DNA of 64,000 nt, taken from the NCBI GenBank assembly GCA_020430775.1, contig JAGQJE010000038.1:280-64279 (forward strand), read 5' to 3'. This DNA is from Myxococcales bacterium (lineage in GTDB: Bacteria > Myxococcota_A > Polyangia > Polyangiales > Houyiibacteriaceae). The notes below the pieces were generated by a model. The model saw only the letters and a program-made list of their open reading frames with translations, did no database searches and was not told the origin of the DNA. Each line of letters starts with the position of its first letter. Position 1 is the first letter of the stretch. Below, one piece after another: positions 1 to 64,000 of the stretch. The position numbers and the translations under genes are program-made.

Positions 1-49
1 GGGCACGGGCACGGCCTCGGGCACGGACACGGGCTCGGACTCGGCCTCG
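1..49 (+). repeat. G-rich hexanucleotide-period tract, truncated by the window edge
   Basis: Read directly: gggcac gggcac ggcctc gggcac ggacac gggctc ggactc ggcctc. Same unit family as 169-264. Confidence 0.8.
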
Positions 50-170
50 ATTCGTGGGAAGTAACTCCTCAGGCCGGCTACGGCCCACTACATGATGTGG
101 TCGACGACGGTCGGTGGCCACGAGATGTTGTGGCGCCTGCCGTCGACATCGAGTTGCTTCCCACGAATCG
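48..170. repeat. 14-bp terminal inverted repeats enclosing a 95-bp lower-GC core, nested inside the hexamer tract
   Basis: 48-61 CGATTCGTGGGAAG is the exact reverse complement of 157-170 CTTCCCACGAATCG. Both outer flanks carry the same CGGCCTCGG..GGGCTCGGACTCGGCCTCG repeat. Confidence 0.75.
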
Positions 171-264
171 GCCTCGGTCACGGGCTCGGACTCGGCCTCG
201 GTCACGGGCTCGGACTCGGCCTCGGTGCGGGATTCGGTTCGGGGTGTTCGGTGGGCGGGGAGGG
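169..264 (+). repeat. Hexamer-period G-rich tract with an exact 24-bp tandem duplication
   Basis: cggcctcggtcacgggctcggact occurs at 169-192 and again at 193-216. It then degenerates to ...gcgggattcggttcggggtgttcggtgggcggggaggg. Confidence 0.85.
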
Positions 265-373
265 TGCTACATCCGCTCGGGCTTTGGTCGCGCGCTGCCG
301 CGTGGGCTCCGCCGGCCGGACCGCGCCCGTGTGCGATGCGTCCACCATTTCCGCGTTGCAGGGGAGTCGACCG

Positions 374-2266
374 ATGCCTCAGGCCGCCCAGAGCGAGCAG
401 TCGCGCACCCGTCGGGCAACGCTCGCGCTCACCGCGCTCGGCGTGGTGTACGGCGACATCGCGACGAGCCCCATCTACTCGCTGCGTGAGTGCTTCAACG
501 GCAAGGACGCGCTGCCCGCGACGCCGAACGACGTCCGCGGCGTGCTCTCGCTCATCTTCTGGGCGCTCGCGCTCGTCGTGAGCTTCAAGTACCTCGTCGT
601 GGTCCTGCGCGCGGACAACGAGGGCGAAGGCGGCATCCTCGCGCTGCTCGCGCTCCTCGATCCCTTCGGTCGGCGCGGGCCCGCCGCCGGCCGGACGCTG
701 GTCGTGCTCGGGCTCTTCGGCGCCGCGCTGCTCTACGGCGACGGCATGATCACGCCTGCGATCAGCGTGCTGAGCTCCGTCGAGGGGCTCGAGGTCGCCA
801 CGCCCGCGGTGGGTCCCTATGTCGTCCCGATCACGGTCGCCATCTTGTCGGGGCTCTTTCTCATGCAGCGCCACGGCACGGGCCGTGTCGGGTCCGTGTT
901 CGGGCCCTTCATGGTCCTGTGGTTGCTAGCGATCGCCGGGCTCGGCGTGGCCGGCATCGTCCGCGAGCCGGCCGTGCTCCTCTCCGTGAGCCCGCACTAC
1001 GCGGTGAAGCTCTTCGTCGCCCACCCGGAGCTCGCGTTCGCCGTGCTCGGCGCGGTCTTCCTGACCGTCACCGGCGGGGAGGCGCTCTACGCGGACCTCG
1101 GTCACTTCGGCCGCTCCCCCATCCGCACCGCTTGGTTCATCCTCGTGCTGCCGGCGCTGCTGCTCAACTACTTCGGGCAGGGCGCGCTTTTGCTGGTCGA
1201 TTCGTCGGCGAAGGGGCAGCCCTTCTACCACCTCGCGCCGGGCTGGGCGCTCTACCCGCTCATCGCGCTCGCCACGGGCGCGACCATCATCGCCTCGCAA
1301 GCGGTGATCTCGGGCGCGTTCTCGCTGACGAGCCAGGCGGTGCAGCTCGGCTACTTCCCGCGCATGCAGATCGTCCACACCTCGTCTGCCGAGCGCGGGC
1401 AGATCTACGTGCCGGTGATGAACGGCTTCTTGTGGGTGGCGACGATCGCGCTCGTCGTCGGCTTCGGATCGTCGAGCAACCTCGCCGGCGCGTATGGCGT
1501 CGCGATCGCGACGACGATGGTGATCACGACCGTTCTCATCTTCGTGCTGTCCCACCGCGTCTGGGGCTGGAAGCTGGTCTCGGCCGGCGGGCTGGCGGCG
1601 CTCTTCCTCGTGCCGGACCTCGCGTTCTTTGGTGCCAACATCCTCAAGATCCCGGACGGCGGGTGGGTCCCGATCCTCGTGGCGCTCGGGGTGCTCGCGC
1701 TGATGCTGACGTGGCAGCGCGGCCGGCAGCTCGTCTTCGCGCGCGTGCGCCAGAACATGCCGCCCTTCGATCGCTTCCTCGAGCGCCTCGACGACGAGAG
1801 CCCGCACCGCATCCCCGGGACCGCGGTGTTCATGACCGGGCGCTCCGACGGCACGCCGCCCGCGCTCGTCCAGCACGTACGCTACAACGGCGTCCTGCAC
1901 GAGCAGGTCGTCCTGCTGACGGTCGACGTGGCCGATGTGCCGCACGTCCCGCCCGATGAGCGCCTGCAGATCGATCGCTTCGACCACGGCTTCGTCCGCA
2001 TCATCGCTCGGTATGGCTTCCGCGAGACCCCTGACGTGCCTCGCACGCTGAAGGACGCCTCGACGGAGGACTGGCTGACCATCGACCTCGCGGAGACCAC
2101 CTACTACATGGGCACGGTGACGATCTTGCCGACGGGCGACGGGCACATGGCCGCATGGCGCAAGCGCCTCTTCGCGTTCATGGCGCGCAACGCCGAGCGG
2201 GCGACGGCCTACTACAAGATCCCGCGCGGCCGCGTGTTCGAGGTCGGCGGACAGATCGAGATCTAG
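374..2266 (+). CDS. kup: KUP-family potassium uptake transporter
   Basis: Frame of ORF 92-2266. Carries the KUP N-terminal motif LGVVYGDIATSPIYSL, many hydrophobic segments and a C-terminal cytosolic domain. Start set to ATG 374 because upstream residues (GLGHGLGLGLG...) are translation of the hexamer repeat. Confidence 0.9.
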   Translation: MPQAAQSEQSRTRRATLALTALGVVYGDIATSPIYSLRECFNGKDALPATPNDVRGVLSLIFWALALVVSFKYLVVVLRADNEGEGGILALLALLDPFGRRGPAAGRTLVVLGLFGAALLYGDGMITPAISVLSSVEGLEVATPAVGPYVVPITVAILSGLFLMQRHGTGRVGSVFGPFMVLWLLAIAGLGVAGIVREPAVLLSVSPHYAVKLFVAHPELAFAVLGAVFLTVTGGEALYADLGHFGRSPIRTAWFILVLPALLLNYFGQGALLLVDSSAKGQPFYHLAPGWALYPLIALATGATIIASQAVISGAFSLTSQAVQLGYFPRMQIVHTSSAERGQIYVPVMNGFLWVATIALVVGFGSSSNLAGAYGVAIATTMVITTVLIFVLSHRVWGWKLVSAGGLAALFLVPDLAFFGANILKIPDGGWVPILVALGVLALMLTWQRGRQLVFARVRQNMPPFDRFLERLDDESPHRIPGTAVFMTGRSDGTPPALVQHVRYNGVLHEQVVLLTVDVADVPHVPPDERLQIDRFDHGFVRIIARYGFRETPDVPRTLKDASTEDWLTIDLAETTYYMGTVTILPTGDGHMAAWRKRLFAFMARNAERATAYYKIPRGRVFEVGGQIEI

Positions 2267-2916
2267 CAGGCCGGGGCCGGCACGCGCGGCGCCTGGGACG
2301 CCGTGTCGGCGTGCAGGCCCGTCAGGCCGACGAGCACGCCGATGAGCGCCGCGTAGCATCGCTCATCCGACACGATGCGCTCGCGGAGCACCTGGGCGCG
2401 GACGACCCCCTCGACCGTGCGGAAGACGGTGAGCGCCGTGGCGTCGACGTCCCCTTCGTAGCGGAGCGCGCAGAGCAGCCGCCGGATGTCCTCGACCAGT
2501 GCGGCTTCGCCGCCGCTCAGGATCGCGCCGAGCTCGGGGTCCGCGTAGCGGCGCTCGGACACCACGGCGTGCAGGCCTCGATCATCGCGGTAATACGCGG
2601 CGACGGCTTCGACGACGGCCAGCAGTCGATTCCGGGCGACCGCGGCGTCGGCCGTCGGCGCGAGGAGGTGTCCGAGCCGCTCGGCGAGCCCACGGACGCG
2701 CAACGTGGCCAGCTCGCGCAGCACGGCGTCCTTGTCCGTGAAGTACTGGTAAAAGCTCCCCGTCGCGACACCCGCGGCTTCCGCGATGGACTTCGCGGTC
2801 GTCGCGCTGTAGCCGTGCGCCGAGAACTGCGCCTGCGCCGCACGCACGAGCGTGGCACGCGTCCGCTGGGCCCTCGCCTGCGTGGGGATGCGGACCTCAC
2901 CTTTCGACTGACGCAT
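2263..2916 (-). CDS. TetR/AcrR family transcriptional regulator
   Basis: N-terminal HTH region TRATLVRAAQAQFSAHGYSATTAKSIAEAAGVATGSFYQYFTDKDAVL. Its stop overlaps the kup stop convergently by 4 bp. Confidence 0.85.
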   Translation of the reverse strand: MRQSKGEVRIPTQARAQRTRATLVRAAQAQFSAHGYSATTAKSIAEAAGVATGSFYQYFTDKDAVLRELATLRVRGLAERLGHLLAPTADAAVARNRLLAVVEAVAAYYRDDRGLHAVVSERRYADPELGAILSGGEAALVEDIRRLLCALRYEGDVDATALTVFRTVEGVVRAQVLRERIVSDERCYAALIGVLVGLTGLHADTASQAPRVPAPAC

Positions 2917-3041
2917 CGCCCCAAGATAGCGAACCCAAACCTGACGGCAAGGTCAACTATGCGCCGCGGTCGCGGTCGTCGCCCCCAACCGGAGTCTCAG
3001 GCGGCGCATGATCGGCGGGTCACCACGGGCGGATCGGGTCG

Positions 3042-4382
3042 CTAGACGAGCACGCTCTCGTCGATCTCGAGGGTCGGGCGACCGAGGACGGTCTGGGTCG
3101 CCTCGTCGCGGCGGCTCGCGGCGTCCGCGAGCTGGCGTGTCACCGCGGGATAGGCCTGCAGCGTCTCGGCGACCTGGTCGCGCCCGAGGGAGAGCGTGAC
3201 GGTCTCGTGGGTGGCGACCACAGTCGCGTTCGCCCGTCGATCGAGCGCGAGCGCGCTCTCGCCGAAGAAATCGCCCGGCCCCAAACGTGCGAGGCGCACC
3301 TGCTCTCCCTGCTCGTCCGCGCCGAAGACCTCGACCTCGCCGCTCGCGATCAGGAAGAGGCCGCGCGCCGGCTGTCCCGCCGCGACGAGGGCGTCGCCGG
3401 GCGCGAAGGTCGTGACCGTGAAGCGCTCGAGCAGCGCCGTCCGCTGCGCGAGGGGCACCACGGCCAGCAGCTCGCTGTGCCGGAGCAGGTTCTCGACCAT
3501 CCGCGCCTGGCAGAAGCGCCCGAGCTCTTCGCCGACCTCGGGGTACTCGGCGTGCACGCGGGCGAGCGTCTCTCGTGAGATGACGAGGAGCTGCGTCGGC
3601 TCGAGCGCGCGGACCGTCGCCGCCCGCGGCGCGGCGCTGACGAGCGCCATCTCCCCGAAGAGGCGGCCCGGCCCGAGCGAGGCGAGCCGCACCGGCTGGC
3701 TGCCGCGGTCCTCTCGGAGCACCTCGAGCGCGCCGTCCACCACGACGTACGCCTCCCCCCCAGGCTCCCCCTGGCGCACCACGACGTCTCCCGTCGCGCA
3801 CTCGCGCGATCGCAGCGCCGACAAGAGGGCCTCGAGCGGCGCGACGTCCAGCGCCGAGAAGAAGGGCGCGGCCGCGATCTTGGCGTCCTCGGCCACGTCG
3901 TCCGGCTGCACGACGAAGCTGCGCAACGCCGTGGTCGCGCGATCGAGGAGCGCGTCGCCGCTGAGGCTCGCGAGCGTCGGGTCGACCGCGAGCGGTGAGG
4001 GCAGGGGCGGCGGCAGGCGGCTCAGCTCGGCCGAGAGCCGGGGCGATGTGCGCGCGAACGCGGCGGCGATCGGCGGGATCAGCCGCGACCGCTCCTCGCC
4101 GGTCTCGAGGGCGGCGAGCGTCGCGGCCGCGAGGTCGCCCCGGCGGATGAAGCCCGCCACCATGCGATCGAGCGCGTAGCCGGCCCGCAGCGGGCGGCCG
4201 AGGCGTATCATCGTCGACGCGACGAGGGCGGCGGCCCGGAGCTGCCCGGTGCCGCGCTCGAGGTAGGCGACGCCGACGCGGAGGGCGCCCTCGGGGTCGC
4301 CGGCGACGCGCAGGCCGTACGCCGCGTCGAGCACCGAGATGCCCGCGTGAGGCGCGGCCGAAGACGAGCGGTGTCGGTCCAT
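3042..4382 (-). CDS. Protein with two cyclic-nucleotide-binding (CAP-effector type) domains and a helical N-terminal region
   Basis: Two copies of the cNMP-domain pattern: GDVVVRQGEPGGEAYVVVDGALEV...LGPGRLFGEMALV...RAATVRA and GDALVAAGQPARGLFLIASGEVEV...LGPGDFFGESAL...ANATVVA. Confidence 0.8.
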   Translation of the reverse strand: MDRHRSSSAAPHAGISVLDAAYGLRVAGDPEGALRVGVAYLERGTGQLRAAALVASTMIRLGRPLRAGYALDRMVAGFIRRGDLAAATLAALETGEERSRLIPPIAAAFARTSPRLSAELSRLPPPLPSPLAVDPTLASLSGDALLDRATTALRSFVVQPDDVAEDAKIAAAPFFSALDVAPLEALLSALRSRECATGDVVVRQGEPGGEAYVVVDGALEVLREDRGSQPVRLASLGPGRLFGEMALVSAAPRAATVRALEPTQLLVISRETLARVHAEYPEVGEELGRFCQARMVENLLRHSELLAVVPLAQRTALLERFTVTTFAPGDALVAAGQPARGLFLIASGEVEVFGADEQGEQVRLARLGPGDFFGESALALDRRANATVVATHETVTLSLGRDQVAETLQAYPAVTRQLADAASRRDEATQTVLGRPTLEIDESVLV

Positions 4383-4597
4383 CTGCGACGCAGCGTATCA
4401 CGTCGCCGCGGCGGCTCTAGCGTCCGTCACGCGCCCGCCTCGCGACCCCGGCCCCCGCTTCAGCGTCACCGCGATGCCACCACGACGGGACGCCATGGCG
4501 CGCTTAGGTATCATAAGTGATTCGTTGTCTACGTGTCCGGCACGCACAGACGTAGCACAGGCGAATCACACGCAATTGACTGAATGGTTGCGACAGG

Positions 4598-5830
4598 TTA
4601 GCTGTTTTCGTTCACAGCTTGTCCCAAGGGTGCTTCGCTGTGTGGAAGAGCGCTCTCCGACGGGTCGAAGAGGAGCGCCTCGAGCTCGTCGCGGGCGTTC
4701 TCCGCGTCCCGACGGCCCATCTCGATGAGCTCGCGCGCGAACTCGCCGTCGAAGAGCAGGTAGCTCGCGAGGTCCGCGTCTGCGCCGACGCCGACGTCGA
4801 GCAACCTCAGGAACGCCCGGCCGAGCACCCGCCCGAAGCGCGCGCGGTGCGACTGGAGGTACTCGCTCGCCGTCCGCCCGATGTCGACGCTCGGCCGGAG
4901 CGCGCTGACCGCGACGCGGCGACGCGGGAAGCCGCCCCGTAAGCGCGTGATGGCGTTGACCCGGTCGATGAAGTCGGGCCCGAACGCGGTCTCGCCGTCT
5001 TCGATGACGCGATTGACGCGGTTCAGCTCGCCGAGGTCGCTGTTGACGTGGTCGAGCAGAAAGGCGTTGAGGACCTTGCCGAGCAGGAACGACGCGCCCG
5101 GGAATCGGCCGACCTCGAGCGAGGGCGAGCCCACGCCGTGCGGGGTCGACACCCCGACCACGAGCAGGCGGTCCATGCCGAGGTGGAGCGCCGGGGACAT
5201 GGGCGTGTTCAAGCGCAGCCCGCCGTCGCAGTGCAGGCGCCCGCCGATCGCGACCGGCGGGAAGACCAGGGGGATCGCGGCGGACGCGAGCACGTGATGC
5301 GGGCCGATGTGCGCGGCCGAGACCACGACCTGCGCCGGCAGCGTGGTCGGCAAGACCACGCCCGGCGCGCGGTCGACGAACACCACCGGGTGGCCCGTCG
5401 CGACGTCGGTCGTCGTCACCGTGAGCGCCGTGAGCCGCCCCTTGCGGATGTTGTACCGGAGCTGGCGCCAGTTGCCGGAATTGCGGACGAGGTCCCCCAG
5501 CCGGACGGCGCCGAACAAGCCCGCCGGCCGCTTACCGCCGAGCAGCACGCGGTGCAGGCCCGTCGCCTCCCGCACACCAAACGCGAGGACCTGGTCGAGC
5601 GAGAGCTGCCGCCAGAGGTCGACGAGGCGGCGCACGCCGCGATCTGGGGCCTCGATGGCGCTCGCGAGGAAGGTGCCGTTGACCGCGCCCACGCTCGCCC
5701 CGCAGATGACCCGCACATCGGGGGTGCGGCCGAGCTTTTTCGGCAGGTCCGCGAACGCGAACTGGAGCACGCCTGCCTCGTAGGCGCCACGCGCTCCGCC
5801 GCCCGAAAGCACTACACCGAGACCGCTCAT
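4598..5830 (-). CDS. Patatin-like phospholipase
   Basis: Gly-rich oxyanion loop VVLSGGGARGAYEAGVL, GxSxG nucleophile elbow CGASVGAVNG, and downstream CDGGL Asp motif. Start set to ATG 5830 (MSGLGVV...). Confidence 0.85.
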   Translation of the reverse strand: MSGLGVVLSGGGARGAYEAGVLQFAFADLPKKLGRTPDVRVICGASVGAVNGTFLASAIEAPDRGVRRLVDLWRQLSLDQVLAFGVREATGLHRVLLGGKRPAGLFGAVRLGDLVRNSGNWRQLRYNIRKGRLTALTVTTTDVATGHPVVFVDRAPGVVLPTTLPAQVVVSAAHIGPHHVLASAAIPLVFPPVAIGGRLHCDGGLRLNTPMSPALHLGMDRLLVVGVSTPHGVGSPSLEVGRFPGASFLLGKVLNAFLLDHVNSDLGELNRVNRVIEDGETAFGPDFIDRVNAITRLRGGFPRRRVAVSALRPSVDIGRTASEYLQSHRARFGRVLGRAFLRLLDVGVGADADLASYLLFDGEFARELIEMGRRDAENARDELEALLFDPSESALPHSEAPLGQAVNENS

Positions 5831-6025
5831 CGCCGGGACTCCATTCGCCAGGCCACCACCCTGCCGCGGCAGCATAGCAGTACGGAGCTGGCCGATACGA
5901 CCTCGGAACCAGCGCCGGGTCGCTTGCCTCGGGGGCGCTCCCCGCCGCCGCCGCGCTCGCCGCACCTCTGCGCCCGCGCGATTCTCTCACGGCCGCGGCT
6001 CATTGCGGTATGCTCGCTCCTCGCG

Positions 6026-7111
6026 ATGATCCGCCTGACGCGTCCCGTGATCGGTGACTCGGAGCGCGCCGCCGTCGACGCGGTGCTCGCCTCGGGCATG
6101 CTCGTGCAGGGCGAGCAGGTGGCCGCTTTCGAGGCCCGGCTCGCCGCGCTCTGTGGCAGGCGGCACGCCGTCGCCGTGGCGAGCGGCACCACCGCGCTCG
6201 AGCTCGCGCTGGAGGTGCTCGGGATCGGCCCAGGCGATGAGGTGCTCGTCCCCGCGCTCACCTGGCCGAGCCCCGCGCACGCGGTCCTGCGCCGCGGTGC
6301 CGTCCCGGTCCTGGTCGACGTCGACCCGCACGAGTGGAACGCGACCGAGGCGGGCTTCGCCGCGGTGCGCACCGCCCGCACCCGTCTCGCCGTCGTGATC
6401 GACCAGTTCGGCAACCCCGCGCGAGCGCGGGCGATCGAGGGGGCGCTCGACGGCGTCCCCATCCTCGAGGACGCCGCGTGCGCGCTCGGCAGCCACTTCC
6501 CTGGGGCCCCGTGCGGCAGCCTCGGGCCGATCGCGTGCATGAGCTTTCACCCGCGCAAGATCGTCACTACGGGCGAGGGCGGCGCGTGCCTCCTCGACGA
6601 CGACGCCCTCGCCGAGCGCCTGCGCGTGCTGCGCAACCACGGCCAGCAGGCGCCCGGCCGCTTCGCGTCCGCCGCCGGCAACCACCGCATGACCGAGCTC
6701 GCCGCCGCGCTCGGCCTCGCGCAGCTCGATCGACTGGACGCCATCATCGCGGCGCGGCGCGAGCGCGCGGCCCGCTACCGCGACGCCCTCCCGATGCTCT
6801 CGTTTCAGGCGGTCCCCGAGGGGGCGCGGTCGACCTACCAGACCCTCGGCGTGCGGCTTCGGACGACCCGCACCGGCGCTGCCGCGGCCCGAGAGCGGGA
6901 CGACGTCGTCCAAGCGCTGCGCGCGCGCGGCGTCGAGGCGGGGCTCTTGTCCTACGCGCTGCACCGCGTGGGGACCATCCCGGGCCCGCACGGGCCGCTT
7001 CCCGGGACGGAGGCCGTGGCGGACACGGGCTTGGCGCTCCCGCTCTTTCCCGCGCTGACCGAGCGAGACCAGCGCACCGTGATAGACCAAGTGCGCGAGG
7101 TGTTGGCTTGA
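6026..7111 (+). CDS. DegT/DnrJ/EryC1/StrS-family PLP-dependent sugar aminotransferase
   Basis: MIRLTRPVIGDSERAAVDAVLASGMLVQGEQVAAFE... plus the PLP-lysine region SFHPRKIVTTGEGG. The upstream half of ORF 5048-7111 is antisense to the patatin gene. Confidence 0.8.
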   Translation: MIRLTRPVIGDSERAAVDAVLASGMLVQGEQVAAFEARLAALCGRRHAVAVASGTTALELALEVLGIGPGDEVLVPALTWPSPAHAVLRRGAVPVLVDVDPHEWNATEAGFAAVRTARTRLAVVIDQFGNPARARAIEGALDGVPILEDAACALGSHFPGAPCGSLGPIACMSFHPRKIVTTGEGGACLLDDDALAERLRVLRNHGQQAPGRFASAAGNHRMTELAAALGLAQLDRLDAIIAARRERAARYRDALPMLSFQAVPEGARSTYQTLGVRLRTTRTGAAAARERDDVVQALRARGVEAGLLSYALHRVGTIPGPHGPLPGTEAVADTGLALPLFPALTERDQRTVIDQVREVLA

Positions 7112-7137
7112 GCTCCGTTCCGGCGAGCGTCCCGAAG

Positions 7138-8091
7138 ATGGTCGAGGTCGAGCACCTCAAGAAGACCTTTCACATCGGGTTCTTCCGAAAGCGCGTCGAG
7201 GCCGTCCGCGACGTCAGCTTCGAGGTGCGCCGCGGGGAGATCCTCGGCATCCTCGGCCCGAACGGCGCGGGCAAGACCACGACGATCAAGTCGCTGCTCG
7301 GGCTCATCTTCCCGACCAGCGGGACCGTCCGCTTGTGCGGTCAGCCCGAGCCCACGCGCGAGGCACGCCGGCGCGTCGGGTACATGCCCGAGAACCCCTA
7401 CGTCTACAGCTACCTCAAGCCGCTCGAGTTCCTGGACCTCTGCGGCCGGCTGGTCGGCCTGTCCCGACAGGAGCGGCGCGAGCGCGGGCGCGCGATCGTC
7501 GAGCGCGTCGGCCTCTCGCACGCGGTCGATCGGCCGATCGGCAAGTTCTCGAAGGGCATGACGCAGCGGATCGGGCTCGCGCAGGCGCTCTTGCACGACC
7601 CGGACCTGCTCATCCTCGACGAGCCCATGAGCGGCCTCGATCCGATCGGGCGCAAGGAGGTGCGCGACCTGCTCCTCGAGCAGCGCCGGGCGGGCAAGAC
7701 GCTCTTGTTTACGAGCCACATCCTCACCGACGTCGAGAGCCTCTGCGACCGCGTCGTCATCGTGCGGAGCGGGGAGGTCGCCGCCGAGGGCGTGATCTCC
7801 GAGCTCGTCGGTGCGGCTGCGAAGCGCGTCGAGATCGAGCTCACGGAGTGCTCGGAGCCGCTCCAGCGGGTGCTCCGCGACCACGGCGAGGTGCGGACGT
7901 CGAGCGAGGGGCGCGTCGAGATCGCGGTCGAGGGCAAGGACGAGGCCGCAGAGGTCGTGCGGCTCGCGGTCGACGGTGGCGCCAACGTGGAGGCCGTCGT
8001 GCCTAACCGCGAGTCCCTCGAGGCGCTCTTCATGCGCAACGCCGTGGCGCCGTCGCCGCAGGCGGAAGACGCTGCTACACCACGGCCATGA
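7138..8091 (+). CDS. ABC transporter ATP-binding protein (ABC-2/CcmA-like); no permease gene adjacent
   Basis: Walker A GPNGAGKTT, signature-like FSKGMTQR, Walker B LLILDEP, H-loop TSHIL. Confidence 0.85.
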   Translation: MVEVEHLKKTFHIGFFRKRVEAVRDVSFEVRRGEILGILGPNGAGKTTTIKSLLGLIFPTSGTVRLCGQPEPTREARRRVGYMPENPYVYSYLKPLEFLDLCGRLVGLSRQERRERGRAIVERVGLSHAVDRPIGKFSKGMTQRIGLAQALLHDPDLLILDEPMSGLDPIGRKEVRDLLLEQRRAGKTLLFTSHILTDVESLCDRVVIVRSGEVAAEGVISELVGAAAKRVEIELTECSEPLQRVLRDHGEVRTSSEGRVEIAVEGKDEAAEVVRLAVDGGANVEAVVPNRESLEALFMRNAVAPSPQAEDAATPRP

Positions 8092-8546
8092 CGCAGAGCC
8101 CCGTTTCTCCGGAGGAGGCCAAGCGCCTCCTCGACGACGAAGAGTACGCGTACCTCGACGTGCGTTCGGTCCCCGAGTTCGGCGCGGGCCACCCCCCCGG
8201 CGCGTACAACATCCCGCTGATGAACGCCGGCTCGGGCGGCATGAAGGCAAACCCGCACTTCGTCGAGGTCGCGTCCCGCACCTTCGACAAGGACGCCAAG
8301 CTCGTCGTCGGTTGCAAGATGGGCGGCCGCAGCAAGCGGGCCGTCGAGGCGCTCACCGCCGCCGGGTTCACCCACGTGGTCGACTGCGGCGCGGGCTTCG
8401 AGGGCAAGACCGACCCGTTCGGCAAGGTGCAGCAGCCGGGCTGGCGAGTGGTCGGGCTCCCCGTCGCGACGACGCCCGAGCAGGGGCACGACTACGCCTC
8501 CCTCGCCGAGGCGGCCGGGGTGTCGGAGCCGGGCGACGGCGGCTGA
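8088..8546 (+). CDS. Rhodanese-domain sulfurtransferase-like protein
   Basis: YLDVRSVPEFGAGHPPGAYNIP and active-site loop VGCKMGGRSKRA. ATGA overlap with the ABC ATPase stop. Confidence 0.75.
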   Translation: MTQSPVSPEEAKRLLDDEEYAYLDVRSVPEFGAGHPPGAYNIPLMNAGSGGMKANPHFVEVASRTFDKDAKLVVGCKMGGRSKRAVEALTAAGFTHVVDCGAGFEGKTDPFGKVQQPGWRVVGLPVATTPEQGHDYASLAEAAGVSEPGDGG

Positions 8547-8550
8547 GCCG

Positions 8551-10392
8551 ATGGGCGCCGACACGTTGGTTCACCGGCTCGCCCAGTGGGCCGAGCGACG
8601 GCCGGACCGCGCCGCGCTCCACGGCGTCCGGGGTACGCACCGCTACACGGTCACCTGGAGCGACTACTGGCGCAACGCGCGCGATCTCGCGGCGGCTCTG
8701 ATCGAGCTCGGCCACCGGCCCGGCGAGTGCGTCGCGATGATCGGCGCGAACTACCCGGAGTGGGTCGAGTACCAGATGGCCATCCAGGCCGCGGGCGGCG
8801 TCCCGGCGCCCATCTACATGACGAACACCGAGGCGCAGGCGGGCTACATCGTCGCGCACTGTGGCGCCAAGATCGCCGTCGTCGACGGCGCTCCGGCGCT
8901 CGAGAAGCTCCTCCTCGCCGAGGGACAGGCGCTCTTTCCGCCCCTCGAGCACATCCTGTCGTTCGCGCCGATCGAAGGGAACCCCGACCCCCGGGTGATC
9001 CACTTCGACGAGGTGCTCGGGCTCGGCCGCGACGCGAGCGACGACACGAAGGCCGAGCGCGACCGGCGCATCGACGCGCTGCGCGACGACGACACGTGCC
9101 TGCTCATCTACACGTCGGGCACCACCGGCACGCCGAAGGCCGTCGAGCTGGACCACGCCGGCCAGCTCGTCGTGGGGGGCGCGGTCGGCGACTTCTACCC
9201 GGCCTTCTTCGAGGAGGGTCGCTACCGCGCCGTGAGCTACCTCCCGCTCACCGCCCAGGCGGAGCAGGTGTTCACCAACGTCTTCGCGCTCATGACCGGC
9301 GGAGAGGTGCACTTCTGCCCGGCCATCGCCGACGTGAGAGCGCACCTGCTCGCGGCGCGCCCGAGCGTGTTCCTCGGGATGCCGCGCGTCTGGGAGAAGC
9401 TCGAGGCGGCGCTGCGGGCACGCTTCTCGGAGGCGACCGGAGCGCGCGCGTGGCTGCTGCGCTGGGCGATGCACGCCGAGCTGTCCGCGTTCGATGCGCA
9501 GGTCACGCGCGGCGACCCTGACTACCTCCCGCTCACGCGTCGCCTCGCGCGCCGGCTCGTCATCGACGAGGTGCGGGCGGGGCTCGGGATGGACCGGCTC
9601 GAGCTCGCGTTCAGCGGCTCGGCGCCGCTCTCGCCCGAGACCCAGCGCTTCTTCGCCTCGGTGGGCGTCTGCATCTACGAGGGCTACGGCCTCAGCGAGA
9701 CGAGCGGGGTCGCCACCGTGACCGACTACGCGAAGCCGCGCTTCGGCACCGTCGGCAAGCCGCTGCGTGGCGTCGAGGTGCGGCTCGCCGACGACGGCGA
9801 GGTCCAGCTCCGAGGTCGCAACATGACGCGCGGCTACCGCGGGATGCCCGAAGAGACCGCGGCGCTCTTCACCGACGATGGCTGGATGCACACGGGCGAC
9901 CTCGGCGCCTTCGACCGAGAGGGCAACCTCCGGATCACGGGGCGCATCAAGGAGCTGCTGATCACCGCCGGCGGCAAAAACGTCGCGCCGGTCGAGCTCG
10001 AGAGCTACCTGCGGACCATCGAGGGCGTCGGCCAGGCGGTGGTCGTGGGGGACCGGCGCCCCTACCTGTGCGCGCTCGTCACCCTCGACCCGGAGGTGCT
10101 CCGCCCGCTGGCCGAGGCGGCCGGCGTGTCCCTCGACCCGGGGCTCGTCGACGGCGCGGCGATGGCCTATCTCGCGCGACAGCCGGAGATCCGTGGCCAC
10201 ATCGAGCGCGAGGCCGAGCGGTGCTGCAACGCGAAGGTCGCCCGCTACCAGACCATCAAACGCATCGCCGTGCTGCCGAACGAACTCACCACCGAGGGCG
10301 GCGAGCTCACCGCGAACCTCAAGCTGCGACGCGGTCCGATCGCGGACAAGTACGCCGACGTGATCGAGGCGCTCTACGCGCCGGAGCGCTGA
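8551..10392 (+). CDS. AMP-dependent long-chain acyl-CoA synthetase/ligase
   Basis: AMP-binding motif LLIYTSGTTGTPKAV, plus YGLSETSG, GWMHTGDLG and ITGRIKELLITAGGKNVAP. Confidence 0.85.
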   Translation: MGADTLVHRLAQWAERRPDRAALHGVRGTHRYTVTWSDYWRNARDLAAALIELGHRPGECVAMIGANYPEWVEYQMAIQAAGGVPAPIYMTNTEAQAGYIVAHCGAKIAVVDGAPALEKLLLAEGQALFPPLEHILSFAPIEGNPDPRVIHFDEVLGLGRDASDDTKAERDRRIDALRDDDTCLLIYTSGTTGTPKAVELDHAGQLVVGGAVGDFYPAFFEEGRYRAVSYLPLTAQAEQVFTNVFALMTGGEVHFCPAIADVRAHLLAARPSVFLGMPRVWEKLEAALRARFSEATGARAWLLRWAMHAELSAFDAQVTRGDPDYLPLTRRLARRLVIDEVRAGLGMDRLELAFSGSAPLSPETQRFFASVGVCIYEGYGLSETSGVATVTDYAKPRFGTVGKPLRGVEVRLADDGEVQLRGRNMTRGYRGMPEETAALFTDDGWMHTGDLGAFDREGNLRITGRIKELLITAGGKNVAPVELESYLRTIEGVGQAVVVGDRRPYLCALVTLDPEVLRPLAEAAGVSLDPGLVDGAAMAYLARQPEIRGHIEREAERCCNAKVARYQTIKRIAVLPNELTTEGGELTANLKLRRGPIADKYADVIEALYAPER

Positions 10393-10423
10393 GCCGCGAG
10401 CCGCGAGCCCGGCTCGCGCGTGC

Positions 10424-10672
10424 TCAGCTCGAGGGTTCGAGCTCGAAGCGGAAGTCCTCGATGACGGGGTTCGCCAAGAGCTGCTCGCACATGCGGCGCA
10501 CGGCGCGCTCCGCTTCGGTGCGGTCCGTCTCGTCGAGCTTCAGCTCGATCAGCTTGCCGACCCGCGCGGCCTTTACGCGCTCGAAGCCGAGCGAGGCGAG
10601 CGAGCGGCGCACCGCGTCCCCCTGCGGGTCGAGCACCTCGGTCTTCAGCGTCACGTAGATCTTGGCGTTCAC
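10424..10672 (-). CDS. purS: Phosphoribosylformylglycinamidine synthase subunit PurS
   Basis: 82 aa. IYVTLKTEVLDPQGDAVRRSLASLGF...VRVGKLIELKLD is typical of PurS. GTG start. Confidence 0.85.
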   Translation of the reverse strand: MNAKIYVTLKTEVLDPQGDAVRRSLASLGFERVKAARVGKLIELKLDETDRTEAERAVRRMCEQLLANPVIEDFRFELEPSS

Positions 10673-10727
10673 GGCGTCGGCTCCTGTCTCGCGCGACCTG
10701 GCCCGGCGTGTCGTACCGGCGGCCGCC

Positions 10728-11699
10728 TCAGCGGTCGAGGCCGAGGTTTTTGCGGATGCGCGGGCCTGGCGCCTCGGTGTTCGGCACGAATGGCTCGCCG
10801 CGGATCGTGTCGCAGGCCTCGATGTACCGCCGCGACGCCTCGACGCGCACGTCGTCCGGGATGGCCGGCGCTTCGCCGTCGCCGGAGTAGCCCTCCGCCT
10901 TCAGCCACCGGCGCACGTACTCCTTGTCGAAGGACTCGGGCGACTCGCCCTGCTCGAAGCGCTCGCGGTAGCTCTTGCTGAACCAGAAGCGCGACGAGTC
11001 CGCCGTGTGGATCTCGTCGATGATGACGATCTTGCCGTCCGGCGTGCGCCCGAACTCGTACTTCGTGTCGACGAGGATGAGCCCGCGGTCCGCGCAGACG
11101 CTCTGCCCGTACTTGAAGAGGTTCATCGCGTGCTCGGCCGCCTCGTCGAAGTCGCGCGCGCTCAGGCGCCCCATCGCGAGGATCTCGTCGCGCGACGCGG
11201 AGACGTCGTGCTCGCCGTGCTCCGCCTTGGTGCTCGGCGTGAGGATCGGCTCCGGCAGCTTCTGGTCCTTGCGCAGCCCGTCCGGCAGCTCGTGACCGCA
11301 GAAGGTGCGCACGCCCTTTTCGTAGTGGGTCCAGATACTCGTCGAGGTGACTCCAGTGATGTACGCGCGGACGACCATCTCCACGGGCAGCGGCTCGCAC
11401 TCGACGCCGATCATGACGTTTGGGTCGGGCACGTCGAGCACGTGGTTCGGCACGATGTGCGCCGTCTGCTCGAACCACCACGCGGCGAGCGAGTTCAGGA
11501 CCTGCCCCTTGTACGGCAGCGTGCCGATGACCCGGTCGAAGGCGCTGATGCGGTCGGTGACGACGATGATGCGTCGCCCGTCCGAGGTCGTGTAGTTGTC
11601 GCGGACCTTGCCTTCGTACTTCGTGCCGAGCGTGCCGAGGTCGGTGTGGTCGAGCGTTGCTTTCAGACCTGCGCGCAGCGTGTCGAGTGTGACGGTCAT
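10728..11699 (-). CDS. purC: Phosphoribosylaminoimidazole-succinocarboxamide (SAICAR) synthase, long form
   Basis: YEGKVRDNY...IIVVTDRISAFDRV...VDTKYEFG. Start set to ATG 11699 (MTVTLDTL). Confidence 0.9.
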   Translation of the reverse strand: MTVTLDTLRAGLKATLDHTDLGTLGTKYEGKVRDNYTTSDGRRIIVVTDRISAFDRVIGTLPYKGQVLNSLAAWWFEQTAHIVPNHVLDVPDPNVMIGVECEPLPVEMVVRAYITGVTSTSIWTHYEKGVRTFCGHELPDGLRKDQKLPEPILTPSTKAEHGEHDVSASRDEILAMGRLSARDFDEAAEHAMNLFKYGQSVCADRGLILVDTKYEFGRTPDGKIVIIDEIHTADSSRFWFSKSYRERFEQGESPESFDKEYVRRWLKAEGYSGDGEAPAIPDDVRVEASRRYIEACDTIRGEPFVPNTEAPGPRIRKNLGLDR

Positions 11700-11835
11700 C
11701 GTGGCTCCCGTGTAAGCGGCCCGGACGCTAGCACACGCCGTGGTCATCGCGACGCCCCGTCCGGGCAGGCGGCTCGGGTTGGGCTTGCCGCATCGACGCT
11801 TGACCGTCCAGCCGGCGGACATTACCCACAGCGAC

Positions 11836-12432
11836 ATGGCCGGCTACGACCTCGCGTCGATCCGCGCGCACCTTCAGCGAGGCGCCGTCGAGCCCGACCC
11901 GCCGTCCCGGCGGTACGCGTGCGTCGCGGCGATTCTTCGGCCTGGGAGCGACGGCGCCGAGGTCCTGCTCATCCGCCGCAGCGAGCAGATCGGCGACCCC
12001 TGGTCCGGGCAGATGGCGCTCCCTGGGGGCCGCCACGACCCGAGCGATCGCGACCTCCTGTACACCGCCACCCGGGAGACGAGCGAGGAGGTCGGCCTCG
12101 ACCTCGATCGCGGCTCCGAGTGGATCGGCCAGCTCGCGGACGTGCAGGCGGTGTCCCGCGGGCGACGGCTCGGCCTGTTCATCCGCCCCTTCGTCTTCGC
12201 GTTCGACGATCCCGGCCACGCGACCGACGCGCTCACGCTCAACCCGAGTGAGGTCGCCGAGGCGCTCTGGGCGCCGCTCGGACCGATGGCGCGCGGCGAG
12301 CTCGACACGACCAAGCGCTACGTCTACGAGGGCCACGAGCTCGACCTGCCGGCCTACGACGTCGGCGGCCGGGTGGTCTGGGGCCTGACCCACCGCGTGC
12401 TCGCGCGGCTGTTCGCCCCGCTCGACCGCTGA
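11836..12432 (+). CDS. NUDIX hydrolase (CoA-pyrophosphatase-like)
   Basis: Nudix box GGRHDPSDRDLLYTATRETSEEVGL. Start set to ATG 11836. Confidence 0.75.
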   Translation: MAGYDLASIRAHLQRGAVEPDPPSRRYACVAAILRPGSDGAEVLLIRRSEQIGDPWSGQMALPGGRHDPSDRDLLYTATRETSEEVGLDLDRGSEWIGQLADVQAVSRGRRLGLFIRPFVFAFDDPGHATDALTLNPSEVAEALWAPLGPMARGELDTTKRYVYEGHELDLPAYDVGGRVVWGLTHRVLARLFAPLDR

Positions 12433-12483
12433 GCTCTCTCAGCGCACGGCCAACGCACACAGCGCGTGCTAGCGTTCCGAGCC

Positions 12484-12780
12484 ATGCCCGCCGCCGATCC
12501 GAACCGCATCGTTCACTGCGTGAAGCTCGACAAAGACCTCCCCGGCCTCGCGCGGCCGCCTTTCAAGAACCAGCTCGGCCAGTACATCTACGAGCACGTC
12601 TCGAAGCAGGGCTGGGACCTGTGGCTGCAAGAGAGCGTGCGCTACATCAACACGTATCGCGTCGATCTCTCGTCCCGCGAGGGCACGGAGTTTCTGCTCA
12701 ACCAGCTCCGCATCTGGCTCGGGCTCGAGGAGGGCGAGCTGGCCGCGACCGCTTGGCGCCCGCCATCTGAAGGTGCCTAG
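12484..12780 (+). CDS. yggX: Fe(2+)-trafficking / oxidative-damage protection protein YggX
   Basis: RIVHCVKLDKDLPGLARPPFKNQLGQYIYEHVSKQGWDLWL...INTYRVDL matches the YggX family pattern. Confidence 0.8.
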   Translation: MPAADPNRIVHCVKLDKDLPGLARPPFKNQLGQYIYEHVSKQGWDLWLQESVRYINTYRVDLSSREGTEFLLNQLRIWLGLEEGELAATAWRPPSEGA

Positions 12781-13463
12781 CCGCGCTCGATGAGGCGCCA
12801 CTCGGCGAGGAGGTAGTTCTCGGTCTGCTGTAGATCGAGGAAGTAGCGCGCGTGGCGGGCGATCTCGACCATGTTCGGGGCGAAGCGCCGCACGCCGCCG
12901 AACATGCGCACGGGGTTCAGCAGGTCGGCGCGCGTCCGGAAGTGCTCCTCGACGACGCCGTCGAAGGGCGGCGCCTCGCCTGCCACGGGCGAGGTGACGA
13001 CGTTGCGCACGTAGCTCCACAGGGGGTGGATGCGCAGGGCCTTCGGCGTGTGGACCCCGTGCCACTCGCGGACGAACGCCGCCGGGTCGAAGCGCGGGTG
13101 GCGCGCGAGCAGCGTGAGCAGCACGACCCCCGGCGAGCGCTCACCGAGCGGCCACGTGCGCTCGTTTCGGACCGGGTACGACTCGTCCACCGCGTAGCCG
13201 AAGAACTCGACGCCAGGGCCCTCGAGCGCCCGCGCGACGGCGGCGGTGTCGACGTCGCCCCAGGCGGAGACCATCAGGAGGTTGTCGCGCCGCAGCGGCA
13301 GGACCGTGAGGCGCGGGGGCGGGTCGGCCGTCAGGCTGAGCTTGAGGCCACCGGGCGCGAGCGGGGTGAGCGCAGCCGCCGTCTGGTCGAGCGTGCGGCG
13401 CCTGAACGCCTCGCGGTCGCCGCGCGACCTCGCGAAGAAGAGGTGTTTGGTGCAGGCAGGCAT
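12777..13463 (-). CDS. Hypothetical protein, possibly EthD-domain-like
   Basis: C-terminal half (FDPAAFVREWHGVHTPKAL...FDGVVEEHFRTRADL) resembles the EthD pattern. Start set to ATG 13463; the rest of ORF 12777-14099 overlaps ydeP antisense. Confidence 0.45.
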   Translation of the reverse strand: MPACTKHLFFARSRGDREAFRRRTLDQTAAALTPLAPGGLKLSLTADPPPRLTVLPLRRDNLLMVSAWGDVDTAAVARALEGPGVEFFGYAVDESYPVRNERTWPLGERSPGVVLLTLLARHPRFDPAAFVREWHGVHTPKALRIHPLWSYVRNVVTSPVAGEAPPFDGVVEEHFRTRADLLNPVRMFGGVRRFAPNMVEIARHARYFLDLQQTENYLLAEWRLIERG

Positions 13464-13549
13464 CAGGGCGATGAAAGCCGCCCGCGGCCGCGGACGCAAG
13501 GCGCGCTGGCCGCGGTCGAGGACCCCGAGCGGGCGCGGCGACGCGCGGC

Positions 13550-15858
<2,309 letters not shown>

Positions 15859-15862
<4 letters not shown>

Positions 15863-16839
15863 CCGCGCGCCTCCATCGGCGGGCGCGAGCCGGGTTCGAC
15901 GGGCGCGGGCGTCCGTGCGCGCCGCCCGGCGCTCTCGGAGAACGCGACGCGCTCGGCGCCGGCGTACACGTTGAAGCGGTCGTCGCGCGCGAAGGCGATG
16001 AGCGTGAGCCCGAAGCGCTCGGCCGCCTCGACGGCGAGGCTCGACGCCGCCCCGACGGTCACGAGGACGGGCACTCGGGCCATCACCGCCTTGTGGACGA
16101 GCTCGAAGCTCGCCCGGCTGGTCATGACGAGCGCCGAAGCCGCGTGCAGCGCCTCGTCCGTCGCGGCGCCGATCACCTTGTCGAGCGCGTTGTGGCGCCC
16201 GACGTCCTCCCGCAAGAGCGCGAGCCGGTGGCGCTGGTCGAAGAGCGCCGCGGCGTGCGTGCCGCCCGTGTGGCGAAAGCAGGTCTGCGCGGCCTCGAGC
16301 GCCTCGAGCATCGAGCGGAGGGCGCGCGCGTCGAGCGCCGGCGCGTCGGGCCCCGCGGGCCCCAGCGGGCGCGCGCCGAGGGCGTGCAGCGCGTCGAGCG
16401 AGGCCGCCCCGCAGATGCCGCACGCGCTCGTCGTCGGAAAGCGCCGGTTGAAGAGCCTCGGCGGGAGCGTGACGCCCGGCGCGAGCACCGCCCGCACCCG
16501 GTTCGAGCCCGCGTCGCGCTCCGAGCCCGCGTGGCGCGTTGCGCCCGCGTCGCGCTCGCCTCTCCGGGCGTCGCGCGTCCCGGCGCAGTGTCGGAGCGCG
16601 AGCAGGTCGCCTGGCGCGCGCACGACGCCCTCGCTCCGGAGAAACCCGCGCGCCAGATCGAGATCGTGCCCCGGCGTGCGCATCGTCACGGCGAGCGGCG
16701 TCCGCTCGCGCGCCTCGGGCGGGCCGTGCTCGGCGACGATCGCCAGCGGCTCCTCGACGGCCACGAGGTCTCTTGCTCCCTCTGGCACGCCGCGCGCGAC
16801 GCGCACGACGAGGGTGTCGGTAGCGAGCTTGCGGTGCAT
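15859..16839 (-). CDS. fdhD: Formate dehydrogenase accessory sulfurtransferase FdhD
   Basis: TSACGICG and EDVGRHNALDK motifs. ATGA overlap with the ydeP-like gene start. Start ATG 16839. Confidence 0.85.
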
Positions 16840-17143
16840 GGCGGTTCCCCAGCGTACCGGACTCACGTGCGCCGTGGGGCAGTGTCGCGCCTCGCGCCTG
16901 TCATTTGCTTTTGACGACGGCTGGTGCTGCTCACACGCTCCGCGCGTGTGCGCTGGCCTTTGGTGAGCCCGCGCTCCGTCCTCGAGCCTGTCTGACCATC
17001 CTCGTGCCCCGTCCCCAACATCGACCCTCGTGCCTCCCGAAGCCTCTGCGTCGGGCGTGCGTTGCTGCTGTGGTGTTGGGCACCTCACAGCACGTTGGCC
17101 GCCTCTCCGCCCGGCGCGGCGCTCGGCACGCCTTGGAGCCGCG

Positions 17144-18235
17144 ATGAGCGCGCCAGTCGAGGTGCGCCTCGACGACGCCGAGGGGCCGACGGTGTTGGGC
17201 ATGCGGGTGCGTGAGCGCAACCGCCGCGTCGCGATGCACGCCGGCGCGATCGTCGGCACCGACGCGTCGGCGTCGGACCGGCCAGGCGCGGAGGCTCGGG
17301 CAACGCTCGAGGTGCCCTCGCACGTTGTCATCGAGGCCGCCCTCTTCGATCACCTCCCGGCGCCGGGCACCTCCGCGTGGTTGACATCGCCCGCGCAGGC
17401 GGCGCGGCTCCCCTGGGAAGCGCCGGGCGACGACGCGCCTGAGCGCCCGCTTCCGGAGGGCGTGTTCTACGACGTCGCCGACCCTTCGGTGGTCGGCTCG
17501 GTCGAGCGGGCGCTCCTACGCCACACGCAAAAGCCCACCGACGGCGTCGTCTCACGCCATATCAACCGCCCGCAGAGCCGTCTGTTCAGCCGTGCGTTCC
17601 TCCGGCTCGGGCTCGGTCCGAACCACGCGAGCTGCGTCAGCGCGTGCATCGGGCTCGCGTCCGGCTGGTTCGCGGCGCAGCCGGGTTGGTTCGGAGTCGC
17701 GCTCGCGGGCGTGTTTTTTCAGCTCGCCTCGATGTTCGACGGGGTCGACGGGGAGATGGCCCGCGTGACGGTCCGTCAATCGGCGCTCGGTGCCAAGATC
17801 GACACGGCGGTCGACAACGGAACGTACCTCGTGTGCCTCGTTGGGTTCGCCGTCGGCTGGGTCCGTGAGGGCGTCGGCCCGGCGCAGCTCGCCCTCGCCA
17901 TCGTGATGGTGGTGGGCGTCGTGGTGGTGCTCCTGCAAGCCCTGGTCTTCGTCCGCCGCTACGCACCGGACGCTTCGTTCGTCTTCGTCGACACCTGCGT
18001 CCGCCGGGCGGCGCGCACCTCATCCGCACCCACGCTTCGAGCCGCCGGCTGGTTCTTCTACCTCTTTCGCCGCGACGTGCTCGCGCTCGCGCTCATGCTC
18101 GTCGCGCTGACCGGCAGCCGGGCCGCGATCGTCGGGCTCGTCCTCGCGGGGCTGCTCGCCGCGAGCTTCACGCTGCTCGTCCACCGTCGCGCGCTCGTCC
18201 GCGCCGCGCTCGAGGAGACCTCTCCCGTTCCGTAG
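17144..18235 (+). CDS. CDP-alcohol phosphatidyltransferase family protein with ~130-aa N-terminal extension
   Basis: Signature DGVDGEMARVTVRQSALGAKIDTAVD (D-G-x2-A-R...G-x3-D-x3-D) plus multiple TM segments. Confidence 0.75.
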   Translation: MSAPVEVRLDDAEGPTVLGMRVRERNRRVAMHAGAIVGTDASASDRPGAEARATLEVPSHVVIEAALFDHLPAPGTSAWLTSPAQAARLPWEAPGDDAPERPLPEGVFYDVADPSVVGSVERALLRHTQKPTDGVVSRHINRPQSRLFSRAFLRLGLGPNHASCVSACIGLASGWFAAQPGWFGVALAGVFFQLASMFDGVDGEMARVTVRQSALGAKIDTAVDNGTYLVCLVGFAVGWVREGVGPAQLALAIVMVVGVVVVLLQALVFVRRYAPDASFVFVDTCVRRAARTSSAPTLRAAGWFFYLFRRDVLALALMLVALTGSRAAIVGLVLAGLLAASFTLLVHRRALVRAALEETSPVP

Positions 18236-18537
18236 GCGCGGCTACGCAGGCGTCCGCGGCGACGCGCTCCCGGCTGATTACGCTCGTTGCCGTTCTCCCG
18301 TCAACGAGGCCGCGGAAGCCGCCGCGTTCTCGGAGCGCGCTTCAGTGCGGCGCCGGCACGGGCGTACGCGTCACCTCGTGCCTTGATTTCCCTCAACCAT
18401 TATACTGTGCCACAACGACCTCCGGACGATCAGCCTCTGAGATCCTGACACGCTCTGCGAGCGCCTGATTTCGCTCGGTTGAGCTTGACCCCGCGCGTGA
18501 CGACGATCGACACGTCCGGGCCTGGAACGTTCCCGCG

Positions 18538-19659
18538 GTGGACGCCACGATCCTCATCGACGCTCGCTACGTCAAGACCCGACAAAGCGGCATCGGGCGG
18601 CACGTGCTCGCGCTGCTAAAGCGGCTGCCGAAGCTCGCGCCCGACCTCGAGTGGCGCGCCTGGACCGCGGCGGCCAACGCGAGCGCGTTGCCGACCGACA
18701 CGAACCTGCGGCCGGTCCACAATCGCTTCGCGCCCAACGCGGTCAGCTCGCTGCTTCCGCACGACGCGCTCTTCGATTTCACGGACGTCTCGCTCTTTCA
18801 TTCCCCCCACAACACGCTGGGTCCGCGTGTGCCGGTCCCCTCGGTGGTCACCATCCACGACCTGATGTGGCTGACGGACCCAGGCTATTGCGACCCGCGG
18901 CCGCTCGTCGGTGCGCTCCGAGCCCGGTATTTTCGCGGAGGGATCGCGCGGGCCATGGGCACCGCGGAGCACATCTTGACGGTCTCGAAGGCATCCGCCG
19001 ACGCGCTGGTCCGGTACGACAAGCGCCTCGCACGCAAGGTCACCGTCACCGCCAATGCCGTGGAGTCCGACTTCAGCCCGGCCGCCGACGCCAACGCTTC
19101 ACGCCGGATAGTCGACGATCTCGTAGGGGCGCATGTGACCTACTACCTCGTCGTCGGGCAGAACCAAGCGTCTAAGGGCCACGCGCTCGCCGTGCGCGCG
19201 TTCGCGCAGGTGCCTTCGAACCACAAGCTCGTGCTCGTGCAACGGCGACAACCCGGCAAGGGGCTGGCGAGGCTCGTCCACGAGTTCGGCATCGAGGGTC
19301 GGGTGCGTTGGCTGAGCGAGGTGAGCGAGTTGGAGCTGCGCTGCCTGCTGCAAAACGCGCACGCACTGCTCCAGCCCTCGTTCGCCGAGGGCTTCGGGAT
19401 GCCGGCGCTCGAAGCCATGGCCTGTGGGTGTCCGGTCATCGCGAGCGACATCCCGCCACTGGTCGAGGTGCTCGCGGGCGCGGGCCTGCACGCGCGCGTC
19501 GGCGACATGACTAGCCTCGCCGAGGCCATCGCGAGGATGAACGACCACGTCCTACGAGACGACCTGCGCGCGCGCAGCATCGAGCGCGCTCGCGAGTACT
19601 CCTGGGACGATAGTGCAGAGGTCACCGTCGCCGTCTACCGCGGGGTCCTCCGTATCTAG
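18538..19659 (+). CDS. Glycosyltransferase, GT-B fold (family 1/4)
   Basis: C-terminal EGFGMPALEAMACGCPVIASD (E-x7-E). GTG start. Preceded by a 300-bp lower-GC intergenic region. Confidence 0.85.
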   Translation: MDATILIDARYVKTRQSGIGRHVLALLKRLPKLAPDLEWRAWTAAANASALPTDTNLRPVHNRFAPNAVSSLLPHDALFDFTDVSLFHSPHNTLGPRVPVPSVVTIHDLMWLTDPGYCDPRPLVGALRARYFRGGIARAMGTAEHILTVSKASADALVRYDKRLARKVTVTANAVESDFSPAADANASRRIVDDLVGAHVTYYLVVGQNQASKGHALAVRAFAQVPSNHKLVLVQRRQPGKGLARLVHEFGIEGRVRWLSEVSELELRCLLQNAHALLQPSFAEGFGMPALEAMACGCPVIASDIPPLVEVLAGAGLHARVGDMTSLAEAIARMNDHVLRDDLRARSIERAREYSWDDSAEVTVAVYRGVLRI

Positions 19660-19698
19660 CAACCTCCATATGCGCTTCAGGCCCCTCGCCTCCCGCGT

Positions 19699-21201
19699 GT
19701 GGTTGCACCTACGGATCTGCGCCGCTCGGACGCTTTGACACCCGTGGACGAATCCACCCAACAATTGCAGCGGGGACTCAAGTGGTTCGGCGCCGCGAGT
19801 ATCGTCATCCGCATCGTCGACGTCGCGTCCGTGTTCGTCGTGTGGAAGTTCCTTAGCGCCGACGACATCGGCATCGCGGCCCTGTGTTCGAGCGTCATCG
19901 CGGTTGCCGATGCATTCACAGGGCTTGGCGTCGGCTACGCGATCGTGCAGTCGCCCGAGCTCTCGCAGCGCAAATTCGCGACGGCTTACTGGGTCGCCGG
20001 CGCGGCGGGAGTCGCCCTCGCGCTGGTGATCACTGCATCCGCGCCCGCGCTCGCCGCGTTCTACGGCAAGCCTTCGATGGTCGCGCTCATGGCCGTGTGG
20101 ACGCTCAAGCTCGTGTTCTCCGGATTCCTCGTGGGGCCGATGGAACGCCTGCAGCGCGACCTCCGGTTCCCCACGGTGAGCGCGGTCAGCCTGGGCGGCG
20201 CGATCGCTTCGACCACGGCGCGCATCACCACCGCGATGCTCGGCGGAGGCGCGTGGGCGTTCTGCCTCGGCGACGTCGCGCGTTACGGGTACACCTGCCT
20301 GCACTCGACGGCAGCGAGCCGCATGGGGTCGACGCGTTCGTTTTCGCGAGACGAGCTGCCGGGGCTGCTCCGCTTCGGTACCCCGCTGATGTTCTCCCAG
20401 GGCATCTTCGAACTCTACCGCCAGGCGGACAACCACGTGGTCGCGGCGCTCTTCGGCACGACGACCGCTGGCCTGTACCGCGTCGCGAAGGACCTCGCGA
20501 CCTCGCCGCTGCAAGCGATCATGCTCGTCGCGAACCGTGTCGCGTTCCCCGTCTTCTCGCGCCACGCCCACTCCCCGAAGATCCTCGCCGACGCGTTCTA
20601 CACGATGTCGCGCTACCTCAGCACGCTCATCGGGCCGGTGACGGTCTTCTTGTTCATCGCCGCTGAGGACGTGATCGCCGTCATCGCGAAGCCAGAATGG
20701 TCCGCGGCAGCGCCGCTGCTACGGATCCTCTGCGTCGCGTACTTTCTCCGCGTCAACGCGCAGCTCTTTGCTGAGCTGTTTCGGGCCGCCGGCAAACCGC
20801 GCTGGCTCCTCTTCGACTCGGTGCTCAGCGTCATCATGCTCGCGCTCTCCTACACGGTCGCGGCGCTCTGGTTCCGACAGAGCGTAGGCGTCGCGTCAAT
20901 CTGCTACGCCACGGCGATCAGCTTTCCCCTCGTACTCGTCGCCCTGATCGCGGTCGGCCGTACGCGTTTCGGGATCGCGGCGAGCGATTGGGTTCGAAGC
21001 CTGCTCGCGTCCATGCCGGTGACCCTGCTGGCCGGGGCGCTCGTCTGGCTCAGCATGCGGTACGGCGCGCCCTTGGTGGCGCGCGGGCTCGGCCTGCCTT
21101 CATCGAGCGCGTTGCGGGTCTCTCTCGCCCTACTCGCAGCGCTCGCCGCATACGCCGTGAACTTCCGCTTCACCCGGCGCCTACGGTCGAGCGTACGCTG
21201 A
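19699..21201 (+). CDS. Polysaccharide biosynthesis protein / oligosaccharide flippase (MOP/Wzx-like)
   Basis: 500 aa with about 12-14 hydrophobic segments. N-terminal GLKWFGAASIVIRIVDVASVFVVWKFL is typical of this family. Confidence 0.75.
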   Translation: MVAPTDLRRSDALTPVDESTQQLQRGLKWFGAASIVIRIVDVASVFVVWKFLSADDIGIAALCSSVIAVADAFTGLGVGYAIVQSPELSQRKFATAYWVAGAAGVALALVITASAPALAAFYGKPSMVALMAVWTLKLVFSGFLVGPMERLQRDLRFPTVSAVSLGGAIASTTARITTAMLGGGAWAFCLGDVARYGYTCLHSTAASRMGSTRSFSRDELPGLLRFGTPLMFSQGIFELYRQADNHVVAALFGTTTAGLYRVAKDLATSPLQAIMLVANRVAFPVFSRHAHSPKILADAFYTMSRYLSTLIGPVTVFLFIAAEDVIAVIAKPEWSAAAPLLRILCVAYFLRVNAQLFAELFRAAGKPRWLLFDSVLSVIMLALSYTVAALWFRQSVGVASICYATAISFPLVLVALIAVGRTRFGIAASDWVRSLLASMPVTLLAGALVWLSMRYGAPLVARGLGLPSSSALRVSLALLAALAAYAVNFRFTRRLRSSVR

Positions 21202-21457
21202 CCCATGAGCCATTCGTCTGTCCGCGCTACCGCAGCGCGCCCTCGACCTCATCGCCACGATCGACCGGTAGACGGAAGCGACCACCGCGATTTCGCCCAA
21301 CCGATCGAAATCACGCTGCTTTTCTCCTAACGCGCTATGGAACTTCAGCCTAGTGGCGCCGCGTTTTCAGGCCGAGGCTTGAGGACCGTCCGTGAAGCGG
21401 CGGTTGAAGCAGGCCACGGGGTGCCGCGCCCGCTGGGTCGCTGAGGCCGGGCTCGCG

Positions 21458-21895
21458 TCAGCCGTCGTCGTCGCGGCGGACGGGGCCGCGGGTGCGCTTC
21501 TTGTCGCTCTGCTCGCGCTTGGCCTTGAGCCGCCGTCGTTTGGAGCCCGCGGTCGGGCGGGTCGGCTTACGCGACTTCGGCGGGCTGAGCGCCTCCCGCA
21601 CGAGGGCCGCGAGGACGGCGCGGGCGTCTTCGAGGTTGCGCGCCTGGCTCCGGTAGCGCTGGCTGACGACCACCACGCGGCCTTCGGCGTCCAGCCGGCC
21701 GGCGGCGAGCGCGCGCAGGCGCCGCTTGGCCCCCGCGGACAGCGCCTCGGTGCCGGGCAGGTCGAAGCGCAGGTCGACCTTGGTCTCGACCTTGTTCACG
21801 TGCTGGCCCCCGGCGCCGCCCGAGCGCGCCGTGGTCCAGGTCAGATCGCGCTCCGGGAGCACCACCGATCGCGTGACGACCAATCCGTCCGACAT
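21458..21895 (-). CDS. arfB: Alternative ribosome-rescue factor ArfB (GGQ peptidyl-tRNA hydrolase)
   Basis: SGGAGGQHVNKVETKV GGQ motif and basic C-terminal tail KRRRLKAKREQSDKKR. Confidence 0.85.
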   Translation of the reverse strand: MSDGLVVTRSVVLPERDLTWTTARSGGAGGQHVNKVETKVDLRFDLPGTEALSAGAKRRLRALAAGRLDAEGRVVVVSQRYRSQARNLEDARAVLAALVREALSPPKSRKPTRPTAGSKRRRLKAKREQSDKKRTRGPVRRDDDG

Positions 21896-21906
21896 CCCTG
21901 ATCACC

Positions 21907-21950
21907 AGCCTGACCCTGGCGTCGGTGTGGGTCGAGTCGCGCGGCTCGCG
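21907..21950 (+). repeat. Copy A of a ~45-bp direct repeat flanking the RND operon
   Basis: agcctgaccctggcgtcggtgtgggtcgagtcgcgcggctcgcg versus copy B agccctgaccctggcgtcgttgtgggccgagccgcgcggcttgcg. About 40 of 44 positions are identical with one indel. Confidence 0.8.
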
Positions 21951-22048
21951 GCGGGGCCGAGCCACGACCTCGACGATGGCAGCCGGCCAGGACGCGTCGC
22001 GCCTGGGGCGCGACCGCGAAGCGCGCCGCGCGCGTCGAACGACGCCAC

Positions 22049-22076
22049 GTAGGCTCCGCGCTGGTAGGCTCCGCGC
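22049..22076 (+). promoter_or_regulatory. Tandem 13-bp direct repeat (GTAGGCTCCGCGC x2, 15-bp period) ~90 bp upstream of the efflux operon
   Basis: Exact copies at 22049-22061 and 22064-22076. Candidate binding site for a direct-repeat-recognising regulator. Confidence 0.35.
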
Positions 22077-22162
22077 ATGCAGAAGTCGACCTGCCTCGCG
22101 GTCCTGCTCGACGCCCGCGACGGCGTCGGGGGCTCGAGGGCCAGCAACGTGCATGGAGACGG

Positions 22163-23677
22163 ATGGCGCACGCCTCCTGTCGGCGCTCGACAGGCGGTCT
22201 CGTGACGCGCGCCCTCCTCCTCGGCTGCGCTCTGCTGGTCAGCGGTTGCGCCGTCTATCACGCGAGCCCCCTGCCTTCGGAGCCTGACCTCCGTGCGAGC
22301 CTCCCAGGCTGGGTCGCTTACCCGTCGACAGGCGACACGCTGACCTCGCCGGCTACGACTGCCCAGACGTCTGAGCAGGCGGAGACGCCGGCCTCCCCTG
22401 CCGAGGCGGGACCACGGCCGCAGGCCGAGTCGGAGCCAGGCGCGAACCGCACGCCAACGACGTCCCAGAACGAGCCCCTCGACCTCGCGGCGGTCGCCAC
22501 CCTCGCGGTGCTCGACAACCCGGACCTGCGCGTCGTACGTGCCGAGGTGGGCGTCGCGCAGGCGCAGCTCGAGTCCGAGCGGCTCATCCCCGACCCGACG
22601 GTCGGCTTGAGCGGCGCGAAGACGCTGAGCACCGGTCCCGGCCTCGCCAACCCGTACATGGTCGACGTCAGCCTCGACCTCGGCTGGCTCCTGACGCGGC
22701 GTGCGCGCGTCACGTCGACGCGCGCCGGCCTCGACCAGGCCCACCTGCGGGTCCTCTGGGCGGAGTGGCAGACCGCGCAAGCCGCGCGCCTTCTCTACGT
22801 CGAGGTCACGACGGATCGGCAGCGCGTCGCGCTGCTCGAAGCCATGCGCGCGCTCTTCGAGCGCCGCTACGAGCAATCGCTGCGGGCCTACCGGCGCGGC
22901 GACCTCACCCTCGAGACCGCCGGCGCTGACCTGACCGCGCTCTTGTCGGCCACCTCTCGCGTCGACGACGTGCGACGCAACCTCGATCGGGCCGAACACG
23001 AGCTAGCAGCGCTGCTCGGCCTCGACCCCAACGTACGCCTGCGGCTGGCGCAGCTCGATCCGCCGGCGACGTTGAGCGACGCGCAGGTCGCCGCCGCCCT
23101 CGAGGTGCTGCCACGGTATCGACCGGACCTGCTGGCGCTCCGTGCGGGCTATGCGAGCCAAGAGGCCTCGGTGCGCGCGGCGATCCTCGGTCAGTTTCCG
23201 GCGATCGGGATCGGCGGCGAGTACTCGCGAGACAACGGGCGCGCACGCGAGGTGGGCGGGTCGGTGAACCTCACCCTCCCGATCTTCAACGGGAACCGCG
23301 GCGCCGTCGCGGTCGAGCGCGCCACGCGAGCCGTGCTCGAGGCCACCTATCAGGCGCGACTCGATGACGCGAAGCGCGACGTCGCCGTCCTCGCGACGCA
23401 GCAACACCTCCTGCTCCGGCAGGCGCAGACCCTCGACGACAACCTCCCTGAGCTCGCGCGAATGGCAAACCTGGCGGCGGACGCATACCGCGCCCAGAAC
23501 CTCGACGCGCTGAGCTACCTCAACCTTCAAAACACGTTGCTCGACAAGGAGCTCGAGCGCATCGATCTGCAGCAGCTCGAGTGGAACACCCGCATCGCGC
23601 TCGACACGCTGCTTGGTGTGGGCGCGCCCCCGAGCTCCCGAGCGCCGTTGACGCGCGACCAGGAGAACACGCCATGA
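22163..23677 (+). CDS. Outer-membrane efflux protein (TolC/OMF family) lipoprotein
   Basis: Lipoprotein signal ALLLGCALLVSGC. Two OEP-type coiled repeats. First gene of the OMF-MFP-RND operon. Confidence 0.8.
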   Translation: MAHASCRRSTGGLVTRALLLGCALLVSGCAVYHASPLPSEPDLRASLPGWVAYPSTGDTLTSPATTAQTSEQAETPASPAEAGPRPQAESEPGANRTPTTSQNEPLDLAAVATLAVLDNPDLRVVRAEVGVAQAQLESERLIPDPTVGLSGAKTLSTGPGLANPYMVDVSLDLGWLLTRRARVTSTRAGLDQAHLRVLWAEWQTAQAARLLYVEVTTDRQRVALLEAMRALFERRYEQSLRAYRRGDLTLETAGADLTALLSATSRVDDVRRNLDRAEHELAALLGLDPNVRLRLAQLDPPATLSDAQVAAALEVLPRYRPDLLALRAGYASQEASVRAAILGQFPAIGIGGEYSRDNGRAREVGGSVNLTLPIFNGNRGAVAVERATRAVLEATYQARLDDAKRDVAVLATQQHLLLRQAQTLDDNLPELARMANLAADAYRAQNLDALSYLNLQNTLLDKELERIDLQQLEWNTRIALDTLLGVGAPPSSRAPLTRDQENTP

Positions 23678-24717
23678 CCGTTCGCATCTCGAACGCGCTG
23701 CTCGGAGCGCTCCTGTGCGCGCTCTACGTCGCGACGGCGGTCGCTGAGCCGCCGAAGCCTGCGCCGGTGCAGACCACCTCGCTCGCGAAGCACGACATGA
23801 CCGAAACGGTCAGCGCCTACGGGCGCGTCGAGCCGGCGCCAGACCAGCTCATCGCGGTCTCGTTGCCGCGCGCCGGCACCATCCAGCACGTCTGGGTGAG
23901 CCCCGGGGAGCGGATCGAGGCCGGCCAGCGTCTGCTCGAGGTGGCGATCGCGCCGGACGAGCGCATGAGCTTCGAGCAGGCGCGAGCCGCCGTGCGGTTC
24001 GCACAGGGCAAGCTCGCCAGGCAGCGACGCCTCTTCCAGCAGCGCCTCGCGACGCGTGACGACGTCGACGCCGCGCGCCAGTCGCTCGCCGACGCGCGGG
24101 CCACGCTCGACGCGTTCGAGCGTCGCGGCGCAGAGCGCCAGAGCCAGCTAGTGCGCGCGCCGGTCGCAGGGATCGTGACGCGCGTGACCATCAACCAGGG
24201 CGAGCGGGTGAGGGCTGAAACCGGCGCGCTCCTGCTCGCCACGGGGCGCGCGCTGATCGTCCCGCTCGGCGTCGAGCCTGAGGATGCGCGGCGGATCGCG
24301 CCCGGCACCAAGGTATCGCTGACCTCACCCTTTCAGCCGAGCGTTCGTGCGCAAACCACCGTCAGCGCGGTGCACGCCATGGTCAACCCCACGACGCGCC
24401 TCGTCGACGTCATCGTGTCGGTCCCCGATGACGCCACGTTCGGGCTCGTCCTCGGCAGCGTGATCGAGGGCGACATCGTGCTCGCGACCCACCACGCCTT
24501 CGCCGTCCCGCGCCGCGCCGTGCTGACCGACGCGAAGGGTGCGTACCTCTTCGTCGTCGAAGGCGGTCGCGCGCGGCGCGTGGACGTCACGACCGGCATC
24601 TCGGCCGGCGGACTCCTCGAAGTGTCGGCGCCCACGCTCAGCGCAGGCCAGGCGGTCGTCACGCTCGGCAACTACGAGATCGAGGATGGGTCGGCGGTGC
24701 GAGAGTCGCGCCCGTGA
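23674..24717 (+). CDS. Efflux RND periplasmic adaptor (MFP/HlyD family)
   Basis: Signal/anchor MTVRISNALLGALLCALYVATAVA, coiled-coil hairpin and beta-barrel regions. ATGA overlap with the OMF stop. Confidence 0.8.
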   Translation: MTVRISNALLGALLCALYVATAVAEPPKPAPVQTTSLAKHDMTETVSAYGRVEPAPDQLIAVSLPRAGTIQHVWVSPGERIEAGQRLLEVAIAPDERMSFEQARAAVRFAQGKLARQRRLFQQRLATRDDVDAARQSLADARATLDAFERRGAERQSQLVRAPVAGIVTRVTINQGERVRAETGALLLATGRALIVPLGVEPEDARRIAPGTKVSLTSPFQPSVRAQTTVSAVHAMVNPTTRLVDVIVSVPDDATFGLVLGSVIEGDIVLATHHAFAVPRRAVLTDAKGAYLFVVEGGRARRVDVTTGISAGGLLEVSAPTLSAGQAVVTLGNYEIEDGSAVRESRP

Positions 24718-27700
24718 CCGCGGCTGACTGGGCTGCCCGCCACCGCAGGTCGATCCTCTTCCTGCTGGCGGTGCTCGCGCTCGGCGGCTTCCTGAGCGCC
24801 ACCACGCTGCCGGTCGCGCTCTTTCCGAAGGTGGCGTTCCCGCGCATCCAGGTCGTGCTCGACGCAGGCAACCGCCCCGCTGAGCAGATGCTGAGCGAGG
24901 TGATGCGCCCGGTCGAGGAGGCCATCCGCACGGTCCCCGGGCTCCGGTCGATCCGCTCGAACACGAGCCGCGGCAGCGCAGAGCTGTCGGTGAGCTTCGA
25001 CTGGGGGAGCGACATGCCCCAGGCGCTGCTGAACGTGGACGCCGCGATCACCCAGTCGCTCTCGCAGCTTCCCCCGGGGGTGCAGTTCGAGGCGAAGCGG
25101 ATGGACGCGACGGTCTATCCGGTCGCCGCCTACGTGCTCACCTCCGATCGCCACGACCTGGTCGGCCTGCACGAGATCGCGCGCTACGAGCTCGTCCCCT
25201 TGCTCTCGTCGATCGACGGCGTGGCCAACGTCACCGTCCTCGGCGGCAGCGAGCGCGAGTACCGGGTCGACGTCGACCCCAACAAGCTCCGAGCCTACGG
25301 GCTGAGCCTCGACGACGTCGTCCGGGCGCTGTCGGCGTCCAACGTGCTCGAGGCCGTCGGCCAGCTCCAAGACCACTACAAGCTCTACCTCATGCTGTCC
25401 GACACCCGCTTCCGGTCGCTCGGGCAGATTGAGACCACCGTGCTCAGCACGGGGGGCAACGGCCTCGTCTCACTCGAAGACGTGGCGACCGTTCGGCCGG
25501 CCGCCGCGCCGAGCTGGATCCGCGTCACGGGGAACGGCCACCGCGCCGTCTCGCTGCAGATCTACCAGCAGCCGGGCGGCAACACGGTCCGCATCGTGCA
25601 GGACATCAAGGCGAAGCTCGCGGGCTATAAGGCGCGTCTGCCGGCCGGAGTACACATCAGCAACTGGTACGACCAGAGCACGCTCATCACTGCGTCTGCC
25701 AAGAGCGTACGCGACGCGATCCTCATCGGCGTCGCGCTCGCCGGCTTGGTGCTCGTGCTCTTCCTCGGGAGCGTGCGGGTCGCGCTCGTCGCGCTCTTCG
25801 TCGTCCCGGTGGTGCTGGCGATCACGATGCTCCTGCTCAGCGTCCTGCACATGACGTTGAACATCATGACCTTTGGCGGCATGGCCGCGGCCGTTGGGCT
25901 CATCATCGACGACGCGATCGTCATGATCGAGAACATCGTCCGACGCGCGCGGCAGTGGAGCGACCGACCCCTTCACGCGCGCATCCGCGACGCCGCCCGT
26001 GAGCTCTTCCAGCCGCTGGTCGGTTCCTCCGCGTCGACCGTCGTCGTCTTCGTGCCCCTCGCGTTCCTGTCGGGGGTCACAGGTGCCTTCTTCAAGGCCC
26101 TGTCGATCACGATGGCCTCCGCGCTCGTCATCTCGTTTCTGGTCGCGTGGCTCGCTGTCCCGCTCCTCGCCGACCACCTGCTCACCGCGGGCCAAGCCGA
26201 CAAGGAAGACACCGGCCCGGTCACGGGGCGCGTCAACGCGCTGTACCGGCGGGTGATGGCGAAGACCCTCGCGCGTCCGGCGTGGCTGCTCGTCGGGGTC
26301 GTGCCGCTCGTGCTTGGCGGCGCGCTCGCCTACGCCCGCGTCGGCTCCGGCTTCCTCCCTGCCATGGACGAGGGTGGCTTCGTCCTCGACTACGTCGCGC
26401 CCGCCGGGACCTCTCTCGACGAGACGAACCGCCTGCTGCTCGAGGTCGAAGCCATCCTCGAGAAGAACCCCTACGTTGCGAGCTATTCACGTCGCACCGG
26501 AGCCCAGCTCGGCGGCGGCATCACCGAGGCCAACACGGGCGATTTCTTCATCCGCTTGAAGGACGGGCCGCGACCGCCCATCGACGACGTGATGCAGCGC
26601 ATTCGAGAGGCGGTGCATGCACGAGTCCCTGTCCTCGACGTCGAGACGGCGCAGCTCATGGAAGACCTGATCGGCGACCTGACGGCGGTGCCCCAACCGA
26701 TCGAGATAAAGCTCTTCGGCGACGACTCCGACCAGCTCATGCAGCTCGCGCCGAGGGTAGCGAACGCCATCAGCTCGATCGACGGCGTCGTCAGTGTGCT
26801 CGACGGGATCGTCGTCGCGGGAGACGCGCTCGAGGTGCAGGTCGACCGGCGCAAGGCCGCGCTCGAGGGGGTCGATCCCCAGCAGGTCACCGAGCAGCTC
26901 AACGCGTACTTCAGCGGCGTCGTGACGAGCCACATCCAAGAGGGCGTGCGCGTCATAGGTATCCGCGTCTGGGTCCCGAGGCACCTGCGGCAGACCGTCG
27001 ACCAGGTGGGCGCGATGCTCGTCCGGGCACCGGACGGGCACCGATTTCGGCTCGCCCGCGTCGCCACGGTGAAGCTCGTCACGGGGCAGCCCGAGATCAC
27101 CGGCGAGAACCTCAAGCAGATGGTCGCGGTCACGGCGCGCGTCGAGGGGCGCGACCTCGGCTCGACCATCCGCGACGTGAAGCAGGCGCTCGCCCGCGAC
27201 GGGCTGATCCCCAAGCAGGTCACCTACGAGCTCGGCGGGCTCTACGAGCAGCAACAGATCGCCTTTAGGGGACTCCTCGAGGTCTTCGGGGCGGCCGTGG
27301 CGCTGGTATTCGTCCTGCTCCTCTACCTCTACGAGCGCTTTCGGGCGGCGATCGCGATTTTGCTGATGCCGCTCACGGCCATCGCCGGCGTCTTCATCGG
27401 GCTCTGGCTCACGGGCATCGAGCTCAACATCACGGCGTTGATGGGCATCACGATGATCGTCGGCATCGTGACCGAGGTCGCGATCTTTTACTTCTCCGAG
27501 TACCACTTGCTCCTCGACGAGGGGACTCCACCACGCGAGGCGCTCATCGAGGCCGGGGTGAACCGCCTGCGCCCCATCGTCATGACGAGCCTCGCCTTCA
27601 TGCTGGCGCTGCTGCCGCTCGCGCTCGATCTCGGCTCCGGCGCCGCGATGCAGCAGCCGCTCGCCGTCGCGATCATCTCCGGGCTGCTCGCGCAGGTGCC

Positions 27701-27782
27701 GCTCGTGTTGATCGTGATGCCGGTCGTCTTCGCGCTGCTCCACGGAGGCGCCACGCGGCTCCCGCCCTCTGAGTCAGCGTGA
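24714..27782 (+). CDS. Efflux RND transporter permease (AcrB/HAE-type)
   Basis: 1022 aa with 12-TM architecture. TM4 motif AAVGLIIDDAIVMIENIVR. GTGA overlap with the MFP stop. Confidence 0.9.
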   Translation: MTAADWAARHRRSILFLLAVLALGGFLSATTLPVALFPKVAFPRIQVVLDAGNRPAEQMLSEVMRPVEEAIRTVPGLRSIRSNTSRGSAELSVSFDWGSDMPQALLNVDAAITQSLSQLPPGVQFEAKRMDATVYPVAAYVLTSDRHDLVGLHEIARYELVPLLSSIDGVANVTVLGGSEREYRVDVDPNKLRAYGLSLDDVVRALSASNVLEAVGQLQDHYKLYLMLSDTRFRSLGQIETTVLSTGGNGLVSLEDVATVRPAAAPSWIRVTGNGHRAVSLQIYQQPGGNTVRIVQDIKAKLAGYKARLPAGVHISNWYDQSTLITASAKSVRDAILIGVALAGLVLVLFLGSVRVALVALFVVPVVLAITMLLLSVLHMTLNIMTFGGMAAAVGLIIDDAIVMIENIVRRARQWSDRPLHARIRDAARELFQPLVGSSASTVVVFVPLAFLSGVTGAFFKALSITMASALVISFLVAWLAVPLLADHLLTAGQADKEDTGPVTGRVNALYRRVMAKTLARPAWLLVGVVPLVLGGALAYARVGSGFLPAMDEGGFVLDYVAPAGTSLDETNRLLLEVEAILEKNPYVASYSRRTGAQLGGGITEANTGDFFIRLKDGPRPPIDDVMQRIREAVHARVPVLDVETAQLMEDLIGDLTAVPQPIEIKLFGDDSDQLMQLAPRVANAISSIDGVVSVLDGIVVAGDALEVQVDRRKAALEGVDPQQVTEQLNAYFSGVVTSHIQEGVRVIGIRVWVPRHLRQTVDQVGAMLVRAPDGHRFRLARVATVKLVTGQPEITGENLKQMVAVTARVEGRDLGSTIRDVKQALARDGLIPKQVTYELGGLYEQQQIAFRGLLEVFGAAVALVFVLLLYLYERFRAAIAILLMPLTAIAGVFIGLWLTGIELNITALMGITMIVGIVTEVAIFYFSEYHLLLDEGTPPREALIEAGVNRLRPIVMTSLAFMLALLPLALDLGSGAAMQQPLAVAIISGLLAQVPLVLIVMPVVFALLHGGATRLPPSESA

Positions 27783-27849
27783 CGCCAGCGCCCGCACCGC
27801 CCAGCCACCGCGCGCGGGCCCCGGCCGAGATCGACGGCTTCGAGGCGTA

Positions 27850-27894
27850 AGCCCTGACCCTGGCGTCGTTGTGGGCCGAGCCGCGCGGCTTGCG
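27850..27894 (+). repeat. Copy B of the ~45-bp direct repeat flanking the RND operon
   Basis: See 21907-21950. Lies between the RND permease stop (27782) and the stop of the minus-strand gene at 27911. Confidence 0.8.
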
Positions 27895-27910
27895 ACCTGA
27901 TCCTCGAGCG

Positions 27911-29248
27911 TCAGCCGTCTTGGGGCGCGGCGCGGTTGCGCGTCTGCACGGCGAGGAGCTGTGCGGCCGCCGTCGCGGTGGCCACGGCGCCGACCGCGCT
28001 CGCGATGAGCGTGGCGGTCAGCGGATCGGGCAGCGCCACGCCCACGCCGGTCGCGGGCCACAGCCGCTCGGCTACGGAGAGGGCTACGTCCACCGCGAAG
28101 ACTCCGAGCAAGCCGTACGCCCACATGTGCGCGCCCGCGCGGGTGCGCGAGTCCATGAAGGCGAGCAGGGCGAGGATCGGCGCGAACAGGAAGGCGATGT
28201 GTACCAGCGGCGGCGCCCACGATTGCCAAGCGGCGCCGAGGCCGGCGAGCGCGTGCAGTTCGTCGGTCACCGCGAACCAGCCCGCGAAGAGCAGGATGCC
28301 CGCGAGGACGACCCAGCGGGCCAGCCGGGACGCTCGGTAGTACGACCGAAACAGTAGCCCGGCGCTCAAGACGACGACGCCGACGGTGAGGAGCGCGAAC
28401 GCACCGTCCAGGCCGATGCGCAGGTGCGCGAGGTTGCCGAGCACGAGCTCGACCACGCCGAGCACGGCGAGCGCCCAGGCGCGACGCGCGTAGGTCAAGC
28501 GGGCGCCGCTCGCCAGCCCGAAGCCCACGATGAGCGCGGACACGCCCGCCGTCACCCATGTGAGCGGCGACGACGCGCCCCCTAGCGCGAGCGCGAGCAC
28601 GAGCCCGGCGAGGCCGGACGCGGCGCACACGGGCCCAATCGTCCGCCGGCCGGGGCAGCGCGGCATGAGGTCGGCCTCGAGGATCTCCGAGGCGAGGACG
28701 GGGGGCGACACCGGTGGGGACGAGCCGGGCTGCACCGGTGGGGACGAGCCGGGCTCGCGCGGGGTGGCCTCCGGGGGCGCGGACGAGCCTCGCGGGGCCG
28801 GGCGCGACCCTCGCTCCGCCGCGAGGGCGTCGCCTGTCACCGCTGCGTCCGGGGGTGTGGGTGGACGCAGCGGCAGGATCTCGGCCTCCGCCCGTGATCG
28901 CAGCGCGTGTGCCTGGCTCTGTTCGGCCGGTGCGTCCGGGTGCAGCAAGGCGATCGCCCCGCTCGCATGCGCCCGGTGAGCGCTCACCTCGTGCGCGGGC
29001 GCGATGCGGCGCACGTTCTGGACGTCACGCGCCGCGTAAGGCGGCGCCCCGCCCGCGGCGGGGTCTCCGAGAGGGCGCGCGGGGCTCGCAGGGGCTGCCT
29101 CGGCGGCTCGCGGGCGCGGAAAAGCCGACTCGCTCGCCCACGTACCCGTCGGCACTGGCGTCGAGTCGCCTCGCGTCGAGGTGCCGCAGTCGGGGCACTC
29201 GGTGGCGTCGGCCTGGACCGACGATCCGCAATGGGCACAGGTCGTCAT
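27911..29248 (-). CDS. Hypothetical membrane protein: N-terminal zinc-ribbon, Pro-rich linker, ~8 TM segments
   Basis: MTTCAHCGSSVQADATECPDCG (CxxC...CxxC), a long P/A/S-rich region, then a hydrophobic C-terminal half. Start set to ATG 29248. Confidence 0.6.
   Translation of the reverse strand: MTTCAHCGSSVQADATECPDCGTSTRGDSTPVPTGTWASESAFPRPRAAEAAPASPARPLGDPAAGGAPPYAARDVQNVRRIAPAHEVSAHRAHASGAIALLHPDAPAEQSQAHALRSRAEAEILPLRPPTPPDAAVTGDALAAERGSRPAPRGSSAPPEATPREPGSSPPVQPGSSPPVSPPVLASEILEADLMPRCPGRRTIGPVCAASGLAGLVLALALGGASSPLTWVTAGVSALIVGFGLASGARLTYARRAWALAVLGVVELVLGNLAHLRIGLDGAFALLTVGVVVLSAGLLFRSYYRASRLARWVVLAGILLFAGWFAVTDELHALAGLGAAWQSWAPPLVHIAFLFAPILALLAFMDSRTRAGAHMWAYGLLGVFAVDVALSVAERLWPATGVGVALPDPLTATLIASAVGAVATATAAAQLLAVQTRNRAAPQDG
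28709..28756. repeat. 24-bp tandem duplication inside the Pro-rich linker
   Basis: caccggtggggacgagccgggct(g/c) appears twice, encoding GSSPPVQPGSSPPV on the minus strand. Confidence 0.85.
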
Positions 29249-29566
29249 CGGACGGAGCGCACGATTCCTTGGGGGGACCATACGCCATGGCCGAAGCGGC
29301 CCGCAATGTGGGGAGTGTAGGGTCATGTGGGTGCGCCATCCGCCGGCATACGGCCCGGGAACGCGGCGCGCACGACAGGGCGTCACGCGCCGCGGTCTAA
29401 TGACCGGGTGGGTGGGCCTGGTGCGCACAGCGCGTCGAGCGTGCGACACGAATGTCATGCCGCGCACCAACCGCCGAGCCCGCGCCTCGAGCGGAGAGTC
29501 TGATGCCAGGCCGAAATCGACGTGATTCCGGTGTTTTCAGCCCGGCGCTGACCGATCGTGCGCAGT

Positions 29567-29582
29567 TGGCACCCTCGTTGCA
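29567..29582 (+). promoter_or_regulatory. Sigma-54 (-24/-12) promoter, perfect consensus
   Basis: TGGCAC ccctg-type spacing: TGGCAC(29567-72)-N5-TTGCA(29578-82). This matches TGGCAC-N5-TTGCW exactly. Confidence 0.65.
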
Positions 29583-29592
29583 TTGAGGTCGG

Positions 29593-29764
29593 TACAGCTT
29601 GCTTGGGTGCCGCTGGGGAGTCGACCTGCCCGGACCCTTCGCGGTGGCACCAACTTCTTGTCTTGATGCCCACCGGCGGCGGTCGAGGCAACCCTGCCCG
29701 ACTCGTTTTCGTCTTCCTACTTGGTCTTGGGACCGGCGCTCGCGGGCGCCGGTCTCTTTTTGTG
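29593..29764 (+). ncRNA. Candidate ~170-nt sigma-54-dependent small RNA or 5' leader
   Basis: Bounded by the sigma-54 promoter and the intrinsic terminator at 29731-29764. At least two internal stem-loops (TTGGGTGCCGC...GCGGTGGCACCAA; GTCGAGGC-aaccct-GCCCGAC). No convincing ORF. Family not recognised. Confidence 0.3.
29731..29764 (+). terminator. Rho-independent terminator
   Basis: GACCGGCGC-tcgcgg-GCGCCGGTC (9-bp GC stem) followed by TCTTTTTGTG. Confidence 0.7.
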
Positions 29765-29854
29765 CGCCCCGCGCCCTGTGCCAGGCCAAAGCGCGCGACG
29801 AGAGGCGCCCTCGCGTGCGAGCGAGGCGTCGCCCTAGCTGGTACGGTGGGCGCG

Positions 29855-30265
29855 ATGCGCCCCGTTCGGCACCTGCGCACCCGGCTCACGGCCGTCCCTC
29901 CTCTCGCCGGCCGCCTCGGCGGGAGGCTCGCCCTCGTCGCGGTGCTCGCGCTCTGCACCGCGCCGGGCTGCGCGACCGTCGGGTCCGACATCGCTCACGC
30001 GCGCCGCGCCTACGAGCAGGCGCGCTATGAGAACGCCCTCGTTTGGCTCGAGCCGCTCGACCGTGACGTGGGTGCGATGCGTCCCGACGACCGCGCGCGG
30101 TATTTCTACCTGCGCGGGATGTCCGAGTACCGCCTCGGCCGCCCGAGGGACGCGGCGCACTACCTCGCGCTCGCCCGTGAAGCGGACGCGGCGGCCGGCC
30201 ACCCATTGTCGCCGGCCTGGAGGCGCGCGCTCGACCGCGCGCTCACCTCGCTCCGAGCGCCCTGA
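29855..30265 (+). CDS. Hypothetical lipoprotein with TPR-like helical region
   Basis: Signal with Cys (LALVAVLALCTAPGCATVG). Then YEQARYENALVWLEPL...YFYLRGMSEYRLGRPRDAAHYLALA. Confidence 0.5.
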   Translation: MRPVRHLRTRLTAVPPLAGRLGGRLALVAVLALCTAPGCATVGSDIAHARRAYEQARYENALVWLEPLDRDVGAMRPDDRARYFYLRGMSEYRLGRPRDAAHYLALAREADAAAGHPLSPAWRRALDRALTSLRAP

Positions 30266-30329
30266 TCCGCCGGCCCGTCTTCGTCCGGCGCTGGCTGCGG
30301 TGTCGCGTGCGGGGCAGCCGGCCGCGCGA

Positions 30330-30539
30330 TCAGCTCTCTGGCGCGGCGCGCTGCGCTTCGAGCTGATCCTTCATCGACAGCTTCTGTTTCTTCAAGGCTC
30401 GCACCTCGAGCTCCTCTTCCGTGGTGAGGTGCTTGTGCGAGTCGAGCTCGTTGACACGTGCGTCGAGCGTGGCGTGTTTCCGTTCGAGCCGAGCGATCTG
30501 GAAATCCGGCTCGACGTGGCGGCGCTCTTTACGATCCAT
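30330..30539 (-). CDS. DUF465/YdcH-family small protein
   Basis: 69 aa. RLERKHATLDARVNELDSHKHLTTEEELEVRALKKQKLSMKDQL fits the YdcH pattern. Confidence 0.7.
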   Translation of the reverse strand: MDRKERRHVEPDFQIARLERKHATLDARVNELDSHKHLTTEEELEVRALKKQKLSMKDQLEAQRAAPES

Positions 30540-30786
30540 AGGACCTCCGCTGAGGGGGCAGTGGGACAGGGGCGATCAAGCTGTCAAAGCGCGGGAGGCA
30601 CAGAGCCTCCTCTCGATCGGTATACGGGCTCGAAGAACAATCTTCAACGCCTGGTTCTCGTGCAACACGCTCCGACCGAGACCATTCCGTCGCTTCGCTC
30701 GTCGCGGCGCGCGCGGCTGCTACAAGCCGTGAATGCCGCGACGAGCTGCGGCGTCTCTCTGCCACCCGTCGCCACCCCCGAGGCCC

Positions 30787-31560
30787 ATGTTCGCGTTCTC
30801 CGTCACCCACCGCAGGCCCTCCGTTCGGCCCCTCGCGTCCGTCGCCGCGGCCTGCGCCATCGTCTTGGCGAGCCTCGCGCTCGGCGCGGCCGCCGCGCGC
30901 GCGCAGGGCGAGCCCTCGAGCGCGCCCGCGCCCTCGAGCCGCCTCGACGCGCGCGGCGTGGCTGCGCTGGTGCAGTCGTTCTACGACCAGATGCGCACCA
31001 TCGAGGCGCACTTCGAGCAGACCCGCTTCACGAAGCTCTACGACCGCACCGACCGGGCGCACGGCACGGTGGTCTTCAAGAAGCCCGGCCGCATGCGCTG
31101 GGACTACGACGCGCCGAACGGGCAGATCTTCGTCAGCGACGGTCAGACGCTGCGCATCTACCAGCCGCCGGAGGAGGGCGAGGCGCACGGCCAGGTCATC
31201 GAGCGCTCGGTCGACGCCGCGCAGCTCCCTGAGGCGCTCTCGTTTCTCACGGGGACGGGCCGGCTCGCCCGGGACTTCGAGATGCGCCTGCTCGAGCCAC
31301 CGGAGGGCAGCCCGGCGGACCTGTACGTCCTCGAGCTGCGGCCGCGCACCCCGAGCCCGCGCTACGACCGGGTGCTCTTCTTCGTGCGGGTCGTGCACGC
31401 CGGCGGCCGAGCGGCGGGCGTCATCGAGCGCGTCGTCATCCTCGACGCGGTCGGCAACCGCAACCAGTTCGACTTCAGCAAGCTGCGCTTCAACCGCGCC
31501 GTGCCGGACTCACGGTTCACGTTGAAGGTGCCGAAGGGGACCCGTCGCATCCGGAAGTGA
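30787..31560 (+). CDS. lolA: Outer-membrane lipoprotein carrier protein LolA-like
   Basis: Signal peptide ending AAAARA. Then FEQTRFTKLYDRTDRAHGTVVFKKPGRMRWDYDAPNGQIFVSDGQTLRIYQP. Confidence 0.7.
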   Translation: MFAFSVTHRRPSVRPLASVAAACAIVLASLALGAAAARAQGEPSSAPAPSSRLDARGVAALVQSFYDQMRTIEAHFEQTRFTKLYDRTDRAHGTVVFKKPGRMRWDYDAPNGQIFVSDGQTLRIYQPPEEGEAHGQVIERSVDAAQLPEALSFLTGTGRLARDFEMRLLEPPEGSPADLYVLELRPRTPSPRYDRVLFFVRVVHAGGRAAGVIERVVILDAVGNRNQFDFSKLRFNRAVPDSRFTLKVPKGTRRIRK

Positions 31561-33067
31561 CGCCGAGCCATCGCTCGACGCGGGGTCCCACCTCGGACCA
31601 GCGGTGGCGGGTGGCGCGCGCGTGACCGCGCTCGGCTAGGCGCCGGGCGAGCGCGGGGGTGTCCGCGAGTCGTGTGAGCGCTGCGGCGAGGGCGCCGGCG
31701 TCGTCCGGCGGGACGAGCAGGGCGGCGTCCTCTGCGCCGGTGAGCTCCGGGACGCCGCCTACGCGGGACGCGACGACCGGCAGCCCGGCGTACATCGCCT
31801 CGAGGAGCGCGACGGGCGCCCCCTCGGTGCGGCCGTTCGAGAGGCGGCGCGACGGCAGCACGAACGCGTCGGCGTCCGCGAGCAGCGCGGCCTTGTCGCG
31901 ACCGCGCACCGCTCCGACGAAGCGCACGGGAGCCCCGAGGCGCGCCGCGCGGCGTTCGAGCCGGTCGCGCTCGGGCCCGTCCCCGGCGACCACCAGCGTG
32001 ACGCGGCCCGCGGTCTTCGCGACCGCTTCGATCGCCACGTCGACGCCTTTGACAGGCACGAGCCGGCCGAGGGTGACGGCGCGCAGGGGACCGCTGGTCG
32101 ACGTGCGGCCCGGTCGTGCGGGTGGGCGCTCGAGGCCGAGCGCCGCGGGCTCGAAACCCATCGGCTGCACCTCACAGGGGGGCAGCGTGACGTGCACGCG
32201 CGCGGCGAGCTCCTCGACCATCGCGCGATGCTCAGCCGTCACGAAGCACAGCCGCGAGGTGCCACGGGCGATGCGCCGGAGGATCGCGCCGCGAGCAGGC
32301 AGGCGAGCCAGCAGGTGGACGTCCGCCGAGTGGAAGACCGCGAGGTGTGGGATCGCCCCCGCGCCTCGTGCGCGCGGGAGGCCGGCCGCGACCCACGCGC
32401 AGGGGAGCGCCCAGTGCGAGATGACCGCGTCCCAACGCCGCGACGCGCGCCACGCCGCCGCATAGAGCGCCGGCGGAAAGGTCAGCGCGCCGGGCCACGC
32501 CAGCGGATCGGAGGCGAGGTTCTCCGGTGCCCCGGCCCCGTAAAACGTCCGCTCGAGCGCCCGCGGCCACGCATACGCCACCCACCGCAGCGCGATGGGG
32601 TTGACGCCCTCGCTGCCGCTCGGGGAGGGGGGCACGCGCCCCCCTCCCAAACTCGACTTCGCCGCGCGATAGAATCGCGGCGAAGCCGACTTTGGCACCC
32701 ACCCCCGCGAGGGTCGTCGCCGTGGCGGCGCCTCCCGCATCGGCCCGCAGGAGGGTGGTCGTACGAGGTTGGTTGCACTCTTGCGGTAGCAAGACTGAAC
32801 CCAACCTCGGTGTGCCGTGGGTAGTTCGACGGGGTGACCCGCACCCGTGCCCGTGCCCGAACCCGTGCCCGTGCCCGAACCCGAACCCGAACCCGCGCCC
32901 GTGCCCGAACCCGAACCCGTGCCCGTGCCCGCGTCCCGTGGCTCCGGGGCGAGCACTTCGACCGTGTGACCGCGCGCCGCGAGCGCGCGCGCCATGCCCT
33001 CGACGAACGCCCCCGCGACGTCTCCCTCGAAGCGTGGGAAGCCCGTCGTCAGGATGCCGATGCGCAT
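31517..33067 (-). CDS. GT-B glycosyltransferase (family 4) carrying a ~113-aa in-frame insertion after residue ~44
   Basis: N-terminus MRIGILTTGFPRFEGDVAGAFVEGMARALAARGHTVEVLAPEP and C-terminus TEGAPVALLEAMYAGLPVVASRVGG are GT4-like. Residues ~45-157 are (GT/GS/GA)n plus an Arg/Pro/Ser-rich stretch. Confidence 0.7.
   Translation of the reverse strand: MRIGILTTGFPRFEGDVAGAFVEGMARALAARGHTVEVLAPEPRDAGTGTGSGSGTGAGSGSGSGTGTGSGTGTGAGHPVELPTAHRGWVQSCYRKSATNLVRPPSCGPMREAPPRRRPSRGWVPKSASPRFYRAAKSSLGGGRVPPSPSGSEGVNPIALRWVAYAWPRALERTFYGAGAPENLASDPLAWPGALTFPPALYAAAWRASRRWDAVISHWALPCAWVAAGLPRARGAGAIPHLAVFHSADVHLLARLPARGAILRRIARGTSRLCFVTAEHRAMVEELAARVHVTLPPCEVQPMGFEPAALGLERPPARPGRTSTSGPLRAVTLGRLVPVKGVDVAIEAVAKTAGRVTLVVAGDGPERDRLERRAARLGAPVRFVGAVRGRDKAALLADADAFVLPSRRLSNGRTEGAPVALLEAMYAGLPVVASRVGGVPELTGAEDAALLVPPDDAGALAAALTRLADTPALARRLAERGHARATRHRWSEVGPRVERWLGVTSGCDGSPSAPST
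32597..32837. other. Lower-GC, hairpin-dense segment inserted in the GT4 coding region
   Basis: Three strong hairpins: 32623-32632/32639-32648 (GGGAGGGGGG/CCCCCCTCCC), 32647-32666/32676-32695 (18 of 20 bp, loop cgatagaat), and 32767-32784/32789-32806 (15 of 18 bp, loop GGTA). Confidence 0.7.
32838..32940 (-). repeat. 16 consecutive CCCNNN hexamers (GGGNNN on the minus/coding strand)
   Basis: cccgca cccgtg cccgtg cccgaa cccgtg cccgtg cccgaa cccgaa cccgaa cccgcg cccgtg cccgaa cccgaa cccgtg cccgtg cccgcg. Encodes GTGTGSGSGTGAGSGSGSGTGTGSGTGTGAG. Confidence 0.9.
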
Positions 33068-33858
33068 CGCGTCGGCCCGCCGGTGGCCTCAGGGTAGGCC
33101 TCGTCGAGCGCCGCGTAACCCCCGGCCGCCCCGTCGCGGGAGCGCAGGGCGCTCCGGACCGCTACACGCCCGATCACCGCCGGCACGACGAAGAGCGCGT
33201 GGTGCAGACCCACGCCGCTGTCCTCCCCGGCATACACGGGCCTCACCCGGACGTCGCGGACGCGGGCGCCCGAGGCGTGCAGCGCGCCGAGGAGGTCGTT
33301 CGGGTAGCCGTAGCGCGGCCACAGCCGGTCGAGGTCGATCCGCGCCGCGGCGTGTCGCGACAGGGCGGTGTAGCCGCACTGCGAGTCGTGCACCGACAGC
33401 CCCGTCGCGCGCCGCGTCAGCCACGAAAGCGCGTGGTTGCCGATCCATCGGCTGAGGGGCATCTGGCGCCGCGCGTCGGGCCAGGCGAGCCGGTTGCCCT
33501 TCGCGTACTCGGCCTCGCCGCGGACGACGGGGTCGAGGAGCGCCGGCAGGTCGACTGGGTCCATCTGCGCGTCCGCCGCCATGACCGCGGCGACGTCGAC
33601 CTGTCGCGGACCTTGGGCGAACGCGGCGCGGTACCCGGTCGCGATCGCGGCGCCGACGCCGCGGTTGCGGCGATGCCGCACGACCTCCACGCGCGCATCA
33701 CCGACCGCCGCGGCGCGCGCCCCGGTGCCGTCCGTGCTCGCGTCGTCGACGACGATGATGCGGTCGACGAGCGCGGGCATGCCGGACAGGGCGCGCGTGA
33801 TGTGCGACGCCTCCTCGAACGCGGGCATCACCACCGCCACCCTCGCGCCCTGATGCAT
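33049..33858 (-). CDS. Family 2 glycosyltransferase (GT-A)
   Basis: VAVVMPAFEEASHI...RIIVVDDASTDGT and downstream DAQMD acidic motif. 19-bp overlap with the GT4 start. Confidence 0.8.
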   Translation of the reverse strand: MHQGARVAVVMPAFEEASHITRALSGMPALVDRIIVVDDASTDGTGARAAAVGDARVEVVRHRRNRGVGAAIATGYRAAFAQGPRQVDVAAVMAADAQMDPVDLPALLDPVVRGEAEYAKGNRLAWPDARRQMPLSRWIGNHALSWLTRRATGLSVHDSQCGYTALSRHAAARIDLDRLWPRYGYPNDLLGALHASGARVRDVRVRPVYAGEDSGVGLHHALFVVPAVIGRVAVRSALRSRDGAAGGYAALDEAYPEATGGPTRCASAS

Positions 33859-33946
33859 CGCGTCGGACCTAGCAGCCCGCCGCGCCAGAGGCCAACGTCC
33901 GGTCGCCCGCGCCGTCCCGCCCGCTCGCCGGTGTGACCACGGGCGG

Positions 33947-35797
33947 TCACTCGACGGTGACGGTCTTCGCGAGGTTTCGCGGCTGGTCGACGTCGGTCCC
34001 CTTGAAGTCCGCGACGTAGTAGGCGTAGAGCTGCAGCGGCAGCACCGTGAGGAAGGGCGTCAGCTCGGGGTCGACCGCTGGGACCTCGATCAGCGTCTCG
34101 CTCGCGTCGCGCGCGGCGTCGTCCCCCTCGGTCGCGATGGCGATGACGATGGCCTCCCGCGCCTTCGCCTCCTCGAGGTTGCTCAGCGAGCGCTCGTAGT
34201 TCTCGTCCTTCGGCAGCAGCACGAGCACGGGCACGTGCGGGTCGATGAGCGCGATCGGTCCGTGCTTCATCTCGCCTGCGGCGTAGCCCTCGGCGTGCAC
34301 GTAGCTCACCTCCTTGAGCTTGAGCGCGCCCTCGAGCGCGATCGGGAAGCTCAGCCCGCGGCCGAGGAAGAGCACGTCCCGCGCCTCGACCTGGCGCCGC
34401 GCGAGGTTCGCGATGAGCTGGCGCGTGCCGTGCAATACCTCTTGCATCTGGTTCGGGAGCCGCGCGAGCCCCTCGACGAGCGCCGCGGCGCGCGCCTCCG
34501 TGAGGTGGCCGCGCTGCCGGCCGAGCCAGATCGCCAGCATGACGAGCGCCGCGAGCTGTGTCGTGAACGCCTTCGTCGAGGCGACGCCGATCTCCGGGCC
34601 CGCGCGCGTGTAGAACACGGCGTCCGACATCCGCGGCAGGGCGCTCCCGATGACGTTCGCGATCGAGAGCACCCGCGCGCCGCGGGCCTTCGCCTCCTTG
34701 GCCGCGACGAGGGTGTCGAGGGTCTCGCCGGACTGGCTGACGGCCACGACGAGGTCGCCATCGCCGATGACGGGCCGCCGGCCGCGGAACTCGCTGGCGA
34801 GCTCGACGACGGCGGGCAGCCCGGTCAGCTCCTCCAGCCAGTAGCGGCCCGCGATCGCCGCGTGGTGGCTCGTCCCGCACGCGAGCAGCACCACGCGCGC
34901 GACGCGGGAGACGTCCGAGCCCTCGAGGCCGATCTCCGCGCCGACCACCTCGCCGCGCGTGCGGTCGAGGCGACCGCGCAGCGTGTCCTCCATCGCGCGC
35001 GGCTGCTCGAAGATCTCCTTGAGCATGAAGTGCTTGAAGCCGGCCTTCTCGGCCATGATCGGCGACCAGTCGATGCGCTGCGGGGCGCGCGTGACCGGCT
35101 CTCCGGCGACGGTCGTGATCGTCGCGCCCTCGTCGGACAGGACGGCCATCTCGCCGTCCTCGAGGAAGAGCATCTGGCGGGTGTAGGGGAGCAGCGCCGG
35201 GATGTCGCTCGCACAGTACACGGCGTCCGGGCCGTCGCCGCGGTCCGTCCCGAGGCCGAGCACGAGCGGGGAGGCGTTCTTCGCCACGACGATGCGCCGC
35301 GGCTCGTCGTGGCTGAGCACCGCGAGCGCGTAGGCGCCGTGTAGGCGGCCGAGGGCCGCGCGGACCGCGGCTTCGAGGTTACGCCCCTGTCGCACCGCCT
35401 CATGGACGAGGTGGGCGACCAGCTCGGTGTCCGTGTCGCTCGAGATCGTGACGCCACGCTCGATCAGCTCTTTGCGCAGCGCCCCGTGGTTTTCGATGAT
35501 GCCGTTGTGCACCACGGCGATCGGTCCCGAGACATGCGGGTGCGCGTTGACCTCCGAGGGCCGGCCGTGCGTGGCCCAGCGGGTGTGGCCGATGCCGACC
35601 GTCCCTGAGAGCGGGCGCGCCGCCAGCGCGGTCTCGAGGTTGCGCAGCTTGCCGACGGCCCGGACGATCTCGATCGCCTCCGCGCCGGGCACGGCCACGC
35701 CGGCCGAGTCGTAGCCCCGGTATTCGAGCCGCCGCAGCCCGTCGAGGAGCACGGGCGCCGCCGGCTCATGCCCGATGTACCCAACGATCCCGCACAT
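33947..35797 (-). CDS. glmS: Glutamine--fructose-6-phosphate aminotransferase
   Basis: MCGIVGYIG N-terminal Cys nucleophile, two SIS domains, and C-terminus ...DQPRNLAKTVTVE. Start ATG 35797. Confidence 0.95.
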   Translation of the reverse strand: MCGIVGYIGHEPAAPVLLDGLRRLEYRGYDSAGVAVPGAEAIEIVRAVGKLRNLETALAARPLSGTVGIGHTRWATHGRPSEVNAHPHVSGPIAVVHNGIIENHGALRKELIERGVTISSDTDTELVAHLVHEAVRQGRNLEAAVRAALGRLHGAYALAVLSHDEPRRIVVAKNASPLVLGLGTDRGDGPDAVYCASDIPALLPYTRQMLFLEDGEMAVLSDEGATITTVAGEPVTRAPQRIDWSPIMAEKAGFKHFMLKEIFEQPRAMEDTLRGRLDRTRGEVVGAEIGLEGSDVSRVARVVLLACGTSHHAAIAGRYWLEELTGLPAVVELASEFRGRRPVIGDGDLVVAVSQSGETLDTLVAAKEAKARGARVLSIANVIGSALPRMSDAVFYTRAGPEIGVASTKAFTTQLAALVMLAIWLGRQRGHLTEARAAALVEGLARLPNQMQEVLHGTRQLIANLARRQVEARDVLFLGRGLSFPIALEGALKLKEVSYVHAEGYAAGEMKHGPIALIDPHVPVLVLLPKDENYERSLSNLEEAKAREAIVIAIATEGDDAARDASETLIEVPAVDPELTPFLTVLPLQLYAYYVADFKGTDVDQPRNLAKTVTVE

Positions 35798-35986
35798 CGT
35801 CCCGTCTCCCCCGCCCGCGCGGTGCACCCCTCGCGGCGCGAACGTCGCCCTCGCTCGGGGCGTCTCGTGCACCGGCGCCGCGCCATCGCGACCCCGTCCA
35901 CCGCAATGGTGACGAGGAACCGCGCAGATTGCACGTCCCGTGCATCCCGTTCGAGCGCGCGCCCCCTGTCGCGTCGAGCGGCGGGC

Positions 35987-37501
35987 TCACTTCGCCGGAA
36001 GCCGCCGCTCGACGTGCCCCTTCGTGTCGACGACCGTCACCGGTCCGTACGCACGCAGCGCGTCCGCGAAGTCCGCCGCCTCGCCGACGACGACGATGAG
36101 CGCCGAGTCAGGGCGGATGAACGCCTTGGCCGCCGCGAGCGCCTCCGCCTGCGTGACCGCGTTGATGCGCGTCCGGTAGGTGTCCCAGTAGTCGTCCGGG
36201 AGGTGGTAGAGCGTCTGGTCGGCCACCAGGTCCGCGATGCGCCCGGGCGTCGAGATGCGCAGCGGGAAGCTGTCACTCAGGCTCTGCTCGGCCGCCTTCA
36301 GCTCCGGCGCCGGCACCGGTTGGGTGGTGATGGCGTCGAGGTTGTCGAAGAACGCCTGCACCGCCTGCACCGTCACCGGCGTACGCACGGCGGCCATCGC
36401 CGCGAAGGGCCCCACGTCGAGCCGCGGGCCGACGGCGCTGTAGGCCCCGTAGGTGAGGCTCCGCTTGCCGCGCAGGTCCATGAACAGGCGCGACGCCGCA
36501 TCTCCGCCGAGGACCTGGTTCGCCACCTGCAGCGGGATCCAGCTCGGGTCGTCGCGTCGCAGCGCGAGGTTGCCGATCCGGATCTCGGACTGCACCGAGC
36601 CGGGCCGGTCGACGATCAGCACCGAGCGCTCCTTGCGCTCGGGCGGCGTGCGCGCCTGGTGGCGCTCGAGCAGCCGCGGCTGCCACCGCCCGAAGGCCTG
36701 CTCGGCCGCGGCGTGCACCTCGGCGGGGGCCACCTTGCCGACGACGACGAGGTAGGCGTTGTTCGGGATGAAGTAGCGCGCGTGCCAGCTCGTCAGGTCG
36801 TGCCGGGTGACCCGCTTGACGACCGCCGGCGTCGTGTCGACGTGCGCGTACGGGTGGTCCCCATACAGCGTGGCGTAGAACGCCCGCCTCGAGAGGTAGC
36901 TCGGGTCCTGGTCGCTCAGCGCGAGGCGATCGAGCTCACGGGCCTTGAGCTTGCGGAGCTCGGCGTTCGAGAACGTCGGCTCCGTCGCCATCTCGCCCAT
37001 CAACCCGAGGACCTCACCGAGGTGCTCGCTCAGCGACCGTCCGACGAGCCGCGTCGTGTCGGCGTCCGCGCTCGCCGAGATGTCGGCGCCGAGAAACTCG
37101 ATCGCCTCTGCGAGCTGCGCGCTCGTGTGGTGGCGCGTGCCCTCGTCGAGCATCGCCGCGACGAGGTTCGACAGCCCCGGCATGTCGCTCGGGTCGGAGC
37201 TCTGCCCGCTTCGCACGACGAGCTGCACGTAGGCCGCCGGCAGCGCGTCGTCCTCGACGACCACGATCTGCAGGCCGTTCGCGAGCTTGTCGTGGTGGAT
37301 CGGCGGGAACGCGACGTCCGTCGCCGGGCCGGGGGGCGGCGGCGTCGTGGGGTAGGCCTCGCTCGCGGTCTTTTCGGGCGTCGTCTGTGCGTTCGCCGCG
37401 GGGGTCGCGGATGCAGGGTGCGACGTCGTCGCGCAGCCCTGCGCGAGCGTGATGGCGGCGACGACCGCCGCGAGCCGGGTCGCAGTTCGAAGGGTGCTCA
37501 T
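35987..37501 (-). CDS. M16-family peptidase-like lipoprotein, non-catalytic (no HxxEH)
   Basis: Signal AAITLAQGC. M16 fold pattern, but the zinc-motif position reads GLSNLVAAMLDEGT. 4-bp overlap with the upstream M16 gene. Confidence 0.8.
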   Translation of the reverse strand: MSTLRTATRLAAVVAAITLAQGCATTSHPASATPAANAQTTPEKTASEAYPTTPPPPGPATDVAFPPIHHDKLANGLQIVVVEDDALPAAYVQLVVRSGQSSDPSDMPGLSNLVAAMLDEGTRHHTSAQLAEAIEFLGADISASADADTTRLVGRSLSEHLGEVLGLMGEMATEPTFSNAELRKLKARELDRLALSDQDPSYLSRRAFYATLYGDHPYAHVDTTPAVVKRVTRHDLTSWHARYFIPNNAYLVVVGKVAPAEVHAAAEQAFGRWQPRLLERHQARTPPERKERSVLIVDRPGSVQSEIRIGNLALRRDDPSWIPLQVANQVLGGDAASRLFMDLRGKRSLTYGAYSAVGPRLDVGPFAAMAAVRTPVTVQAVQAFFDNLDAITTQPVPAPELKAAEQSLSDSFPLRISTPGRIADLVADQTLYHLPDDYWDTYRTRINAVTQAEALAAAKAFIRPDSALIVVVGEAADFADALRAYGPVTVVDTKGHVERRLPAK

Positions 37502-39000
37502 CGGACCTCTCCCTCGGTGGCGGGCATGACCTTGGTGCTCCCGGCGCTCCTGGCGCTTTGGGCCGCGCTCGCCCGACCCGCGCTGCCCGCGGGCGCTTTG
37601 CCGGGGAGCACGTCGAGGACGGTGCGGTTCGTCGGCGCGAAGTACTTCTTCGCGACCCGCTCGATGTCGGCGTTGGTCACGGCGAGGTAGCGACCGAGCT
37701 CGGTGCGGAGCAGTTTGGCGTCACCCCAGTACACCTCGAACTCGGCCAGGCGCTGCGCCCGCTGCAGGTTCGACTCGAGCCCGAACACGAACGACGCGCG
37801 GACGCGGTTCTTTGCCTTCTCGAGCTCGCGCGGCGTCACGCCGTGGGCGGCGATGTCGTCGAGCGCCTTGTAGATGACGGCGCGAGCCTGCGGTCCCTTG
37901 TGCCCCTTGGCCATGACGCCCCAGAAGGAGAAGAGGTCCGGCCCGCGGCGGTCGTCGGTGCCGACCTCGATGTCCTGGCAGAGCTGCTTGTCCTTGACGA
38001 GCGACTGGTACAGCCGCGAGGACTGGCCGTCCCCGAGCACGAGGGACATCAGCTCGAGCGCGTAGTGGTCGGGCGTGCGGTCGGGCGGGATGTGATAGGC
38101 GATGTGGAACGCGGGCAGCGACGCGTTCGCGTCGTACATCGTCTCCGTCCGCTCGGCCTCTTGCGGCTTCAGCGGGGGCGGGTCGTACTTCGGGACGTCG
38201 CGCGCGGGGATCGGCGCGAAGAAGCGATCGATCAGCGCCATCGCGTCCTTCGGCTGGAAGTCGCCGGCGATCGCGAGCACCGCGTTGTTGGGCGCGTAGT
38301 ACTTCTCGAAGAACGCCTGCACGGCGGAGAGCGGCGCGTCCTCGAGGTCCTTCATGTGTCCGATCGTCGAGTGCGCGTACGGCCAGTAGTCTCCGTAGGC
38401 GAGGGCGTTGATCTCGAGGAAGCTCGGCACGTAGGGCTGGTTGTCATAGCGCTGCCGCCGCTCCTCCATGACGGTCTCTCGCTGGTTTTCGAAGTTCGAC
38501 TTCGTGATGGCGAGCGAGCGCATCCGGTCCGCCTCGAGCCACAGCCCGAGCGCGAGATCGTTCGACGGCAACGTCTCGTAGTAGTTCGTCCGATCCTCGC
38601 TCGTCGAGCCGTTCATCGAGCCGCCGCGGCTCATGATGAGCTGGAAATACTCGCCCTTCTTCACGTGCGCCGAGCCCTGAAACATCATGTGCTCGAAGAG
38701 GTGGGCGAACCCGGAGCGGCCCTTCTCTTCGTTGCGCGACCCGACGTTGTAATACACGGCGATCGCGACGGTCGGCACCGTGTGATCGGGGCTCATGACG
38801 ACGCGCATCCCGTTGTCCAGGCGGTGCACGATGATGGGCAGCTTCGCGAGCGGGTTGTCCGCGTCGTCGCCGCGCTGCGCCGCCGGGGCGCCGGTCGCCG
38901 GCGCGCTGGGCGGTGGCGCCTCCGCGAAGGCAGACCAAGGAGCTGCGCACAAGGCGATCGCGAGCGCACGCAGGCAAAGAGACGAGGGAAGACTGGACAT
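37498..39000 (-). CDS. M16-family zinc metallopeptidase (pitrilysin-like), catalytic subunit
   Basis: Signal peptide MSSLPSSLCLRALAIALCAAPWSAFA. Inverted zinc motif GFAHLFEHMMFQGS (HxxEH). Start ATG 39000. The rest of ORF 37498-40494 is antisense to cinA. Confidence 0.85.
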   Translation of the reverse strand: MSSLPSSLCLRALAIALCAAPWSAFAEAPPPSAPATGAPAAQRGDDADNPLAKLPIIVHRLDNGMRVVMSPDHTVPTVAIAVYYNVGSRNEEKGRSGFAHLFEHMMFQGSAHVKKGEYFQLIMSRGGSMNGSTSEDRTNYYETLPSNDLALGLWLEADRMRSLAITKSNFENQRETVMEERRQRYDNQPYVPSFLEINALAYGDYWPYAHSTIGHMKDLEDAPLSAVQAFFEKYYAPNNAVLAIAGDFQPKDAMALIDRFFAPIPARDVPKYDPPPLKPQEAERTETMYDANASLPAFHIAYHIPPDRTPDHYALELMSLVLGDGQSSRLYQSLVKDKQLCQDIEVGTDDRRGPDLFSFWGVMAKGHKGPQARAVIYKALDDIAAHGVTPRELEKAKNRVRASFVFGLESNLQRAQRLAEFEVYWGDAKLLRTELGRYLAVTNADIERVAKKYFAPTNRTVLDVLPGKAPAGSAGRASAAQSARSAGSTKVMPATEGEVR

Positions 39001-39201
39001 ACGCAAACCCCAACGCTCGAGAGGACCGGTCGCTTCCGTGCGCCGCGCGCGTGACGCGCCCTGCGACCGAGGGCGCGCCGCCGCGCCGCGGCCGTCGCCA
39101 CCGTCTACCACGAACCCGGCCGCTGCGACGTCGTTTGCGGCGCCACGACGCCGCGGCGCGCGTTGACGGCGCGCCCCGTGCGCGGGCAGACTCTCGGGCC
39201 G

Positions 39202-48063: not shown

Positions 48064-49446
48064 TCAACCGCTTCCCGCGGCCCTCCCGTGAGGCACGCGC
48101 GGCGCGAGCCGCTGCTCAATCGCACGAAGGCGGCCTCCGACGGCGCCCTCCGCGAGCGTCGCGAGCCATCCCATCAGCGCCACGACCGCGGTCGCGCCGA
48201 CGAGCACAGCGCCGAGCCCGAGGCGGCTCCGCACCGGGGTCGCGGCGAGACCGAACGCCAGCTCGAGGTGCCACCAGTACGCGAGGAGCGAGTGGCGCCC
48301 GAGCCGCTGGAGCGTCCGCGGCCGCCACGTTCGCGCCAGAGCGTACGACCCGCCGAGCAGCGCGAGGCACCAGCCGAGCTTGTAGCCGAGGCCCGCGATC
48401 GCACGCACGGGCGCGGCCGCGCCGGCGAGCGGCACGAGGTCGGGTGCGCCGGAGTGCAGGGCGACCGCGAGCGTGGCGCCCGCCAGGACCAGCCCGGTGG
48501 ACGCTTCGGCGAGGCGGTCCCGCCGGCGCGCCCAGGCGACGACCCGGCCCACCGCCACGCCGGCGAGCGCGTACGCCGCCCACGGGAAGAGCGGGAACAT
48601 CGCGACGGGCCGCGCCCCTGGGCTTGGCCACCGCGCCACGTACGCGGCCACCGGCCACGGGATCACGCTCGGCAGCGTCGCCTCGAGCGCGGGCGTCGTC
48701 GCGACCACGAGCAGCGCCAGCGCGAGCGCCGCGAGGCCCCGCCTGCAGAGCCCGACCGCCCGCTCACCGAGCGCGAGCAGGACGAGGCATGCGCCGATCG
48801 CCTGGAGGACGTCGACGCGGAGCAGCCCCTCGACGCGACCTGGGGCGACCTGCGTCGCCTGCCACAGCCCGACGCCCCAGAGCGCGACGCCGGGCGCCAC
48901 TCGGCGCCAGAGCGCACCCGCCCGCCCGCTCAGGGCCGCGCGGAGCCCGAGGACGACGAGCGCGATGCCGAGGACGAGCGGGACGAACGCCCGCGCCGCG
49001 CCGACCTGCGCCACCGCGCCCGCGTCGACCAGCCACATCTGCAGCCGCAGCCCGTAGCCAAGCGCCATGATGGAGAGCCCACGCAGCGCGATCTCGGCTT
49101 GCGTGCCGCGCGCTGGCCTCCCGCGCCGGCGCCCGCTCTCGAGCTTCAGCACGACGCTCGCGCCGGCGAGCAAGAAGAAGAGCGGCGCTGCGAGGCCCCC
49201 GGCCACCCGGAGCGCCTCGTACCCGGCGCCCGCCCGGGACGCGGGCGCGAGCCAGCCATCGGCCGTGTGCCACACGATCATCAGCAGGACCGCGAGGCCA
49301 CGGAGGTCGTCTACGAAGGCGAGCCGGCGCGCCGCGCCGCGGGCGTTCGCGCCGCGCTCCCGGGGACCTGGCCGGGGGCCCGCGTCATCGGAGCCGGCGA
49401 CCGCGGGTGGCGCCGCCGGCTCGCCGATCGGGTCGGCGGGCGCCAT
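48064..49446 (-). CDS. DUF1624 / heparan-alpha-glucosaminide N-acetyltransferase-like membrane acyltransferase
   Basis: N-terminal LAFVDDLRGLAVLLMIVWHTADGW motif and about 10 TM segments. Start ATG 49446. Confidence 0.65.
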   Translation of the reverse strand: MAPADPIGEPAAPPAVAGSDDAGPRPGPRERGANARGAARRLAFVDDLRGLAVLLMIVWHTADGWLAPASRAGAGYEALRVAGGLAAPLFFLLAGASVVLKLESGRRRGRPARGTQAEIALRGLSIMALGYGLRLQMWLVDAGAVAQVGAARAFVPLVLGIALVVLGLRAALSGRAGALWRRVAPGVALWGVGLWQATQVAPGRVEGLLRVDVLQAIGACLVLLALGERAVGLCRRGLAALALALLVVATTPALEATLPSVIPWPVAAYVARWPSPGARPVAMFPLFPWAAYALAGVAVGRVVAWARRRDRLAEASTGLVLAGATLAVALHSGAPDLVPLAGAAAPVRAIAGLGYKLGWCLALLGGSYALARTWRPRTLQRLGRHSLLAYWWHLELAFGLAATPVRSRLGLGAVLVGATAVVALMGWLATLAEGAVGGRLRAIEQRLAPRVPHGRAAGSG

Positions 49447-49622
49447 CGAGGCAGAGCAGATCACAGGGTGTCACATCCCCGCCGCGCAGCCCGGGTCGGC
49501 GGCGGGCGCCCCCAGTCGGCGTGGGCGGGGTAGGTTGACTCGGTGGGGGGGCTTTGCTACCCAGCGCCGCGCTCGCGCGCTAGGGTCGAACGTCCCGGCG
49601 CACGGTGGCAAGGAGGCGCGGC

Positions 49623-50564
49623 GTGTTCAAGTCGACGGTGGTGTTCTCGGGGAAGGCGAACCCTGAACTCGCCGAGAAGATCGCCCAATTCCTCGAGCTT
49701 CCGCTCGGGCGGTGCCGCACGCCCCGCTTCAGCGACGGAGAGGTGTTCGCGGAGATCAAGGAGAACGTCCGCGGCGTGGACGTCTACCTCATCCAGCCGA
49801 CCTGCGCGCCCGTCAACGACAACCTGATGGAGCTGCTCGTGATGGTGGACGCGTTGAAGCGGGCCTCCGCCGGCTCCATCACCGCGGTCATCCCCTACTA
49901 CGGCTACGGCCGCCAGGATCGCAAGGCCGCCCCGCGCACCCCGATCACCGCCAAGCTCGTCGCGGATCTGCTCACCGCCTCGGGCATCAACCGTGTCGTC
50001 GCCATGGACCTGCACGCCGGGCAGATCCAGGGCTTCTTCAACGTGCCCTTCGACCACCTCTACGCCATGCCGGTCTTCCTCGACCACCTGAAGCCGCGCT
50101 TCGGCGAGAAGCCGGTCTTCGTCTCGCCCGACGCGGGCGGCACCGAGCGCACGCGCGCGTACGCGAAGCGCATGAGCGCGGACCTGGCCATCATCGACAA
50201 GCGCCGCGCCCGCGCGAACGTCAGCGAAGTCATGCACGTCATCGGCGACGTCGCCGGACGGGACTGCGTCATCCTCGACGACATGATCGACACCGCCGGT
50301 ACGCTCACGAACGCCGCCCGCGCGCTCGACGACAAGGGCGCGCGGACCGTCGTCGCCGCCGCGACGCACCCCGTCCTGTCCGGCCCCGCCATCGAGCGCA
50401 TCGCCGCCTCGCCGCTCAAGGAGGTGATCGTCACCGACACGATCCCGCTCCGCGAGGAGGCGAAGGCGCTCGGCAAGCTGACCGTCTTGTCGGTCGCGCC
50501 GCTGCTCGGCGAGGCCATCAAACGCATTCATAACAGCGACTCGGTGAGCTCGCTGTTCGTCTGA
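49623..50564 (+). CDS. prs: Ribose-phosphate pyrophosphokinase
   Basis: [15 protein letters not shown]...SDGEV...[13 protein letters not shown]...[11 protein letters not shown]...[17 protein letters not shown] 49623 with AGGAGG 6 nt upstream. Confidence 0.9.
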
Positions 50565-50587
50565 GACTTCACAGGAGTTGATCGCTG

Positions 50588-51223
50588 ATGGACACCACGA
50601 CGTTGCAGGCTGAGGTCCGCAAGGAACGCGGAAAGGGGCCGGCGCGTCGGCTGCGCGCAGAGGGTAAGCTGCCGGCCGTGCTCTACGGTCCCGGAGGCGC
50701 GCCCGCGCTGCTGACCGTCTCCCCGAAGGAGTTGACCAAGGCGCTTCGGGCCCCACACGGTCGGAACACGCTCTTCATGCTCACGCACGAGGGCGCGACG
50801 GAGCTCGCGATGGTGAAGGATCTCGCGGTCGATCCCGTCAGCCGCGCCCCGCTCCACGTCGACTTCTACCGCGTGAGCGCCGATCGCCCCCTCGAGGTGA
50901 CGGTGCCCTTCCACACGGACGGACGGCCGAAGGGCGTCGTCCGCGGCGGCGTCCTGCACGTGACGACGCGCGAGCTGCCGCTCCGGGCGCTCCCGGGCCG
51001 CATCCCGGTCGAGATCCGCGTCGACATCCGCGAGCTCGACATCCACGACCACCTCTCCGTGGCGGAGCTCTCCCTCCCAGAGGGCGCGGTCTGCACGCTG
51101 CCGCCGAAGCACACGCTGGTCGTCGTCGTCGAGGACAAGCACGCCGCGGCGCCGGGTGAGGCAGAGGAGGGCGCGGCGGCTCCGGCGGCGGAGGGCGCGC
51201 CCGCGGCGACGCCCGCCGGCTAG
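50588..51223 (+). CDS. rplY: 50S ribosomal protein L25 / general stress protein Ctc
   Basis: LQAEVRKERGKGPARRLRAEGKLPAVLYG...; two-domain Ctc form with acidic/Ala tail. Confidence 0.85.
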   Translation: MDTTTLQAEVRKERGKGPARRLRAEGKLPAVLYGPGGAPALLTVSPKELTKALRAPHGRNTLFMLTHEGATELAMVKDLAVDPVSRAPLHVDFYRVSADRPLEVTVPFHTDGRPKGVVRGGVLHVTTRELPLRALPGRIPVEIRVDIRELDIHDHLSVAELSLPEGAVCTLPPKHTLVVVVEDKHAAAPGEAEEGAAAPAAEGAPAATPAG

Positions 51224-51232
51224 CAGGCAGCC

Positions 51233-51787
51233 ATGTACTTGATCGTCGGCCTCGGGAACCCGGGGCCGAAGTACGCCGGGAACCGACACAACGTTGGGTT
51301 CATGGTCGCCGAGCGGCTCGCCGCGCGTTGGGGTGCCCCGGCGTTTCGCGCAAAGCTCAAGGGCGTCTTCACGAAGGCGCGCTTCGCCGGCGAAGACGCG
51401 GTCCTGCTCTGCCCGCAGACCTACATGAACCTGAGCGGAGAGTCGGTGCAGGCGGCGATGCGCTTCTTCAAGGTGCCGGGGGAGCGCCTCGTCTGCATCC
51501 ACGATGAGCTCGACCTCCCCTTCGGGACGCTGCGCGTCAAAGTGGGTGGCGGCACGGCCGGCCACAACGGGCTGCGGTCCATCGTGCAGCACCTCGGTGA
51601 CGGCGACTTCGTCCGGCTGCGCTTCGGGATCGACCGCCCTCGCTCGGGACAGGTCGTCGGCTACGTGCTGAGCGACTTCGACACCAGCGAGCGCGCCGAG
51701 CTGCCGGACCTGCTCGAGCGGGGCTGCGACATGGTCGAGTCCGTCGTGCGCGACGGCCCGCGCGCCGCGATGAACGCCTATCACTGA
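51233..51787 (+). CDS. pth: Peptidyl-tRNA hydrolase
   Basis: MYLIVGLGNPGPKYAGNRHNVGFMV...THDELDLPFG...GGTAGHNGLRS pattern. Confidence 0.9.
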   Translation: MYLIVGLGNPGPKYAGNRHNVGFMVAERLAARWGAPAFRAKLKGVFTKARFAGEDAVLLCPQTYMNLSGESVQAAMRFFKVPGERLVCIHDELDLPFGTLRVKVGGGTAGHNGLRSIVQHLGDGDFVRLRFGIDRPRSGQVVGYVLSDFDTSERAELPDLLERGCDMVESVVRDGPRAAMNAYH

Positions 51788-51881
51788 TCGGCCTTCGCCG
51801 CTGGCGTAGGGCGGCCCCGTGGGCTATGACCCGCGCCCTCGCTCCGGCCCACGCGCCGGGGCCATCTGTCCAGGAGGAACC

Positions 51882-52484
51882 TTGTCCAAATCATCCGCAA
51901 GCGCCGCGAGCGCGATCGAGCCGACCGCGCTGCGCCGAGCGCGCAAGTACGAGCTCATCTACATCCTTCGCCCGAACGTCGACACCGAGGGCGCCGAGAA
52001 GGTCGCGGAGCGCATCCGTGAGGTGGTCGAGCGCCTCGAAGGCAAGCTCACGAAGGTCGACAACTGGGGCAAGCGCCGCCTCGCCTACCCCATCCGGAAG
52101 TTCACCCGCGGCATCTTCGTGTACGTCGAGGTCGCCGGGTATGGCGACCTCGTGGCCGAGCTCGACCGCAACCTCGGTCTGCTCGAGTCGGTCATCCGCC
52201 ACCAGACCGTCCTCACCGATCCGTCCGTCGACATCGAGTCCATCGTGGTCGACCCGGACGAGGTCACGTTCCTGCCGGTCGAGCAGGGCGAAGAAGAGCC
52301 CGACGAGGACCGCGCGGTCCGTCTCGGCCTCGTCGACGCGCGGCCGGAGCGTTCGCGGGCCGACGGCGGCGACGACGACGGCGGCGACGATGACGACGAC
52401 GTCGGCGACGACGAGGACGATGACGACGGCGACGACCGGGGCCGGTCGAGGCGGCCTGGCCGCTCGCGTGAGGAAGAGGAGTAG
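51882..52484 (+). CDS. rpsF: 30S ribosomal protein S6 with long poly-acidic C-terminal extension
   Basis: YELIYILRPNVDTEGAEKVAERI...VDNWGKRRLAYPIRK. TTG 51882 preceded by AGGAGGA. Tail DGGDDDGGDDDDDVGDDEDDDDGDD. Confidence 0.8.
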   Translation: MSKSSASAASAIEPTALRRARKYELIYILRPNVDTEGAEKVAERIREVVERLEGKLTKVDNWGKRRLAYPIRKFTRGIFVYVEVAGYGDLVAELDRNLGLLESVIRHQTVLTDPSVDIESIVVDPDEVTFLPVEQGEEEPDEDRAVRLGLVDARPERSRADGGDDDGGDDDDDVGDDEDDDDGDDRGRSRRPGRSREEEE

Positions 52485-52490
52485 GCCGCC

Positions 52491-52820
52491 ATGCGTGACG
52501 AAGAACAGAACGACGAGTCGATGATCCCCGAGTCCGGCGCGCCCAAGGGCACCGTCGTCCGGGAGGGGCGCGCGGACGCTGATCCGCTCGGCATCCGCCG
52601 CCGTCGCGGTGGCAAGAAGCGGGCGCCGTCGTTCACGGCCGACCCGGACTTCCACTTCGACTACAAAGACCCCCAGCAGCTCAAGTACTTCATCACCGAT
52701 CGCGGCAAGATCGTCCCCCGACGCATCAGCGGGCTCTCGTCGAAGCAGCAGCGCGAGCTGACGATCGCCATCAAGCGGGCGCGCAACATCGCGCTCTTGC
52801 CGTACACCGCGGGCAAGTGA
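52491..52820 (+). CDS. rpsR: 30S ribosomal protein S18 (N-terminally extended)
   Basis: [51 protein letters not shown]. Confidence 0.85.
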
Positions 52821-52827
52821 GGTCGAG

Positions 52828-53289
52828 ATGGCAGCCACCGTCCAAGTAGTCCTCAAGCAGGACGTCGACAACCTCGGCGCGATCGGCGAGGTCGTGCGCG
52901 TGCGCCGCGGCTACGCGCGCAACTACCTGCTGCCGCGCGGCGCCGCCGTCATTGCGACCCGAGGCAACGTGCGCCAGCTCGAGCACGAGCGCGCGCTCGC
53001 AGAGCAGAAGGCCGCGAAGCTGCGCGCCCAGTACGAGAAGATGGCCGCCGAGCTGGCTGGGCTGGTCGTGATGATGCCGGTCGAGGCCGGCGACGACGGC
53101 AAGCTCTTCGGCTCCGTCACGGCGCAGGACGTCGTCGACGCGCTCCACAGCCGCAACATCGAGGTCGAACGCAAGAAGCTCATCATGCCGCCCGACCTGA
53201 TCAAGATGGTCGGCGACTACGAGGTCGGCGTGCAGATGCCCTACGGCGTCACGGGCACCTTCAAGCTGACCGTCAAGACCAAGGCCTGA
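52828..53289 (+). CDS. rplI: 50S ribosomal protein L9
   Basis: VQVVLKQDVDNLGAIGEVVRVRRGYARNYLLPRGAAV. Confidence 0.9.
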   Translation: MAATVQVVLKQDVDNLGAIGEVVRVRRGYARNYLLPRGAAVIATRGNVRQLEHERALAEQKAAKLRAQYEKMAAELAGLVVMMPVEAGDDGKLFGSVTAQDVVDALHSRNIEVERKKLIMPPDLIKMVGDYEVGVQMPYGVTGTFKLTVKTKA

Positions 53290-53311
53290 GCGCAGCAGAG
53301 ACGTCCGAGAC

Positions 53312-53344
53312 GAGCGCCCGCGCGGGGAGACCGTGCGGGCGCTC
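53312..53344 (+). terminator. GC-rich hairpin after rplI (no U-tract)
   Basis: GAGCGCCCGC (53312-21) pairs perfectly with GCGGGCGCTC (53335-44), 13-nt loop. Confidence 0.35.
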
Positions 53345-53470
53345 GACGTTGCGGCCCGAGCCTGGCGCCGGGTCTCAGCGATGAGTCTTGGACGCGCGCC
53401 ACCCTTGCCCTATTAACCCGTACGCCCGCGCGGTCGCAGCCTCCGAGCGCGACCGGCGTTCGCCGGTGCC

Positions 53471-54871
53471 ATGTCGCAGCCACCTCTGAAAGCCCTCCAA
53501 GCGGGCCGCGTCCCGCCGAGCGCCCTCGACGCCGAGCGCGCGGTGTTGGGAGGCGTCCTGCTCGAGAACGACGCGATGAACGTCATCGCCGATTTCCTCG
53601 AGCCCGAGGACTTTTACAGCGACGCGAACGCGCTCATCTACGACACGATCAAGCGGCTCTTCGTGCGGGGGCAGCCGATGGACCAGATCACCGTCCGCGA
53701 AGAGCTCGCGCTCATGCAGAAGCTCTCGGCGGTCGGTGGCGACGAGTACCTGCTCTCGCTCCACGAGACGATCCCGACCGTCAAGAACATCGAGGCCCAC
53801 GCCCACCTCGTCAAGGAGAAGGCGCAGGTGCGGCGGCTGATCACCGCATGTCACGAGATCGCCGGCGCGGGCTACGGCGACTACGGCGAGCTCGAGAGCT
53901 TCCTCGACCACGCCGAGGCCGCCATCTTCAACGTCGCCAAGACCCGCACGCGCAACCCCTACTCGCACGTGCGTGAGGTCGTGAAGGCGACCTTCGAGGA
54001 GATCCACGCGATGTCCGAGCGTGGTGACGACATCACGGGGATGCCGACCGGCTTCACGAAGCTCGACTCGATGACCGCCGGCATGCACGCGGGCGACCTC
54101 ATCATCGTCGCCGGACGCCCCGGCATGGGCAAGACGGCGTTCGCGCTCAACGTCTCGCTGAACGCCTGCATTCGCGCGCAGCAGGCCGTCGCGGTCTTCT
54201 CGCTCGAGATGCCGAAGGAGCAGCTCGTGCGCCGCATGCTCGGCAGCGAGGCGCGCGTCGACGGCAACCGGCTGCGCACGGGGCGCCTCCAGCGCGACGA
54301 CTGGCCGAAGCTCGTCCAGGCCGCGGGCATGCTGAGCGATCTGCCCGTGTTCATCGATGATACGCCGGCCATCTCGGTGCTGGAGCTCCGCGCGAAAGCC
54401 CGGCGGCTCAAGTCCGAGCACGACCTCGGCCTGCTCATGGTCGACTACCTCCAGCTCATGCGCTCGGGGTCGCGGAACGACTCACGCGAGCAGGAGATCA
54501 GCGAGATCAGCCGAAACCTCAAGGCGCTCGCGAAGGAGCTGAGCATCCCGGTGATCGCGCTGTCGCAGCTCAACCGTGGGGTCGAGAGCCGCAGCAACAA
54601 GGACAAGCGCCCGCAGCTCGCCGATCTGCGCGAATCGGGCGCCATCGAGCAGGACGCCGACACCATCTGGTTCATTTACCGCGACGAGGTCTACAACCGC
54701 GACAGCGACGACCGTGGCATCGCGGAGATCATCGTCGGCAAGCAGCGCGCCGGGGCCACCGGGATCTGCCGCGTGCGCTTCTTCAACGAGTACACGCGCT
54801 TCGATAATCTCGCGGACGACGACTTCGGCGGCCCGGACAGCGGCGGCGCCCACGCGTTCAGCGACGCCTGA
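53471..54871 (+). CDS. dnaB: Replicative DNA helicase DnaB
   Basis: PPSALDAERAVLGGVLL..., Walker A AGRPGMGKTAFAL, SLEM, VDYLQLM, IALSQLNR. Normal length, so no intein. Confidence 0.95.
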   Translation: MSQPPLKALQAGRVPPSALDAERAVLGGVLLENDAMNVIADFLEPEDFYSDANALIYDTIKRLFVRGQPMDQITVREELALMQKLSAVGGDEYLLSLHETIPTVKNIEAHAHLVKEKAQVRRLITACHEIAGAGYGDYGELESFLDHAEAAIFNVAKTRTRNPYSHVREVVKATFEEIHAMSERGDDITGMPTGFTKLDSMTAGMHAGDLIIVAGRPGMGKTAFALNVSLNACIRAQQAVAVFSLEMPKEQLVRRMLGSEARVDGNRLRTGRLQRDDWPKLVQAAGMLSDLPVFIDDTPAISVLELRAKARRLKSEHDLGLLMVDYLQLMRSGSRNDSREQEISEISRNLKALAKELSIPVIALSQLNRGVESRSNKDKRPQLADLRESGAIEQDADTIWFIYRDEVYNRDSDDRGIAEIIVGKQRAGATGICRVRFFNEYTRFDNLADDDFGGPDSGGAHAFSDA

Positions 54872-55106
54872 GCGCAGCGCGGCGGCGCCCCGGACGGGCA
54901 CGGGTCGGCACGCCACCCCCTCCCGGTGCGTTGCGGCGCGCGCACACTCCGAAGCGGTCTCCACCCTGCGGGCAACCTGCCCCGTGGCGCGGAGCGACGT
55001 CCGCTGCGCAGGCAAAAGTCTTCACAGATCCGCCCCGACCGGTTAGCCTCGGGCGCGGTCCGAGGTGGCCTATCCTCGTTCGGGGTAGGGCCGGGCCGAG
55101 TGGGAG

Positions 55107-56633
55107 ATGGCTATGCGAAGATCACTGGTCTTGGGAGGGGTTCTTGCGTCGCTGGCGCTGGCGATGGTGCTGGTACCCGGGCGGGCCTCCGCAAACGGGT
55201 TCGAGCTGCCCGGCGCCAGCACCCGGGCGCTCGGACGTGGCGACGCGTTCGTGGCGCGTTCCGACGAGCCGACCACCTTGCTCTACGACCCAGCGAACCT
55301 CGCCGACCTCGGTGGCGTGCAGCTCAACCTCAACGTCAACAACCTCATCACGCATAGCTGCGCGACGCTTACGGGCGCATACCCGGACGGCACGCCGTAC
55401 CCGAAGGTCTGCAACAGCGGTACCTTCGCGCCGGTCCCGCAGATCGCGGTGTCTTGGCGAGTGACCGACAAGGTCGGGCTCGGGATCGGCATCTTCGCGC
55501 CGGTGTCCCCCGGGTTCAGCCAGAAGTTCGGCAGCAGCGAGAAGGGCGACATCCCGCCCGGTCTCATCGACGTCGATGTCAACGGCATGACGGAGCGGCG
55601 CGCGGCGCCTACGCGCTACCAGCTCATCGAAGAAGACCTCATCGTGCTCCACCCGACCATCGGCATCGGCGTCGCGCTCAACGACCGGGTGCGGGTGGGC
55701 TTCGCGTTTTCGTCGACCATCGTGCTCAACAAGTTCACCACTGCGGTGGCCGCGTTCGGCGGCACCGACCCGAGAAACGACATCGTGTCGAAGATCAACG
55801 TCCACGATTGGTTCGTCCCCGGCATCACCATGTCGATACACGCGGTGCCGATCGACAGCCTCGACGTGGTCGCCGCGTTCATCTGGCGGGACAAGATCCG
55901 GGGCAAAGGCGACATCTCCTTGTGGCCGCTCGCTTACCGCAACGTGGGCAGCGGGATGTCCGGCATGAACATGAACGAGGGTTTTCAGAAGTTCAGCGGG
56001 GCTCGCCTGACCGCGGGCTATCCGTGGCGGCTGAGCTTCGGCCTGCGCTACGCGTCGCGGATCGTGCCGCGCATCAAGGACCGCGCGGCGGCCGAGAAGG
56101 CGAGCGGCAAGGTCGAAGACCAGATGAAGAACGAGCGCTGGGACATCGAGGGTGACATCGTCTACTCGGGCACGAGCGAAGTGGACGCCTTTGTCGTGCG
56201 CCCGCCTGCCGGGATGGTCTCGGTGGACGGCATCCCGATCCCGCTTCCCGAGGAGCTCACGATTCCGCACCAGTGGCGCAACGAGCTGTCCGTTCGGGTC
56301 GGTGGCGACTGGAACGTCCTCCCCGGGAGGTTCACCATGCGCGCTGGCTTCTCGTTCGAGAACGGCGCCGCGCCGAAGAGCCTTACGAACCTCGACTTTC
56401 AGCCCTTCCGCCGGTACGGAATCCACGCCGGCGGGACGCTGCGCATCAAGCGCACCGACCTCTCGCTCGCCTACGCCTTCTTCCGCAACGAGAACGTGGA
56501 CTTGACGAAGACGCGAGCAGCTCTCCCACAGATCGTCGGCGTCCCGAACACCGCGGGGGCCGTCGTCAACGCCGGCCGGTATCGGTCCTGGTACAACGTG
56601 ATCGGCGGGTCCATCAACGTGCACCTGCGCTGA
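55107..56633 (+). CDS. Outer-membrane transport protein, OMPP1/FadL/TodX family
   Basis: Signal ...LVPGRASA, then NGFELPGASTRALGRGDAFVARSDEPTTLLYDPANLA. Beta-barrel-like alternating pattern and aromatic-rich C-terminus. Confidence 0.8.
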   Translation: MAMRRSLVLGGVLASLALAMVLVPGRASANGFELPGASTRALGRGDAFVARSDEPTTLLYDPANLADLGGVQLNLNVNNLITHSCATLTGAYPDGTPYPKVCNSGTFAPVPQIAVSWRVTDKVGLGIGIFAPVSPGFSQKFGSSEKGDIPPGLIDVDVNGMTERRAAPTRYQLIEEDLIVLHPTIGIGVALNDRVRVGFAFSSTIVLNKFTTAVAAFGGTDPRNDIVSKINVHDWFVPGITMSIHAVPIDSLDVVAAFIWRDKIRGKGDISLWPLAYRNVGSGMSGMNMNEGFQKFSGARLTAGYPWRLSFGLRYASRIVPRIKDRAAAEKASGKVEDQMKNERWDIEGDIVYSGTSEVDAFVVRPPAGMVSVDGIPIPLPEELTIPHQWRNELSVRVGGDWNVLPGRFTMRAGFSFENGAAPKSLTNLDFQPFRRYGIHAGGTLRIKRTDLSLAYAFFRNENVDLTKTRAALPQIVGVPNTAGAVVNAGRYRSWYNVIGGSINVHLR

Positions 56634-56691
56634 GGCGACCGCGTCGAAAAGGCGCTCACTGCCTGCGCGACGCCGCCTACACGCTCACCGC

Positions 56692-56740
56692 ACGCGAAGA
56701 AGCCGCCCCCTCGGTCGAGAGGTGGGCGGCTTCTTCGCGT
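56692..56740. terminator. Very stable hairpin between convergent fadL-like and pntB genes (candidate bidirectional terminator)
   Basis: ACGCGAAGAAGCCGCCC (56692-708) pairs perfectly with GGGCGGCTTCTTCGCGT (56724-40). No clear U-tract. Confidence 0.5.
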
Positions 56741-56765
56741 GCGGGGGCTAGGTCAGCGGGCTCGC

Positions 56766-58202
56766 TCAGAGCGCCTTGACCTCGGCGATGAGCGACTGGA
56801 GCACGTCCTTCGCGTCGCCGAAGATCATCATCGTGTTCGGGTACTCGAAGAGTTCGTTCTTGATGCCGGCGTAGCCGGGGCTGAGGCTCCGCTTGACGAC
56901 GAAGACCGACTGGCTCTCGTAGGCGTTCAGGATGGGCATGCCGTAGATGGGGCTGCTCGGGTCCTTGTTCGCGACGGGGTTCACGACGTCGTTCGCGCCG
57001 AGGATGATCGACACGTCGGTGTCGGCGAAGTCGCCGTTGATGAGGTCCATCTCGACGAGCTGCTCGTAGGGGACGTCCGCCTCGGCGAGCAGCACGTTCA
57101 TGTGTCCGGGCATGCGGCCCGCGACAGGGTGGATGGCGTAGCGGACCTTGGTGCCGCGCTTCTCGAGCTCGGTCGCGAACTCGCGGGTCGCGTGCTGCGC
57201 CTGCGCCACCGCGAGGCCGTAGCCCGGCACGATGATGACCGACTCGGCGGTCTCGAGGACCATCGCGGCCTCCTCGGGGCCGCACGACTTGACGTTCTTG
57301 TATTCGCTCGAGCCTCCGGACTCCCCGCTCGCCTCGGTCGCGCCGAACCCGCCGATGAGCACGTTCAGCAGCGACCGGTTCATCGCGACGCACATGATCT
57401 GCGTGAGGATGAGACCCGCCGCGCCGACCATCGCGCCCGCCACGATGAGCAGGACGTTGCCGATGACGAAGCCGGCCATCGACGCCGCGATGCCGGAGTA
57501 GCTGTTGAGCAGCGAGACGACGACGGGCATGTCGGCGCCGCCGATCGGGATGGTCAGGAGCACGCCGAGCACGAGCGACACCACCGCGAGGAGGATGCAG
57601 GGGATCCACGCGGTGTCCGCGCCGGCGCGGTACAGCCAGACCGACAGCACGACCGCTGCGACGGCGAGCGCGACGTTGATCACGTGCCGGCTCGGCAAGA
57701 GAATCGGCTGCCCCTTCTTGAGTCGCCCTTGGAGCTTCAAGAGCGCGACGAGGCTGCCCGTGAAGGTCACGGAGCCGACGATGATCGACAGGGCGACCGT
57801 GATGGCCTGCGCGCCGCCCATCGTGTCCGCGACGCTCGTCGTCGGGTGGGCCTGCTCGATGTCGAGCCAGAACACCGACACGCCGACCAGGGCCGAGGCG
57901 AGACCGCCGAAGCCGTTGAAGAGGGCGACCATCTCGGGCATGGCGGTCATCTCGACGCGGATCGCGAAGACCGCGCCGATGATGGTCCCGACGATCACGC
58001 CGCCGATGATCCAGCGGTAGTCGATGAGGCCGAGCTCGAGCAGCGCGCCGACGATGGCGAGGAGCATGCCGAGCGCGGCCACCGCGTTGCCGCGGCGGGC
58101 GGTGCGGACCTTCGCGAGATCCTTGATGCCGAGGATGAACAGGACGGTCGACGCGATGTAGACGAGCGGCGCGACCGTGTGCTGGAGGGCGTCCGAGGTC
58201 AT
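56766..58202 (-). CDS. pntB: NAD(P) transhydrogenase subunit beta
   Basis: N-terminal TM domain plus C-terminal dIII (...IIVPGYGLAVAQAQH...VRYAIHPVAGRMPGHMNVLLAEA...). Confidence 0.9.
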   Translation of the reverse strand: MTSDALQHTVAPLVYIASTVLFILGIKDLAKVRTARRGNAVAALGMLLAIVGALLELGLIDYRWIIGGVIVGTIIGAVFAIRVEMTAMPEMVALFNGFGGLASALVGVSVFWLDIEQAHPTTSVADTMGGAQAITVALSIIVGSVTFTGSLVALLKLQGRLKKGQPILLPSRHVINVALAVAAVVLSVWLYRAGADTAWIPCILLAVVSLVLGVLLTIPIGGADMPVVVSLLNSYSGIAASMAGFVIGNVLLIVAGAMVGAAGLILTQIMCVAMNRSLLNVLIGGFGATEASGESGGSSEYKNVKSCGPEEAAMVLETAESVIIVPGYGLAVAQAQHATREFATELEKRGTKVRYAIHPVAGRMPGHMNVLLAEADVPYEQLVEMDLINGDFADTDVSIILGANDVVNPVANKDPSSPIYGMPILNAYESQSVFVVKRSLSPGYAGIKNELFEYPNTMMIFGDAKDVLQSLIAEVKAL

Positions 58203-58206
58203 GCGC

Positions 58207-58503
58207 TCACTTCCGCTTCTTCTTGCTGCCGAACATGCGGAGCATGCGGTCGGTGACGAGGAAGCCGCCGACCACGTTGATCGTCGCGGTGCAGACGGCG
58301 ATCGCGCCGAGGATGTTCGCGACGGTGGGCTGGGCGGTCGTCGCGGCCGCGAACGCGCCCACGATGGTGATGCCGCTGATCGCGTTCGCGCCGCTCATCA
58401 GCGGGGTGTGCAGGGTCGGGGGTACCTTGGTGATCATCTCGAAGCCGACGAAGCTCGCGAGGATGAACACGTACAGCCCCATCAACAGGGGTCCCATCGT
58501 CAT
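58207..58503 (-). CDS. pntAB: NAD(P) transhydrogenase subunit alpha part 2 (membrane)
   Basis: MTMGPLLMGLYVFILASFVGFEMITKVPPTLHTPLMSGANAISGITIVGA. Start ATG 58503. Confidence 0.85.
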   Translation of the reverse strand: MTMGPLLMGLYVFILASFVGFEMITKVPPTLHTPLMSGANAISGITIVGAFAAATTAQPTVANILGAIAVCTATINVVGGFLVTDRMLRMFGSKKKRK

Positions 58504-58543
58504 GGGTTGGCTCCTTGGTCGAAAGTGAGCGTCGGCATCGGCG

Positions 58544-59698
58544 TCACGCGTTCGCCGCGAGCGCATCGCGGGTGGGCGCGTGGCGGACCTCGCCCTGGTG
58601 GGTGAGCACGGCGCCCGCGGTGATCTCGTCGTCGAAGTCGAGCTTCAGCTCGGCCTTCGGCGCGAGGTGCAGGAGCAGCGTCTGGAGGTTGCGAGCGTAC
58701 AAGAGGCTCGCGTCGGCGGGCAGGGTGGCGGCGAGGTTCGGGTGGCCGATGATCTTGACGCCCTCGGCGACGACGTCCTCATCGAGCACCGACAGCTCGC
58801 AGTTGCCGCCCTGTTCGACGGCCATGTCGACGATGACCGCCCCAGCGCGCATCTCGCGGACCATGTCCGCGGTGACGAGCTTCGGCGCCGGGCGCCCAGG
58901 CACGAGCGCCGTCGTGATCACGGCGTCGGCGCGCACGACGCGCTCCCGGACGACGGCCTGCTGTTGGGCGAGCTGCTCCTTCGTGAGCTCCTTGGCGTAG
59001 CCGCCCTCGCCCTCGCCGGCGACCTCGAACTCGATGAAGCGCCCGCCGAGGGACTCCACCTGCTCCTTGACCGAGGGCCGGATGTCGCTGACCTCGACGA
59101 CGGCGCCGAGGCGCTTCGCGGTCGCGATCGCCTGCAGCCCCGCGACGCCGGCACCCATCACGACCACGCGCGCGGGCTGGATGGTCCCGGCGGCGGTCAT
59201 CAGCAGCGGGAAGTACTTGTCGAGGTGCACGGCGGCGAGGAGCGCCGCCTTGTACCCGGCGATCGACGCCTGCGAGCTGAGGGCGTCCATGCTCTGGGCG
59301 CGGCTGATGCGGGGGACGAGCTCCATCGCGACCATCGTGACCTTGCGGTCACGGAGGATGCGGACCGCGTCGGCGCTCTTGTGCGGCGCGGCGAAGCCGA
59401 TGAGCACCGCGCCTTCTCTGAGCGCCTCGGCCTCGTGCCCGCCGAGCGCATCGTTTGGGCCCACCGGCGCGACCTTCAAGACGATATCGGCGCTGTCGAA
59501 CGCGTCGCGGAGCCCCTCGGTCGGCACCACCTCGGCGCCCGCCGCCTGGAACGCGGCGTCCGAGATGTGCGCGCCGTCGCCGGCGCCCGCTTCGACGCGG
59601 ACGGTGAACCCTTCTTTGGCGAGCCGCTTGACCGCGTCCGGGGTGAGCGCGACGCGGGTCTCACCTTTGCTGCGCTCTTTGGGGACGAACACCTTCAT
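58544..59698 (-). CDS. pntAA: NAD(P) transhydrogenase subunit alpha part 1 (dI)
   Basis: MKVFVPKERSKGETRVALTP... and Rossmann motif VVVMGAGVAGLQAIATAKRLGA. Start ATG 59698. Confidence 0.9.
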   Translation of the reverse strand: MKVFVPKERSKGETRVALTPDAVKRLAKEGFTVRVEAGAGDGAHISDAAFQAAGAEVVPTEGLRDAFDSADIVLKVAPVGPNDALGGHEAEALREGAVLIGFAAPHKSADAVRILRDRKVTMVAMELVPRISRAQSMDALSSQASIAGYKAALLAAVHLDKYFPLLMTAAGTIQPARVVVMGAGVAGLQAIATAKRLGAVVEVSDIRPSVKEQVESLGGRFIEFEVAGEGEGGYAKELTKEQLAQQQAVVRERVVRADAVITTALVPGRPAPKLVTADMVREMRAGAVIVDMAVEQGGNCELSVLDEDVVAEGVKIIGHPNLAATLPADASLLYARNLQTLLLHLAPKAELKLDFDDEITAGAVLTHQGEVRHAPTRDALAANA

Positions 59699-59968
59699 CG
59701 GGGCCTCCTGCCTCGGCGGAAAACGTGTCGGGCATCGAGCGGCGCGCGGCATCGCGGACCGTGCCGGGCCTCAAATCGCGCCGCGCAATGGTGGGCTGCA
59801 AGTCGCCAAGGAGCAACGATCTCGCGCCTGACGAGCGTCGAACGGGCGTGACATAGCGTCAAGCGAGCCGCCCGTCCACCCGCCGCGCGGCCCGCCGCGG
59901 GCTGCGTTGACGCCTCCACGCGCGGGCTGCTAGTACGCGCGCAACTCTTGTACAGGAGCAGACGGCGG

Positions 59969-61969
<2,001 letters not shown>

Positions 61970-61983
61970 GCCGGCGCGCCGCC

Positions 61984-62147
61984 GGGAGCAGGCGCGGGAG
62001 TCGGGATCGGGCACGGGATCGGGGCCGGGATCGGGCATCGGGATCGGGATCGGGCATCGGGATCGGGGCCGGGAGCGGGGTCGGGGTCGGGAGCGGGTGC
62101 GGGTGCGGGGGTACTCTCGGCGGGGGGGCGCGGGCGGGACGGCGGGC
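61984..62147 (+). repeat. G-tract array: about 19 GGG(G) runs with 3-nt spacers, then further G-runs
   Basis: gggagtcgggatcgggcacgggatcggggccgggatcgggcatcgggatcgggatcgggcatcgggatcggggccgggagcggggtcggggtcgggagcgggtgcgggtgcggggg. Starts 15 nt after the tkt stop. Confidence 0.9.
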
Positions 62148-62304
62148 TCTATCCACAGAACTCGCACAGTATCACACAGGATATTTTCGCGATTTCGTGT
62201 GATGTTACAGTAGCTTGTAGCATGTATCCACAGCCTGCACACAGGTCGTGCCCATGCTGTGCACGGTCGCTGCGCACGAAGCCACGGGCCGGCGCGATTT
62301 CGGC

Positions 62305-62333
62305 TTGCACGACGTATTGAAAGTCATTATCAA
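62305..62333 (+). promoter_or_regulatory. Candidate feoA promoter placing the transcription start at or next to the ATG (leaderless-type)
   Basis: TTGCAC (62305-10), 17-nt spacer, TATCAA (62328-33), then 6 nt to ATG 62340. No Shine-Dalgarno sequence upstream. Confidence 0.35.
62313..62331. promoter_or_regulatory. Fur-box-like site overlapping the candidate feoA promoter
   Basis: CGTATTGAAAGTCATTATC matches the E. coli Fur consensus GATAATGATAATCATTATC at 14 of 19 positions. The last 8 positions are perfect. Confidence 0.4.
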
Positions 62334-62339
62334 GTCGCC

Positions 62340-62588
62340 ATGGCGCTGCCCGATCCGTGTCGAGGCCTCGACCGCGTGCCCATCGGCTCGCGGGCCATCG
62401 TCAGCGAGGTCCGCTGCGAGCGGTCGACGGCGCGCCGCTTGATGGAGCTGGGCCTGCTGCCGGGCACCGCCGTGCGGGTGGTGCGGGTCGCGCCGATGGG
62501 CTGCCCCATCGAGCTGCGGGTGCGTGACTTCTCGCTCTCGATTCGTCGCGCAGAGGCGGCTCGGGTGACCGTCGACCAGGTAGGCTGA
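62340..62588 (+). CDS. feoA: Ferrous iron transport protein A (FeoA)
   Basis: 82 aa SH3-like FeoA pattern: GSRAIVSEV......RRLMELGLLPGTAVRVVRVAPMGCPIELRVRDFSLSIRRAEAARVTV. Confidence 0.85.
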   Translation: MALPDPCRGLDRVPIGSRAIVSEVRCERSTARRLMELGLLPGTAVRVVRVAPMGCPIELRVRDFSLSIRRAEAARVTVDQVG

Positions 62589-62589
62589 G

Positions 62590-64000
62590 TTGGCCTCGCC
62601 GGCGCGCGCTCTCTCCACCGCACCGGTCCGGCGGCGGGTGCACCTCGCCGGCAACCCGAACGCCGGCAAGAGCACCCTCTTCAACCGCCTGACCGGGCTG
62701 AAGGCGCGCGTCGGGAACTACCCGGGGATCACGGTCGAGCGCAAGGCCGGACCCGTGCGTTGCGCGCCGGGGCTCGACGTCGAGCTGGTCGACGTCCCCG
62801 GGACCTACAGCCTGAGCGCGCGCTCGCCCGAAGAGCAGATCGCCGTCTCGACGGTCCTCGGCGAGGTCGATGGCCTGCCCGACGCGGTGGTCGTCGTCAT
62901 CGACGCGACCGCGCTGACGCGCAACCTCTACCTCGCCTTGCAGATCATGGAGACGGGCCTGCCGACGGTGCTCGCGCTCAATATGATGGACCGCGCGCGT
63001 GCGGAGGGGCTCGCCATCGACGCCAGCGCGCTGAGCGACGCGCTCGGCACGCCCGTCGTCCCGATCAGCGCGTCCCGCGGCGAGGGGCTCGACGCCCTGC
63101 GCGAGGCGCTCTCCGAGCGCCTCCGTGCCGGCGACGCCATGACCGGCGCAGCGGCCGATGTACGCACGGAGACGAGCGCCGACGGCGCGAACGCTGCCAG
63201 TGCTGCCGGTGGTGCGCCGCTCGCGAGCGCGGCCACCTGCCCCCGTGTCGCATACGGCGACGCGGTCGAGGACGCGATCGACGCGGTGCTGCCCGCCATC
63301 GCCGAGTGGCGACCCGACGCGAGCGGGCCTGCCGTCCGCGCCTGGGCGCTCTGGGCGCTGCTCTCGCTCGGCGACGACGAGCTGCGCGGCGTGCCCGACG
63401 CCGTGCGTGAGCGGGTCTCGGCGGCGCACGCTCGCGCGGCGGGCCGCGGGGAGGATCTCGACCGCGCGATCATCGCCGCCCGCTACGCCCTGCTCGACCG
63501 CATCACCGAGGCGGTCGTCAGGCGCCCCGAGGCGGAGCGCCGCTCGTTCACCGATCGACTCGACGCAGTCCTCACGCACCGCGTGCTCGGGCTGCTCGTC
63601 TTCGCCGTGGTGATGTACATCGTCTTCGAGGCCCTCTTTACGTGGTCGGCCCCGCTGATGGACGGCATCGGCGACGCGGTGAGCTGGACGCAGGACGCGA
63701 TCAAGACGGGCATGGCGCCGGGCGCGCTCCAGGCGCTCCTCGCCGACGGCGTGGTCGCGGGCGTCGGCAACGTGGTCACATTCGTCCCGCAGATCGCGTT
63801 CTTGTTCTTGCTGCTCGGCTTCCTCGAGGACTCGGGCTACCTCGCGCGCGTCGCGTTCGTCATCGACAAGGCGATGTCCAAGGCGGGGCTGCACGGCCGG
63901 GCCTTCATCCCGCTGATGGGCGGCTACGCCTGCGCCGTGCCCGCCGTGATGTCGACGCGCACCATCGAAAGCCGCCGCGACCGGCTCGCGACGATGCTCG
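62590..64000 (+). CDS. feoB: Ferrous iron transporter FeoB (partial, runs off the window end)
   Basis: Not in the ORF track because it has no stop in the window. Frame from TTG 62590 (alternative GTG 62638) reads VHLAGNPNAGKSTLFNRLTGLKARVGNYPGITVERK...DVPGTYSL (G1-G3 GTPase motifs), followed by membrane-domain sequence. Confidence 0.85.
   Translation, partial: MASPARALSTAPVRRRVHLAGNPNAGKSTLFNRLTGLKARVGNYPGITVERKAGPVRCAPGLDVELVDVPGTYSLSARSPEEQIAVSTVLGEVDGLPDAVVVVIDATALTRNLYLALQIMETGLPTVLALNMMDRARAEGLAIDASALSDALGTPVVPISASRGEGLDALREALSERLRAGDAMTGAAADVRTETSADGANAASAAGGAPLASAATCPRVAYGDAVEDAIDAVLPAIAEWRPDASGPAVRAWALWALLSLGDDELRGVPDAVRERVSAAHARAAGRGEDLDRAIIAARYALLDRITEAVVRRPEAERRSFTDRLDAVLTHRVLGLLVFAVVMYIVFEALFTWSAPLMDGIGDAVSWTQDAIKTGMAPGALQALLADGVVAGVGNVVTFVPQIAFLFLLLGFLEDSGYLARVAFVIDKAMSKAGLHGRAFIPLMGGYACAVPAVMSTRTIESRRDRLATML

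Follow-up and report, generated by a model that had tools for sequence, protein, structure and literature searches.

A GT4 glycosyltransferase gene on the minus strand of the Myxococcales DNA analysed here (the window, 64,000 nucleotides long) carries a 339-bp insert that its relatives lack. With a probability of roughly 55%, we regard this insert as a modular tandem repeat that is translated, unstable in structure, specific to its lineage and tolerated in a disordered loop between strands β2 and β3 of the enzyme. It resembles non-coding DNA, yet it is most likely translated. If it is, a Rossmann-type enzyme tolerates 100–300 residues of loop filler whose sequence is irrelevant, and non-coding, structure-prone DNA is seen becoming protein segments in bacteria. 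What kind of element could this be? It is not demonstrably a MITE, an intron, an intein or a known RNA.

The host enzyme and the site of the insert

Reading frame, Pfam and fold agree on a full GT4 ORF of 516 aa in the short allele (31517–33067, minus strand). Pfam assigns this protein to GT4/GT1 families (PF00534, E = 3e-34; PF13439), its closest PDB sequence match is PimB' (3oka), and its predicted fold matches PimB', BshA and MshA, with Foldseek TM-scores (target-normalised) of 0.77–0.80 against PimB' and BshA. The GT2 gene upstream (33049–33858) overlaps GT4 by 19 bp, through which GT4 is translationally coupled to it, and the order GT2, GT4, convergent LolA is kept in the two syntenic orthologous loci (L001 and L002). 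On either side of the insert the enzyme is well preserved. The N-terminal segment (residues 1–45, comprising β1, α1 and β2; 32933–33067, minus strand) keeps every one of the 18 residues that are invariant in the family alignment, shows coding periodicity (GC1/2/3 of 0.78/0.53/0.89) and is modelled confidently by AlphaFold2. The remainder, from β3 onward and including the C-terminal Rossmann domain (31517–32605, minus strand), is intact as judged by alignment, codon composition, AlphaFold2 and Pfam.

The sequence-only reading of this DNA had described a stop-free, in-frame insert of 339 bp, and the ORF read from the sequence agrees with it. How unusual is this insert? The distance from the LAPEP motif to TFYGAG is 130 aa here versus 25–37 aa (mode 27) in 108 of 120 homologues; the ~103 extra codons between β2 and β3 are found in none of these 108, and the insert is missing from both syntenic orthologues. 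The earlier reading's suggestion of a surface loop is supported: in the AlphaFold2 model residues 47–153 have pLDDT <50 and lie between a confident β2 (35–41) and a confident β3 (158–163). An intein was considered and rejected, as the 516-aa protein matches no Pfam families other than glycosyltransferases and the insert has pLDDT <50. The open frame of the short allele says little by itself, because five of its six frames are nearly open.

Core, array and the longer arrangement

The part of the insert next to β3 is core A (32606–32836, minus strand), a hairpin-dense unit of 231 bp with a non-coding composition. Its GC1/2/3 values are 0.65/0.69/0.74, its codon log-likelihood is negative in all frames, and it shows no codon periodicity. 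The core had been described as lower in GC, which is true of sub-segments at 60–64%; as a whole it has 70%, close to the window (71%) and below the gene (75%). On the sense strand it contains no stop triplet in any frame versus 3.7 expected (P = 0.005), whereas the antisense strand has 4 versus 3.9 expected. The three strong hairpins reported from the sequence are all present. H1 (32764–32809) has 21-nt arms at 86% and a 4-nt loop; H3 (32647–32695) is exactly the 18-of-20-bp stem that had been noticed around the loop CGATAGAAT (arms 32647–32666 and 32676–32695); and H4 (32623–32648) is a perfect 11-bp stem, GGGAGGGGGGC/GCCCCCCTCCC. A fourth stem, H2 (32731–32754, minus strand), has 9 bp including two G-U pairs and forms on the gene-strand RNA only, because of these G-U pairs. 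On the gene strand the core folds with a z-score of −5.3, on the plus strand with one of −4.5, and the most stable gene-strand window of 244 nt in the 64 kb (rank 1 of 1047; 32575–32818) covers most of it.

Towards β2 follows array 1 (32835–32930, minus strand), the 16-unit hexamer array of the earlier reading. It consists of GGGNNC units (GGGCAC, GGGTTC, GGGCGC and GGGTGC) encoding (Gly-Thr/Ser/Ala)n, and Tandem Repeats Finder likewise gives 16.0 hexamer copies at 32844–32940. Matches to GGGNNC-type patterns number 31 in the window versus 1.2 expected. The array is G-rich on the mRNA strand, and its 16 G3 tracts with 3-nt loops exceed the four tracts with short loops that a G-quadruplex-forming sequence needs on one strand; ViennaRNA with G-quadruplex energies predicts three 3-layer quadruplexes and an energy lower by 10 kcal/mol. 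No general link between GGGNNC arrays and hairpin-dense flanks was found across 119 loci of other genomes (Mann-Whitney p = 0.18), and the GHTVEV/GHPVEL direct repeat flanking array 1 was judged to be due to chance.

The same 339-bp insert recurs at 99.9–100% identity in seven further metagenome contigs (L123–125, L127, L128, L133 and L134), each from a different sample, of a kind that may stem from one or two related sample series, which limits their independence. Other contigs of this population carry a longer arrangement, namely array 1, core A, core B, a spacer, array 2, core A again and then the rest of GT4. The two paths part at 32605/32606 (minus strand) after ...GAGCGGCAGCGAGGGC, where the short path goes on to GTCAACCCCATCG (GT4 β3) and the long one to ATAACAAACCCTCAG (core B, spacer, array 2, core A). 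Contigs back the long path from either side. Starting in the N-terminus, L126, L129 and L130 traverse array 1, core A, core B, spacer and array 2 and reach the start of core A; L132 links core B, by way of spacer, array 2 and core A, to the GT4 C-terminus and LolA. The long arrangement adds 561 bp (187 codons; 561 = 3 × 187), for a total insert of ~900 bp versus 339 bp, and the reconstructed ORF of 2112 nt (703 aa) is free of stops; shuffling the 467 nt unique to the long path leaves a given frame stop-free in 3.6% of cases. In this arrangement the units stand head to tail within one ORF, with a period of 561 bp, as in an intragenic tandem repeat. A test for an origin of the unit starts in the native junction sequence gave no significant result.

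Is the long form an allele of the same locus? Counted by assembly path, the short form is seen in 8 contigs and the long one in 4, counts that refer to contigs, not reads, with a core A (231 bp) longer than the assembly k-mer (k = 141). The long allele rests on assembly paths rather than reads, and there seem to be two versions of the block. Because core A exceeds the k-mer, a second locus carrying cores A and B could have been wrongly joined to GT4 in the long arrangement, or else a longer true repeat could have collapsed in the short contigs. We infer that the two are alleles of one locus.

Core A, present as copies A1 and A2, and its diverged paralogue core B are ~87% identical. Core B is structured as strongly as core A (fold z = −5.9). 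In core B H3 is kept with two pairs altered on both sides, both arms of H4 are shortened by matching 1-nt deletions, H2 is not kept, the outer stem of H1 is lacking, and the spacer copy lacks H1 altogether. The frame of core B differs from that of core A for ~35 codons and then returns, which implies that only openness is conserved and not the encoded peptide.

Variation within this near-clonal population is concentrated in the insert, with 5 variable sites in the 231 bp of core A versus 2 in ~22 kb outside the insert, and a part of the former may be differences between copies A1 and A2 instead of allelic variation. The sites lie within 32655–32766 (minus strand) and are 32655 C/T (9 contigs), 32707 C/T (5), 32738–32739 TG/CA (2) and 32766 T/G (1). 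L132 and L126 differ by 24 nt in array 2, with 11 and 15 units respectively. All length changes observed (6n, 24 and 561 nt) keep the frame, which is partly automatic because arrays change in 6-nt steps. The local excess of variation, more than 200-fold, makes the locus a natural test case for whether G-quadruplexes and palindromes drive instability in a high-GC bacterium.

How could such a locus change and still encode an enzyme? We propose a module made of a GGGNNC microsatellite and a hairpin-dense core, ~200–230 bp, whose structure-prone DNA (G-quadruplexes in the arrays, imperfect palindromes in the cores) would make the locus unstable. Slippage would alter the length of the arrays, the 561-bp unit could be gained or lost through unequal recombination between core copies, and the clustered SNPs might come from mutation templated by the opposite palindrome arm or from gene conversion between copies. 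Variants that break the frame would be purged by selection on the enzyme. The surviving alleles, of 339 bp and ~900 bp, would then each yield one polypeptide with a disordered loop of 100–300 residues, rich in Gly, Ser, Thr, Arg and Pro, whose amino-acid sequence would be immaterial. A bolder version, which we consider improbable, holds that the G-quadruplex array and the palindromes form a self-expanding composite repeat that reshuffles within coding sequence, with selection on the enzyme keeping the frame and all sense frames free of stops. Were it correct, bacteria would have an equivalent of the coding minisatellites of eukaryotes and a route from non-coding, structure-prone DNA to a long disordered protein segment; the repeat could also serve as a tunable spacer or an expression dial for a cell-envelope glycosyltransferase.

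Less likely readings: mobile element, dead gene or RNA signal

The sequence-only reading had spoken of a repeat or MITE-like element. The repeat part is supported by the diverged second core and second array that stand in tandem in other assemblies. Is it also mobile? A non-autonomous palindrome of the MITE, REP or RPE type, inserted in frame and later duplicated locally, would account for an insert that is small, hairpin-dense, non-coding in composition and in frame within a surface loop, and for at least two diverged core copies. In-frame insertion is documented for RPEs (PMC10969869), and another hexamer array of the same genome is interrupted by an element (window positions 48–170) that is convincingly MITE-like, with a 20-bp terminal inverted repeat (19/20) and an 8-bp flanking duplication; its removal restores a perfect array of 24-bp period. 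The ends of the core pair weakly, in an interrupted closing stem of ~15/22 matches (by eye on the folds) without a clean terminal inverted repeat, and the direct repeat flanking core A (GTCACCCCGTCG/GTCAACCCCATCG), the candidate for the target-site duplication that was looked for at the boundaries, is not significant (shuffle p = 0.44). All known core copies are in tandem at one locus, and searches of the 64-kb window, of ~920 kb of fetched loci and of plasmids and phages turned up no other, a search space outside which the rest of the source MAG lies. We consider a mobile origin unlikely.

Several further searches bear on copies elsewhere. Peptide-pattern scans in two frames of genome, viral and metagenome DNA were empty, in collections from which the source genome is absent. 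The encoded peptide was found in none of 5.8 billion protein clusters or 1.84 billion representatives. Of the searches behind this result, the cleaner ones, with the A+B peptide and by exhaustive phmmer, were empty. A six-frame concatenated peptide search gave no match, a weak negative given that its list of 8000 candidates was saturated, probably by low-complexity words. A weak match at 28782–28824 was discarded as low-complexity sequence. No other gene of the window has an internal segment of non-coding appearance, the apparent dips lying upstream of true start codons.

The likeness to RPEs (Ogata et al. 2000, via PMC10969869) deserves a closer look. These are also palindromic DNA of ~100–250 bp without a coding signature, lying in frame within housekeeping enzyme genes at fold-compatible sites, where they add a peptide segment. 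The open host ORF and in-frame position are shared by the insert; a conserved family peptide is not, nor, within the data searched, are dispersed copies. RPEs are dispersed in dozens of copies among unrelated genes, with one conserved peptide per family, whereas the copies here are in tandem at one locus, their peptide is not conserved (the frames differ) and the unit includes a microsatellite. MITEs, too, are small, structured and non-autonomous, but the core has no clear terminal inverted repeat, target-site duplication or dispersed copies.

Could the gene instead be dead? A disruptive insert whose frame stays open by high-GC chance, in a gene whose product, if any, is a 372-aa protein without β1-α1-β2, is about as improbable as a mobile origin. 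Both the NCBI (MCA9528824.1, 372 aa) and ENA callers start GT4 inside the insert at GTG 32635 (codon 32633–32635, in the loop of H4), the core lacks a coding signature, all but one of the six frames of the short allele are nearly open, and the hairpins and predicted G-quadruplexes would impede GT4 expression. The recent inactivation considered in the earlier reading is nevertheless disfavoured. The N-terminal segment has kept its 18 invariant residues and a GC3 of 0.89, even though the repeat is old enough for a 13% divergence between A and B, and the C-terminal part is without decay. Every observed allele is in frame, the long one being likewise stop-free, and the depletion of stop triplets in core A (P = 0.005) is confined to the sense strand. 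From GT4 structures, a GT-B enzyme without its first β-α-β unit would be unlikely to fold.

Doubtful, and somewhat more so than the two preceding readings, is a cis-acting RNA or DNA signal, with the hairpin cluster serving as an attenuator or processing site that sets GT4 against the co-transcribed GT2, or as an sRNA, and coding being incidental. The idea of an embedded structured RNA had been raised from the sequence, and some of it stands: the gene-strand maximum of stability (1 of 1047 windows) lies over most of the core, H2 is restricted to the gene-strand RNA by its G-U pairs, core B is equally structured, and H3 and H4 persist in both cores despite two double-sided pair changes and matched deletions. 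The same double-arm changes are also produced by palindrome-templated mutation without selection, core B does not conserve H1 and H2, and with two sequence types the power to detect covariation is almost nil. Rfam 15 gave nothing at the gathering score and, even at E < 10, no family match beyond chance level, the best sub-threshold matches (E = 0.13–2.8) covering single hairpins only; self-splicing introns, ribozymes and known structured RNAs were rejected because no curated covariance model matches. The search for tRNA and tmRNA was negative, as was the scan for promoter-like and terminator-like sites.

An assembly artefact (a chimeric or mis-assembled insert) is very improbable, for although five contigs break in or beside the insert (L122, L131, L135, L136 and L137) and one contig of a neighbouring locus begins with leftover adapter sequence, the same 339 bp and junctions occur in at least 8 contigs at 99.9–100% identity from different samples and two assembly pipelines, and a single uninterrupted conserved gene holds both junctions.

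Known coding repeats and the public annotation

With a translated tandem repeat as the preferred reading, which known systems does the insert resemble? Like intragenic tandem repeats, coding minisatellites and VNTRs, it has head-to-tail units within an ORF, lengths that are multiples of three, apparent copy-number differences in one population and a local hot spot of variation, and it shares GC-rich DNA and a Gly-rich low-complexity peptide with the mycobacterial PGRS. It differs from VNTRs and PGRS in its large composite unit of 561 bp (hexamer array plus hairpin cores), its lack of codon periodicity and its host, a cytoplasmic enzyme whose Rossmann-fold core carries it in a loop, instead of a surface protein. 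With the contingency loci of Neisseria, Haemophilus and Campylobacter (PMC5953494) it has in common a hypermutable, population-variable repeat in a glycosyltransferase gene. Those loci switch on and off by frameshift, with repeat units that are not multiples of three, whereas the changes here keep the frame; a phase-variable contingency locus was rejected, the unit being 6 nt and the length changes 24 and 561 nt, with no switching of frame.

Public annotation truncates the conserved N-terminus of this enzyme, which falls outside the gene in the NCBI record. The gene caller handles the insert as intergenic, which means that comparable inserts are probably under-reported. Of note, the full-length reading frame predicts peptides that would be diagnostic of translation, GWVQSCYR and SATNLVRPPSCGPMR among them.

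Architecture of the GT4 insertion

The GT4 open reading frame (31517-33067, minus strand) encodes 516 aa in which the Glycos_transf_1 and Glyco_transf_4 domains are detected, and sequence and structure comparison give PimB' as its nearest relative of solved structure. Upstream come a GT2 gene, whose 3' end overlaps the GT4 start codon, and, farther out, glmS; on the 3' side a convergent LolA gene follows. How unusual is the stretch that interrupts the N-terminal domain? In an alignment of 13 homologues of ~50% identity, all from Myxococcota, Polyangiales or Sandaracinaceae metagenome-assembled genomes, the linker from VEVLAPEP to V.VRWVPY takes up 11-16 residues, whereas it has ~114 in the window protein; over 108 homologues the motif-to-motif spacing is 25-37 residues, against 130 here. 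The genomic loci of two homologues (L001 and L002) carry GT2, GT4 and the convergent LolA in the same order, which makes both positional orthologues, and neither has the insert. The insertion that had been proposed from the sequence alone is thus borne out.

The 5' end of the insert is array 1, 16 GGGNNC units on the gene (minus) strand (32930 down to 32835), followed on that strand by core A, 231 bp (32836 down to 32606) with four hairpins at 32764-32809, 32731-32754, 32647-32695 and 32623-32648; the third is the 18-of-20 stem with loop CGATAGAAT seen at first reading. The same type of hexamer array occurs at two intergenic window sites (1-226 and 61983-62109) and is common in other high-GC phyla too. 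The fold of core A is far more stable than that of shuffled sequence (gene strand, z = -5.3; other strand, -4.5); the top-ranked of 1047 windows (244 nt, gene strand), at 32575-32818, spans most of it, and regions with comparable folding are all intergenic (a hairpin between convergent genes at ~56.7 kb and the element at 1-244). Core A has GC1/2/3 of 0.65/0.69/0.74, against 0.78/0.53/0.89 and 0.81/0.62/0.88 in the flanking GT4 segments, and its lack of codon periodicity makes it resemble non-coding DNA. In an AlphaFold2 model, one of the checks suggested by the sequence-only reading, residues 47-153 have pLDDT < 50 and the strands on either side (35-41 and 158-163) are confident, so that the insert falls in a loop within the N-terminal Rossmann domain. 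PDB entries of engineered fusion proteins match the (Gly-Thr/Ser)n peptide of array 1 (residues 47-84; 32816-32929) through their synthetic GS linkers (E = 1e-6 to 1e-4), which fits a flexible-linker character.

Core A matched no known RNA family, tRNA or tmRNA, and a scan of the insert found no promoter-like or terminator-like site. A domain search of the GT4 protein rejected an intein. Further copies of the core, also suggested as a check, were found neither in the 64-kb window, nor in plasmids or phages, nor in scans of genome, viral and metagenome DNA that started from two reading frames; among proteins, none of 5.8 billion clusters or of 1.84 billion representatives contains the translation of the insert.

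Recurrence and variation in metagenomes

Is the insert an assembly accident? Look-ups with GT2 and with the 372-aa annotated form of GT4 gave 16 contigs from 14 metagenome assemblies. Seven of these (L123, L124, L125, L127, L128, L133 and L134) contain the whole insert and both junctions, each 99.9-100% identical, a recurrence that speaks strongly against such an accident. Three others, L126, L129 and L130, match the window as far as 32606 (...GAGCGGCAGCGAGGGC) and then run on with ATAACAAACCCTCAG; there they carry a second core, core B, whose identity with the 3'-terminal 190 nt of core A is ~87%, then a 38-nt spacer repeating part of B and a second GGGNNC array, and end in the first 35 nt of a renewed core A downstream of array 2. 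L132 opens within core B; the spacer, array 2 and a complete core A come next, and the contig then reaches the C-terminus of GT4 and LolA. Joined, the long open reading frame has 2112 nt (703 aa) and no stop, 561 nt (187 codons) beyond the window allele; array 2 is 15 units long in L126 but 11 in L132. Because core A (231 bp) exceeds the assembly k-mer of 141, the A-B-array 2-A segment could come from a second locus, or the short contigs could be collapsed forms of a longer repeat. When the unique sequence of the long form is shuffled, a given frame stays free of stops in only 3.6% of shuffles, and the right phase has a one-in-three chance, which argues that the long form truly lies in GT4.

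Outside the insert, ~22 kb compared across the 16 contigs contain two variable sites, which belong to a single contig and lie > 6 kb away. Core A has five variable sites in 231 bp (32655, 32707, 32738-32739 and 32766), forming at least six haplotypes. Part of this variation may be differences between the first and second copies of core A in the long arrangement. Even so, one and the same haplotype adjoins core B in some samples and the C-terminus in others, a pattern consistent with recombination or gene conversion between copies. Core B matches core A in its degree of structure (z = -5.9). Between the two cores the 20-bp hairpin keeps its pairing, with two pairs changed on both sides, and a one-base deletion in the G/C hairpin is matched in each arm. 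With two sequence types compared, these paired changes could reflect selection on structure; mutation templated from the other arm of the palindrome could explain them just as well. That the insert acts in cis as an RNA or DNA structure is graded as a reading of lower probability.

Translation and the standing of the readings

Exact-sequence look-ups trace the window to a MAG labelled 'Myxococcales bacterium' and identify GT2 as MCA9528825.1 and GlmS as MCA9528826.1; in NCBI's annotation GT4 is MCA9528824.1, a protein of 372 aa and starting at a GTG at 32635 (codon 32633-32635) in the loop of the last core A hairpin. ENA gene calls place the start as NCBI does, so that in public annotation the first 45 codons, which are conserved, and the insert both fall between genes; the annotated protein lacks the N-terminal beta-alpha-beta unit, a conserved element encoded in frame 414 bp upstream. 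Those 45 codons retain all 18 family-invariant residues and strong GC3. Cores A and B differ by 13%, which suggests that the repeat is old, yet the codons are still intact. All length differences seen so far are multiples of three, and the frame of core B differs from that of core A over ~35 codons and then returns, so that openness is conserved and the peptide is not. The open frame noted at first holds: the insert has no stop, and TAA, TAG and TGA are absent from all three sense frames of core A (0 against 3.7 expected, P = 0.005), with the antisense strand at its expected number. Together, N-terminal conservation, lengths in multiples of three, openness and stop depletion speak against a pseudogene as well as against the 372-aa product; a single translated polypeptide in which the loop sequence would be irrelevant is favoured.

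The best-supported interpretation is a structurally unstable, modular tandem repeat, in frame within a permissive loop, which selection on the GT4 enzyme would keep open. Of the explanations first offered, the repeat in a tolerated loop has fared best, with the MITE-like element, the dead gene and the structured RNA all at lower probability. A mobile element of RPE (Rickettsia palindromic element) or MITE type draws support from a clean MITE-like element in another array of the same genome, at 48-170, which has no similarity to the GT4 core. A dead gene is at odds with the retained N-terminal invariant residues, the kept frame and the depleted sense-strand stops. Two known kinds of sequence come closest: Rickettsia palindromic elements (PMC10969869) and intragenic tandem repeats/VNTRs. 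Unlike the former, the GT4 repeat is local and tandem and encodes no conserved peptide; unlike the latter, its unit is large, composite and non-coding in composition, and occupies a loop of a cytoplasmic enzyme, inside its Rossmann-fold core.

Other arrays and structures in the window

The MITE-like element (123 bp, 48-170) sits between arrays 1-49 and 168-226, upstream of the potassium transporter gene kup (start 374). Its ends form a 20-bp terminal inverted repeat, CGATTCGTGGGAAG[T/C]AACTC (19/20), its fold z is -7.5, and an 8-bp direct repeat, CGGCCTCG, flanks it on both sides; its excision would leave a perfect three-copy array of 24-bp period. The hexamer arrays upstream of kup (window 1-373 and beyond) vary in length and upstream flank among metagenome contigs of the same population (L138-L143), and many contigs end at them; array instability thus extends beyond the GT4 locus. 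L140 (ENA ERZ27309321 k141_165676) begins at 1-32 with an Illumina adapter remnant, CACTCTTTCCCTACACGACGCTCTTCCGATCT, followed by a different array flank joined to the MITE-like element, and this adapter-bearing end is unreliable.

Where pntB and the gene of a FadL-like outer-membrane protein converge, a hairpin with a perfect 18-bp stem at 56689-56743 (CACGCGAAGAAGCCGCCC ... GGGCGGCTTCTTCGCGTG) separates them; it probably serves as a bidirectional terminator that lacks a T-tract. Immediately behind the transketolase stop (61969), and upstream of feoA (~62342), lies an intergenic (GGGNNC)n array of ~125 bp (61983-62109), G-rich on the strand of both genes and with several predicted G-quadruplexes. 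Nearer feoA, a low-GC stretch (62140-62260) repeats the motifs TATCCACAG / TATCACACAG / TGTGATGTTACAG, candidate operator sites that could be, for example, Fur-type boxes.

Follow-up and report, generated by a model that had tools for sequence, protein, structure and literature searches.

Between the transketolase gene tkt and the genes feoAB, a Myxococcales genome carries a dense array of G-runs, which raises the questions what this array is, how it arose and whether it acts on its neighbours. The stretch of DNA analysed here (the window) comprises 64,000 nt with a GC content of 71.4 %. Its Tkt protein is 100 % identical to MCA9528851.1, annotated as 'MAG: Myxococcales bacterium'. The next-best Tkt proteins, several of them labelled Polyangiales, show only 73–69 % identity, so the lineage is without a close sequenced relative. 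The gene names given in the original prediction (tkt, feoA, feoB, kup, GT4 and a GT2 glycosyltransferase) were all confirmed by Pfam. The features discussed are collected in Table 1.

Table 1 Position of the G-rich arrays, their structured modules and the adjacent genes in the window
Feature	Position	Strand	Remarks
Hexamer array upstream of kup, left half (3' part)	1..49	+	Window begins inside the array
123-nt imperfect palindrome with 20-nt terminal inverted repeats	48..170	.	Lies within the array upstream of kup
Right half of the kup-upstream array	168..264	+	2.5 perfect 24-nt higher-order units, then degenerate G-runs
GT4 glycosyltransferase ORF, 516 aa, with insertion	31517..33067	-	Pfam; in-frame
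segA, three-hairpin module directly 3' of the GT4 array	32606..32837	-	RNA fold z = −5.5; GC 70 %
GT4 array, 16–17 units (17 C-runs)	32838..32940	-	G-rich on the GT4 sense strand
tkt (transketolase), 666 aa in public assemblies	59969..61969	+	Pfam Transketolase_N, Transket_pyr, Transketolase_C_1
tkt array, G-rich minisatellite	61983..62147	+	G-rich strand is the tkt sense strand
Low-GC (53 %) spacer	62148..62304	+	Not significantly structured
Putative feoA-proximal promoter region, TTGCAC...TGAAAGTCATTATCAAG	62305..62336	+	Fur-box-like; conserved upstream of feoA in L091
feoA	62340..62588	+	Pfam FeoA
feoB	from about 62600, runs off the window	+	Pfam FeoB_N, Gate

The G-rich array between tkt and feoA

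Directly downstream of tkt lies a non-random and non-coding array on the tkt sense strand. The stop codon of tkt (TGA, 61967–61969) and the first CGGG at 61983 place its beginning 14 nt past the stop. A degenerate lead-in (61983–61994) is followed by a core of 19 consecutive CGGGNN(N) units (61995–62111). This core is composed of 16 hexamers (six CGGGAT, two each of CGGGGC, CGGGAG, CGGGGT and CGGGTG, one CGGGCA and one CGGGGG) and three heptamers (two CGGGCAT and one CGGGAGT). After a 9-nt break, TACTCTCGG, four irregular G-runs follow at 62121–62147. The array contains 24 runs of three or more G in total: 19 in 61996–62111 and four in 62122–62146 were found by a regex scan, and one further run at 61984–61986 was read off the sequence. 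G makes up 96 of the 164 nt. With three 7-nt units interrupting every reading frame, the array is non-coding.

The four-unit pattern GGGNNNGGGNNNGGGNNNGGG (three times GGGNNN plus GGG) has 22 matches in the window versus 0.03 expected from dinucleotide-preserving shuffles. A looser pattern, (CGGNNN)x4+CGG, has 28 matches versus 0.00 expected; these are confined to the kup, GT4 and tkt loci, and the tkt neighbourhoods of 82 other genomes, 1.0 Mb in all, gave 0 matches. Arrays of this pattern, each of 16–24 units, occur at three loci in 64 kb and at none in a further 6 kb. Within the part of the genome covered, the repeat class is present at three or more places per 64 kb. Unit parse, G-run scan and shuffle enrichment therefore bear out the original prediction of a dense G3N3 array right after tkt, and its recurrence at the named further tracts is likewise supported.

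No Rfam family matched the array when the whole window was scanned at gathering thresholds, and relaxed E-values gave only chance-level matches in the two regions searched, the kup-array region of contig L093 and the GT4 insertion in contig L107. A scan for tRNA and tmRNA was negative. Neither an intrinsic terminator (GC-rich hairpin plus U tract) nor a sigma-70-like promoter was found in 61900–62400; canonical terminators are not enriched in this genome (6 found versus 5.4 expected in 20 kb).

Within the array, direct repeats spaced by 12, 13 and 19 nt are nested, and the TRF period is 19 nt (GGGATC-GGGATC-GGGCATC). Perfect or near-perfect higher-order units also exist in the sister arrays, of 24 nt at kup and of 18–30 nt at GT4. 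These nested duplications and higher-order units, together with a kup variant differing by one unit (contig L095), point to slippage or unequal exchange at work, and the tkt array itself presumably originated by slippage.

The array also satisfies the textbook rule for G-quadruplexes (G4s) many times over, as had been predicted, with 19 plus 4 runs of at least three G separated by loops of 1–7 nt and a mean G4Hunter score of 1.55. When G-quadruplex energies are included, the RNAfold prediction for the 3' region of tkt is a series of five tandem three-layer G4s, at −120 kcal/mol versus −79 kcal/mol without G4s. On the strength of this energy model the array may form G4s in vivo. The G-rich strand is the sense strand at all three loci, that is at tkt (+), at the membrane-protein gene and kup (+) and at GT4 (−), a rule which rests on n = 3 and would arise by chance with a probability of about 0.25. 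The two intergenic arrays are each flanked by co-directional genes, and they begin 14 nt (tkt) and 28 nt (kup) past the respective stop codon.

The array occupies part of a tkt–feoA spacer of 370 nt. The remaining flank (62148–62339) has 53 % GC and a fold z of −1.4, and no inverted-repeat arms of 10 nt or more were detected in it. Five CACAG motifs and a 7-nt inverted repeat, ATCACAC..GTGTGAT, are located in its low-GC part. By direct sequence comparison, only the last ~35 nt before feoA resemble the region upstream of feoA in the related locus L091 (TTGCAC...TGAATTTCATTATCAAT). The corresponding sequence in the window, TTGCAC...TGAAAGTCATTATCAAG, is what we take to be a Fur box. Judged from this similarity, the low-GC stretch, at least at its 3' end, appears to be the feoA promoter region and not part of a repeat element.

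In the same spacer two 8/9 matches to the DnaA box TTATCCACA are found at 62149–62157 and 62224–62232, co-oriented and 75 nt apart, and the array contains six GATC sites. An origin of replication suggested by these motifs was dropped, since the count of DnaA-box-like motifs is not significant: the 64 kb hold 3 near-matches to the DnaA box, 2 of them in the spacer, versus 1.1 expected, and 13 of 100 shuffles reach 3. Furthermore, the GC skew has no turning point.

The two nearest syntenic loci, L091 (Tkt 73 %) and L092 (Tkt 70 %), keep the order pntAB-tkt...feoAB. Their tkt–feoA gaps are filled by an antitoxin/ParE pair and ahpC in L091 and by a 510-aa gene and ahpC in L092, and neither contains an array; in L092 a low-complexity lipoprotein gene adjoins tkt. 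No remnant of these intervening genes was found in the window spacer by tblastn and blastn. Since the relatives have no array and the spacer no trace of their genes, the tkt array is a lineage-specific novelty in a rearranged spacer.

Of the same-strain contigs, nine extend into the array, seven of them across its full length and two with their ends inside, and all nine are identical. Three more contigs start inside, and five of the 14 contigs touching the array break within it, which could hide length heterogeneity. Arrays of this class fragment short-read assemblies through a drop in coverage, unresolved heterogeneity or both. The contigs breaking in arrays are L083, L084 and L088 with their starts, L243 and L244 with their ends, and many contigs of the kup and GT4 loci.

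Sister arrays at kup and GT4 and the wider occurrence of the repeat class

The complete contigs of the kup locus show the order 116-aa gene, 28 nt, array, 123-nt palindrome, array and kup. The 116-aa gene codes for a membrane protein, has 59.5 % GC and is co-directional with the array, as seen in L093. The palindrome has 62 % GC and a DNA fold z of −6.3. Its copy number varies: one strain (L099) has two copies in tandem, the upstream one (L099 1–97) being 97 % identical over the 97 nt which the contig retains, and one strain (L102) has none, having lost the palindrome in a 175-nt deletion. In L095 the array is shorter by one 24-nt unit. Positions 1–32 of this public contig are an Illumina adapter, CACTCTTTCCCTACACGACGCTCTTCCGATCT, to which array sequence is joined, and the first ~65 nt of the contig are therefore unreliable. 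In other strains a 23S-rRNA-IVP gene (PF05635, 99 aa) replaces the membrane-protein gene and a hairpin abuts a longer array. The IVP gene lies between array pieces (L102 79–520; L094, L096 and L098 1–54), and the arms of the adjacent hairpin are 21 nt long (GGGGTTGGTTCGTTCGGGTCA / TGACCCGGACGAACCAACCCC). The GGTTGG/CCAACC stem motif of this hairpin recurs in the first hairpin of segA at the GT4 locus. The palindrome is possibly a MITE; no copies elsewhere were found in the window, in the fetched loci or by BLAST against plasmids, and a target duplication would be indistinguishable from the array period.

At the GT4 locus the array is part of a gene. It reads in frame as (Gly-Thr/Ser/Ala)n and forms, together with segA, an in-frame insertion of 324 nt or 108 codons (residues 47–154), which is placed between beta2 (VEVLAPEP) and the next strand (ALRWVAY). 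The insertion was absent from all 120 of the homologues compared (387–464 aa). AlphaFold predicts a confident GT-B fold outside the insertion (pTM 0.73), and residues 47–154 as disordered (pLDDT < 50). Gene callers and public annotations give a GT4 protein of 372 aa which starts inside the insertion and does not include the conserved N-terminal strand-helix-strand.

A longer GT4 haplotype, present in other samples and read from both sides (L107 4792–5609; L236 1–453), has the composition N-terminus, array1, segA1, 11 nt, segA', 38 nt, array2, segA2 and C-terminus. It adds 561 nt or 187 codons in frame, the insertion thus measuring 885 versus 324 nt, and would code for a protein of 703 aa. The haplotype is free of stops as far as L107 reads, 27 nt into segA2; beyond the end of L107, segA2 matches the open frame of the window except for one T-to-G change, which creates no stop. 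That the frame is open over the full length therefore depends on joining L107 and L236, which overlap only in repeats. The GT4 array is hexameric and the frame is kept in both haplotypes. segA' is 87 % identical to segA, and the differences include compensatory paired changes which keep the hairpins while the peptides differ; the constraint on segA thus concerns nucleic-acid structure. SNP mosaics among the GT4 contigs indicate exchange between copies. Further copies of segA were found neither in the window or the fetched loci nor in plasmids (BLAST), and its 26-nt core had 0 matches in JGI metagenomes. Six-frame translations of segA and of the palindrome had no match among called proteins, in a database which also lacks the window's own GT4.

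The hexamer class is not unique to this genome, because JGI metagenomes hold many such arrays: a scan for eight in-register CGGGNN units gave at least 120 stretches. Most of the matches listed are homogeneous hexanucleotide microsatellites. Among those listed in contigs of at least 60 % GC, 33 arrays lie in ORFs, 30 are intergenic and 39 are at contig ends, as assigned by a crude GC3-based gene finder adequate for a rough split only. In 25 of the 33 ORF arrays listed, the C-rich strand is the sense strand and yields (Pro-X)n linkers. What is unusual in the present genome is the length, the loop heterogeneity, the non-coding mix of hexamers and heptamers and the density per kb.

Unrelated long arrays of up to 71 units were seen in the JGI contigs L115, L170, L192, L211 and L216 (37–68 % GC), with an 18-nt higher-order unit of CGGGTC, CGGGTA and CGGGGA. 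Two other repeats of the window are a perfect twofold tandem duplication of 24 nt at 28709–28755, CACCGGTGGGGACGAGCCGGGCTG, and a (CGA)25 tract with a 24-nt higher-order period at 52361–52436. The latter lies in a region called ribosomal protein S6 in L081 and presumably encodes an acidic, Asp-rich C-terminal tail.

Origin and possible role of the tkt array

In our judgement the tkt array is probably a young, lineage-specific, slippage-born and G4-prone minisatellite, with a likely role as structural barrier or 3' end element before feoAB. A CGGGNN/CGGGNNN minisatellite would have expanded through slippage during replication and through unequal exchange, involving single units as well as blocks of 12–19 nt; it would lie in the gap between tkt and the Fur-box-like feoAB promoter, a position taken by other genes in related genomes. 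With its G-rich strand as the non-template strand and its beginning so close to the stop codon, the array would endow the tkt transcript with up to five tandem RNA G4s, and the displaced DNA could adopt a G4/R-loop. This would most likely create a structural barrier damping read-through from the constitutive tkt into the iron-regulated feoAB; in addition, the array may shield the 3' end of the tkt mRNA. In these ways it would affect transcription or mRNA stability. G-rich RNA is a poor substrate of Rho, and therefore a role in termination would need a different mechanism. In vitro, a G-rich non-template strand has been described to influence transcription in an orientation-dependent manner via R-loops and G4s, and the effects of such motifs go both ways, to blockage as well as to stimulation (PMC5499740, PMC7341879). 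Since the array is kept in no relative, a neutral expansion fits as well as a selected function.

It is possible, if rather doubtful, that the array is functionless, a neutral or mildly deleterious slippage repeat which expanded in a dispensable spacer after gene loss and whose G4 potential is incidental. Its absence from the relatives would fit, as would the missing terminator and promoter signals in 61900–62400, the frequency of homogeneous (CGGGNN)n microsatellites in metagenomes and the failure to assign a function to analogous repeats (Rehm et al. 2015; PMC4692102). However, variation might be expected of a neutral repeat free to slip, and the tkt array is invariant in nine contigs although its sister arrays vary in the same sample set. 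The consistent sense orientation and the position just past stop codons furthermore suggest at least a selective filter.

The original prediction saw in the arrays and their flanks one family of composite elements instead of independent slippage events. Slippage and a composite-element origin are not mutually exclusive. Each tract was expected to abut a segment both lower in GC and rich in inverted repeats. Both properties hold at kup, where the palindrome combines 62 % GC with strong folding (z = −6.3). The GT4 flank (32606–32837) is rich in inverted repeats (z = −5.5) without being lower in GC (70 %), and the tkt–feoA flank is lower in GC without being rich in inverted repeats. As to a common family, the kup and GT4 arrays do enclose strain-variable structured modules, but the non-repeat flanks of the three arrays have no similarity to each other, to the rest of the window or to the fetched loci.

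We consider it improbable that the tkt array marks the footprint or an end of a small non-autonomous composite element, consisting of array plus structured segment, which inserts at various loci. The sister loci speak for such an element: at GT4, array and hairpin module form an insertion foreign to 120 homologues, some strains have a tandem array-segA-segA'-array-segA, and compensatory changes preserve the hairpins; at kup, the arrays flank the palindrome and in other strains the IVP gene cassette. Against it, no sequence is common to the three flanks, and homologous exchange between repeats accounts for the strain variants. No other copies of segA or the palindrome turned up in the window, the fetched loci, plasmids or called proteins, nor of the segA core in JGI metagenomes. 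At the tkt locus itself, neither terminal repeats nor a target duplication nor presence/absence variation were observed; as to the hallmarks of a MITE, array and flank have no inverted repeats and no other copies in the window or the fetched loci, and part of the flank seems to be the conserved feoA promoter region.

From the strain variants at kup and GT4 it follows that arrays of this class are recombining hot spots enclosing structured modules. In contrast to these two loci, the tkt locus consists of the array alone, which is invariant. At long odds, the hexamer arrays of this myxobacterial lineage could be recombination scaffolds or landing pads which flank and exchange small cassettes, the tkt array being an unoccupied member. 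The cassettes seen in this case would be the hairpin modules, the 23S-rRNA-IVP gene for a four-helix bundle and the small membrane-protein gene, and such an array-mediated system could persist in frame inside an active glycosyltransferase gene.

It is very unlikely that the array derives by decay from a low-complexity coding linker, (Gly-X)n or (Pro-X)n, of a former gene between tkt and feoA. Such linkers do exist: 33 of the 63 placeable (CGGGNN)n arrays among the metagenome matches listed are inside ORFs, the C-rich strand being the sense strand in 25 of them, the GT4 array translates as (Gly-Thr/Ser)n, and L092 has its low-complexity lipoprotein gene beside tkt. However, the three heptamers destroy the reading frame, the intervening genes of the relatives have no similarity to the spacer, and the perfect internal duplications indicate recent expansion and not decay.

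Still less probable is a VNTR acting as a contingency locus which tunes the expression of feoAB or tkt. The suggestion of a length-variable repeat holds for the kup array, with its change by a 24-nt unit and its 175-nt deletion, but not for the tkt array. Variation of the sister arrays between strains and a position about 190 nt upstream of the feoA promoter region would be compatible with phase variation at tkt. Against this, the repeat number is constant in the nine contigs reaching the array, including samples whose kup or GT4 loci differ, and the intergenic array lies upstream of, and outside, the conserved promoter-proximal segment, not between promoter elements. An artefact of assembly or sequencing, at which the five contigs breaking within the array and the kup-locus contig opening with an Illumina adapter might hint, can practically be dismissed, since the same array sequence, flanked on both sides by unique sequence, recurs in different samples and in assemblies of three origins (ENA k141 contigs, WANG18-1 scaffolds and Logan).

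Provided that folding takes place in vivo, the arrays would constitute a naturally occurring example, in a bacterium, of tandem G4 tracts of great length at the 3' ends of genes, in a genome without an excess of canonical terminators. They would then also offer a testable model of how G4/R-loops could insulate an iron-regulated operon from a neighbouring housekeeping gene. As the sister loci demonstrate, arrays can bring hundreds of nucleotides of structured DNA into a gene with the frame intact. The arrays also matter for the annotation of MAGs, the GT4 gene having been called in truncated form, and for assembly, as contigs are interrupted at them.

Comparison with known repeat systems

Among eukaryotic sequences the vertebrate telomeric repeat (TTAGGG)n is a G3N3 array. 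The tkt array shares its G3N3 periodicity and a 'beads-on-a-string' potential for tandem G4s, but it is chromosome-internal, has heterogeneous loops and stands in no telomerase context. REP/BIME, ERIC, Correia and MITE-like repeats resemble the kup palindrome with its 20-nt terminal inverted repeats and its presence/absence and copy-number variation. Unlike REP/BIME, ERIC and Correia elements, however, copies of this palindrome are found at one locus only, and the tkt array has no palindromic structure. Rickettsia palindromic elements (RPEs), reportedly described by Ogata and co-workers in 2000, are said to be selfish palindromic DNA inserted in frame in protein-coding genes. The GT4 locus alone is comparable to them: its hairpin-rich insertion is read through in frame, is part of a surface loop predicted to be disordered and has no counterpart in homologues. 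In contrast to RPEs, no dispersed copies of the GT4 module were found in the window, the fetched loci, called proteins or (for its core) JGI metagenomes, and the module is attached to a hexamer array and differs in its peptide between copies; for the tkt array the comparison is irrelevant.

The closest known class are the G4-forming GGGNATC repeats, with GGGAATC in Xanthomonas and GGGGA(C/T)T in Nostoc (Rehm et al. 2015; PMC4692102), which the tkt array resembles more than it does a mobile element. These repeats are enriched near stop codons between co-directional genes, fold into G4s in vitro and are mostly transcribed, and no function could be assigned to them (Rehm et al. 2015; PMC4692102). 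Like them, the tkt array is built of tandem short G3–4 units with loops of 3–4 nt; it is non-coding, lies between co-directional genes within 50 bp of a stop codon and is G-rich on the sense strand. In both cases several loci exist per genome, with strain variation at some of them. Two units of the tkt array (GGGCATC) fit GGGNATC exactly and six are GGGATC. Unlike the uniform heptamers, which prefer 4 units, the tkt array is mainly hexameric (16 of the 19 core units) with a variable loop and comprises 19–24 units. It also differs in belonging to the phylum Myxococcota, in a G4 folding predicted from an energy model only, and in having sister arrays which enclose hairpin modules, one of them in frame inside a gene. 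The tkt array is thus a hexamer-based variant of the G4-prone intergenic repeats of bacteria, found in a new phylum, and the strain-variable modules nested in its sister arrays are a more original observation than the tkt array itself.
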